Source: Pelomyxa schiedti | Lineage: Eukaryota; Protista; Evosea | Length of the DNA stretch: 64,000 nucleotides | Assembly (NCBI GenBank): GCA_020536535.1 | Contig: JAHLWZ010000359.1 | Location: 35,588 to 99,587, forward strand | Direction of reading: 5' to 3' | Shown: positions 1-64,000 of the stretch, one piece after another | How positions within the stretch are numbered: the first letter of the stretch is position 1 | Layout of the letters: every line of letters starts with the position of its first letter | Notes under the pieces: model-generated | Database searches by the model: none | Told to the model about the DNA's origin: nothing | What the model saw: the letters and a program-made list of their open reading frames with translations, nothing else | Program-made: the position numbers and the translations under genes

Positions 1-362
1 CTTCTTGATCCAGCTGGATAACAGCCACCGCTCCACTCTCTGACCGCTTTTCAGGATCACATTGTAATTTTTTGTGTTTGTGGTTGGCGGGGGCACCCAA
101 CTATAAAGAGCACAGTACCACACAAACAAACTAACAATAAATCACACACAAAAATAGAAAAAATAAACAGACCATCGGCTTGCTCTCCTTCGTAGACAAA
201 AGTAGGCTCCACCACAAAGGCGCGATCGTTGGAGTGCAGGACAATTTGCAAGTCGTGCCACTTGATCCCCGTCTGTGGCCACGCTGTCGTAGCCGACGAG
301 CTCTGTGTCTGTGACGTAGTCGTGATTGCACTGCTGGTCGTCGTGGGTGCGGTCTTGTCCAT
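1..362 (-). CDS. Hypothetical protein, 5' part only (runs off the window start)
   Basis: ATG at 362 (MDKTAPTTTSS...EPTFVYEGEQAD), then a T-rich intron-like stretch, then an open frame VILKSGQRVERWLLSSWIKK at 1-60; no recognisable domain. Confidence 0.45.
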
Positions 363-478
363 GGGAACAAAACCACGATCAACAAACAATTGTGTTTGGC
401 GAAGGGGCGTGTGTGATCGGCTGTGCTTCTGTTGTTTTTGCTTTTTTCCTCTTGTGTGATCTGGAACTTGCAGTTCAG

Positions 479-1467
479 CTAGCTGATCATGGCCAGGATG
501 CGCTGTTTGAGGTCTTCAGGTAATTGGGTGAGGTGTTCGGTGTTGTTGGGGATATTGGGCCAGTTGGTGGCGATTGTGTACATGCAGAGTTCTACGAGGG
601 GGCCAGTGGATGTGACGAGATAGGGAATTGTGCCAACCTTCAGGCCCAGTGTGAGTAGCACCATTGTTCGTTCAACGTTGAGGCCAGTTCTTGTGCACAA
701 TGATACGAAAGGTACGCCGAATTCCTCTGCAAGTGCGGTGCCTTCTTTGTGTTCCACAAATGGAGGCAGTAGTGAAGGTGGGGACGTGGAAGGTGTACTG
801 GGTTTAACAACCCATAGGTTTTCAACGAGGATGAGCTGAGGGTTCCCAGACAGTTTTAGAGTGCGTAAGCAATTCCCTGCCGCCTCAAACGAGGAACGAT
901 CAGCATTGCTGTATATCACAACAGCACCACTGGCATTCTGGAGAGAAATTGGAAGAAACACATTGTTTTGTTTTGAGGTGAAAGAGGGAGGAGGGATCAG
1001 AGGATTTGGGTACAATACATTTGGTGTTTTGTGAAATACCTTGCAGAATGAACCTGTTGTAGAAGCAAAACTTTGAATGGTATAAGATTACAAGTACTCG
1101 AAGTTAAGCGTCTACATACTTCGGGGCAGTACTGCATACGTCGAGCTTGAGTGACAATTAGTGAGAGTTAGTAACATATTCACCAGTCCACACCAAGTTG
1201 ATTTTAATCTTGGACTTGCCAAAGAGCCTTACAGCAGTAAAGAATTGAATGCCCACCGATGGCCTATAGATTTCGCTGACGGGCTTGAAAGTGAACCGTC
1301 GTGCAAAGGTTGTTTTACCCACCTACGCCAGTGGTGTCAAATTGTAACGGTCAGTCATATCGGAGTAGCCATGTTTGCGGAGTTACTTTAGGCCCGCCAA
1401 TGACAAGGATTTTGAAGAAGTGATCGTACTCAGGCGGCTGCTCCAGTTCTTCTTCCTCGTCGTTCAT
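479..1467 (-). CDS. Divergent Rab-like small GTPase with C-terminal BC-box/cullin-box (SOCS/VHL-box-like); spliced
   Basis: Spliced translation YDHFFKILVIGGPK|VGKTTFARRF...YRPSVGIQF...NASGAVVIY...SSF...EGTALAEEFGVPFVSLCTRTGLNVE follows the Rab pattern; C-terminus PLVELCMYTI...LPEDLKQRIL. Confidence 0.75.
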
Positions 1468-1707
1468 TTCAGGAAAGATCTCTCCACACGTCTCAACCAA
1501 CAACCTACCTCTTGCGCAGCACAGTATTATTTTCATTATGGAATACACATGACACAAAGATCCCCTTGGAGCCCGAAGCCGGGGCAAGATGCCAATCAAG
1601 CCATCAAACTGTCACCAGAGAAAAAAATGAAAAAACAGATCTGGTTGTTTTTTCTTAAAAATTAAAACCAGCAGAGGTGTGGTAGGGGCGCAGAAGACGG
1701 ACTCGCA

Positions 1708-2365
1708 ATGGCGATGAAATCTAAGGGCTCGACTCCTATTGACGGCGACTACCACGAGGTTTTCTTGTTGTGCGGTTGATCGGTGTGTTTAATATGTAAC
1801 GCAGGCCGAATACATTTCCATTTACGTTTCTGACCCCGTGACTGTCCAAGATGGCACCGGCACTTTCACTCGCTACAAAGTAGCTACCGAGGTAAATTTT
1901 TTTTTCTTCACCCTTGGTTCATCTGATTACCCCTTCACACTCCACCAAGACAACATTCCCGGAGTACAAGAAGGGACCGAACTTCTTTGTGTACCGCCGG
2001 TACAAGCAGTTTGTTATGCTTAGTGACCACCTCAAAGAACGCTTGGCAGCAAATCCAAGGAACCTAAAATTCGGAGGTTCTTCTACCTTCCTTTTTTTTA
2101 CACATTCAGTACTTAGAATAAACTGTATAATTTATGAAGCATGGATGTAACCTTTAGGGTAATTCCAGATGTACCCGACCTGCCTGGAAACACTGTTGGA
2201 TCGTTGTTCAATATTGGAAATTCCCGTTATGAAGCAGAATTTCTGGAAACCCGTAGAAAGGGCCTGGAGGAATTCATCAACGTAGTGGCAAAGCACAACG
2301 CTTTCCGGTTTGAGCCTGCAGTGCACAATTTCCTCCAGAACGACGATTTTACTCAGCCTCTTTGA
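1708..2365 (+). CDS. PX-domain-only sorting nexin (SNX3/SNX12-like); spliced
   Basis: ISIYVSDPVTV...FTRYKV...VYRRYKQF...VPDLPG...EFLETRRKGLEEFINVVAKH...VHNFLQ matches a PX domain. Confidence 0.85.
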
Positions 2366-2486
2366 GTTGTATAACTGGACCACCAGACTAGACACAAAAA
2401 AAAAAACAACACCTCATTCACCAAAAACCATAACAAAAAAAAAAGGATTTTTTTCCCCCTTTTCTCCATTCTAGGCAGCTATTTCT

Positions 2487-5400
2487 TTACTGTTGAAGTG
2501 TTGCATGGAACCCCACAAGGTGCTCAGTAATTAGAGGTTTAGGATTCGCCAGCTTTATGAGTGAGGCGGGGTACTGGACTACAACAACGACTGGCCTGTC
2601 CACAAGCGAATTGCCTACGGTCTGAAGTGGCAGGTGCAACTCCCCGACAATGTCCATCACAGGCGCACCAAATGTCAGCAGGAAGGTGGCGTGCTCGCTG
2701 GTTATCTCCGACAGCCTCACGCTCACGTTGGCGGTGTTGCACCACACCACCACGATCTCGCTGGCCAGCTCGTTGGCGATGACCCACGGGTGGTACATGG
2801 AATCCGCCGGGGACACCGGTGGGCCGGCGTTCTGGTAGGCGTACGGGGCCAGCGTCGGCGAGACGAGCTGGAACTCCGCCGTCGACGTGTGAGGCGGCAG
2901 GAACACGGCGGCCGGCTGCGACGGTGGCGGCGACTGCGTCGACGGGATCTGCTGCTGGTGCTGGTGCTGGTGCGGGGGTGCGGAGTGGCTGGGATTGTTG
3001 TTGTTGCTGCTATTATGGGATGAGGTGCTGCTGCTGGGGTGGGGGAGGACGTTGATGCTGGTGCCGGATAAGATGGTACCGCGCTTGACGTGCGTGCAGC
3101 GAATTGGGGGATTGAGTGCGCTTTTGACGGAAGTGTGGCCGGGGTGATTGTTGCTGTTGGTGAAGCTGGTGTTGGTGTGGACTGAATGGGTAACTTCAGG
3201 GGCGAATGCACTGCCAGAGAAGCTGCTGCTGCTACTGCTGCCGTTGTTGTTGCTGTTGTTGTTGTTGGTATGAGGCACTGGCGTGATGGAATTTGGAAGT
3301 GCTGGGGAGGGGGCTGGGGTGTGGTGAGGAGTGTGAATGTGGGATGATGAGTGGCGCAGAGACGATACCGACATTGTATCTGGCTCTGATGAGAGGGGGT
3401 GAGAACGGGAGTGCGGGAGTGCGGGAATCGACATATATTAATGAAATGAATAATTTAAATCACCTGCGGTATCTGGGAGAAGATCAGAACAAAATTCACT
3501 TTGGGCCTCAAGTTCGTCTATATAGGTATCATCCTTTTTTTTTTTCTTTAGCATTTTGTGCCTGATTGGAAATGCAGAACTTACTTGAAGAGTATTAAAG
3601 TATCTTGTGTCTCCTTCCCCTCGGAGATGAGGTACGATTGGGGGAGTCTGATTTCGTATCACTTATCAAGTGAAGGAGATACACATATGGGGGAAAAAAA
3701 GACAAAAAAGAATAAGGATACTGCACCATTTGACATCCTTGAAGAAGGCGTGCTGCTTCACTGCACAAGCGCCATGAACAGATCCCAGTCTTTTTGAAGG
3801 CTCCGCTGCCAGTAGCTTCTTGATAATATCTTTGGCATTTCTTGAAAGCTGGAATAACAGTTAGAAGGGCTTAGGGAAAAAGGGAAAGTCTAAACTGGGT
3901 AGAGGGGTTCATGGAATTTAATGCACCCGCTCAGAATTTGAGAAAAAGTGTCCTCTTTACTCTGCCCACGGAAGGGTGTAGTACCACACTGGAGGACTCA
4001 GGTCAGAAATGGCATATCTTGTATGGAAAGGAAACCATCATCTCGTAAAGTAAAATTCCAAATGTCCACCTGTACTAAGACATTTAATTGCGAAAAAAAG
4101 CACTTCTTTGCATACCAATCAACTGAACTTGTGTGTCCATAGCCCACAATAACTTCTGGGGCAATATACTCGTGTAAGAGTAAAGGGCAACAAAACGAGA
4201 AAAAAAGAAATCAAAATGAAAAGGATATCTCAGTGCCCACAAACGAGTTGGAAACAATTCCTGGATCCGTGGCAATAAGTGTTTGAGAGAAAATCTTCTT
4301 CACAAGCTGGGGAAAAAAGGATGGTGAATCATAATATATCAGAAAAGAGTCAGGTACTCACTTTGGGGGTAGGTTGAACAGCGGCCTGCTTGGATAAATC
4401 AAAATCCGTTAACACAACATGGCCACTCCCTTGCAGTAGAATATTTTCTGGCTTCAAATCTATACAACAAGAGACAGCATTTAGGGAGACAAATATAAAA
4501 CCAACACAAAAACCTCGGTAAATGAATCTGTTTTGTGTAAGGAACAAAATTCCTAAATATTAATATAGGATGAGACATACCCTAGCATATGCAGGTATTC
4601 CAGGGCCAGTAACACCTCAGCTGCATAGAATCGTGCTGCGTCCTCTGCAAGGCTTTGAGAGTGTTTCAACAAAAGTCTAGAAGAAACCTGGTAAACATTT
4701 TCCTCTTTGTCTTTGTAGTGCCTGGAAGAATTCACCTCCGGCACAATATTCCATTACAAAATATAAACAGTTTGTTGTCTTAAAGAATGAGGGGAAATAA
4801 GGCAATGAGTATCTGGTGTACTTGGAAAGACCAGAAAAGGGTTATCACAAATGGGTGCTTTGCTGTATGAAGAAGCTCTCGCTCTGTATGAACTCGTTTC
4901 ACCTGAAAGAAATCAGAGAAACGCTGTTATACCACAATCGCACTTTATTTTTGGCTATCATATCAGCCTTGGGGAGAATTTTCATGGCATATAATTGCCC
5001 AGTAGAAATATGCTGAACCAAGTATCTAAAAAGATCGTTAAAAATATATAGAAGTTGTTAGTTTAATGATTAAAGCAAAGAAAAAGAGACATGCACCCTG
5101 CCAACATCCCCCTTTCCCAATAGTTTAATACGCTTAAAGTCCTTGTAAGAAGTTTGATCATTTGTTTCTATGGATTATGAAAGAAGGTCAAAGTTGGGCT
5201 GTCTCACTTGCAAAATCTTGGTGGCTAAGGGATGCAGGAGAAACAGAACGTGAAGGTGGATGGCTGTTGGATCCAGATAAGATTGGTGATTGAGATGGCT
5301 GTGCCACATTCCAAGGTGATAAAGGAGAGAATGATGAGGCTGGAATAGATTGGTAAAGGGTTTTAGCGGAATTCTGGGAAGCAAGTTGCCTAGCGGGATC

Positions 5401-6939
5401 GATAACTGTACTATTACGCAATAGTGGTTGTTGCGGATGGTGTGTGTGGTTTGCTTGCATATGGTGGTGCATTTGATTGTGTTGGTTTTCCCCCGAGTGG
5501 TGCTCCGGGTCACCTGGTAGAGAGTACACTTGATTTTGTAGTGCCTGATGTTGGGCATAAAACTGCGCCATTGTTTCCAAAACATGGCTGTTACTCATTC
5601 CCTTTGGTGATTTGGGTATTGGAATTTGTATATCAGGGGGTGGTGAAGGCGACCCCTTTTTCTGATGCAAAGTTGTGGCTAGCACGCCAACGTCGGCAGC
5701 TGTCAATGACGACTGTTGTCTCTTGAGGTTCTTGGAATGACTATGGCTTCTTCTGGATTCTGCAGAACGTGACCGTGACCTTGATCGAGAAGGGGAGGAT
5801 TTGGATCGGGAACGTGAGCGAGAGCGAGAAGAAGAAGGGGTCCTAGAACGGAAATGGGACTTGGATCGTGAGTGAGACCTAGACCTGGATTTGGACCTAG
5901 AACGAGAGCGAGAACGAGACTTTGAGTGAGAGCGGCGCCTAGACCTGGAATGTGACACCCGCGACCTGGACCGTGACCGCGACCTCGATCTCGATCTAGA
6001 CTTTGACCTGGACCTGGAGCGAGAGCTGGAGCTGGAGGACTTGGACTTTGACTTTGCCTTGATCTTTGGCGAATGGGCGTGCGAGTGGTGGCCGCTGGGG
6101 CCGCCGCTTCCGCCGCCGTGGTTGCGGGTAGTAGCAGCAACTATAATGTCGGCCGGCGACTCGGGGCTCGAGTGCAGCGACGGCCTGGCGGGGGTCGAGG
6201 GCTGTGGGGGGCTGGCCGCGCCGGAGCGGTCCTGCCTGGGCAGAGCGGGCGAGGACGGCGGCAGCGGCGGCGGCGAGGCCGAGACCGCCTGGGCCGGCGG
6301 GGAAGGCGCCGGCGACAGCCCCGCGGCGGCCTCGTTGGAGGGCGGCTCGCTCCGCTGCTGCTGCTGGTGATGGCGGTGGTGGTGCTGGTGCGGCTGCTGC
6401 TGCTGGTCGGGCTGCGGGGGGCTGTGGGAAACGGGGGGGCTGTGGTCGGCGGGGACGGCCGCGGTGGCCGCGTCGTAGCCGTTCTCGGTGGGCTGTTGCT
6501 GCTGGAGGTGGTGGGAGGTCGGCGGTGTCGGCTTCTGCGGCGACGGGATGAAAATGGTGTGCGAGGATGTGGACAGGCTGCCCCCGCTGTTGTTCGACGT
6601 TGTTTTCTTTTGCGGCTTTGGTTCGGCGGCGGCGGCAGCAGTTTCCCCGGCCCTGGCCGAAGACGACGACCCCGAGTGGTGCGACTGATGGTGCGCGTGC
6701 GATTCGCACTCGATTTCTGGGCTCTTCTCCTTGTTGTTGTTGGTGGTGGTGGTTCCGCCGTCGTTGCTTTCGTCCTCCTTGTTCTTGTCCTTGGCTGCGT
6801 GGTGGTGGTGATGGTGGTGCGAAGACGACGCGACGAGGTCGGGCGACGGCGCGTCGGCTACAAGGTGGGGTACGGCTTTGCTGCTCGACCGCAGCGGCGA
6901 CGTAGAGCCGTTGTTGTTGCCGCTTTCTGCGCCTTTCAT
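2487..6939 (-). CDS. AGC-family Ser/Thr kinase of Nrc-2/Kin82(Fpk)/phototropin type with long low-complexity, RS-rich N-terminus and ~290-aa C-terminal extension; multi-exon
   Basis: [58 protein letters not shown] (DFD variant), SNSFVGTE|EYIAPE; the last exon (ORF 2487-3434) joins in frame as PDTA-E-PDTMSV. Confidence 0.9.
3662..3721 (-). other. U12-type GT-AG intron (60 nt) in the AGC kinase
   Basis: Donor GTATCCTTAT; branch-site-like CTCCTTCAC 8 nt from the 3' end; removal gives [16 protein letters not shown]. Confidence 0.8.
4172..4228 (-). other. U12-type AT-AC intron (57 nt) in the AGC kinase
   Basis: Starts ATATCCTTTT, ends CCCTTTACTCTTACAC and contains an in-frame TGA; removal restores the conserved FVGTE|EYIAPE. 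Confidence 0.92.
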
Positions 6940-7225
6940 AGTCGTATGTATCGCGCTGGTGAACGAACGAACGAAAGGAAGCAGGCAGCTCACTCGGCAA
7001 AAATTGTGCTTTGAGCGAAAAACCACCGCCGCCACTACGCCGCGCGAAGTGGAAAACAATTCCGCTTGATTTGATGATTCGAACATCGGAAACCATCTTC
7101 TTTCTGGGTCCTTCCAGAAGATCACTACTCTAGAAGGTACTAGATGGAACACGTTTTAGGTGGGTGGCTTTCGCAACACATGTTGGAGTTGTGAGATAGT
7201 AGCAGTAGCAGAAGGGGTTCTCTTG

Positions 7226-9349
7226 TCACACGTAGGTGCAGTTGTTGTTGGGCACGTTGCTCCAAGGGGTCCATTGATCGTGGAATTGTGCCGGGTCGCA
7301 GGTGGAATCGGTGCGGTGTGTGGTGTATAGGTCCGGCAGGCAGTCAATTTGTTGCTCTTTGAAGGTTCGTAGGAGTGCTGCTGTTGTGCCGGGATACTCG
7401 CGATTGTGTTAGAGAATTGAAAGTGCACTTGTGGGGTTTATGTTTGTTTTTTGTTTGCTGTTGGTGGGTTTTTTTTTTTTTTTTTTGTTCTTACCTCGTT
7501 TGCTAAGTTAGTTGTTTCGTTGGGGTCTTCCTCGATGTTGAACAGCCACAGTCCTTGTGTTGGAAGTGGAGGTACATCAGGCTCGGGTGGTATAAATCCG
7601 GCAGGGGGTAACCTTGGAGTTCCAGCAAATGCCACAGAGCCTTTCACTGAGCTTTCAATTATGAGTTTCCATTTTCCAACCCTGATTGCACCATGTGAAA
7701 GCCCGTCAGATTGTGGTGGCATATTGAAAATAACACTGTCTCTTGGTGGAATAGTTCCTTGCGTGAGAGAATTCCATTGGTCCACACCATCAATTTCAAA
7801 GGATGGAGAGGGCAAATTTGCTGCAGTGAGAAGGGATGGCATCCAATCCACAACGTGGAATAGGTTGTTGTTGATAGAACCAGTTAAGGAAGGAGAAATA
7901 TTAGATCCAGGACCACTTAGGAAGGCAGGAACACGTATTCCTCCTTCCCAGTTAGAGGTCTTATTGCCTCGGAGTGGGTAATTGTTAGCCCCAGCACTGT
8001 TGGCTCCTCCATTGTCTGAGGAAAAAATAAGAATGGTGTTATTCCACATCCCATTCGCTTTCAGGGCATCTGTGACATTTTTAATGGCTTGATCCATGGC
8101 AGTTATCATTCCCGCCATTAAACGCCGGTTCCTGTACACATGAGAGTTGAGTTGCGCACTTTATTGTTAGCAATAACATGTCATCTATTGCATTGTATGG
8201 CTCAGTAAACTCCTTTGGCACTTCCAATGGATCGTGCACAGACTATTGCGTCTTATGTCATTGGAGTTGGAGGATTTTTTTAAAAAAAAAACCTGAAAGC
8301 TCAGGAATAAGAAGAGCCCACCATTTCCATAATTCTTCGAGTGCTCTTGTATAAGTCTAACAGATTCAGCACTCAAAAGGTACGTCGAATACACTCCATC
8401 ACAATTTAGAGCCACGGGAGAAAGTACATTAGGTTTAGACCCGTTTCTGAAATCATAACCTAGAAATTGTAAGGCATGATTGGTCTCAGAATTCTAGGTA
8501 CCAGAAAAGCCGCCATCCTGGGATATGTGAGAATAATAAGTTTCATCACTGGAAAGATAGCCCAGAAATGAATCAAATCCTCTTTTTGTACTTCAAAAAA
8601 CCTGAACCCACTGCAGGAAACAAGATACCTAAATGTTGGGGTATACCGTTCATCACAAAAGCCTAAATGCCACTAGTACTAAAATGAGGGTGGAAGACAC
8701 TGTGAGACATCATCAACATACTTTTCCAACGAGATGAGTCCTGTAGCCACCACTGTGAAGTAATTCTGGAAGGAAAGCATGTTGACTAGGCATAGCATAT
8801 GGAAAACTAGTCTGTGAATCTGAGATGGCTTCTAATCGAGGGGAAGGCAGTAATACCTTAATTACATATGGTCCAAGTCCCGTATGGGAAGGGTACCGCG
8901 AGGTCATTAGTGCTCCCCTTGTTGGTGAACACCTATGGGTCACTGGAATAAGAAATGCGAAAGGGAGGTTTCATTCAAAAAAGTCTCAATTGAATTGGGA
9001 GAGTGCATTGTTTGGGCATAGTGCTGTTCCAATCTTATTCCAGAATAAGCCAGTTCATCCAGTGTAGGGGTAGCTATCACGTTATTAGTAGTGACGCCTT
9101 CCACTTGGTGATATCCCACGTCATTCCATCCAAGGTCTTGAAAAATTCAGAGTTGCAAAATATAGAACACAAGTTGTAAACCCAAAGTACCAAAAAAAAA
9201 AAAACCGAAGCACCACACGCAAAGAGCAACTTCACAAACAAAGACGGGGAAAACAAGGCACCATCGGCTACTACTAGAACCAAGTTGGGCAATTGTGCAC
9301 AATAGCTGCAAACCACAACGAAGACGAGAACCCCGAAACAACGCCACAT
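7226..9349 (-). CDS. Secreted/lysosomal arylsulfatase B-like sulfatase; multi-exon
   Basis: Signal peptide, PNLVLVVAD|DLGWNDVGYH, TPTLDELA, CSPTRGALMTSRY (formylglycine motif), GK|WHLG, FSSDNGG, NYPLRGNK...WEGGIRVP, LFNIEEDPNETTNLA, C-terminal DPAQFHDQWTPW. Confidence 0.9.
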
Positions 9350-9702
9350 TGCGGCAGCGATGAAAGTTTTTCGCGCCAACTTGGCTTCTCTCTCCAATCT
9401 TAATCTCGGATCGATTCCGAGTCTTGTGATTGCAGGATTGGTGGTGTCGAGTCTGTGTATGAGAGTACCGAGGTGGACGCTCAGGTTCTAGGTCTCCCAC
9501 ACCAATTTCGGAATTGCTTTCGGTGAGGATGCCAAAACGATCTTCATAAAAAAAAAAAAAGAACCTCGACGGTAGTGACCGGTCCCGTCTTCCGCGACAC
9601 CGACTCGACTTGGGGAAAAGCAGGTACTAACAATGGCGAGATCTGATCTACGCTCGCTACGACGTCGTGCCAATGTAACGCACACAGACAGATCATCGTT
9701 GG

Positions 9703-12700
9703 ATGAACGTGGCCAGTACTACGTCGACAGGGTGGACACCGCAACCTGAGGGTCTCCACAGACTCCTTGAGTTGTTGAGGAATGTGCCAAATCCAAGTTT
9801 TCAACAACAGATAAAACAAGTGCGTTTCACCACCACATCACAAAAACAAATGAGCAAAACAAAAGTCTCAACACGAAAGGTGGTGGGGTGAATTGTGTTG
9901 GCAATTCCCAGTTGTCATCGAAAATATTCCTCTGCTCCCATTGGCATCATTTCACTACTCTGAATGGTCCTGAAACAACACTAATCACTGCGAAATCCAG
10001 GACTTTGAAAACCTTAAACAACACCCTGAATGGGGGAACTACTTGTTGTTTGTCATGACCAACTGCACTACAGAACCAGAGCACGTGAGGCAGGTGGCTG
10101 GTCTTCTACTTAAGAACTATTTATGGACAAATACCAACGTGTATGCACTGAGCCATCACCAGTTTTTTATTTATTGGTACCAATTTATATACAGGCCTCA
10201 TCTCATACAAGCAGTAAAAGAAAACATCCTTGTAGCACTGAAGGACCCCAAGTGGTCAGTTGTTTGTTCTGCGGCCAGTATTATCTCAGCGGTAATTCGT
10301 AAGGAAGGACTTGCTGGTATTGGAAACTCTCTTACTGTATCAATACCAATTTCCTTTTGTTTTTCAGCATGGAACACTTTACTTCCATGTCTATATCAGC
10401 AACTTTCAAGCACTGACAACACCTTTCTGTCGAGTATTCTTTACACTCTTGCCATTTTGTGTGAGGTGCATCTCTGGCTCTTTTTTTTGTTTGTTGTTAC
10501 GAGAAGGATTAAGAAGCAAACAGGATTATAGTGTGGAAATGGACAAACCTGAAATTGGCCAACCAGCTTCCTATCTTATTCCTAAATTCATCGAACTTTT
10601 CAAACATCCCGAAGGTTGTGTCATATTCTACATTCCCTCTCTAATCGTTGATCAGAAAAAGTACGGCATTTAGCGCTCCGTTGTATAAGTGAATTTCTAC
10701 CTTCTATGCCATCTTCAATGACAACCAATTTGCCTCCTTTTCTTCCGGTTTCTCATTTCGTAGTTTTAAGTACTTCTTATATCACTAGGCTCTATTTGCG
10801 CTTGCAACGGACCAAGCCCCTAAAATTCGACAAAAAGTGTGTCGTGCAATTGTAACAATCACAGAACAGCATGTCAGTATTCTAGCACCACATATGGCTG
10901 ACATTGTCAGATATATGTTGTATTCAACACAAGTATGTTCCTCTCGGAAGACACACTTTTTTTTTACCTAAAGTAGGATGCTAACTTGAGTGTTGCTGTT
11001 GAAGCTTGTGAATTTTGGCAGGCTATAGCTTCCTCTAGAATGTGTATAGACTCACTCAAAGAATTTCTTCCCACGTGTGCATCGGGTACTGAAGTATCAC
11101 AGTGATAATTTTTCCCTGTAGGCTTTTACCTGTACTGCTGAACAAAATGGTGTACACCGAGGCAGATATTACACAGATTGAGGCTGAAGATGACAATAGG
11201 TATCCAAGTATCGACGTCCTTGACATTTACCTAATGGTGTAAATCAGTCAGACACCTGATAAACCGCAAGACATTAAACCAAGGTTCAGGCACACCAAAG
11301 GGTATATTCCTCCACACAAGATTTCTACTTTATTGACTCTATTTTTTTAGTACCTTGATTGATGAGGGGGACGAGGATGGGGCAACTGATGACTATGGTG
11401 AGCCCTCCGACTGGACCATCAGAAAATGTAGCGCCGCTGGTCTTGACACGCTTTCAAATGTGTTCAAGGACGACCTGTTGCCTCCTTTACTTCCTCTTAT
11501 TCAACAGACTTTAAGTCCACAAATGACTTGGCAAGGTTAAACTCTTGAAGTACAGGGATCCCACTTATTGGAGTAGTTATTGAAAGTGGAATTCTTGCTA
11601 TTGGAGCGATCGCTGAAGGCTGTCTTAATGGACTGTCCCCGCACTTGCCAATACTACTTCCTTTCCTCTTGAATTTCATGAGCCATCCACAACCATTAAT
11701 ACGAAGCATTTCTTGTTGGACACTGAGCAGATACTCTCGATGGATAGTTGTAGATGCCCAAAAAGTGGGTCATGATAAGCATCTTAGACCACTAATGGGA
11801 GGTCTTCTTCAATGCATCCATGACACATCCAAACGTGTGCAAGAGGCAGCTTGCAGGTTGCCCCTCGTTCCCCGACACGAATTCTGAGCTTTGCCTAGTG
11901 CGTTTGCAACCTTGGAAGAGGAAGCACAAGTCGAGTTGGTTGTTTATCTGAAACCAATTGTCGAGAACTTGATGCAGGCCTTCAAGAAGTACCAAGCAAA
12001 AAATTTAATGAGTACTTGGAAGCGAAAACAACAAACACACTCTATTCAAACTTTGCAACTAATATTCTCTATTAGTATTGTATGATGCTATAGGAACCTT
12101 AGCTGATGCTGTGGGGTCCGAACTGAATACTGATGAATACAAGTCCCTTCTTTTGGGGCCTTTATTTGAAAAGTGGAATGCTCTTGGTGATAGTGACAAG
12201 TAAAACCCACCCTAAGTACCCTACCCCTCATTTGTTACAGGGCGTTGTTCCCGTTACTAGAATGTTTAACATCAGTTGCTGTGGCCCTTGGACAAGGTTT
12301 CCAAAACTTTGCCCTACCCGTGTTCCGCCGTTGTTTGCAGATTATAGAGTCCGTCTTACTTCTATTTGTGGTGTGAACTCGTATCTTTTATGTAATCTAA
12401 CTTTTATTGTAGGTTGCCCAAACCGACTCTCACAAAGACTACCCTGACACGGAACTCATCGTTTGCTCGTTGGACCTATTGGGTGGGTTGTTTGAAGGTC
12501 TCCAGCAAAACATTGCCCCTCTCTGCACAAATAGCAACATTGTGCCACTTGTATTCCAGTGCTTGAAGGTCTCTATAACGATTAGCTCCCTCTTATTAAC
12601 TCGGAATTTACAGTTACGAGCAGCTGATGTGAGACAGAGTGCGACTGCCATAGTGGGAGATTTGGCCAAGTATGTGTATGGAATGCTTGAACCTGGGTTA

Positions 12701-13424
12701 CCAGAGATTTTACCCTTGCTTGCTGAGAACCTCAACCCACGTAACCTCATACACGTGCCAGTTTAGACTAATTTAATGCAGAGTATATCAATGTGTGCAA
12801 CAATACAAGTTGGGCGATTGGTGAAATCGCCCTCAAGTACCAAGGAAACATGAGGCCGTTCGTACCCTCCATAATTCCGCGGTTAATTCCAATTATCTGC
12901 CGGTCCCGTTTAAATAAGTGAGTCTCACAAGAATAAAAAGCCTCCCTCAGCACTATTTTAGGATAATGAGAGAGAATGTTGCTATCTGTATGTGTAGGAT
13001 TGCGCAAGTTGCCCCTGATCTCGTTGCTACGCAAATTACTGATTTCTTACCAGTTTGTAACTCTACTCCCTGTTTTTGTAATAATGTCTACAAGTTCCTC
13101 TGCCTCGTTCTTCGTGCCATGCGCGAAGATGCAGAAAAGGAATCCGCCTATACCGGACTATATCTGTTGGTGTCTACCAATCCTAAGGGGTCACTGCAGT
13201 ACCTAGTTTACGTCTGTGATGCGTTTTGCGCCCATCGGCCTCAGAACAACAAGTTGCTTCTACAATATGGTCAACTGCTGCACTTCCTCAAGGCACAGAT
13301 GACCCCACAAGACTGGGAAACAGCGAAGAGTGCATTTCCTCCTCAACTCAGTCAGGTACTTATCTCCGTCGGAAAATTAACATTACTCACTTGCCCTAGG
13401 TTTTGGGGGAGATATTTGATTTGA
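9703..13424 (+). CDS. TNPO1: Transportin-1 / karyopherin beta-2; multi-exon
   Basis: [32 protein letters not shown], acidic loop then [74 protein letters not shown]. Confidence 0.92.
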
Positions 13425-13681
13425 GATAAACTCCCGTCTTCTGCTTAACACATTGTTGCGCACCGCACTGATACTCTGCTGTTCAATGCAATTCGATTCA
13501 ATTTTTGTTGTGTGTGTCTGTGTTTTTTGTGTGAAAATATCCTATATGTTTCCCTTGTCCTTTTTCTTAGAGGTAATAAAATTAGAGCCTGAGGGACTGA
13601 GGCTCAGTTGCAGAAATCGGGCATCACTTGCATAGAACAGATTCGAAATCAAATTAAAGCCACCGCACGCGAGGCTCATCG

Positions 13682-15932
13682 ATGTTGTCCATTGACGGTA
13701 GTCGCGATTCCGGAGAGGACGTTAGATCAGAGAATGGTGTGTGAGAGTCGTCGGTTGTTGTTTTTTATTATTTTTTTCTTTCTGGGCGGGGATGGAGTTG
13801 GTTTTTGTTGCTCTTTTAATGGGCCGTTCTCCTCGCAGTCACTGCTGCTATTGCAATTGCAAATGTCGTGAAGAGTTCGTTTGGACCTGTGGGATTGGAT
13901 AAAATGATTGTGGACGATATTGGCGACGTGACTATCACTAATGACGGTGCTACGATTTTACGGCTTCTGGAAGTTGAGCACCCAGCTGCCAAGGTGTTTG
14001 CTTGCTGTTTGCGGCCTTTTTGGAAAGAAAACCAACCAATTTCAAGGTATTGGTGGAACTTGCCGATCTTCAAGATAAAGAAGTTGGCGATGGCACAACA
14101 TCAGTGGTTCTTGTTGCTGCTGAACTTCTTAGGGTATGCCGGGTTGTTTTGGTTCCACAATAACCAGTGAAGAGGGCCAACGAGCTTGTGAAACGCAGGA
14201 TTCACCCTACCTCTGTGATTGCTGGTTACAGACTTGCAGCGCAAGAGGCTTGCAAGTATCTTCAAACAGTCTTATCTTTGAAGGTGCCTATGACTCGACC
14301 CCTTCATAATTTTTGCAAACAAAATGAACAAATTCAGATAGATGCACTTCCCAAAGACACACTCATGAATGCAGCAAGGACATCAATGGCCTCAAAAATC
14401 ATTGGCAATGATGATGCCACTTTCTTTTCACACATCGCTGTGGAAGCCTTGTTGAGAGTGAAAAGAATAGATGAGAAGGGAACTGTCAAGTACTCGAACT
14501 TTATCCCTACTCTTTTCTCAATACTTTTGACCAGGTATCCTGTCAAGTCCGTAAACATTTTAAAGGCACATGGAAAGAGTGCAAAGGAATCCGTTATGGT
14601 TCCTGGGTATGCTCTCAATTGCACAGTTGCGTCCCAAGGTAGCACTCTGCTAAACATTTCTTGTTCTTATTGATCCTTTCAGCCATGCCCAAGCGAATTG
14701 CAAATGCCAAAGTGGCTTGTGTGGACTTTAACCTCAACAAAGAGCGAATGCCCATGGGTGTTGAGGTACTCATCACTGACCCAAACAAGCTGAATGATGT
14801 CCAACTCAAGTAGCATCCATCTCTGTTACAATGTTCTCACGACAGTGTAGGGAAGCCAACATCACCAGGGAACGAATTGGGATGATTTTGCGAACAGGAG
14901 CCAATGTTATCCTCACCACAAAAGGAATAGATGATATGTGTATGAAGTATTTTGTTGAGGCCGGTGCCATGGCTGTAAGACGAGTGAAGAAGGAGGATCT
15001 TAGAAGGATAGCCAAAGCCACTGGAGGTGCATATGCCTATTTTATGTTTCCTCGTCTTACGGTACTCAGCAACCATTCAGTTGACTATGGCAAATATGGA
15101 GGGTGGCGAGTCTTTTGATGTTAGCAGTCTTGGCGTCTGTGACGAGGTAATCCAAGAGAGAGTCGCCGACGACGAATTGCTATTATTCCGCGGAGCTAAG
15201 ATGAAGTCATCATCAATCATTTTGAGAGGAGCAAATTCCTTCCTTCTTGATGAAATGGAGCGGTAAACAACCCTAAGTTCCTCAAGCTTCTAAATCCTGG
15301 GTAGATCCATTCATGACGCCTTGTGCATTGTCAAGAGGACTCTAGAGTCGAGCACACTCGTTGTAGGTGGTGGAGCTGTTGATACAGCGCTGTCCATTTA
15401 TCTGGAATCATTTGCACGAACACTGGTACTTTTCTTCAGCGGAACTACTTACCGGGTGCGACTAACGTTTGTACCCAGGGTTCTCGGGAACAAGCCGCTG
15501 TGCACGAATTTGCCGAGGCATTGCTGGTTATTCCAAAGACCCTTGCAGTGAATGCCGCCTGTGTAAGTGGACCTACCCTTTTTATACAACTCTTTCCTCG
15601 AAGCACCCCGCACTCTAAACCAAATCAATCTCAACACCAACAACCACCGTTCCTCATTTACCCAACAGGATTCCATGGAACTGGTGTCGCAGCTTCGCGC
15701 GCATCACTACGCCTCACAAACAGACAAAACCAAAGTGGCAATGGCACACGACGGCCTGGACCTAGTCAATGGAGCCGTTCGCAACAACCTAGAAGCCGGC
15801 GTTGTTGAGCCCGCAGTCAGCAAAGTCAAGTGCCTCAAGTTTGCCACTGAAGCCGCCATCACAATCCTAAGAATCGACGACGTAATCAAATTGTCACCCA
15901 AACCAGAACCCCAAAGAGAGGAGGACTACTAA
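13682..15932 (+). CDS. CCT1: Chaperonin CCT/TCP-1 subunit alpha; multi-exon
   Basis: [88 protein letters not shown]. Confidence 0.96.
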
Positions 15933-16067
15933 ACAAAAACAACAACAAAAAAAAAACAAGGAGAGCCACAACCACTTGACTTTTTCTTTCTTTTTCTGTT
16001 GTTGGTTCGTGTCCTTTGAAATCACATTGAGGGCAGAATTAGAAAATAGAACGGACCATACAGAAAG

Positions 16068-17101
16068 ATGGCGGAATGGTTGTGGGTGCTGCAGGTTGTG
16101 AGTGGGTCGTACGTGGGCTTTTTCGGGCTGTATTTTGTGAGTTGGATAGTGGCGCCCAGGCTCATGAGGAGGCAGTACGAACGCGTCGAGGACGAAAAAA
16201 AGCAGGAGTGGCACCAAAACTCTGTGTCATTTGTTCACTCCTTCCTGGTGACTCAGGTTTGGTTCCACAGGAATCCCGATACAATTGACAGAGAAGTGTA
16301 GGGATCGTTGCGTGGCGTGGTGTGGAGATTGATGCAGGTGGAAGTGTGGGATGCATCGCACCTGTCAACCGTTGTGGTGTGCGGCAGTAGTGAGGAGTAC
16401 ATTCACAATTATGCATTTTGTGTGTAGTTCCCTCCATGGCATTGGTTTGGTTCTAAGTGTCTTCCTTTTTTTTTTTTTTGTAAACAGGGCTGTTTGTGTC
16501 ATGTGGATATTTTCTGTACGACATGACTCTATATCATGTATCCACCTGCTCTTACTGATTTGTTTTTTTTTAAAATCTAACATTATCACCAAGACATTTT
16601 CTAAAAACGGGACCTTTTTCAAGCATTTGCACCACATAATTCCTTCGTTGGCCATATTTTGGTTCTACTATATGGATGTCAGTGTTCCGGTTGTTTCTGC
16701 ATTCAACAGTAATGAAGTACCTAGCCTATTGTGCTTGTTATTTTCTCTATCTCACAACTGGCCAGATAAGTACACCCTTCCTGGAACTGATGTGGTTTTT
16801 CCGGTATACCAACCACAGCGCACTTGGAATGGCAGCCACAGTAATGTTTGTGCTCTCATTTGTAGTATCACGTGTTATTGGTGACACAATTCTGCTGTGC
16901 CTTACTCCCTGGGTTGTATGGGACACTGCAATATGCTCTACTGGTGATGACATACACCCACTACCACATAGAACTCATGTGATTGTCACTGTGCACGTAC
17001 TGATGGTAGCCTACTGCCTGCTTCAGTACGTTATGATGGGGCAGGTCACACTCTACATAATAAAGTTCTTCACCAAAAGAAAGGAAACCAAGGAAGCATA
17101 A
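16068..17101 (+). CDS. TLC (TRAM/LAG1/CLN8) domain multipass membrane protein, TMEM56-like; spliced
   Basis: KQEWHQNSVSFVHS, GYFLYD, HLHH, E|ISTPFLELMWF, FVVSRV, plus several hydrophobic helices. Confidence 0.75.
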
Positions 17102-17136
17102 ATACATAAAAACCATTATTATCGTTTTTCATTCAT

Positions 17137-17217
17137 TGGAGGGATGTCACCACCCCACACACAAAAATTGTTTCCAAGCAAAAGACGCGTGGTCATTTGC
17201 GGGAACAGGTAAGTAAT
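17137..17217 (-). ncRNA. Candidate miniature U1-like Sm-class snRNA (~80 nt)
   Basis: 5' AUUACUUACCUG; stem-loop GUUCC-C-GCAAA...UUUGC-UU-GGAAAC enclosing GACCACG (compare U1 loop I GAUCACG); Sm site AAUUUUUG; terminal hairpin GGGGUG-GUGA-CAUCCC (GNRA loop); intergenic between two convergent genes. Confidence 0.6.
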
Positions 17218-17225
17218 TCGAAGAA

Positions 17226-17277
17226 GCGCCGCGACAAGATTGCCCCCGTGCTAGGCACGGGGGATCGCATCAGGCGC
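17226..17277. repeat. GC-rich inverted repeat / hairpin
   Basis: Perfect CCCCCGTGC-TAG-GCACGGGGG core (17243-17263) extended by GCGCC-GCGA...TCGC...GGCGC. Confidence 0.8.
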
Positions 17278-17442
17278 ACTGAATTGATTTAGTTTCTCAT
17301 ATTCACACCGTTTCGTTTTTGTAGGGGGGGAGCTGCTCTGACAATTATGGGCGGCGGCGGTTGGTGGTAGGCGAATTCGGAGCTTTTTTGCTAGAAAGGG
17401 TAGGTAGGGGTTACCCTCCAACTTGGTTTGCGCGACTTACGT

Positions 17443-18633
17443 TTATTGTTTCTCAAAGGTGGGTGGTACTTTATTTTTGGCTTTTCCTCCACAAATTGCT
17501 GCTAGCAACAGTGATTTTGATGCTTTTGGTGGTGAATCGAGGGTGTCAATGGTTTTCGTCTTAAGAGAGCCTGCAACCTTGGGATTTGTAAGTGTGAATC
17601 GAAGACAACAAGAACAGTTACCTTCTTTGGTACTCGTAAGTTTTTCTGCATTTGTTGCCTCAAGCGCTTCATTTTTCTTTTGCAACTCGGCCTTAGTGGC
17701 TTGCAACTCCACGCAAGCTCTCTCAAGACGATTACGCAAGTCTAGAATTTCGTTCTGCAGTGCACTCTTTTCTTCATCTGTGCGAGCGATGAGAAAGGAG
17801 CAACCTTCTCTCCAACACTGAAATGAAAGGACGCACTTAATGCCCGTATAGCGTCCTTCTTGGCGTTCCATCTGGCCACTATGAAATCATATTGTGCATC
17901 AAGTTCTCTATCCAAATCAGAGGGATGTGGAGTTGCCATTTGAACAGAAGAAGCTGGAGCTGGAGCATAAGCCGGGACTGCACTTGCAGTTCCCATTCTG
18001 ATCACCGGGGTATACTTGGAATTAATTCAGATAACCATCACAGAAAATGAAGAAAATGTGAGCAGAAACAAATACCTCGAAAGGGTTGTGAGTCTTCTTT
18101 GGAATCATCGTGATAATTACACCGTCAGTCTTGCAAGCTTGCTCACGAACATATTTCTCCTGCTGGTCCACTTCTTGGTCCCAGTGAACTATAACTGATG
18201 CTCTGAATCCAGCATTCACAAGGAAATCGATATTCCGGCCGCGTGTTGTGCAAACAACTGCTTTTCCATTGATAGTAGCTATGTGCTTAAGAAATTCACC
18301 CCTCTTGTGCAGATGTAAATAGAAACCATCAGCCACACCGACCACTACACACCTTAACTGCCATTGGTACTAGTGTCACTTCAGCGATCCCGCGCCGTTT
18401 AAGTGCCCTCATCACGTACTCACACTCTTCCCATTTTTTGCAGTACACTACCGTCAAACCACTCAACACCAAGGCTATATTTGTTGCCAACCTGGAAAAT
18501 CGCAGGGACCAGTAAGTTCACACACGCAACATCGTTTCTTTACAGCAACAATCAAAGCGTAACAATCCCGCAGCACATACCGCGTAATCTTGTCATCATC
18601 GCTGGTGAACTCGTCCTGCACAATGTGCACCAT
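17443..18633 (-). CDS. Protein with stand-alone degenerate helicase C-terminal (RecA2-like) domain and coiled-coil tail; spliced
   Basis: MVHIVQDEFTSDDDKITR|LATNIALVLSGLTVVYCKKWEECEYVMRALKRRGI...KAVVCTTRGRNIDF...VIVHWDQ...EKYVRE...DGVIITMI; tail LQNEILDLRNRLERACVELQATKAEL. Confidence 0.55.
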
Positions 18634-19014
18634 CACCACACCGTCAACAACCCCAAAAAAATCCGCCACAAACTGACGTTAATGCCCGGCAAGCGTTTTT
18701 TTTTCCCAGGCCTAAATATAAAAGCTCCGAAATCGTCCATCGTGTGTGTTGCGTACTTGGGGTGCATTGCTTTGGGGTGACTAACTTATGGTTACGAATA
18801 TGGTCACCAGCTTTTCTCCACAATGTGGAGGTCGGGTGGTGTTTTTATTGCAGCAGCAACAGTGCTACTCCATCCGCGGTGCCAAACGCGGTTTCTTCAG
18901 CATTGAGCCCGCGGGGGAGGTTTTTCATGAGTAATTGCTGGAGAGTTGTTTGGGAATCCACAGCTACCTTCTTGGTTCTTCCTCTGCACGTAATAGAAAC
19001 TGGGTAATAGTATT

Positions 19015-19525
19015 TTAGTAAAGTAGTGGATCCTCGTCTGGAATTTTGATACCAAAGCTGGGTAGCTCTCCTGGTTTGGGATTTTTTGGGAACATTGGCT
19101 TCTCTTCATCAAAGGGTTGGAGTTGCACAGCTGGGTGTACTGACTTGGGAAGATATAGGTGCAATTCAAGTGTGGGCTCTACGGTCACCACTTTTGCGTC
19201 CTTCTGTATCCTGATTGATGGTGTGTCACCTTCCCACAGTATTTGCTTCAATGTGAGCTCTGATTCCTTGGCACCAGACACTGGTGCCCCAGCATTGTCA
19301 ACAAAGATCCAAGGTGAAATACTTGTGAACTCTCCTGTTTCATCAACATCTTTGCGCACTCCAGTGAGTCTTTTGTTGCTGTGTAAATGGCTGGTGAGAA
19401 TGGTGGGAAAAAGAAGTTATTGGCGCGTACCTTTCAATTTCCCACAAATTGGAACCATGAGAGGGATAGTTGGCATCAAAGACATCGACTTGGCTGAGTG
19501 TCTCAGGGCCTGTAGGTTTGAGCAT
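19015..19525 (-). CDS. Hypothetical protein (2 exons; start uncertain)
   Basis: A GT-AG intron joins SNLWEIER to LTGVRKDVDE...WIFVDNAGAPVSGAKESELTLKQILWEG...; no confident domain. Confidence 0.5.
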
Positions 19526-19716
19526 GGGTGTAGTTTTTTCAAGGTAGCAGTCTCGAGGATTGGATAACAGATAGGAGATTGCATTTCTGTGGGTTGTTTC
19601 TTTGTTTGCTTATTTGCTTATGGTTGTGTTGTTTCGTTTTAGTTTGGTTTTATTGACATCGCACACAATCATATGCCACATTTTTCTTCAAACACTCAAA
19701 ATGAGTCAAGGGGCAG

Positions 19717-21572
19717 TTACGTGAAAGCAAGCCTCAGGATTCCCCAGTACTGCAGGTCTTTCTCCATGTTGCGCTGTGTCTCCTCATCATAATTGTCAAA
19801 TTTAATCACGGAGCTTCGAGGTAACAATGTGGCACCCAGTATTTTAATGATGCCCTCCTCCACTTCATCCTCACCACTAGCCCTGTTGATGAAGTTGCAC
19901 ACAACAATTGGATTCCTTCCAGCACTTAAAATATTCATCACATGGGCACCAAGTACCTCAAGGCACTCTTGGCTTCGGGCAATGCCAATTGGGAAAATAA
20001 TAATGACAGAGTGGATTATCTGGGACTTGTCACATGCCACAACACTGTGAATCGAGTCATTCATGTGTGTATCTGGCCCAACCCTGCCAGTCAAGAAGTC
20101 GGAAATACTCAGGTGAAGGTAGTTGCTCTCTGTGATGCCCCATGGTTCCCAGAAGTGCATGTTGAGTCTCTTCATCATTTTATCAGTTGGAGCGTTCCCA
20201 GGGAGGAGATCGGCAAGTGTGTGACAAGTGTAGTCAACAGTTACGTGACGTGACGACGCTGACGCCTGGAGTGGTGTAACAACCTCTTGCCCAGAGCTGA
20301 ATGAGGTTGCCAGGCCATTGCAAAACGTGGTCTTTCCTGAGCCAAACCATCCCCAGAGCTGTTTTGTTGGTGAGGGTAAACAAAAGAGTATTTGTGGCAC
20401 AACATACAAGAATGTTTATCCTCGTCTTGGTTGGATTTGGCAACCTCGTCCTTTCTGGTAGCCACTCCGCTCCAAACCACGCTGCAATTATGGAGACGTA
20501 AGAACCAAATATGAAATCAAAAACAGAAAGGAAACACTGACAAACCAAGGAGCAGTGTGACATAGCCTGTATACCTGGTACCATCCATAACACACTCATA
20601 GTGCACCCTCTCAGGCACCAGATTTCGGTAAATGAGAGCTCTCTGGTCTGGCATCAGGGTGACAGTCGTCTCAAATGGGTGGTCCCTAGTGGCTGGGGCA
20701 GTAGTTTTTACAACTTCATTATTATAGAAACCGGGCAGAAAGTGTAGGATTGTTCCCTGTTGACGTGGTCAGTTTCCTTTTTAATTTTTAGTAGAAACAC
20801 CCACCTCTGGAATAGCACAGTCAGAAAGAACAGGAGTAATTACCACCTTCAGCGTTACAGGATCTCTGCTGGTTTGCAGGTTGCTTCCAATTTGAGAGCA
20901 AGATATCCGTAGCTTTGGCGCATAGTTTGGGGAAATAGGCCTCAGTGCCGTCAAAGAATTGAAGAGGTGTTGGTAGTCCGGCGACAGGAATCGGCGGGCG
21001 TCAGGCAGGATGCGAGCAAACTGTTGCTCCCGTATTCCAGGGCCAACTCCAATAGCAATGATAACAGGCTGCGGCGTCAGGTTCATCAAGGAACGGTAAG
21101 CCTCTGTGATGGGTGTCGATGGCTCGCCCATCGCCGCGGCGACGATTATCAATGCCGGCTTGGACGTTTCTGACATGTTTCTAAGGAACGAGCGCGTGGC
21201 CGACGCGAGTGCGTCGGCTAGGTTCGAGCTTCCGCCCTGGTGTCTCATGCCGGGGTGCTTCTTGATAGCCTTTGTGGGATCATGTGGAAACCTTGGGTGG
21301 GGCACAACTTCGTCAGTTCCTTTTATTGCTGTCATCAGCGCACCGTTGTCATTGGTGAATGGACAGACAGTCCTCGCTGCATTTGCGAATTCGATCACGC
21401 TGCGCAGCATTCTGTCGGTGTTCTCCACAATGAGGGGCAGGATTTTTTTGGTGAGGATGGCGTCGTAGCCCGGACCCACAGACCCAGAGCTGTCCACCAA
21501 GATGCTCAGAAGAGTGTCTGTGGACAGCTCCTTATGTAGTTCATTGACCAACAACAGGCTCGTGTCCACCAT
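19717..21572 (-). CDS. VWA domain + IFI44-like P-loop GTPase domain protein; spliced
   Basis: ILVDSSGSV (MIDAS), VIEFANAA, GGSSNLADAL, IIAIGVG; C-terminal INIL|LWGWFGSGKTTFCNGL...HFWEPWG...DFLTGRV...IIHSVIIIF. Confidence 0.7.
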
Positions 21573-22744
21573 TTTTTGAGACTATATTTTAATGATCATC
21601 ATAAATCTGTTTTCTGCAAAAAAAAATTTTCGTGTTCTTCTCAGTTGAAGTGTCAGTTACTTCGGTGGGTGAGCGCCTCGTGCAACAAGTATTCAGTCTG
21701 GTGGTTTTTGTGCTGAATGAATGCAATCCAAAAAAGCCCGGTGTAGATGGAGGAGCCCTGTGCGCTGGCTGCAGTGTTTCCTTTGGAGTCGACGTACTGG
21801 GTCCCTGTGGTTTCTGCCAACCGGTGGAGTGATTGGAGTCGAGCCATGGCGCTTGGGTGATTGGCTTTTGGGTCAGATGTCCAGCCACTACAGCATATGA
21901 AGAGAATCGGAGAAAAACGTAGTCGATGAGGCTCTGTGTTGGTTGAGTGCCGCGTTGCGCTGCCCTCGTTGCCATTATGGGTCACCTCCCCCGATGTTCG
22001 CGTCCTGCGCGAGTGCGGCGGTATGCGAGCTTCCCATAAGAGAGAGTTCAAAGGACCACTTTCAATCGGAACACCAGTTTTCCCGGATCAGGTGGCAGTG
22101 TGCACAAGACCTTGCGGGGTTCATAGAAAAGGCTATTTGACACACCGACAAAATCTCATTGCAATAGCGACCAAAAACCTTTGTCACCACGTTCCAGTCT
22201 CTCTCATCTCTGGTTGGAGAGCACTTAATTACTCGTAGTGTCAGATAGCTGGCCGACGACTCTGATACATGGCCAGTATCGAGAGAGTGTACACTCAAGC
22301 ACGGTGACATAGTTGAATGGCACCCTCAAGATGAGCTGTCCAAGCTAGGAAGTGAAAGAGCTAGAACGCCAGGGAGAAGCATTGAATCTGTTTCCTCTCA
22401 GGAGGTTCCTCCAAAGTGATTCACCACTGTTTTGACCCAGTTCCAGTCACGAAAACCACAAGAAAAAGAGCCAGAACTACCTTCAGTTCCTCCTTTCGGC
22501 AAGTCCACAACGTAGAAACCGAAGACTTGGCAGAACAGCGGGGAAATTTTGGTTTAGGGCAGTTTTCTTCTTTCCTTTTTCTTCAAAACCACGTCAAGGA
22601 AAAAGGCATTTCCCGGTCGTTTTCCATACCCCGGTTCTTCTCATAGCGACTCCCCCTTTTTAAACGGTCAAAAAACAATCAGTACCACAAGAAAAAAAAA
22701 AAGCGAACCAATCAAGAGCAACAAAGCGAAATAAAATAACACTC

Positions 22745-24935
22745 ATGGCAGCATCCACAGAAATCGAGAATGGTACACAACTTTACGTTTCCACACTGTG
22801 GCCTTACTTTACCAGTTCCCATGTTCTGCTTCCAATGCGAACAAACAGTCAAGGCCGAAGCTTGTACAGTCCGAGGCGTATGCACCAAGTGTGTTTTTTT
22901 TTTTTGGAGTTCGCCACCTCCTTTTTGCTCATTTAAATTTACAGGGATCCTCAATTGGCCGCTCTAGAGGACCATTTGATGTGGGGGCTCCAGTCTCTGT
23001 CTGTGCATGCTCAGGTCGCTCTAGATGCAAATATTGCTCTGCCTGCAAACTTTTACAAGTTCGTAGCCAAGGTTAGCTTTCCATCTCTCCCCGAGTTAAT
23101 GGGGCTTACTCTTGAATAGGGCTTGTTTGCTACTCTGACTAATGTGAACTTCTCGTGCGAAGATATTGCCTCTTTCATTCGCGAGTGTGTTGCTCTTAGG
23201 GACGTAATCAAGGGAGCTAATCCACCTCCAGCACAGCCACTTCCTGGTATTTTCCCCTTTTTTGTGGTTTATTCCTTTCTCTTACATTTCATTAAACCTA
23301 GCTGTTGCTGCTTGGGCACCCGGAACAACAATTCCCGAGTTGGTTACCGAAGCTAGAGCGTACTTGATCCCTAAGCGCTTTGCTAGACTTGGAAAGGGTG
23401 AGATTTCCTCTGTTTAGTATTTTTCTCTCATTTATTGAAGATCGAGTGTGTTTGCAAGAACTTCTTATGTACGGCCTCAAGGGAGTTGCTGCTTACTACT
23501 TCCACGCTCTAGTTCTTTCGATGGCCAATGACGATATTGGCAAGTTCTGTGTTAAAGCTCTTGCTTTCGTGGTATGAGTATTTTTTTGACTCTATAGTAC
23601 CTAACTATGATAGCACAAGGAAGAACCCACAATAGATGAACTCCTGGGGATGTGCCTTGAATGCGGAAAAAGTACTTTTTCCTGTCCAATTTCATCACTG
23701 ATGGAGTATAGTTAACCTTGCGGCTATGGAGCTCCTGGACAAGGCCAACACAACGCACTATGGCAACCCCGAGCCAACTCAGGTTCTCTGGGCTAAGACT
23801 CCTCAGGCTGCCAAAGTCGGGAAGGCAATCCTCGTCTCAGGACATGACTTGCTGGAACTGGAGGAACTCCTCAAGGCTACTGAGGGCAAAGGCATCAACG
23901 TGTGGACTCATGGAGAGATGCTCCCGTGCAATGCATACCCTCTTCTCAAGAAGTTCCCACATCTTGCTGGTCACTATGGAACAGCATGGCAGAATCAGAA
24001 ACGAGAGTTCGAGGCATTCCCTGGTCCTATCTTTATGACCACCAACTGCTATATCCCAGCTCCTCCATCGTAAGTGCAACATCTTGGTATTCCACTTTCT
24101 CACATTAATATAGATACGTTCACCGAGTATTTGCAGCTACACCCGTCGGCGGTGTTGATGTAAAGCAGCGTGAGAACTTCGAGGCGATGATTCAATCCGC
24201 TCTAGAGATGCCAGGATTCCTGGAGCCCACTGAGCCCCTCTCTCACCTTACTATCGGGTTCGCACACAACACTGTTCTTGGTGTTGCCGGAACAGTCATT
24301 GACGCAGTCAAGAGCGGTGCCTTGCGACGTATCTTCCTTATTGGTGGCTGTGATGGATTTGAAAAGGAGCGCAACTATTACACAGAGGTGACTCTCCCCT
24401 CTTTTTGTAGCTTTCTCCGTCTCATTGTATTTCTAGTTTGCCGAGAAAGTTCCAGCTGACTGCTTGATTCTTACCTTGGCCTGTGGCAAATTCAAAATTA
24501 ACATGAGAGATTACGGGACACTCGGTGGACTGCCCAGATTGTTGGATATGGGACAGTGCAATGATGCCTACTCGGCCATCAAGGTGGCTGTGGCACTTGC
24601 AGGCGCATTCAACACTGACGTCAACTCTCTGCCGCTTTCCATGATTCTCTCTTGGTTTTTTCCTCCTCCAATCTCAATATCCCCACACTAATGCCCACCC
24701 AAGGTTTGAACAAAAGGCTGTTGCCATTCTTCTCACCCTGCTATCTTTGGGAATCAAGAACATCTATGTGGGACCTCGCGTGCCAGCATTTTTCACAGTA
24801 AGAGCCTCCCCAATGTATATAACTGTCCTAACCACGCAACAGCCAACAATTCTGGGTGTTTTGGTGGAGAAATTCTCTCTTCACGTAGTTGGGAATCCCG
24901 ACGATGACCTCAGGACCATTCTCGGAACACACTGA
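22745..24935 (+). CDS. hcp: Hybrid cluster protein (prismane; hydroxylamine/NO reductase); multi-exon
   Basis: MFCFQCEQT...[34 protein letters not shown]...[60 protein letters not shown]|[13 protein letters not shown]. Confidence 0.96.
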
Positions 24936-25103
24936 GTCCCCAATTGGCAGGCTAATTGGCCAACAACAATGTGCCCGTAATAGAAAGAAAAGAAAAAAAG
25001 GCTCTGTGGCCCTTGAGTTGTCATACGAAACGTCTCTTTATTTTTTTTTCTCTGGACCAGACCATTTCTACAATTTGGATCTTGAAAGAGGGAGTTGGGC
25101 TGT

Positions 25104-26845
25104 ATGAGTGGACCGAGCCGAGGCATTTCTTGTTTCTCGTTTGTGAGTGGTCTGGGTGTGGGCGCTGCGGCAGTGGCTGTTGGGTGTTGGTTGTATCGCC
25201 GCCGGAAGACCGACAACGCCGCGACACCCCTTGGCGACATCAGCTCTTCGTCGCGTCTCTCGAGAGAAGATCTCCCGCCTGAAATGACTCCTCTGTCGCA
25301 CTCTGTTGGTTTTGTGAAGGAGATCTCTGGGAGCGACGGGGCGGTGGCGTTGAGCTTGCGTGACAGGGTAGAGGGAATGTTCCTCACGATGGCCGTTGGC
25401 GATGCTTTGGGAATACCGTTCGAAACTATGACGCAGGAACAAGTGGCCCGAATTCTGGGTGACAGCAATTACCCTGCTTACTTCCCGCCCTCTCTGAACA
25501 AACTAGTTCCTCCTGATCACCCAAAAGGTATGATTTGCTTTTATTGTTGGCAAGTTCCACTGCAGTTGTTCTCCCTTCATCACAAGAACAACATCAGTGA
25601 GCAACTGCAGTTTGCTGTGGTAGTGTCCTACAAACCTTTGTTTTAAATGGACCATTTCTTTCCAGGCTGTTGGACAGATGATACTCAGGTTCTTCCCTTT
25701 TTTCTTATCCTTCTACTAACTTGTTAATAGTTGAGCATGGCCATGGGACGCGGTATTATTCACTCTGTGAGAAACCTTGGAGTGTGTACATTGCATGAAT
25801 GTTCGATCCATTAGTGACTTCTTCACAAAGCAAATTAGAGTTGTCATGCATTCAATAGTGAACGAGCACGTAACAGAGTGGTTCAAATCGACTGCGGGAT
25901 GGGGTGGAACAAAGGACTCTGTTCAAGCAATAGCAGAAGGAAATGTCACTTGGAAACAATCAGGTTTTCTTATTAATTATGAGTTGCAACTTACCTGAGA
26001 AAAGGAAGACCCAGTGCTGTTGGCAATGGCATCTTAATGAAATTGGCTCCTCTGGCATTGTATTACCACTTTGTCCCAGATGCAACCTTGTCGAGGCAAC
26101 ACAAAATTGAGGATGTGATGGTACTGTTCCATCTCTCGGTTAAACGATCTAAGTCCGGCAAGACTCTTAGCAGGGTGACACATCCCGGACCCGTACCATT
26201 GTACACAGCCTGCTTTCATTATGTATTTTTAGATGATATATTCAGGTTTGCTAGAAAAACCGTGAAGTCATGAAACCACTTACTGTTGAACACAAGTCAA
26301 TCCCCTGCAAGCTTGTTAAAACAGCAAAAGCGTGCCGAACTTCTGCGTGGTCTCATCCCTGAGGCTGAATATTTTGAACGTGAAATGCTTCCCCCTAATG
26401 TGCTTGGTTTGCTGTCCTACCCACAACCAAGTCCAATATAATTCCACAGAAAGGAACTTGTCATCGAGAATCAAAGCCCTGCTTCAATGTGAATCTTCAT
26501 ACCACCCATGGCCCACAACAGAGGAGATCCTTTCAATTTCCGGTGGTGCCACTTTCCAAGCTATAGACTCTTTAACTGCTGTGTGTGGCTTGTTTCTCCA
26601 GGTAACATCGCACATACTTGCCATGGTTAACTTTTTACCAGGAGCCATTTGGCTTTGACACTGTGGTGCGTGCAACCAAAATGGGAGGCGACACAGACTC
26701 CAATGCGGCCATCATTGGCACCATCGTGGGTTATATCTTGGGACCTCAGTGCATACCCAGGCACCTTCTTGATGGCCTGGCGTCACACTCCATTGTTGCT
26801 CAACACGCCACTGACTTTGCCAATTTACTCTCTGGGATGTTGTGA
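25104..26845 (+). CDS. ADP-ribosylglycohydrolase (ARH3/DraG family) with N-terminal signal-anchor; multi-exon
   Basis: DRVEGMFLTMAVGDALGIPFE, WTDDTQ, GNGILMKLAPLAL, VTH, GGDTDSNAAIIGTIVG; N-terminal GLGVGAAAVAVGCWLYRRRK. Confidence 0.88.
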
Positions 26846-27001
26846 TGACAAACCAATGTTCCCACTCTTGTTCCCTCCTTACAAGTCAAAAATACAGTTT
26901 CTACTTTCTTCCTCCGACCACAATTTTCAAAAAGAAAAACCGTACCGCATGTTTGTGTGTCATTTGTAATAAGAATTCAACCATCAACACTTTGTTACCT
27001 G

Positions 27002-28339
27002 ATGTCAACCACCGATAGCAGACAACAACACCGTTTTGGCAAAGTGGTTGTTGTAGAACCCCCCTCGGATACACTGCACGATGCAGGGACCCATAATTCT
27101 CATTCGTGGCCGTGTCTCACGGCCAGGGAGCAGGTGGGGGTGTTGGCTGCTGGCGCCCACCCGCGCTGTGGTGCCTGTTGCGCATTGTTGGTACCTATTT
27201 TGGCGATTATGGGAGGATGTGGCGACGGCGCAGGAGGGGAATTTGACAGCACGTTGGTGCTGAGGGTGCTGTGGAATTGGATTATGGGACATTCCAGGTT
27301 CTACTGCATCAGGTTCCACACCACTGGCTCTCATGTGGTTATGATGACTTTTGGTGTGTCACCACTACTGCTGACACTTACACATAAAATGAAGTGGTGG
27401 GTTGACAGGGCCACTGAGTCATTAATGGGGGCTACTCAGCATTACTTGATGGTTCAAAGAGGCCCACTGTGCTTTCTGCAGGACGTTGTGACAGGCCAAA
27501 GGGTGCCGTTCTGGACAAAGAAGAAACACTCCTGGAATGCCTGCTTGAACTCTAAGTGGTTTGCTTGCTGTGACCGGTCGTCAAGAAAGAAACTCCTTCT
27601 AATCGAGCTTCCAAAGCTGTACCCAATGGGTTCAACTTCCCTTGAACGGCAGACAACCGTTGTGCCACTGAGTGTTTGCAGCAGGAAGAAGCACTGCCAG
27701 CTGTCACTTGGCAGCTACAACGATAATCATCTCTTGATTTGCTTCGGAAATCACCTTTTCTTTTCGACCGATTGTGAGTTTCTTCTTGTGGACCTGGTGC
27801 AAACCACTCGCACCAAAACCCTTGCAGTTCTGAGCCTAACTGTTCCTCTATGTGCTGGCCTGTGCCTTCCTAACCTTGACCCAATTGTCTGGGGTGATCA
27901 ATGTGTATTGGCCAATCCAAGAACCGGGGGTTCTCGCTCTATTATTGTGATGTCAGAGGGTGCTGACTTCGCCATTAGCATTGAGGAAGCAACAGGAAAA
28001 ATTCAACCCATCCAATCCCATATGATTGGGGTTGGGGACGATGACTCTAGGTCATTGTCACTTCTCAGCCAGTCACAGTTCTGCATAACCACCGAAAAAG
28101 CGGAGGATTCCTACGAAGTGTGGGATGTCAATGACACAGCCAGGCCCATCAGGACACCAGGGTTCCGCGAAGGGTGCACGGCGGCTCACGCATTTGTTGA
28201 AGGTGGACTGCTGTTCCATATGAGCGAATCACTCACGGAAATGCACGTGACTGAGGAGTCCTCTGGTGCCCCGGTCATTGCTTTCAAGTTACTCGAACGA
28301 CTGAAGGAAGTCACTAAACATTTCTCCTTTCACCCATGA
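27002..28339 (+). CDS. Intronless hypothetical protein of a lineage-expanded family (paralogue of 35757-36980)
   Basis: ~445-codon uninterrupted ORF; shares REQ...RCGA, FGVSP, N.KW...C, F.LVD..QT..T.TL.V.S.T, S.S.FC, WD.N.T..P.R, V.E..SG..V..F with the second copy. Confidence 0.8.
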   Translation: MSTTDSRQQHRFGKVVVVEPPSDTLHDAGTHNSHSWPCLTAREQVGVLAAGAHPRCGACCALLVPILAIMGGCGDGAGGEFDSTLVLRVLWNWIMGHSRFYCIRFHTTGSHVVMMTFGVSPLLLTLTHKMKWWVDRATESLMGATQHYLMVQRGPLCFLQDVVTGQRVPFWTKKKHSWNACLNSKWFACCDRSSRKKLLLIELPKLYPMGSTSLERQTTVVPLSVCSRKKHCQLSLGSYNDNHLLICFGNHLFFSTDCEFLLVDLVQTTRTKTLAVLSLTVPLCAGLCLPNLDPIVWGDQCVLANPRTGGSRSIIVMSEGADFAISIEEATGKIQPIQSHMIGVGDDDSRSLSLLSQSQFCITTEKAEDSYEVWDVNDTARPIRTPGFREGCTAAHAFVEGGLLFHMSESLTEMHVTEESSGAPVIAFKLLERLKEVTKHFSFHP

Positions 28340-28559
28340 AACTCCATTGTGCCCCCTGAAGCAAGCCGGCAACCCCACAAAGTGCCCTCTGATCTTGACT
28401 GTCTGGAACCTCAACGATCTCGCCAATTTTTCAGTTTCGGCATGCGGTGTCTCCATTTCCCTCTAATTGAAATTTATCGAATAGTGCGATGTATTGTACT
28501 CCACTGTGTAGTATAAACGTAGTTATCCTATAATTTTACTTGTTTTCATTGTTTTTACA

Positions 28560-31500
28560 TTAGTGGCGGGATGGTTGTGATCGCGAACTTGGAGGTGAGT
28601 TTGGAGGTGTTGAGTGTGCTGTACAGTTAGTGTCACAGTGCGGGCATACAAATTGGCGGGATTCATCAGAGGGAGGGGTGAATAACAACAACGGTGGGAT
28701 CAGCAAGGTTGCTGTAAGTTGGGCCTCAACCTCCGCTTTCTTGTATATCTTTTCAGAGATGCGCCGGGACTTGGGCATAAGGCTATTTTTGCCTCCAAGA
28801 AGTATGACTGTGGCTGCTCCGGCAACACCAATGGCTGGCCGAATGACAACACCAGGAACTTTGTGTACAAGTGCCCAGGGTCCCATCTGCGGAAGCAAAA
28901 TTACTTGTGGGTAAGTGGGTTTGGTTGGGTAGTACTATGACTCCTGTGTTGCTTATTTCTTGAAACAACTCAACAGTAATGCCGCTGAAACCAGAACAAA
29001 CGCCATCCACAATTTCTCCAGCCCCTCGTACAAGGCCTGTGCAATGTCAATAGTTGGTTTTTTCTTTTTGTTGTTTCTTTTTTACCTTCGGCTAAATTTT
29101 TTGGTTGATCGGCATAGATACTGTCCTTTTGTTCGTAGTCACTGCTTCCTACAATGCCGTGATCTATCCGGGTTAGTGCCCCATGAGCGGTTTTCGTTAC
29201 CCTACAAGCTGTAGGCCAAATAAAGAGTGAAAGGATATCACAGATACCCTGTAGCTGCGTTAATAACCCCAACTCCAACTCTGTTTACAATATTGCCGCG
29301 AGAGACCTAGAATGTTTTTAGAGACACAAGAGCGCTTTTCTGGGGTTGCATACTGTGTCTCTCTCCGTCAGGTTTGTTACATACTTCACTGGTTTCAAGG
29401 ACCAGAAGAAGCCCAAGACCTATAACCTGGTGTTAGCAGGCACCCATACTTCCTGCTAGTATCATACTTCTGCGGTGGATAAACTGAACCAAGATTGACA
29501 TATAGTGGAAACAACAACAGGTAAGATAGCATTCTACTAATTGTTATTGACTGTAATTGAGATCAAACCACTCACTGTTAACTTTATCTCCCTCAAAGTC
29601 AAACGAGCTTTTTGAAGAGGAAAAAGTTTTGCTGCCTCTACACCTGTTATTGAATGGTTGTTGTCAGGGTACGTGGATGTGTGTATCAGGTGTACCTTTT
29701 ATCAGATGTTCTTTCACGTTAAATGGTCTATAATTTATTTCCACTTCAACTTTCTTGATATGAAAAGTGGCTGGGAGAAAAGCAAGATGAACAATGAAAA
29801 AAACAAAGTAAAATTCTTCCAACCACAATATGTCTGAGGAGAATCAACAGTGTAATCAATACTTTCACTACTTTCCACAAAAGGTTTCTTCTCTGGATCG
29901 AATGTCAAGAAGCACACAATAAATTCAAATGCTGCTTGATCAACAAACAGCTTCAGAGGTGATACTTCAACCTTTTTGTTGGTAAGGGTAGCATAAATTG
30001 CGTGTAAGTAGAACCTCAATTCCCAGACTCATATTAGGATAAACAAGAAGAGTTGTATGCGCTAGGTTTACATTCTCAGCTGCCGTAGCAAACATGGTCC
30101 TTTTTTAGTGAGGTAAAAACTACAGTAAGAGAAAACTAACTTCCATGTTGACTTGCGCATATGATCTTCAATTGTGCACTTCACATCAGCTGTGACAGCA
30201 ATTGCTGCAGATTCTGGTTTGGGGATCCCAGGCAATTGGTTGGAAGGCGCGGCAAAAGCTTTTGTGTTGCAGGAGACTCTGAGAGTAGTAACGTCGAGAT
30301 TCACAAAAAGTGCGCTGACATTCCCTTTGCTACTCACTCGGACTTCGAGCAATGTTAGAGTGTTTGCGAGGGAGTAACTTACATATGTTTGCTAGAGGGA
30401 GGGAGTCATAAAAGTCATGGTATTCTTTGTATCGACAATAACTTAACAGTCGGACCTGGAGTGATAAACCACGCTTGCCGAGATCGAGTGCGATATCTCG
30501 GGTTACTGTACCATATGAACTGTCGGCTGTTTTATGGCCACTACTACTCAAAGCAGATATATCATGCCAACTTTCTTCCTCATTTGTATCCTACAGTACA
30601 GTAAGAGTGTGAAATGACCTATATTGTGCCTACACAATAATTGTCAGTGATTACAAGTGGGGCTAGCACATTAGTGTCACTTAGTTGTGCAGCTGACGTT
30701 GTTTGAGGTGCAGTTGGTATTCCTGTAGAAGCCGTGACCGAGGGAGCCTGAAGTTTTCCTATGACTGGGGGTTTATTTGCAGGCAAGCTCTGCAATGGAT
30801 TTGAGGGTACTGGTGCTGTAGAAGACGGTTTGGTGCTAATACTTTGAGTTGGGCCGATGTCTGTATAAGAAGAGATTATATCCACTGTAATTCCCGTTGT
30901 TTTTTTCTTTTCCCGACTGGAAATGATAAGGACCTGTTGGGAGAAGAAGAAAAACGCACATTACTGCAAAGTATTCAGCGACCTGACTGGCTAACTTCTG
31001 GAGCAGTAAATATTCATCAACGCAAAGCACTAACACCAATTTACTGCCAAATTCTACAGTAACCTGAAGCCAGTGTTGGTAAACATAAACCTGGAAAATT
31101 GTTTTACCATCTTCAACGGAGCTGTGCCATTGCTGAATGCACACGTGACTTCAAGTACGTTGTCACTTGGCGTCAAGTTATCAAAGTGCGCTTGAGCGTA
31201 TAGATTCACAGTCCAGGGATTCACCTACACAATTTATCACTTCTTGCAGAAAGACAGAGGTTGGTGACCTCAGCAGACAGAAGCTGTGGGACAGTGGAAG
31301 TCAGCAGTTCACAGTCGGGGTATAAAACAGTTCTGCGTGTGCACAACCATATGTGCTTCATTTGAAATTTTATGTTCCTCTGAGGTTGCTGGTCTCCTGG
31401 TGGCTGACACGGCTCACCCACAACCGTGATATCATGCAAGAAAAGGGCGGCAGTAAAAGGATGAGAAGAAGAGGAGCGTGCATGAAGAACAATCTGGTGT

Positions 31501-34500
31501 GTCTTCAGGACAAGGTTACTTGGAGAAATGGAGGCAGGGGCTGAGGGTGCAAGGTTTGGTTGGTCGGACGGTACATCAGACAGAATGAAGTTCGAGAATG
31601 ACTGTAGGACAGCAATATTTAGGCCAAATAAAATGGGTTTCAGTTGAATTCTTGTTCCATCAAAGTTTTGAAACTTGGATCCATCAGAAAACCCAAAAGG
31701 GAAAAAGCTCAATACCATGAAGTCGCTAACGAGCACAGTTAGGGGAGGGAGTGAAAGTTCTGAGCTCAGCAAGAGTGAATTGGGGTTTAAGGTTGAAACG
31801 AGAACTGTGGGATATTTGTGTCTATCATAGGCCTTATGTAGAACGCAAAGATAGTTGGTTGATACGTAACACAACATCGAATTCTGGAGATTGTCATCTC
31901 TAAGGATGAAAAAGGGGCGAGAAAACTGAATTCTTGTAATCTAGTACAGTGAGCAATGATAGGAAATTGGATTTCAGTGTTATCTCTTGCTCTTTTACTG
32001 TATCCTCAACAAGAGAAATTGATACTGGGAATGAAAAGTGAGGTGGTTTGTATTACTGCTGAAACTCACATTGATTGACCGCGACAAATAATGACATCAT
32101 CCCTCGGGAATCTGACTTGAAAAGTGGGAGTAAGGCCTGCACATACTTCAGCACAGGGGCACTCAAACGTCCACATATTTCTGGTAAAAACGCTCCAACA
32201 AATGCCGGCTATTTTTTTTTAAGAGACTAGAGGATGTGGGAAGTTTGTGAGATACAGATTCGTCCAATATACAAGAGATTTCGTTGTCATCTATGGGGTC
32301 AACAATACCAGGACCAATGAAACGAACAAAGGGATCCAAAAACTTCCTAGAAATGCCCTGTAATAATGTGAACAACCATGATGTGTGCATTACGTCACCT
32401 ACATCTGTAGAAAATGAAGCCTTCGCCGTTCTGGAGGCCTCAGTTGTCCCATTAGTGAAGCATGACAATCCACAGCAAGAATAGAAATTTGGATCAGATG
32501 AACCCTGGTGGTTGAGTAGACAAAGAGTGGGCATTGGTTGCCCGTGCTTGTGGGATACGGTAATAAACTCAGTTTCTTCATTGGATACTCGTAAGGGAAT
32601 GTGAAATTGGTACAAAATACCGTTGGGCTCCCAAGTCTTCACAGAAAGTTGCGAGAACGAGAGAAGTGCCGCAGACGCGTTGTGAGAGTAATCAGTGGTG
32701 ACAAAGAAACGTAATTCCGTCACACAGAATTCTAACTTCCTTACTGGCGGTGGAGGGACTCTAAAAAAGTGTTATACTGTCGGGTGTTCGGTTTTGTCAA
32801 TCCTACCTGAGAACAGAGTCAGAATTGGAAGGGATCACCACAGAGAGGTTAATTGTCCCCAGCAGGTATGCAGATTCCAAGGTCCCTGTTGAGTGTGGAG
32901 GGTCTCTGAGGCATCCATAAGTAAGGAATCAAAGGGGCAGTTACAAAGAGGATTATACTTGGGCACTATTGGAGGTGCTGCACTCTTCGATTTTTGGAAT
33001 GATTCTAACTGGGTCCCAACTGATTGCCACATAGTAATAAATGATGAAGCAAGTGGCGCACTCCACACCATTTTAACTGGTGCCAGTTCGAGTTTGTGAG
33101 AAGTGGCTAATGGGTGGGAAATGGACAAATTATGAGATAAAAAGATCATTCAGAAAGTATGTACTTGAGAGGATAAATGAATATTGCATTGCTTTTTTAG
33201 TACTGCAATCACAAGCTATCTTTCCACAATCATGCACAAGTTCTAACACAATAGTCTATTGCGAAATTGGTCAGCTGAAATGTAAGTAGAAAAAACCTCA
33301 TCGAGTTGACTAGAAGGAGCCTCTTCAATGCCTATAAGAAGATTACAAATTGGAGATTATGGCATCAAAGTACTGGTAATGGCAGCAACTCGATCAATTG
33401 AAAAAGTCACTTGATCAGAAAGGGAAAAGGAAGTGTTTCTTATTTGTAGTGCAAACAATCTATGGGCCTTTGTTCCTTTATCAGGTACAACAGGAAGTTC
33501 AACATCAATTAAGACATCCTGAAATTCAACTGCAACAGTCAATGTCTTGTTCATTTGTCACTTCATCCCAAGAAAGTAGCAACAAGGAGACTTACCAGTG
33601 GAACACTGGAAGCAGTTTCCTTTTCAGCTAGTTTTGCCTGTTTTTTGTTTTGGTGAGAGGTGCGGGTAGAACAAGGAAAACAACTAAAAAAATGGAAAAT
33701 GTACAGTAATGACAGTCTCATCCTGGGATTGACTGGCAGGAGTGCAGCTACTCACATTTGCCACAGAACATACTGAGGGAGCTGGCACTGACCATTTGTC
33801 AATTACAGAACATATTTGCCTTAACAGAGCAGGAAAGGTTTCTGGTATGTGCAGGTGAAATTGGTTCTGCAGTTTCGTTTGCATATAGCTTTAAGAAGAG
33901 ACTTCATACAGGAATTGGTGAATTGGATGCAATAGAAATAGTTGTTGGTCGTTCGCGCTCATCGAAAGTGAGTGTGACATTAATTTGAAGCACATCAGTG
34001 CCGCTTATCTCAAACAGAGAATGTTGTACAGAGGTGGAGTCTTAAAAGAGGGAGTCAAATTGTAAATGAGGCAAAAATTGGAACCTATTTGTGACAGCCT
34101 TACATTAGCCATCTTCAATACACGAGGTAACTGCTTTCCAGCAAGAGTACTGCCAATTGCTTTCATTTCATCCAGTGAAGAAAATGATAGTGCCTCAACA
34201 TGAAGTACTAATGTGGACTCTCTATCGGTTTTGAGGTGACAGGAAAGTTTTGGTGTAAAAATGGCTCACCCCAAGTCAATCTGAAAAGTGATATTTGAAA
34301 CTTCCAACTTGAGGCTGAATATCGCACTAGTAATAACGGTTGAGAGAGTTTCCTGTGCTTGTATACCAATTTCGCTGTCATCTTCATCCTCCTCCTCATC
34401 TTCATATCCACTGGTGATTATTTGAGTTTCTCATCTAAAAGATACACCAACCTTTGAGGAAGGTTTGAAGTATGTGGAGCATCAGCAGTTCTCGGCTTGA

Positions 34501-35061
34501 ACGCTGCTTGAGGTGGTTGAGGTGGCTGAGAGGTGACACCCAAAGCAAGATTGACACCATGTACTTCTACATGTGAAATGCCAGGGTCACCCGATGTGTT
34601 GTGCCAGTAGAGGTGCAATTTGAGCATTTGTATTTTACATGAAACCACCGTCAAAGGGTACATGCCAGGCGACAACAAAGTATTGAGTACCTAGTGGTTT
34701 TTTTAAAAAAAACCCATTAAATACGTGAAAGTAAAAAAAAAAAAAAAGGGGAAAAAACCCCCAAAAAAAGACAGACAGCATGAGGCCCCCCAAAAAACAA
34801 ACAAACCTCTACGTTGACTTCCACGTTCTCCAACTTGGCCTCGGCGTTGCCGTTTTGGTCAGACAGCACCACGCACAACCCGCTGTCGAACCCCGGCCGC
34901 AGCCACGGCGACAGCAGCCTGCCGACGAACATCCTCACGCCCGACATGATCGCGCTCGTCGCCGCCGACGCCGCGGTGCTCGCTGCCGTCGTCAGCGCCG
35001 CCGACGCCGCCGTCACCGCCATCTTGGACACCGCGCTCGCCGCTCGCCGCACGTACCACAT
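28560..35061 (-). CDS. ATG2: Autophagy lipid-transfer protein ATG2 (VPS13/ATG2 family); many exons
   Basis: N-terminal chorein-like segment (GRLLSPWL...LENVEVNVE...PLTVVSCKIQMLKLHLYW); C-terminal VSPLKLFVDQAAFEF, EINYRP, SIYADQPKNLAEG, VPGVVIRPAIGVAGAATVILLGGKNSL...EKIYK. Confidence 0.85.
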
Positions 35062-35756
35062 TTGTTCTTGCTCGGATTGCTTTGCAAACGGGGTCCAACT
35101 TGGTGGGGTTTGCCACTCAGAGGAGGGTAAAAAGGATTGTTGGAACCAACTGTACCAAGTTTTAACCCAGTCAACAGCTAACTTGGGACCCAACCCTGTT
35201 AGACAAACCCCTAACAAAAATGTCCAACAGCAACACTGTGGCGAGGTGTGATGGATTTCTATACGAGTTTCCCCTGCGCCACAAGCACAAACCATCAAGA
35301 TATTTTAAATCAGTTGTTGGTGCAACCTGTGATTCGGAAAATGCTGAAACCAAAGGGTTAACAGCAACTTGAATCTCATTCCACCATCGTTGGCACATTG
35401 CCTGGAATCTAAACATCCTCATGATAGTAAACTCCAATACCCTCCTAAACCTGCAGATCCCTCCAAACTACCACAACCAAAGAAGATGCTAACACTATGC
35501 TAATACAATTATTAATTATCTGTGAAGGGTGCATGAGCTCTCACACTTTTTGAAACTTCTGAATGAGTCACTGGCAATTGCCACATTTGGACTACTGGTA
35601 TCTGTCAAAAGCCCTTTTCACAATCTCTCCTTTGTTTGCCCTGGTCAGTATATTTCGGGTGGACTTAGTTTGAACCCACTATTCCCCAACAACTGACATT
35701 GTCACTTCAGTGGGACGCGATGATGATTTCTGTGAACATTTTTTTCATTCGACGCA

Positions 35757-36980
35757 ATGAGCCTTGTCAAACAACCAAACAAAGTAGTGACAACATACAC
35801 GAGGTGCACGTGCCGAGAACAGTTCGCGGCCCTTTTGGCATCGTCTGTTTCAAGGTGCGGGGCCAGCAGCCCGGCCCACGGCGTGTCCTGCAACTCCCAA
35901 CTGATGCGCAGCTTGTGGTGCGATCTAGTTATGGGATACACTGACCACTTCGCACTTGTCCTCGAGCCAACATCCCACCGCGCTGCCGACAGGGAGCGGG
36001 TCACCGTCTCGTTTGGCGTGTCACCCATAATGATGGGTATCACGCATTCTCCGAGCATAACTGGTGGGCGTGTGGAGCATGCTTACAAGTGGCTTGGGCC
36101 TGATGCGCGTCTGCTGTACAAGGTCGACAGGGAGCAGGCGCTTGACGTGTCACTATGTCTTGCCTCCTCTTCTGATGACGACGAGGGTGTGCCCCTTGGG
36201 TCATCTTTGGTGGCCTTCTCTCTGGGTATCAATGGAAAGTGGCTTGTCATGTGTGAGATTTCCCTTATCCATCCCGGGGGGCAGAATCTGAGCGTAACAG
36301 ATATACAGGCGCTGCAACGGGGGGAAAAAGCAGCCCCTGTTGTTGTTCCATATCGAACGGGCTCCTTCGCCGGCTCCCACGAAGTGATGATGAACAACGC
36401 AAACCGAGATGAGGCCTTTGTGTCGAGTACCATTGGCGAAACCGCCAATTTCACGCTCGTCGACGTTGCTCAGACCCACAAGACCAACACACTGGTGGTT
36501 GTGAGCTCCACACAGTGTTCCTTTCCTGCATGGATAGCGTACCAGAATGTTGTTGTCCAGAGGAGGGCTAGTGGTGAGGTTGTCTACGTGGTCAATCTGC
36601 ACCTGCTTTCTCAGGGGGACGAAGAGAGGGCTAAGCCTCTATTTCTGGTGGAATCATCCACTCCTGACACAATGACACAGATTGCCAAAGAGTGTGACAA
36701 CCTCTCACAAGTCAGTTCGTCACTGTTCTGTGTGTGCTGCAGGGACACGTTCCAGCTGTGGGACTGCAACAACACAACACACCCACTGCGGTCTGTGTCC
36801 ATCACCAGCGATGCTGATGCCTGTCACATCAAACAAGCTGTTGGTGGAAGTGGTTTCTTGTTTGTCCTCAGAGATGACAACAAGGTCACGGTGATGGAGG
36901 CATTGTCTGGCACAACTGTGCTCACATTCGAGGTCACACGCCCCATTACCTGGATCAACTCAAGCTCCTCCTTGTTGTGA
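35757..36980 (+). CDS. Intronless hypothetical protein of a lineage-expanded family (paralogue of 27002-28339)
   Basis: 407-aa uninterrupted ORF with the same ordered motif set; beta-strand-rich, possibly propeller-like. Confidence 0.8.
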   Translation: MSLVKQPNKVVTTYTRCTCREQFAALLASSVSRCGASSPAHGVSCNSQLMRSLWCDLVMGYTDHFALVLEPTSHRAADRERVTVSFGVSPIMMGITHSPSITGGRVEHAYKWLGPDARLLYKVDREQALDVSLCLASSSDDDEGVPLGSSLVAFSLGINGKWLVMCEISLIHPGGQNLSVTDIQALQRGEKAAPVVVPYRTGSFAGSHEVMMNNANRDEAFVSSTIGETANFTLVDVAQTHKTNTLVVVSSTQCSFPAWIAYQNVVVQRRASGEVVYVVNLHLLSQGDEERAKPLFLVESSTPDTMTQIAKECDNLSQVSSSLFCVCCRDTFQLWDCNNTTHPLRSVSITSDADACHIKQAVGGSGFLFVLRDDNKVTVMEALSGTTVLTFEVTRPITWINSSSSLL

Positions 36981-37131
36981 CCAAAGAATGCAATGAACCC
37001 AAGTAAGATTTGTCTTCATTTGCTGGCATAAAAAGACCAACCACTGTGGTGATGCGTTTACTTTGGCTCGCTGCAAAACCTGGAAATTCAAAAAAAAGTT
37101 TGCAAATCTTTTCGTCAAGAAAATTAATAGA

Positions 37132-39791
37132 ATGAGCGCGGCCCGGGAGGCGTTATCGAGCACCGCTGCAGCGGCCACAGCAACCATAACAACCGTCTCC
37201 TCGGGCTTTTCGCAGCTGGTGACCTCCACGCCCTCTTCGTCGGCTTCTTCCTCCACGTCTCCCCCCACCGGAACGCCCATGTTGGTCGCCTCAGCGACCC
37301 CGTCGCCGTCCGCAACGCCCACGGGGAGCGCAACCAATGCCTCCTCGTCTTCGCCTTCCTCCTCGTCCTCCTCGGGCGCGGCGGCGTCGTCGGGCTCGTG
37401 TACGACCACGACGACGACGAGCGCCGCGGCGTCGTGCTCTTCGACGACCGCGACGTCGGCCCCGCCGTCGTCGGCTTCGTCTGTTGCGGGGATAGCGGCC
37501 GACAGCGCGACGATAAAGGCGCAGGCCAATTTGTTCAACCAGGGGTTTTCGTCGTTCATGAGCAGTGGCGACTTCAGCGATTTGACGATCTGTTTGGGAG
37601 ACAGGCGTTTTCCTGTGCACCAAATCATCTTGGCTTACAGCTCCAAATTCTTCCGGCGGATTCTCAGGCAGCTGAACGAGTGTGTCTGAACATCACTTAT
37701 GGGGAGTAGTGGTGATACCCCATCTTACTTTCACCTTCCTCTTTTTTTTTTTTTTTTTTCCCCATCCTCAAGAGCGGCCCAAGTTGAAGCTGTAAAATTA
37801 CCACCAACTGAGACAACGTCATCTTCAACAAAAGAGGATCACTCACACCGCCATAGGAAACACTCAAGAACTAGTTCTGCTTCATCGGTTCTTACAGGTA
37901 AACTTTTCCAATTCCTAATTTTACACAAACACATTCCACTAAGATTCCAACTCGGCAACCAGTAACAAACGCCCATCGACAACACCCCCTGTAGTCACTC
38001 TCGAACTTCCTGCAAGTGCTACTATTGTATGTTTTCTTCTTTTTTTTCCACCTGTGTAATGAGTGCAAAATTTTATGAAGGTTGACTTTGAACTCATGCT
38101 TAAGTTCATTTATGATGGAGATGTAACAGTGACAGAAGTGAATGCCATCCCCTTCATGAAAATGGCTAATTACTTTGAAGTCAAGGCGTTAAAAAAGCTG
38201 GCGGGAGAATATCTTGCCAGGTATCTCCCAGAAATAAATCCATGTATGAGCTAATTGTATTGGCGATTCGAGAGACTAAGACCCATCCCCCTTACACAGG
38301 CACATCACCAGAGAGAATGCTCTCTCCATGCTGCAACGAGCTGTGGAGTTTGGAGCTGAAGAAGTTCAGACTAAATGCCTTGGTATGAAGATAGAGGACC
38401 TGCACTCTTTCGATGCACGTGTTTCTTACAGTTTTCAGGCACAATTTCAAAGCACTTCAGTCAATTAATTGAAGACGAAGGTGTAGATCCCTTCCTTTCT
38501 CTCCCTTGGAACATCATGGTATTCTAGAAAGATGTAGGCTAAAGGTGCTAATTTACTGTCTAGATAGCACTGCTAAGCCAAGACAACTTGATTACAACAA
38601 GTGAACATTTGGTATACGCAACTGCTTGCCAATATGTGGAATCAAACTCTAGCAAACTCACATCCGTGCAAGTTGACAACTTATTTGAAACTGTCCGATT
38701 CCCCTTGATGACAGTTGAGCAGCTGGAGGAAGCTACACTCAACGCCTTGGTTCCAAGGTATTATTGTTTCTCGTATTGCACTCCCACTACCACAAGTAAA
38801 AATTAGATACCTGTTGACTGAAGCAATGCTCCACAAATTAAAAAGACATGAAAATGCGGGTGCCCCAGCTACTCCCACTACAGACAAGAAACCAGCTGTA
38901 TGTCAGATTTCCTGGCAATGTTGGTACTAACACTGGATTTTTCAAGGCACCCACAGGAAAAGATGTTCTAACAAAGGAAACTGTAAAGGATACTGCCAAA
39001 GAGGCTGAAGAAAAAAAAAAAGCTGCCATGCTCAAACGGTATTCATTTCATTACATCAGTCTTTTAATTGTAACACTTTCACAGGCAAACCCCACGAGCT
39101 GCATTTGCTATCTCCCTGGAGTACACCCATGACTTTGATGAAAATGGGCTTTTTTACTGCATTGGTACAAGCAATAAAAAAGAGGAGTGGACAAATCCAG
39201 CTCACCGCGGAAGAGTCCGTATAGCATGTTCTTCTCAGGTCTCACTTGCGATTCCTTTTTCTTTCTTACACGTCAAAGGAAAAGGGCGATGTATTTGATA
39301 TACTTGATAGGAACCCTCGGGAGTTCTGGACAGCCGATGTTCCTGCCTCCTGGGTTTGCATAAACCTTGGTTCAGGGAGATCATTTGTTCCGAATTACTA
39401 TACACTGAGACATGGCTGTATTAACTCGTAGTCTTTCCTCTTTCCCGTTTAACCAAGATTTTCAGGTAACTCTAAGGCCGACTGCCTAAGAAACTGGCTT
39501 TTACAGGGCTCAAACGATGGCCACAATTGGACTGTAATTCTGAGGCACACTGATGATACTTCTCTCACATCGAACTTTGCCACAGCCAGTTGGCCAATAA
39601 CAAACTGCACACAGTCCTATCGGTATTTCCGCATACTACAAACCGGTAAGACACACTTTTTTAGGGACTCTGTGTCATCATTCTGACGATTATGTTTAGG
39701 ACACAACAGTGCTAACCACAACTTCCTGGCTATTTCTGGTATTGAGATTTATGGGGATCTCTACGAGGCCAAGAAAACAACTTCATCCTGA
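37132..39791 (+). CDS. BTB/POZ-BACK protein with C-terminal HECTD1/discoidin(F5/8)-like domain; multi-exon
   Basis: FSDLTICLGDRRFPVHQIILAYSSKFF, FELMLKFIYDG, ANYFEVKALK, VRFPLM, YTHDFDENGLFYCIGT...WTNP, PNYYTLRH, LRNWLLQGSNDGHNW, YRYFRILQTG, SGIEIYG. Confidence 0.88.
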
Positions 39792-40043
39792 GGCATTGCA
39801 ACACCACATGCATTCAATTTTGTGTAATATCACCGCTTGTTGTACTTACACTCTACATTCAATAAACAACACCCCATTTTTAATGTCCTCCCACTGTTTG
39901 GGATCTAAATCAGAATAGAATAAAGAAGCCACTACAGAAACTTCTCCACCAAAAACCACCCACCCAGTCTATGAAAATAATTACAGCTGTGTAACCGTAC
40001 AAACAAACAACCCCCGCCACAGCCAGCCAACGGACAAAGGCCA

Positions 40044-40319
40044 ATGCCCAAGATTGTAGACGACTTGGGCACAGCGTGGAAGTGGCGGGACTACTGGGGC
40101 ACCGCGTGGCACCACAGAAAGACGCTTCTGCGCCTCAACAAGGCCAAGCGTTGGTTTGTCGTCAACTGCTGCTGTTGCTGTGGGGCGGCAAAGCCCCCCA
40201 AGAAGCGCAACAGCACTAGCACTACCACTACCACTTCCGCCACGACCACGGCAGCAGTGGGTCCGCGTGGAACTATGTCGCCCACTACTGAAAGAAGCCC
40301 CCTGGTTAGTGACAATTGA
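40044..40319 (+). CDS. Small intronless protein (91 aa) with poly-Cys tract
   Basis: ATG-to-stop ORF in otherwise unoccupied space, coding-like GC content; GTAW twice, CCCCC, Thr run, C-terminal TERSPLV. Confidence 0.55.
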   Translation: MPKIVDDLGTAWKWRDYWGTAWHHRKTLLRLNKAKRWFVVNCCCCCGAAKPPKKRNSTSTTTTTSATTTAAVGPRGTMSPTTERSPLVSDN

Positions 40320-40606
40320 GGGATATACATCCCTCCCCAGTTGTTGGCTTTTTCAGTTGGAAGTGGAATTGCCTTGGGTGCAGTAATGCCAAGGGGGGAA
40401 AGGAGTGATGAAGATGAAGAAAATCGACAATGAACGAGGAATGGCAAAAAAGAATTCTCTTGTTTCTTGCTCGTTGGGTGTTTGTTTTTGTAGTTATACA
40501 ACACACAGACAGAAAATGCTGTTGAGGGACTGTACAGTATGTACCAAATGAGATAGGGGCTGAGTTGATGAAAATTGCCCTGCTAGTCATTCCGCCTTGA
40601 AGACTA

Positions 40607-43600
40607 CTACCAGTCCGTTGGTTGGTATCTCTTGCCAACTGCCTCGGTACTAGCAAACCACAACCCATCAGGGTCATTACGGGGTCTTTTTTCAGGTAAG
40701 TGTGGTATGCAGTCGGCCTCAGTGGTGCAGCTTGCCGGTAGGGCCACTACTGGGCCAATGGGGTCCACAGCATACAGCGAGGGCGGCGGCACGGTGATGT
40801 TACCAAGGAAAGTAGTAGAAAGCACCACGACATTGTTGTTGGGCAGTGGTTGTGTCCGGCTTGCTGCTTTGGGTACAAGTTTTGGTTGAAGCTGCTGGAG
40901 GGAAGCAAGGTCTTCATATCCTTCTGGCTCTGTGGGGGTGAGGAAAAGGCTGGGGTACCGTATTACTGGTGGTGGAAGTTGTGTTGTTTTGGGTGAGAGC
41001 GGGAGTGGGAGCGGGTGTGGTGATGGTGAGTGTGCTACTGGTTGAGGGGCTACGCGTGGTTTTTTTGGAATTGGCTTGGATAGTTTGGCAATGTCCTCAT
41101 ATTCGCTTGTGGAGTCTTCCAAAATCTTGGGGACAGTGCTGGGTTTTGGTGCTGGCGACGGTGATGGTGTTGGTGTTGGTGTTGGTGTTGGTGTTGGTGT
41201 TGGTGTTGGTGTTGGTGTTGGTGTTGGTGATATCTTCGATTTTACTGGCAGTGCTTCGACACTTTCATAACCACTGTCAATTAAAGATGAAGCTAAAGGG
41301 AGGCCTTTTGCACTGACAGGCTTGTCGCCAGGAGACCTTGCTTTAGAGGGATGAGAAGCAGAAACGCTTCCTTGTGCAATGGAGTCTCTGCTGGGTTTTA
41401 GAGGAAGCTGGTCATATCCCCCAGTATCTTCTTGTGGTGCTGCTTTCTTCTCAGATGCTGAACCACGACGTTCTGAAGGACGCTCTGTACTGCTGGTAGA
41501 CCCTGAGTTCAAATCCGTGCCATTGTTGCTTGTACTGCCACTACCAGTGCTACTGATGGAAACTGTACTTCCTATGACAGTGTGTTTAGGCAACTCCTCA
41601 CGACTAATTCGAAGATGTAGGGTCTCAAAGTCTGGTCTCTGAGCTGGTGAATCATCCCAACACTAAAGATACATAGAAGGTAACGTGAGAGGAAAGGAAA
41701 TTTATGTAATGCAAACCTGAAGCATCAAAGAGTAGATGGAAGATGGGCAATTTGATGGAGCAGATAACTTGCACCCCCGGCTGACAAGCTCTCCAACTTC
41801 ACTAGGATGTTCAATGTGAGAAAAAGGGAGTTGGCCTTCAGAAAAAATCTCCCACAAAACCTATGTTATAACATGAATTGGAAATAGTTCTGGAAGGAAG
41901 AAAAAGCATACAACTCCAAATGACCACACATCTGACAGGGTGGTGGGTGGTGTTCCTTCTATAACTTCCTTTGCTTTCCATCGTATAAATTCACTTTGTT
42001 TTGAGCGAACTTGGTTTATATGTGTCAGGCCAAAATTGGCAATCTATGTAATGTCACACACGAAAAGGAATTGTATTAAATACTTTCACTTGATAGCCTC
42101 GGGCTGTTGTCAGGTAAACTAAAGTTCGAGCACAAAGGTACTCGTGAACAATTCTGTGCCGGGCAAGATAGGCCATTCCCGCAGCCACATCCCTAAGAAA
42201 AGATTAACAACCTCCAAAAAGTACTGAGATTCACCTGGAGAGATTGATCATAATTTGGTAAGTGAGAGGTTCCGTTTTCAAGAGTGACAATAAACTGCTT
42301 TCAGCAAACTCCGTTACAAGTGAAACTTGCTCACGGATAGTGGCGAGTCCGAAGAACTGAGAAGGGGTCACAAAGAAAAGAAAAGAAAACAAAACAAAAC
42401 AAAGTAACCTGAAGAATATTGGGATGCCTCAGTGAACACATGGCAAGAGCTTCATTTTCCAAAACTTTTTGGTTTGGAGTTTCGAAAAACTGTTTTACAG
42501 CCACACAGGTCCCGTGCCAGACTCCTTTGTAGACCTTACAGCAATTAGATTGATAATTCTAAGTTGAATGTGCAGTACTGTTCCAGAAAAACCCTTGCCG
42601 ATGCATTCTTGAATTTGAACATTCTGCAGATGATGATTTTTGCAGGCGTGCAGAGAAGAGTCAAGTATAATTTTGTCTATAGAGACAGAGCTCAGCCCAA
42701 GTAATTCAAGTTGTTCTCTGTAATATATTTAATTGTCGATTTTACTTCCTTTTCTGCGTTGCACACACTTGTGAATGGATGCCAACTCATCTAAGGAAAT
42801 GTTGTTGGATTTGAAGAGCTCGATATATTGGGGCAATCCGATTTCCGTAAGATAGGTTACAATGTCCTTCCCACCTTCAAGTTCAGGGTTTTGAGTTGTT
42901 TTTCCGGACGAGTGGGTGCAGTCCAGTGAAAGTATGAACTTCTTAAGTGAGCCTTCAATTTTCCCGTATTCAACACTATTTTTTAGTGAAACAGCTATTG
43001 ACTCAGTCACGGCCTCAAGGAGATGAATCTTCTCTTTCGTAAAGATGCCTTCCACTTTATCAGCAAGCTGCACAAGATAAGAGAAGGAAATACATGTCAA
43101 AATCTTACTAAAATAATCCCTAAAGCAGGTGAATCTGCGGCTTTGATTGGCAGAACCATCACTGATTTGAAAGTAGGCTGGCCAAAAAAACACCCTGCCA
43201 CTTGTCGCTAACTGAAAGTTAGAACTATTGTACGCAATTAACTTCTACGAACCTCTTCTGTATTAAAATTCGTAACATAGGAGCCTTTCTTAGTGAAATG
43301 GTCCCTGTCACCCAGAGTACCAAAAAGAACACATCCACATCTAGATTCTTGGCGTTATTATGAGTAGCTTGCAGTATAGGTCGCTCACATGCAAGGATTA
43401 GAGGAATTATGCTGACAGTGAGTAAACTGGGGCTGCTCTTTATGAGCCAGTAGGTGACACTCAACTGGGCCAGTCAAACTCTCGGGTATACCTTCTGAAT
43501 GAACGAGGGGGTAGGATCCTACTTCCCCAGTGGGGTTGACCAGCCATACTGATACACTTTCACACCCCTGTACCGAGAGAAGGAGGAACAAGTTAGAATC

Positions 43601-44027
43601 AGATACAGACGAGATACAGAATTTAAAAAAGAGAGGAGCAATACAGTGCGCGCCATACCGAGTCTTGTTTTAGCATAAAGCACACCGATTTTAACATGTC
43701 GAGCATTCTGAAACTTGATGCCTGCATCTGCCAGCCAAAGTCAGCCAAAGGCCAAAAGGTGGGAGGGTAATAACAAACACCGCAATATCAATCACAACTA
43801 CGGGAGAAGACACAACACATACAACTTGGGTATATTCTCGTGAACGCCTCTCTTGTCTGAGAAGCAGCCGTAGTGCTTCAATGTCTTCGAGGTCGTCTGT
43901 GCATTGACAAAGAGAAAGAAAGGGAAAAAGGGCAACACGGCACACAAGTAAGTTAGGGAGGCACAAGCAAAAGGGGGGTTCGTTTCGCCGATTGTCGCGT
44001 CATTCGCGTACCCAAATCATCCACCAT
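40607..44027 (-). CDS. GAF-like + SAM + tyrosine-kinase-like pseudokinase with Pro-rich, Tyr-motif tail; multi-exon
   Basis: SAM DIVTYLTEIGLPQYIELFKSNNISLDEL; kinase IGKGFSG|VYKGVW, VAVK, LRHPNILQ, GMAYLA, IVHEYLCART, IANFGL, IRWKAKE, SDVWSFGV|VLWEIFSEG, CWDDSPAQRPDF. Confidence 0.85.
41160..41230. repeat. (TGGTGT)n hexamer microsatellite encoding (PT)n in the pseudokinase tail
   Basis: About 11 tandem units visible directly. Confidence 0.9.
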
Positions 44028-44702
44028 AAGGAAAAAAAACGGTTCGTGAACTGGTTGCGTCTCTGGGCTTGGTTTTTTTTATTGCTTGTTGTAAAGTTGG
44101 GCAACTGAAGGACATTAATTCAACATTCCTCGCTGTCCGAATGCGTAGAATCAGAGACAAAAAGGATGTTTTTCTTTTCCTGCGTTCTCGAAGCCGCCTA
44201 AAATAAAACCGTGAATCACCATCTGTAGATTAACCGACACCGAAAATCGGACGGACTCCCTTACCAGGAAGCTCAATCTTCCCCAGAGCAATTGTTCCAT
44301 TCTCCTAAAATTCCGATGTGCACATCAGCGCATCCGTAATGCAAGTTTGTCGGGTAAGCCGCACCTAAACTTGGGCATTCCCCGAGTCGTTTTACTGCAC
44401 CTTTAGTTCCTTGGTGTGTTTTTCAAAACATTTGTTCCACTCACGGAACTATACCTTAGCTGCAAACTCTGTCGAGAGGGCGTTCTGTTTGGAGGTTAGG
44501 GAGCTTTTCTCCAACCGGGACTGAGGGAGAACGAAGAGGGGAGGTTACTTGCGGAAGTGGCATTTAGATAATTTCTAAGCAGGCAATTGCAAAACCTCAT
44601 TAGAAGGAAAAGGAAAAAAAAAAACCCAACAACATCACGCACTCGGGGGTAGATCTCCGCAACACCCACCATTGTTATCGAATCTGACTTGCACAAACAG
44701 AG

Positions 44703-46979
44703 ATGGCAACAGGGGTGAAGGTGCTCAATCCCACGTCGGAGGTGTCGCGACGTGACCAGGCTCTCGCGATGAATTTGTCGGCGGCAAAGGGCCTCATGGA
44801 GGTGTTGAAGTCGAATTTGGGGCCAAAGGGAACCATAAAAATGTGTGTGTGTCGAGCGGCGGTTGTTTCGCTCGTTATTATTGTTGTGCTCACACGGGGT
44901 TTTAAACTAGGCTCGTGAGTGGTGGTGGTGATATCAAATTGACAAAGGACGGGAATGTTCTTCTTCACGAAATGGTTCTTTCCTCCACAATTACGTTATT
45001 TCGTTGCTAACAAAAACAACCAAAACAGCAAATCCAGCACCCTACTGCTAATCTGATCGCCAGGGCTGCTACGGCGCAGGTATTCATTCCCTCTTATTTT
45101 CAATGCGCATTTCCAACATACTCGGCATTGTAGGATGATATTACGGGTGATGGAACAACTTCAATTGTAATTCTTATTGGAGAACTTCTTAAGTTGGTAA
45201 GTTGGGACTCATTTCTTTTCCATTTCTTTGACATATTCGACGCAAAGAGTGAACGTCATCTCTCTGAGGGCATTCATTCACGCACTCTTACTGATGGGTA
45301 AAATGCACTGCACACAATGTAGATTTGTGACTTCTTTTTAGATTTGAATTAGCTAAAACTCGCGCTCTTCAATTTTTGGATGAATTCAAGATAAGAAAGG
45401 AAGTTACTCGTGATGTATTGATTGCTGTTGCCTATACTTCATTGGCCACCAAGGTTGGAAAACATAATCTCGTTCCTGTGTGCAATCGTCTATTCTAAGC
45501 CATTTTCATCCAGTTGGACCCTGAACTTGCCCGCCAACTTTCAACAGTTGTAGTGGATGCCCTTCTCACAATTCAACGACCTGGTGAACCTCTTGACCTT
45601 TTCATGGTTTTATCATTCGTTCTCTGGAAGTGTCCTTACATTCTCAAGGTTGAAATCATGCACATGAAGCACAGACAGGCGACTGAGACAAGACTTGTGA
45701 GAGGTCTTGTCATGGATCATGGTGCAAGACACCCTGATATGCCCAAAAGAGTTGAAAATGCCTTTGTGCTCACATGCAATGTTTCGATGGAGTATGAAAA
45801 GAGGTACTCTTCAGCCAAGGACTTGTCAAAATTTCCAACTATTTTCCAAGTGAGGTGAATGCGGGTCTGTTCTACCGCAGTGCACAAGAACGTACAGCAC
45901 TTGCTGCAGCCGAACGAAAGGTCTGCGATGATACCGTAATGAAAGCAATCGAACTGAAAAGAAAGGTCCGCAGTGCCCTTCCGAAATAGAAACAGACATA
46001 ATGAGTAGGTCTGTGACACGCCAGACAAGCACTTCATTATTGTAAACCAAAAGGGAATTGACCCGCCTTCATTGCAAATGCTGGCTGATGAGGGAATTAT
46101 TGCTTTGAGAAGAGCCAAACGCAGAAACATGGAGAGGTACTTGGCCTCCCTCCCTTACCATCAAATGATACACAAAAATCTTCAGGCTTACCCTCTGCTG
46201 TGGAGGCACACCCCTCAACTCCTTTGAAGGTATGGGTCCTGAAGTTTTGGGACATGCTGGAGTTGTATACGAGCATGTTCTTGGTGAAGAAAAGTATACC
46301 TTTGTCGAGGAATGCAAAAACCCTGGGTCGTGCACTATTCTCATCAAAGGCATGCCCACATAGAAATTGCCTGAAATGTCTCACCTACTCAAAGGACCGG
46401 ACGATCACACCATCAACCAGATTAAAGACGCAGTTAGGGATGGCCTTAGAGCAGTTAAAAATGCCATTGAGGATCAGTCTGTTGTTCCAGGTGCCGGAGC
46501 ATTTGAAGTTGCCCTGTACCGAGAATTGATGCGATTCAAGGATGCTAGTGTCACAGGGCGAGCCAAGCTTGGAGTGCAAGTGTTTGCAGAGGCCCTTCTG
46601 ATAATACCAAAGACTTTATCAGAGAATGCGGGATTTGATCCTATTGATTCAGTGCTTGCAATTCAAGTCGTCTTTCCTTGGCACCTCAGAACATTTTAAC
46701 CTGCCAATAGGATGAGTTTGCCAAAGGAAGAACCACTGGTGTAAATCTTCTCACTGGGCAACCCATGGATCCCGTAGCCGTGGGAATCCTGGACAACACC
46801 TGCGTGAAGAGGCAAATGATAAACTCCAGGTATAGCTTCAACAACCTCAATTGATGTCAAAACCAATTCACAACAGTGCTGTAATTGCCACCGAACTGCT
46901 TCTCGTTGATGTCATCATGCGGGCCGGAAAATCTCAAGGTAACAAGCCCCCTGGCCCCGATGCTGGCCCCATGGACTAA
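44703..46979 (+). CDS. CCT6: Chaperonin CCT subunit zeta; multi-exon
   Basis: [21 protein letters not shown]|[84 protein letters not shown]. Confidence 0.96.
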
Positions 46980-47064
46980 AAACCCCCACAACAAAGACCG
47001 TATTGAATCCTTTTCCCACAACACTTTCTTGCTGGCTTTTTTTTCTCTTAAAACCAATCAAACT

Positions 47065-49183
47065 ATGGGGTGCTGGGGTGCACGTGTACTTTGGGCGGTT
47101 TCAGTCTCTGTTATTGTTGCTTGGAGTGCTCCAAACGACCACCTTATCACGGAGTTGCCAGGAATTGTGGGTCTCTTTGAATCCTTGTCTACGGGACCCA
47201 CTTGCACTAACAAGTTTTGTTCTTTTCGGATTTAGGACAATGTCACCTTTGCGCAGTACTCTGGGTATGTCCAAGTTGATTCCCAAACGAACAAGAACCT
47301 GTTCTATTGGTTCGTGGAATCGCAACGAGACCCAGCTACTGATCCTGTTGTTTTGTGGATGAATGGAGGTCCTGGCGCATCATCACTCTTTGGCTTTTTT
47401 ACTGAGCATGGTCCATTTTGGTAAAGGGAACGAAATTTACACTATATCCTCCTCACTTTCGTTCAAGGCCAAATCCAGATGGCATGACTTTACACTTGAA
47501 CCCTTATGCGTGGAATAGAATTGCTAATATGATTTATCTGGGTATTTCCCCCCTCAGGTTTATGTAAAGTCATTGTATTCAGAGGCTCCTGCTGGTGTTG
47601 GGTTTACTTATAGTGATGATCCCACGGACTACACTACAGGAGATGATCAGACGGGTAACTCTATTTATCACTTCAGTAAAAATGAATACTTCTTCTCAGC
47701 CTTGGATAACTATAACTTCTTGGTGGCTTGGTTCAAGCTTTATCCAGAATTTCAAGGAAACCCATTTTATGTGTCTGGCGAGTCCTATGGGTAATAATGG
47801 TCGTGAAGTTTTCACCACTAAACTTTATAGGGGACACTACGTACCCGATCTTGCTCAAAAAATTCTGGATTTGGACACCTCCCATAATATTAACATGAAA
47901 GGCATTCTCATTGGCGACCCACTAATCAATAGAGATTCCTACATGTGGGATGCAGATCCCAATGCCGATGCCTATCCTTTCGTTAATTTCATGTTTTCTT
48001 CCGATGTGAAATCTTGTATTGTTCTTATTCGAGCAGGTACACACATGGATTTATACCAGTGGAATCTTATGGAGAGGCCTCTGATATTTGTCACTGGGGA
48101 AGTTATCTTACTGATTGCGCAGGCACTTACACTAGTCCTTCTTCAGAGTGTCTTGATGCAATAAATGTGAGGCTTTTTACAAAGTTGAAATGGATAACCA
48201 TGCATAAACAGAAATGCTTGGACTATATTCCATCAAACCTTGACCTGTATAATGTTCTTGCTCCAGTGTGTCTAGCAACGACTGCTACACAGAGGATGCA
48301 ATATGTCTCGAACTGGAATCCAGTGGTCAAAGTAGTCGCGTATCTTCCCATCTCCATAAATGGCTTTATCCTACACATCCTCTTTTTTTTTAGAGAATTA
48401 CAAGACCAAAAAGCAAAACAAGGCCCAATAGCCTCCGCTGTATACACTTACAATTACGATCCCTGTGTAACTGAACCTCGTTCATTTCAGTGCGTCTGAA
48501 TCTTTATAGATGCAAAACTACGTAACTACTTATCTTAATCTGCCTGAGGTTCAAACTGCAATTCATGCTCGCCCAACTCTGTGGGGAGTAGTAAGTCCCC
48601 AAAAACTTATTGCCCGCTGCTAATGCGAGTCAGTTTGAGAGCAATCTCAACTATTCTTCGGCCGACTTTTACATAAACATGGTTCCTGTGATTCAAGAAT
48701 TTATAGACTACACTGATTGGACCATTTTTGTGTACTCAGGTGCCTCTTTAAACTCACATTCGCTAAAATTAAATCATTGTATTCTATCCTCTCAGGTGCA
48801 CTTGATGGCTGTGTTCCGTTCATCGGTACTCAAAGGTTGCTCACATTCCATTCTCTTCCTTCTCAGTGACAGCATTTCAATAGGTGGATTTCCTGCCTTG
48901 GAAGACCCATAGTAAACGATTGGCGTGGCTGGGACTTTGACTCCCAAGGCGCCGGCACAGTCATTGACTATGATAGAATCACTTTTATGACAGTCAAGGC
49001 CTCTGGTCATATGGTAAATCTCAACATTTTCGCATTTCATTTAACACAATTTAAAAATACAGGTTCCCACCTATGCACCCAAGGCAGGATTCGGTAACAA
49101 AACCACAAAACATAAACACAAAATCCTAACTCCCATTTCCAAAAGCCATGTTCCAGTGCTGGATGGACGACGGCGTCTGCTAA
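47065..49183 (+). CDS. Serine carboxypeptidase (S10 family), secreted; multi-exon
   Basis: Signal peptide, [46 protein letters not shown]|[23 protein letters not shown]|VP. Confidence 0.93.
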
Positions 49184-49612
49184 TTTTGGTTTTGCACCTC
49201 GTTTGATTCAATCAATCTGTTAGTTTTTTTTTCCCCGTTCCCCCACAACAAACTTTCCATCAATTTTTCACACGACGCCGGTTCATCTCAACCCCAACCA
49301 CACCTCGTTAGAACAGTAGCAGTGTGCGCCATCAAGCTAATAATTGCCAGACACTGTCATTGTCAGTTTCAGAGAGATCCATCTCACTGAGTCATAGGCA
49401 GACGCCACACACCGGTCAGCGTAAACCAAGACGGTCAGTCGAGTACAACCAACACACTCTGGCTGTCTGGTTACAGTTGCTTTTTTTCGAAGTTTGGGAC
49501 CAGAAACCAACCATATCTGCTTTGCCACTCGGTGCACATTGACAAGTCTTGCTTGATTTCACCGAATCATTGGGGTTGTGACTCGTTGTTGTTACACATT
49601 TGAGGCTGGAAC

Positions 49613-52565
49613 ATGGGGCAGGCCAATGGTGGTGGTGGTGGTGGCGGTGGAGGGGCACCTGGATTGCCATATCTGATACAGTACAATAACCACAGGGGGG
49701 GATACTTCACACTCACGGATGAGTATGCGACTGGTGACGGTGAAAATCCTAGCCAGGGCAATAACGGCGACGAGGGTGGTGAGGGTGAGGGTGATGGGAA
49801 TGGTGAGGGTGATGGGAATGGTGAGGGTGAGGGTGACGAGGACGAGGACGAGGATGAAGATGAAGAAGCACAAGAAGGAAGCGGTGGAAATTTGGAGAGA
49901 AGGACTTTTACCGTCAAGGAATTGGTGGAAACGGAGCAGCATTTTTGTGACTCTTTGGACATTTTACTCAGAGTATCTACTTTGCACCAAGTAAATGTGG
50001 CATTGTTGATCACCCCTTTTTTTCCTTGTGTGTCCAACAGGTATTTCAGCGGCCTCTGGAGGCTGCTATAGAAACTGGAAAACCTATAATAAGCCATGTT
50101 GCCATAAAAAATGTGAGCAAGGGCTAGCCACTCTTATTCTTTATTGATTCCACATGCAGATATTCAGTATCACAGAAACACTTGTCAACTTTCATCGTGT
50201 TTTATTGGCACAATTTCATGAAAGGATTGAAAAGTGGTCCAATGAACAATGTATAGGAGATATTTTTGTCACACATGTAGTTTACCAGCCTTGACATTTT
50301 TATGTTAAAAAATATACGAATTAGGGACCGATGCTACGAATGCATGCGGACTATGTCCGCAATTATGATACTGCAATGGCCACATACACTGAATGTAAAA
50401 AATCTCAAGCCTTTAGTAAATTTCTTGAGGTAAAAGCAAAGCATAAGATAGAAACTTACTGATTGTTTTTGGGGGGTAAAAAAAGCAAGTTTATGACTCT
50501 GGTGTCACTGAGAGACTTGAACTTCTTTCCTGTTATTTATACTACCCTCTTTATATTAGATACAACTTTAATGTAAATTCCTCTCATGGATGATTAGATT
50601 TGATCATGCCGGTTCAACGCCTTCCGGTATATATTTCCATGTTATTTGCTTGTAATACTTATTTGAGCACATGTTAAAAAGAGGTACAGACTTCTCATCC
50701 AGGTATTAAACCACTCCACTACTAAAAGTTCAATTCTCACAGGACCTCGTAAAAAGTACACCTCGGGACCACCCTGACGCTCAAAATCTGTTGAGTGCTG
50801 CAAATCTAATAAACGATGTTGCTCGTTATATCAATGAAAGAAAGCGTGAGATGGAAAACACACATCTAATACTTCAAATTCAGCATTCTCTGACCAAAGA
50901 ACTGGTATTAAAATTTTTTTACCACTAGATGGATCCAAAATCTTTTCTAATGCTTTGGCAGCCTCTAATAGAACCTCACAGGAGGTTTCAATCTTCTGGA
51001 GGTCTCATTTTAAATCAACCAGCAGCAAATCCTGTTCAGATAAATTTCTTTTTGTTCAGTGATGTCTTGCTGCTGACAGCTCCCAAAATTGGCTACTTCA
51101 ACCGTCAGGTGAAATGTGTACTATCAAATAATGACTAATTTTAATTCTAGGTCGAAAATGAGCCGATATTGTTTGAGAAACTTCACCTCCTGCAAGTGGA
51201 AGAGAGGCAAGGTAGTACCCTCCTTTCAGGACGGGCTCAATTTTCACAGATAAACGCTTTGCTATACTCACTAAAAACGGAAATTTTGATGTCATGACTA
51301 CAACGCTCCACGAAAAACAAACCTGGCTTAAAGATTTCTATTATGTGAGATCACGGTCATCAACACTTGTTGATCTAGCACTGGAGAGAGAGAAAGAAAA
51401 AATTACAAAGAGAAGTACATGCCTTGATATTCACACAACATATTTGAAACAAGAACAGGGGAACAACACAACATGCAGGCAAAAACTAGTGAGGAGCTTG
51501 ATGAAGAGGCAAGAGATTCTATTGATAGGAAAGCATTGAAAGACAGTCTATTGGCGTAAGTATTCTATACTTTGTAACGCGACTAAAGATAAAAAAAAGG
51601 CTTAATCCAGAAGAATTCAGCCGGCCTGGAAGTCGCACTGGAAGCCGCCCGGGAAGTCGGCCAGGAAGCTGTCCAGGAAGTCGCCCAGGAAGTTGTCCTG
51701 GAAGTCGAACAAGCCGCATTGTTGACTCAAAAGAAAACAAGATGACACCCTCCAAATCTAGAAGATACAGCAGCAGTACATCCAAAAGAAGAGATAGCAC
51801 ACATTCCAGTACACGTCGCCGGCGCAACCGAGTTCTTTGGACACACATTGCCCTACCTGTTACTGTTCTGCTTTCTGGAGTTGGTGTGTTTGTGTCATTG
51901 CTACTCCCGTGGTACGCATATATCGACAGCACAGACGCCCATATCTCACTAAGCATTTTTGGGGAGCAACTAAATGGAGACCAGCAAGGATGGAAACATA
52001 TCAACACAAAAGCTGTGGCAAAGGTAAAATGCCCTCTACACCTCACTCTTTTTCAACAGCATTTTTTACAGATGCTAATATTGTGCTGGTGTTGCTTGGG
52101 ACTGTCTTTTTGCTCTATATCTGGACTGGTTGTACTGGCATTTCAGTATGCCATTCAATGCACGGCCGCCGTGCGGCTATTACGCAAAACTCTACTTCTG
52201 ATTCTAAGTGTACTGTGTGTCACTGCAGCCTCCGCATCAGTTTCTCTCGTCACCGTGCTCCCAACTGCATTCAGGTACTAATAATTTCCCCTCACCATCC
52301 ATCCGCATCCACACAATTCAGTTCAATTCCTCTTTGGGGCACTCCACTATCCTTACAAACTCTACATAGAGCGGACCTTGCCGACTCATGCGGCACACAA
52401 GCGGGACCATGCACCAATCTGTTTGGGAAATCATGGGGACCGCAGAGTGGATGGTATTCCGCCATAGCATCGAGTGCTGCAACAGCCCTTGTTTTGCTTG
52501 TTGTGCTCTTTGTCAAAGTGGTACCCACAAAGCCAAATAATTGGCTTCTCAGTGGTACCACATAA
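49613..52565 (+). CDS. DH-PH RhoGEF fused to C-terminal claudin/amastin-like four-TM domain; multi-exon
   Basis: KELVETEQHF, YVRNYD, YLIMPVQRLP|RYRLL, TPRDHPD, INERKRE, FFLFSDVLL; the frame continues through GT-AG introns into SRPG repeats, then LLLPWY...LPTAF|RAD...GPC...WGPQSGW. Confidence 0.8.
51619..51712 (+). repeat. 12-nt degenerate tandem repeat encoding (S-R/C-P/T-G)n
   Basis: SRPGSRTGSRPGSRPGSCPGSRPGSCPGSRT. Confidence 0.85.
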
Positions 52566-52645
52566 AAATCTTGTTGTTTTTTTAAGAACAAGCCAGGGAC
52601 GTGTTTCCGCTTTTTTAATTCGAAATTTTTTTTTAGTTTTTATAT

Positions 52646-53185
52646 TCAGTCCACAGACAAGCCCCTCGAGAACCACAAGGCCATGCTAAAGAGTGGAACT
52701 ACAACAATGCCAACGAAGGAGCCCATAGCAGCGTCCATAGACATCCCATGGGCCACGATCTCGCACGCCAGAGACACCCCGAGAAACGGGATCACGGCGG
52801 CCAGGGTGAGGCCCAGGACGCCGCGCCTCTGCACCGGCCGCATGCACCCCCACACCAGCAGGAACGTCCACCCCCACATGAGGGCCGTGGCCACCGCGGT
52901 GGCAGAGTCTTGCTGCGTCCACGTAGGGGCGGCGGCGGCGGCTGCTGAGAGGGAAGAGGCAGAGGCGGCGGGGCACAGGGAGCGGAGAACGGGCCAGGCG
53001 CAGCGGTGCAGGCGGTAGGTGAGGCGGATGCCCGCGATGCCGTCGAGGACCGCGCCGGTGATGTAGCTCAGGCGCAGGAGGGACACCACGTTGCGGCGGC
53101 TAGCGTACGCGCTGGAGGGCGGAGAGGGAGCTGATTGGGTGTTCTTGCTGCTGGCAGCCTTCGTTGTCCTCTGTGTGTCTGTCAT
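52646..53185 (-). CDS. Intronless small multipass membrane protein resembling an uncharacterised prokaryotic family
   Basis: LLRLSYITGAVLDGIAG...ATALMWGWTFLLVWGCMRPVQRRGVLGLT; high GC, no introns. Confidence 0.65.
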   Translation of the reverse strand: MTDTQRTTKAASSKNTQSAPSPPSSAYASRRNVVSLLRLSYITGAVLDGIAGIRLTYRLHRCAWPVLRSLCPAASASSLSAAAAAAPTWTQQDSATAVATALMWGWTFLLVWGCMRPVQRRGVLGLTLAAVIPFLGVSLACEIVAHGMSMDAAMGSFVGIVVVPLFSMALWFSRGLSVD

Positions 53186-53586
53186 GTTCTTGAGCTGGGT
53201 TTTTGTTTTTTTTTTGTGGTTGTTGTTCTGTTCAAACGGGAGTGGATCCATGTGTTATATAGCCCAGGGTGAGTCACAAATCACACAAATCAAAGGTCCA
53301 AAGGGGACGCGACCATCGTTTGTTGTAGACACAACAAATTTGCTGCTGGAATTGATTTTCTGCCAAAAAATTTGAAATACCCAAAGATGCCGAAGACCAC
53401 AACAGAGAGGACTTCCCAAGTGGCCAAGGGCTGTGCGCTTCCCCCTATGGGTCCCATCAGACTGGAACTTGAGAGTCTATTTTTATCATTCCTTCAGTGT
53501 CTGCTCCTGCTACGAAAAAGACGAAAGAACAAAAAAGAAAACCAAGCCGGCGAGCGGTAACACCCCCGAAACAGCGCACACAAAAA

Positions 53587-54438
53587 ATGTCAGACGACGA
53601 AGGACCCACACCAGCCAAGGTTGGCGACGACGCCGAATTCTTGCGGTACATCGCCGCCATGAACAAGTACAACGCCAAGGCGCAGGAGTATTTCACCCAG
53701 AAGCAGGCCGAGGTGCAGGCCATGACGGAGACAATCGCAGCGGCGCGGTCGACGCCCGCGAGGCTGCCAGCCGCCCTCGCCAGCACGATGTCCAACCCCC
53801 CTCCTCTCTTCTGGGTTTTCAATGAAAAGCAGGTGAGATTTCTTTTGGGAAGTGTGGTGACTGACATGTTCTGTTTCTGTTCCTGTTATGGGAGAGTTGT
53901 GAATAGTTCGTTTGAAGTGATAATTGGTTTGGTTTTAATGGGAGACTTGTCTTGTAAAATAGACACACAACCTTACACTTTGCAGTATGAGGACAAGGTT
54001 GTTCAGCTGGAACTTGTTGTCAAAATGAATAAATTAAAAGAGGCACGTGGAGAGGAGCTCAAGGCCGAAATGGCTGCTGCGGTTGCCCCCATCAAAGAAG
54101 GTGTTCCAAGGATGGCGGAACTTGTTCAGCAAGCTGTTTCCCAAGTTCTTACACTTCTGGGGCTTTTTGAGTCCAAGCCTCCAGTACCCATTGAGCCTGC
54201 TGTGATGGCTTTGACGCAAGAGCAAGCTGATGCTTTGATGAAATACCTCTACCGGCTTCTTTCCACTGGTGACAATGCCAACCTCTTGCTCAAGTGGCAC
54301 GAGTTTGCCTTTAAAAAAGGAGGACATGGGTCAATTGTATGGCTTTTTCCCTCTCCCTTCCTGCCACTAACTATTAACTTTCTACTGCAGGTTCGCGTTT
54401 TTACAGACAAAACTGAGCTAGCTTCCACTTTAGCATAA
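53587..54438 (+). CDS. ARPC5: Arp2/3 complex subunit 5 (p16-Arc)-like, divergent; spliced
   Basis: AALASTMSNPP, IEPAVMALTQEQADALMKYLYR...LLLKWHEFAFKKGGHGSI|VRVFT matches the ARPC5 C-terminal signature. Confidence 0.85.
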   Translation: MSDDEGPTPAKVGDDAEFLRYIAAMNKYNAKAQEYFTQKQAEVQAMTETIAAARSTPARLPAALASTMSNPPPLFWVFNEKQVRFLLGSVVTDMFCFCSCYGRVVNSSFEVIIGLVLMGDLSCKIDTQPYTLQYEDKVVQLELVVKMNKLKEARGEELKAEMAAAVAPIKEGVPRMAELVQQAVSQVLTLLGLFESKPPVPIEPAVMALTQEQADALMKYLYRLLSTGDNANLLLKWHEFAFKKGGHGSIVWLFPSPFLPLTINFLLQVRVFTDKTELASTLA

Positions 54439-54564
54439 GCTTTTGTTCTATTAGAGGTTTCCTTCCGTTTGGCCCTTTTAAAATACTGCTTTTTGGAATA
54501 AAAAACAAAAACAACAAACAACACCAGCCTTTTCATTTTACTGCTTTTTGTTACCAAACTTTTC

Positions 54565-57500
54565 TTACGGGCCTTGTTTTTGGGCAGAGAAACACGCAAA
54601 AAGAGCCCGTGTGTGTTGCCTCTGTGTGTCTACAAGTCGGGTGATGAATTTCTCCTTGTTGGTAACAGATACTTGTTTTTGTTGAGTTGGAAAAGTGAAT
54701 TTTGTGTTGCATACTTTTTGAAGGAGCAACAAGTTCCAGCCATTCCAAAATTGCTTTGGCGGTAGCTTCTGTTTGATCTGTTCGGTAGCACGCCAAAACT
54801 ACACAAATAAAAGACATGTTCGCGGCTAGCTGCGTGTTGGTCAGCAAGTTTACTTTTGCAACCATAAATACCTGAATGAGACCATTGGCATTTATCTTTT
54901 CAATGCACCGGACGCAATCATGATAAGAGAGCATCATATTCTTCAAAACACGGCGCATTATATCTGTAATGCAATTGGGTATCACCATGTACACATGTGC
55001 ATGCAAGCAAACAACTTCCAACAAAGCAGTGAGCACGAAGGGTTGGATCTCTTTTCTTTGACGTTACGAGAAAGATGAAAAAAGATTAAATCACCTGAAG
55101 GTTCTGGAAGGCTGTCCCATTGTAACCCCGAAGATAGGAGTCCATTTCGTACAAGCTGGCAAACATGGATAATATTTACACGCTCGAATTCGCGGGACAC
55201 AATTATCTCAAGCTGGTGTAGAACTGCAAAGGGTTGGCTCTAGAGTAGCGTCAAAAAAAAAGGGGGGTAGGGTAGTTTTGCCTCCGCTGATCCCAAACTG
55301 AAAAGCTTAACAACTGAAGGGAAAATTTCATTTTTTGTGAAAACACAGTTGGCCAAAATTGTGAGTAATTTCTTGTCCTGAAAAATGAAGTTTTATTACA
55401 AGTATTAGTGTTGCCATTGGACATCAAGAAAAACCTGCTTACATCACTTGGTGTAGTGTCTTGGAACTCTTCACCTTCTTCGACATCGCACTCAAAGGCA
55501 AGATGATGATAACAATCAACGAGACATAGCATTGATTCCACTACAGCTCTGCAAATGATCTGCTTAAACTATACAATAAAGTTACTTTCTGGTGAAAAAA
55601 TGAATACAATATCGAAGACTAAACTGTAGAGGCGGAAAAACTTGCAGTAATAGCATGTACGTCTCTGACAAGGGTCAAATACTGAGTAGGCAAGTTGGTG
55701 CACATTGTGGTCCTGTCAATAATGATCCAATCTTCGTCGTGATAGAGACGCGAGGAAGCTGATGCTATTGGTGAACTGTGGCATCTCACAGGCCAGAGGG
55801 ACTACCTGCTTTAAGCTTCTCTGATATTCGGGTGACAAACTGCTGCTTTAGTTCGGCAACTATAGTTTCCAGAGGACCCATGAAAGCAGTCGGTATTCCT
55901 GCTTGTTGAATGACCTTCAAAGTTCCCTCCAGCTCTGTGTGGATATTAGTACGTGAATTATGGTAACTGGAGACCTAGTAGACATTGCTGATACGACTTG
56001 TCCCTGAAGTCATCAAGGGCGTATTCATTTGTCAGCAGCGAGAAAACTTGTTGGCTGAACTCTTTAAGGATTTCTTGGATCACGGACTGGAGGAACTCAG
56101 GTGCAACTTTTTGGACCTTGAGAAGTAATTAGGTATTCCTTCTAAGAGAAGGGTTTACCATTTGTATTGTTTGAGTGGGTGCAGATTTTGCGGCACTTTT
56201 CTGTGGGATGAATTATTAGATAAAATTCAGGCAAAGAAGAATAGGCCCACATCAGCTGGCTCAGACGATAGTACAAATTTATGTTGCTGGTCTGCTTTTC
56301 TTTTCCACTTTTTGTCCAGGTTGTAGGGCTTGTCATTGAAAGGTGCAGGCTTCTTGGTAACCTCAATTCCATCTTACATAAATGCTAAGTAACAAATCAG
56401 TATACAAGCAAACCTTTGGTTTTCTGTGTGAACTGAATGAATAATGTATAGTCAACACCAGCTGTATGCTGTCCAGTTCGTTTGAGATAATCCTTTCAAA
56501 TTTGAGAAAGGAGGGGTGATTTGATGTGTCGTACTAAAATCTGAACAACAAAAGCTGCCATTGAAGTCTCCCGTGTCACTCTGAGATGGATGGGATCAGT
56601 TTTGTTGTTTACCCAAACGCTGAGATATTGCTGTCAAGAAGGAAAACTATTAGGCAAGAAAATTATGCAACATTATCACTTACAGCTTTTTGCTGTGCCT
56701 TAGATGTAGGTTTCCCACCGTACTTTAGGAATGGTTTTCCTGTATCCTCCAGGGCCTGTGGAGGGATGAACTGATGGCAGTTAAGTACAAAGCACCCACA
56801 GTATCTGGTTTGCAGAAGTGGTTTATGAGATTATAGTACAGTGGCAGTTGGGTACGAATAACATCACAAAGTTTCTTGACAAAGGCAAGCTGTTTTTGTG
56901 ACTCTTTCAACAGTGAGATTAAATGCCTGATTTAATTGGGCTACCTTCTTGATGGGATTGTAAAGACCGAAATGAATTGCCAAGACTAACCAAGAGCTGT
57001 CGAATACGTTTTTTATGAATTGAAATATAGTATTGCAGAGGATCACCTAAACTCGCATCTACACCAATTTTGGAAAGAGTTCTGCCAATGGTAAGCACAA
57101 TAAGATATTGGAAATTGTTACTCGATGATTTGAAGGTGTTGTTGGAATGAAGCATTTGGATCTTGAAGAATCTCAAGAAGTTGATTTCTGTGAGAAGAAA
57201 TGAGTGACCTTGTGTGAAGCCTCTGCATAGCTACCTGAATTTGTTTACAATTTTATCACATTGTAGTAATATTTTCTGTGATATCGCATTTTGGGAATCA
57301 GCGATAAGAGCCTGAGCTCTTGCGTAGGTGTGCACAACTTTCTCATGATCACCCTAACATTTATGTCTCAATTACTCGTCAAAAGTACTGAAGCATATGC
57401 TTACAGCAGCAACGGCACTCTCAAGTTGTGAAGGTAGTTTAAACAAGAATTTGGACCGCTCTATCAAAGCAAGAGCAAATTTCCTGAGTTCTGCATCTTT

Positions 57501-58092
57501 CTTTCGATCCAGCAGTACTTGAAATACGCCCTTGGCAGAATTTTCTAGTTCTGTTTACTTGTGAATCTCTTTCACCTTTGGGAAATTGCAGAACCCTTAT
57601 ATGCGGTTTCTAATTCGTCCACGGCAACGCTGGCACTTTTGGCATGTCCAACTGGCTTTTCCACTTCCCCGTCTTCGTCATCTTCATCGTCATCGTCTTC
57701 CCCATCATGATGAACTTCTTTCTTGGGAGCCATTTTGTCATGCATACCTGAATAATTGGCAATGAGGCAGAGGCATACTAAACGAATTGAAATGAAACTC
57801 ACTGTCAACAGTGTCCTTGCACTTTATAAATTGTGGAAAATTTCCAGCTACCTGTAGGGTGTGAGTGCCAAGAGGATTTTCCAGGGTAAGTATACCAAGG
57901 CTTTTATATCAGCAGTTTTTGTAGCAAGTCTGGCCTTCAGTGCAGCTTTTTGCAATTAGTGTTGACTGCTTGTTTATACTTAATTACCTCGAGCTTCATT
58001 CAATTGTTCAAAGGAAGTTTGTGTATGCATTGACGCGAGAAACTCCTTGGGGTCAAAATCATCCCGATCAAGCCTTACCTTGCCTTTTGGGT

Positions 58093-58125
<33 letters not shown>

Positions 58126-58604
58126 GGCACCATGTAATAACTTCGAAACATACTTCTTAGAGCAGAAGCAGAAGCGCTGCTCAATGGAGCAGAGCCAGGA
58201 GTCAACGGGTCAATGACATCGTCAGGGTCATTTGCCCCCAGGACCACGGGCCCGGTTGTGTCCAACTCAGCCACCAACTTGGCCACTTCTTCGGCTGCTT
58301 CCATCCACGACTTTGGCCCTTTTCTCTCCACGACGGTGTCGACGGGCATCACGTAGTCGTTTTCGTCGTCCTCGTCCTCGTCGTCGTCCTCCTCGTCCTC
58401 GTCTTCGTCGTCGTCGTCATCGTCCTCGCCCGGGTGGGCGTGCTTCCTGTGCGACAGGGTCTTGCGGTACGCCTCGGCCTCCTCGTCCTCGCCCTCGTCG
58501 TACTCCCCCTCCTCGTACTCTCCCTCTTCCTCCTCGTAGTACTCGCCATCGTCTTCGTCGTAGTATTCCCCCTCGTCGTACTCGCCCTCCTCTTCGTCCC
58601 CCAT
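54565..58604 (-). CDS. EXOC2: Exocyst subunit Sec5/EXOC2; many exons
   Basis: FDPKEFLASMHTQTSFEQL, AKGVFQVLLDRKKDAE...LIERSKFLFKLPSQL...GDHEKVVHTYARAQ, INANGLIQ, C-terminal TRALFACF. Confidence 0.82.
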
Positions 58605-58832
58605 TTTCCTCGACGGGGCGATTTAATGTGAAAAGTGCTCTCGGAAAGATCTTCTCTCATTGGTGACACTTTGGCAGGCAACTCCTGCCGCAGGAGTGGG
58701 TTTGGCACAATAATTACAGCAGTTTCCATCTGACATGTTCTCGCTGAATCGAGATCATTCCCAAGTAAAAAAACTGATCGTCTGGTGAAAGAAAAAAAAA
58801 AGATTCGGGAGAGAAAGTCTTGCCGTTAGAAA

Positions 58833-60833
58833 ATGACAAACATCACCGTAGACGATGCAATCAATGCTATCAAGTCAACCACCGCCTTCGACTTTATGAA
58901 GTCGACATACAAATCTGCGTTTGTCTGCCCTTTTTTATTTTTTTATTTTTTTGGTGGGCCACAGTGCAGGCGCGATCTTACACTTCCCCCCTTTCGCAGG
59001 CGTGATACGATCATGCAAGTATCCGAAGTAGAGACGCTCGTAAAAGAAGCTACTTCTGTGGAGAAATGGGGTCCGACAGCGCCACAGATGCGCCAAATTG
59101 CTGATTTGACAAGGGAATAGTAAGATCCCCACTATTTTCTTTGCATTATTCTATTGGCTCAAGTTTCAACTTCCAGTTCACAGTTCCCGATTGTAATGAA
59201 CACCCTTTTCACGAGACTTGGTCATCCTGGAAAGTATTGGCGTCATGTATACAAGGTTGTCTAACCTGAAATTTGCTCCTGTGTTCATGAGTTTCTAGTC
59301 TCTCCTTGTTATAGAATACCTGATCAAGAATGGCTCTGATGAAGTTGTTCGTGAATGCAGGGATAGGATTGTGGAGATAAACACTCTCACGAGATTCGAG
59401 CACATAGATGATGAGGAGAACAAAGACGTGGGACTAAATGGTTCTCAATGTGAAATGCCAAAAAAAAATCTAATTATTCATTAGTGCGAGAAAGAGCAAA
59501 GCAAATTGTGGCCCTTCTGCATGATGACAAGCGCCTCAAGGAGGAGCGTTCTAAGGCACAGAAGAACAAGGACAAGTTTGTTGGTCAGTACTGTACATTA
59601 GGACGCCTTGTTTACCAGATCGATAGGTGTTGGCTATGATGGCTCACGGTCTGGTCCAAGTGATTATCGTAGCTCAAGCTATGACTCACCAAGTTATGAC
59701 TCTGGTTCTCGTTACGACTCCGATTCGCGATATGACTCTGGTTCTCGTTACGACTCTGGTTCCCGTTATGACTCGGGTTCCCGCTACGACACCCCAGCGT
59801 CCACCCGCACCTATGAGACCCCCAGACCCCCATCCACTGATCTTACCTTTGAAGAAGAGAAACCGGCTCCCAGGGTTGAAACAAAGGTGGAGCCACCTAA
59901 GGTTTTGTGAAGCCCTCCTAACAAACAACTAACAACTTTAGCCAAAGCCAGTTGCAAGCCTGATTGATATGTCTGATCCAGCTCCCCCAAGGACCACCCC
60001 AACTGCAACAACTAGCTTGACCTTTTTCCCTCCGTCTACTCCTGTGGTAAGTTCTCCATCAAACCTGTTGACGGGAATGCCTTCAGGTAGCAACGACTTT
60101 CATATGAACTTTATTAACTTCCCGTACGTTTCTCCCTCCACGGCAGTCACACAGCCCACACAAACCTCAACGTTCGACCCGTTTTCTCTGAATCAGAGGC
60201 AACCTGTGAATGTTACAGCCCCTGTCAGACCCCAACAAGAGTTTACACCAATCAATTTCACACCAATAAATTTCACACCAATACAACCTGTCAACACCAC
60301 CCCAGCATCCACCTTCACTCCAACATTTCCTGACTCCCAATTTGGTGACTTTTCTGAGGCTCCCTCGTCAGTTTGTTTTCCAGCTAATTCCAGCAAAACT
60401 TACGCAACTTACAGCAAGGACCAGCAAGCCTTTGGAAATCCGATTTAGTCAACTTGGACAACCTTGGTGCCTCACCAGCTAAAACGGTAATCAGACCATT
60501 TTCTCGCGCACCTTCTTATCCATTTCGTAGGCACCCCAAGCTAAGCCGGTAAAGACTTCCATGAACTCGTTGAAAGCAACGGGCCCAGTAATTTCTTCCA
60601 GTGCCTTTGGAAACCCAACACTCACACCAACTCCCATCACTCCCATCACTCCCACCCCTGTTACCCTCACTCCGACTCCAGTGATGTACAATCAGCCAAT
60701 GAATCGAGGCAATGTGGTTATTGGGCCTAATGGGCAACCTATGATGTTGGGACCCAATGGACAACCCATGGTGATGATGACAATTCAGCCACCATTTGTG
60801 CCTATCTACGGAATGCAACCCAGAAGGATGTAA
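58833..60833 (+). CDS. ENTH-domain clathrin adaptor (epsinR/Ent3-like); multi-exon
   Basis: VKEATSVEKWGP, WRHVYK|SLLVIEYLIKNGS, DVGLN|VRERAKQIVALLHDDKRLKEER; tail motifs LIDM, DPF, FGDF, LVNLDNL. Confidence 0.9.
59680..59790 (+). repeat. 18-nt tandem repeat encoding (YDSGSR)n in the ENTH protein
   Basis: YDSPSYDSGSRYDSDSRYDSGSRYDSGSRYDSGSRYD. Confidence 0.9.
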
Positions 60834-61196
60834 ATCCCCTTTAAGAGTGGAGAATCCCAAAAGAGATACAACACACGTTTTAAAACACAACTTTTTTGTT
60901 TGTTGGGTTCTTAACAGTGTTTGCTTCATGCATTAGCTTCCTGCACAAATTTTCTGCCAAAGACTCTCTTTGAATTTGAAAATGATTGTAAAACACTGTA
61001 ACACTTAAAACAATTATAAACAAAGAGAACCAGTCGCCTTGGTTTCTGAAACAGAAGCCACGGGTTTTTCGTTCTGGAAAAAAAAAATTAGTGAACACAG
61101 AACAAGCAGGAAGGGAGTACTGAAAGCTTCTTTGGGGGGTACATGGGAACCTTTGAGAGTGAGTTTGACCATTCATGAAAGAATACAATACACCTT

Positions 61197-63295
61197 CTAC
61201 AGCAACAGGGGGTCATCTTCATGCACCTCAAAAGGGGATTTGAGAGCCCTGAAGTCAAAGAGGCAGTGAGCAATCTCAGAGAGGCAGAAGGCGTTGAGGC
61301 TGGCAGCGGCGGGGCAGCGGGCTCCCACGCGGGGCAGGCTGCACGCCACGAAAGCGGCCGCGGAGCCCCGCCAGTCGAACGACTGGTAGCACAGCCGTGC
61401 CAGCGACTCCACGAACCTGGTGATGTTCTCCCCGCGGAAGTCCANNNNNNNNNNNNNNNNNNNNNNNNNNNNNNNNNNNNNNNNNNNNNNNNNNNNNNNN
61501 NNNNNNNNNNNNNNNNNNNNNNNNNNNNNNNNNNNNNNNNNNNNCCCACGCGGGGCAGGCTGCACGCCACGAAAGCGGCCGCGGAGCCCCGCCAGTCGAA
61601 CGACTGGTAGCACAGCCGTGCCAGCGACTCCACGAACCTGGTGATGTTCTCCCCGCGGAAGTCCACCAGCTGCAGCACTGCAGCGGCCGCCGGGGGATGG
61701 AGGAGGAGCCCCACGGAGCCCGCCCGGGTCCCCTTGTTGCCTGTTCCTGTTCCTGTTCCTGTGTCTGTGCCTGTGTCTGTGCCTTTCCCGGTGGCAGTGG
61801 CAGTGCCACAGGCAGTGGTGCTGGTGGGAGTATCTGCGGTCCTCCTGATGCACACGGGGGCCCACCACTTGCCGACCTCCTTGGGGTTGGGGTGCTTCCT
61901 CACGGGGCCGTGGTAGACCTCGTACAGCCCCTCGGAGTATTGCAGCTGTATGACCACGTCGTAGTGTGTCGGTTCCTTAGGGCTGCTGCTGAGGAAGTGC
62001 TTCTTCTTTGTGTTGTTGCAGGCAAGCATTATGTCAGATAACAGGAACGCTGTTGATTTCTGGGACGACTTAGGCAGGATGGCTTCTAGGTGCCTGCATT
62101 TTGGATGTTACTGTGTATGTGGTTTTCTCTTTAGTTATTTGCGTTTTTTTGGATTAGCTGGTGCTTGTGTTGGGGAGTGGAAGTACAGTACATTCTGAGT
62201 TCCCTTTTTGGGGGCCATACACCTTTATAATGAATCAGTTTGGGTGCCAACTCAAGAGCCTCTTCAATTAGGTCGCGCACCCGCAGTGCGGCATTAAAAA
62301 CTTATTTATGTTGAACCATTTCGGTGTTTGGAAGCAGTCACATACATTCTGCAATTTCCCTGAATGTGGCAATTATTAAATCAAGATCAGGGCATGGTAC
62401 TCCTCCGAGTTGCTTTTTGAGATCCTGGTTGAGTTAAACAGGATTGTATGCCACAAGGAATACTGGCCTGAAATAGAAGTATGTACCTTGGAATTCTACA
62501 AACTTGTCCTTTAATGAGGCACTCGAGATTCAGACCATTCATAGCCATTGAGTAGTCCAAGTCCTGTAAAAAGGGGAAAAAAGAAGGTAAAAAAGGGTGA
62601 AAGAATCTACCTCAAGAAACTTTTTCCACCCTGGATTGCTTGCCTTCACAGAAGATGAAACTTGATGTGCCTCAGGGACGGAGTGCACAATATGCATATA
62701 TACTTCGAAAACATGGTCAGTTTTCTGTCCTGATAGTGAAATTACGAAGGAATGAAAAAGAAACCAACCATCCACTGCTTGAAGACTACCAAAAGGTCAG
62801 GGACAAGTGTTTCTTCAGGTAGTCCAGAAAACTGTTCAGATAGCCTAAAGATTCAAAAGCTTTAGACAAGAGGAAGCGAAGCTTGTTATCTTGTATTTTT
62901 GATTCTTCTTTTTTTGGGGAAAAAAAAAAAAAAAAACGAACACAGCACCTGGCGTGCACTGCCAGCAGCCTTTTCATGGAGCCAAAAATAGCCACGTACT
63001 GCTCCCTCGTGATCAACCTCTTGGCCTCGGTGGTATACAGCCTGTACTTGGACATCATCGCAACGAACGAGTTCTCGGTAGTTACCAACTCGCGCGCCAC
63101 CTGCCTGGCCTTGCGCCCATCAAAGGCCGCGCGCAGAGCCGCGCTGCTGGCAGCAGTGGCACTCGCAGGCGAGGGCGACGGCACAGTTGCGCGGGGAGCA
63201 GGCGGCTGTTGGTCGATTATGGGTGGGGGCGGCGCAACTATGGGAGGCGGCGGCGTGAATGGGGGTGGGATGTAGTCGTCCACGGCTGTAGTCAT
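61197..63295 (-). CDS. Divergent DH-PH (RhoGEF-like) protein; multi-exon, crosses the assembly gap
   Basis: Pro-rich N-terminus, VARELVTTENSFV, IFGSMKRLLAVH, LECLIKGQVCRIP|RYILL, PH-like AFLLSDIMLACN; the frame closes if the gap-flanking duplicate is collapsed. Confidence 0.7.
61324..61665. other. Assembly gap (100 N, 61445-61544) flanked by an exact 121-nt direct duplication
   Basis: 61324-61444 is identical to 61545-61665. Confidence 0.92.
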
Positions 63296-63651
63296 CTTCC
63301 TAACCGCCTTTGTGGTTGCAAGAAAACTTGTGTTTGTTCGATGACAAGCTTTTTCTTCTGAAACGATCTGCCCTCCCAATTCTGTTCGCCCAGCACCCCT
63401 CCCACAATAATTCGCCCTTGAGCCCAATACACCCCATTGCTCAGCTACCAAGGACACTGCACAGAAGCATCAATCAGAATCCACCGTCAGTCTGGCCAGA
63501 CCGCCGCGCCCATCGGGACAATACTGAACAGTAATCGCGAATTGTTAACAACTACGACTGCACTACACCGGCAACAAATGAGTGTCGTAGAAGAAATTGG
63601 TGTTGCGGAGGGAGGTGGCAGTCAGTTGTCGAAGCAATTGGTGGATCTAGG

Positions 63652-63952
63652 ATGACGACTTATGCGGTGTTGTTGGATGTGAACGTGCTGAAGAACGTTG
63701 GAATGGTTCGGTCGGCCATTCTGGCGAATCCCAGTTGCGTGAACGCTCACACGCAAGAAAGATGTCGGTTTTTGCCAGCAGTTTTTACTTTCACTTGCGC
63801 AGTTGTCTACACTTTCAGAGTGGGAAGTTTTAAGCTTCCAATGCAGGAGACTCACGTCTTCACATTGCCTGTGAGCTGGGATACGTTCCAACAATCAGGA
63901 CCCTGCTGGAGGAGGGAGACTGCGATGTCAATGAGAGGAGAAATGATCGCCT
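63652..63952 (+). CDS. Ankyrin-repeat protein, 5' part (start uncertain, runs off the window end)
   Basis: NVGMVRSAILANPSCVNA, then after an intron GDSRLHIACELGYVPTIRTLLEEGDCDVN (63846-63932). Confidence 0.65.
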
Positions 63953-64000
63953 GTAATTGATACTTTCTCCTTTCTATTTTTCTTCTCACTTTTTCGTTTG

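Follow-up and report, generated by a model that had tools for sequence, protein, structure and literature searches.

A candidate snRNA gene between two convergent protein genes

The window analysed here is a stretch of 64,000 nucleotides from a Pelomyxa schiedti contig, in which a plus-strand gene for a TLC-domain protein (stop 17101) converges with a minus-strand gene (stop 17443). On the minus strand between them, at 17137–17217, four U1-type motifs had been read as a miniature U1 snRNA. All four are where the original prediction had placed them and fold as it had claimed: ACUUACCUG, the complement of CAG|GUAAGU (17214–17206), GACCACG within a stem-loop (17194–17188), the Sm site AAUUUUUG (17169–17162) and a 3′ hairpin with a GUGA tetraloop (17156–17141). 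The 5′ boundary, the assignment of GACCACG as a U1-70K loop and the significance of the 81-nt unit, on the other hand, could not be confirmed. Nor is the interval otherwise empty, as had been supposed, for a promoter and a 70-nt hairpin lie in it as well. The features are as follows.

17345–17351, minus strand: DUSE-type promoter element CCCATAA, the element also found before 37 U1, U2 and U4 starts
17314–17322, minus strand: second promoter box ACAAAAACG, its CG ending 31 nt after the DUSE
17138–17290, minus strand: predicted Sm-class RNA of ~152 nt (predicted start 17290–17288, predicted end ~17140–17138)
17216–17285, minus strand: long imperfect 5′ hairpin of 70 nt, on which the MFE and centroid structures agree
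17206–17214, minus strand: internal arm ACUUACCUG, complementary to CAG|GUAAGU
17170–17206, minus strand: stem resembling helix H, which closes immediately ahead of the Sm site and contains the stem-loop with GACCACG (17200–17178)
17162–17169, minus strand: Sm site AAUUUUUG, ~122 nt from the predicted start
17141–17156, minus strand: 3′ terminal hairpin with GUGA tetraloop, from fold prediction
17124–17136, minus strand: A-rich tract, a candidate 3′ box like the tract behind U1 and U4 genes, weaker than most
16068–17101, plus strand: TLC-domain protein gene (PF03798, E 4.6e-7, profile 194/198), the convergent neighbour, outside the RNA gene
17443–17871, minus strand: 3′ part of the neighbouring protein gene, no Pfam match

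Elsewhere in the window, another DUSE with a CG at position 29 overlaps short ORFs (22033–22433, plus strand). An intron-containing gene at 22745–24935 (plus strand) has ORFs that, judged by eye, resemble hybrid-cluster protein (hydroxylamine reductase), a protein typical of anaerobic protists.

Promoter and predicted transcript start

In the P. schiedti assembly searched here (52,367,397 bases, 5337 contigs), the element CCCA(C/T)AA ends 51–57 nt before 37 U1, U2 and U4 starts. The published assembly is given as 52.4 Mb in 5337 scaffolds with 149,016 annotated introns (PMC8887013), and in Dictyostelium the DUSE lies ~63 bp upstream of snRNA genes (PMC3188802). For a transcript beginning at 17217, the 5′ boundary first proposed, there is no DUSE at 51–57 nt; the sole nearby one is that at 17351–17345. 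Known snRNA promoters in this genome carry a second mark, a CG ending 29–33 nt after the DUSE, in 36 of 37 cases as opposed to 28 of 103 background DUSE occurrences. Scored with a weight matrix, the candidate's whole promoter reaches 6.8 bits, near the median of the known promoters' leave-one-out scores, and only three of the 103 background occurrences outscore it, all three preceding structured RNAs beside U4 genes. The locus has, in short, an snRNA-type promoter at the correct spacing. Since DUSE and CG spacing together place the start near 17289 (17290–17288), the RNA is predicted to be ~152 nt long, and its arm would begin at position 77, ~75 nt from the start rather than at the cap-proximal nucleotides 3–11.

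The same type of promoter precedes further RNAs in this genome. Divergent head-to-head partners of U4 genes (L027, L028, L031, L032) are unassigned RNAs of ~100–130 nt in which a hairpin, a U-rich Sm-like site and a conserved 3′ hairpin follow one another in a SmY-like layout. There are three more families of DUSE-driven structured RNA candidates (L060/L078/L079; L080/L081/L082; L069/L070/L095/L096), and the members scanned (L060, L078–L082, L095 and L096) gave no Rfam match.

Structure of the predicted RNA

Is the candidate more than a chance assembly of motifs? The 81-nt unit alone is not: ACUUACCUG followed 25–55 nt later by an Sm motif is expected 0.87 times in the whole genome and was observed once, and the 81-mer folds with a z-score of −1.75, matched by 12 of 200 shuffles. 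Once the promoter and the 70-nt 5′ hairpin are counted in, the locus clearly exceeds chance. For the 154-nt stretch the predicted fold has −57.4 kcal/mol (z −3.96), a value that none of 200 shuffles reached, and the helix-H-like piece (17170–17206) has a z-score of −3.10. Its closing helix pairs 17206–17202 with 17175–17170 and ends right before the Sm site, like helix H of U1. The Sm site is predicted to be single-stranded between helices, with a 3′ hairpin and an A-rich flank behind it, and both its sequence and its distance from the start are close to those of the genome's own U1 (117–125) and U4 (103–121) genes. Within the arm, ACUUACC is exposed, with unpaired probabilities of 0.86–0.99; opening the arm would cost 0.89 kcal/mol, compared with 0.61 for U1, and its duplex with a consensus donor is worth −12.4 kcal/mol. 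A UAGCAC also occurs at the apex of the 5′ hairpin, upstream of the arm, where the predicted fold has it base-paired.

Going by sequence and predicted fold, the locus is probably a real Sm-class snRNA gene, and the 81-nt segment most likely makes up the 3′ half of a longer single-copy gene of ~150 bases. We regard it as a good candidate gene, for which any function is as yet a guess.

Comparison with the U1 genes of P. schiedti

Covariance searches with the Rfam U1 model (RF00003) detect at least 25 U1 genes, 18 of them over the cut-off, which fall into three arm classes (the canonical ACUUAC, n = 10; ACAUAC, n = 13; ACGUAC, n = 2). The U1 loci (L010–L024) are mostly head-to-head pairs sharing a promoter, and a subset lacks stem-loop III (~139 nt). 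A U1-70K gene, whose presence the original prediction had asked about, is encoded in the genome, as is one for U1C. The candidate has several attributes of U1, namely the 5′ splice site complement ACUUACCUG, a helix H before the Sm site, the Sm site itself and a terminal stem-loop. Absent from its fold are stem-loop II with the U1A loop, stem-loop III and the four-way junction, and RF00003 gives no match on the locus even at E 10. The proposed U1-70K loop fares no better: GAUCA-NNN-AGG of stem-loop I, whose eight positions never vary among the 25 Pelomyxa U1 genes, is mismatched at four of the eight in the candidate. Among these is U30, a U1-70K contact residue in the crystal structure (PMC4383343).

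Genome-wide, U1 genes abound and the ACUUACCUG–Sm pair occurs once, here. An independently minimised U1, as first suggested, is hard to square with at least 25 U1 genes in the genome, a loop off consensus and an arm that would lie ~75 nt inside the transcript, and the reading of the locus as a miniature U1 mostly fails. By the features tested the candidate is not a U1, yet it may act like U1's recognition core. Such a core, engineered from the 5′ arm, helix H and Sm site of U1, binds a 5′ splice site in vitro; without stem-loop I its binding was weakened, so that a fusion of U1-70K to SmD1 was required (PMC4383343). That perfect donors are rare in this genome, as had been noted, agrees with our counts: the 10-mer CAGGTAAGTA occurs 74 times genome-wide, equal to its reversed control, in a genome with 149,016 annotated introns.

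A probable sister gene with a U2-like arm

A search anchored on the promoter also uncovered a second RNA, L090, which is single copy.

G000:C920:16345–16540, plus strand: L090, DUSE-driven Sm RNA candidate of ~196 nt

L090 has the same layout as the candidate (fold z −4.8). Over the branch-point region its arm agrees with U2 in 21 of 22 positions, and it carries IIa/IIb-like stems; U2 stem-loop I is replaced by a long 5′ hairpin, and the U6-binding 5′ part is missing. When candidate and L090 were aligned globally and compared with structure-preserving shuffles, p was 0.001–0.002 for the whole RNA and 0.008–0.01 for the 5′ hairpin alone, while six other RNAs gave p 0.09–0.8 in the same test. 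The two basal helices of the candidate's 5′ hairpin recur in L090, each differing by a single compensatory pair; the two RNAs also share UACCUGUUC, and in each a GUU..AAC helix immediately precedes the Sm site. As the comparison was made post hoc among ~10 RNAs, homology is likely, not certain, and we consider L090 a probable homologue and sister gene. The candidate is probably an orphan Sm-class RNA gene that has, judging from these alignments, a single sister; promoter- and motif-anchored pattern searches of the genome, which assessed other matches by the first 80 bases of each, yielded no third member of the scaffold.

Further U2-related loci were seen. L125, an RNA candidate (G000:C1024:5573–5720, plus strand), holds the U2 stem-loop I region internally, followed by a hairpin, an Sm-like site and another hairpin; it corresponds to the half of U2 that complements L090's, has atypical promoter spacing (score −3.4) and shares an 11/15 motif with the candidate just before the borrowed piece. 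It can pair (p 0.007) with L043 (G000:C386:144461–144569, minus strand), a divergent U6-like gene with a DUSE (33.6 bits) whose ACAGAGA box is altered and whose AGC triad is retained, the changes preserving the pairing with U4 (p 0.007). L124 (G000:C1091:17275–17441, minus strand) is a U2 copy with a promoter that lacks stem IIb and the Sm site.

Copy number and other RNA identities

Searches for paralogues, by DNA comparison and by a one-sequence covariance model with 3 of 44 pairs mis-set, returned the candidate itself only. A scan of metagenomes for the promoter–arm–Sm pattern gave 31 matches, and none of the 30 examined shares the structure; the other match, L153, came from a human-gut assembly. 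With no homologue outside the P. schiedti genome in that scan, covariation is limited to the two pairs seen against L090. Scanning the candidate with Rfam families, at gathering cut-offs and at E 10, gave nothing relevant, and a tRNA scan of the locus gave none.

Known snRNA identities were gone through in turn. The genes for U2, U4, U5, U6, U11, U12 and U6atac are all located elsewhere. U11 and U12 in particular are excluded by their true genes on C820, C475 and C859 and by the candidate's lack of an Rfam match and of their minor-intron recognition arms, and identification as U7 or SECIS was likewise rejected. Over 10 bp the candidate's loop can pair with the U2 3′ end (−16 kcal/mol), which was taken to be a chance match. 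The minor spliceosome of this organism, for which ~90 minor introns are reported (PMC10639083), is represented by two U12 genes (C475, C859), one U11 gene (C820) and a U6atac gene (L128; G000:C841:53279–53397, plus strand) that has AGCCGAGAGA in place of the usual AAGGAGAGA.

Discussion

What might such an RNA do? We tentatively favour, from sequence and predicted structure, a single-copy, DUSE-driven Sm-class snRNA of ~152 nt whose arm masks GUAAGU-type donors; provided that the gene is real, we lean towards donor pairing as its job. The RNA would be capped and loaded with an Sm ring, as are the spliceosomal snRNAs with which it shares its promoter type. Arm, helix and Sm ring could then adopt the geometry of a U1 core and pair with GUAAGU-type donors, so that the RNA might occupy strong cryptic or regulated donors in competition with canonical U1. 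As the candidate lacks the U1-70K site, the U1A site and a cap-proximal arm, commitment of the spliceosome is unlikely and masking likelier, a role proposed by analogy with the antisense arm of U7-SmOPT. Since perfect donors are so rare (the 10-mer is no commoner than its control), few targets would be expected. This retains the part of the original prediction that spoke of an additional U1-like Sm RNA regulating donors, with a unit of ~152 nt in place of ~80 nt. By the same logic, L090 could read branch points without the U6-binding part of U2. Taken further, the two loci might belong to a modular, recognition-only family of Sm RNAs, decoys or regulators of intron recognition beside both spliceosomes, perhaps acting jointly, which we offer as a rather speculative extension.

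A less likely explanation is that the candidate is a U2-derived Sm RNA of the L090 scaffold whose likeness to U1 is coincidental and which acts without donor pairing, for example in storage or recycling of Sm proteins, or in a cytoplasmic role as reported for the 5′-extended U2 variants of Dictyostelium. UACCUGUUC, common to both RNAs, is in L090 one substitution from UAUCUGUUC of U2, and the sequence 3′ of the candidate's arm follows L090 and U2, not U1. The failed U1-70K loop consensus and the several other unexplained DUSE-driven Sm-like RNAs in the genome point the same way. Against this, the U2 branch-point hexamer is gone and in its place the candidate has an exposed stretch of 10 nt that agrees perfectly with the U1 arm, and the candidate has no direct similarity to U2: its alignment with U2 itself gives p 0.8, and the GUAGUA branch-point arm, stem-loop I and stems IIa/IIb are absent. 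Homology with L090 would explain UACCUG, so that only three letters make the arm U1-like, and these would arise by chance about once in 45–64 if L090 is homologous; it is for this reason that coincidence retains the weight we give it.

The locus might also produce no functional RNA at all, being a decayed or chimeric snRNA pseudogene, a folded 3′ UTR belonging to the minus-strand gene, or simply a plus-strand donor read in antisense. The chance-level motif pair and the single copy fit such an origin, as do truncated U2 fragments in the genome (such as L123 on C792, which has no promoter) and the mere 92 nt between the end of the upstream gene and the DUSE. For the antisense image, the donor CAG|GTAAGT would lie at 17206–17214 with a possible acceptor near 17322; the TLC protein is complete, with its stop 108 nt before that donor, so the intron would sit in the 3′ UTR. 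Introns in 3′ UTRs are uncommon. A single copy is equally true of U11 and U6atac in this genome, and the locus retains in intact form its promoter with the proper spacing, all three helical domains, the Sm site and the 3′ end, which makes a non-gene improbable.

Could a mini-U1 of ~80 nt instead be the mature product, cleaved from the 152-nt precursor at the base of the 5′ hairpin? The arm starts just past that hairpin, and arm, helix, one stem-loop, Sm site and hairpin reproduce the layout of the 75-nt U1 of Trypanosoma brucei (PMC4041458). However, 17217 has no promoter of its own, the cleaved product would be capless, the U1-70K loop fails at half of its invariant positions and canonical U1 is ample in the genome, and we deem processing to a trypanosome-like minimal U1 quite improbable. 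A divergent U4atac, or some other RNA that serves a U6-like partner as a U4-type chaperone, is very improbable indeed: the assembly yielded U11, U12 and U6atac but not U4atac, the order of hairpin, stem-loop, Sm site and hairpin resembles U4 and one duplex with U6 reaches −26.6 kcal/mol (p 0.01), yet that duplex, one of 12 tests, is ridden with mismatches, lies inside the RNA's own strongest hairpin and is absent on co-folding, and there is neither stem I/II pairing with U6atac (p 0.25) nor a kink-turn.

Natural Sm RNAs beyond the standard spliceosomal set are rare, and none that carries its U1 arm internally came up in a limited literature search. If the arm of our candidate works, donor recognition would be separable from the cap and proteins of U1 and reusable for regulation, in a host with very loose donors and three classes of U1. 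The candidate and its probable sister hint at an undescribed class of splicing-regulator RNAs. In practical terms, the DUSE-plus-CG promoter offers a handle on further unannotated RNA genes in Archamoebae.

How does the proposed donor-masking RNA relate to known systems? Nematode SmY, U7, engineered U7-SmOPT antisense RNAs and human variant U1s are non-catalytic Sm RNAs, and the candidate resembles them in using an Sm core as a stable carrier; the antisense arm of U7-SmOPT masks a splice site. It has no sequence or family relation to this group, is natural, has a consensus Sm site unlike that of U7, and bears its arm internally, behind a long hairpin. Closer in phylogeny, Hinas et al. in 2006 reportedly described developmentally regulated U2 variants of Dictyostelium discoideum with an extra 5′ stem-loop, enriched in the cytoplasm. 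The likeness is that of amoebozoan snRNA variants under a DUSE that have gained a 5′ stem-loop, a picture that L090 matches in part. The Dictyostelium variants are said to keep the hallmarks of U2, whereas L090 lacks stem-loop I and the candidate has no U2 hallmark and a U1-type arm, which by description sets both apart.

With U1 the candidate shares the ACUUACCUG arm, whose last G pairs with the base immediately preceding the Sm site, as well as the promoter type, a similar length and an Sm site and terminal hairpin equally far from the start; it differs in its internal arm ~75 nt in and in the missing stem-loops II and III, four-way junction and U1-70K loop. The 75-nt minimal U1 of T. brucei, which lacks stem-loop II, has a reduced layout that the 3′ half of the candidate matches (PMC4041458). 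That RNA serves T. brucei as its U1, carries the arm at its 5′ end and is bound by U1-70K (PMC4041458); the candidate, by contrast, coexists with 25 U1 genes and carries a long 5′ hairpin in front of its arm.
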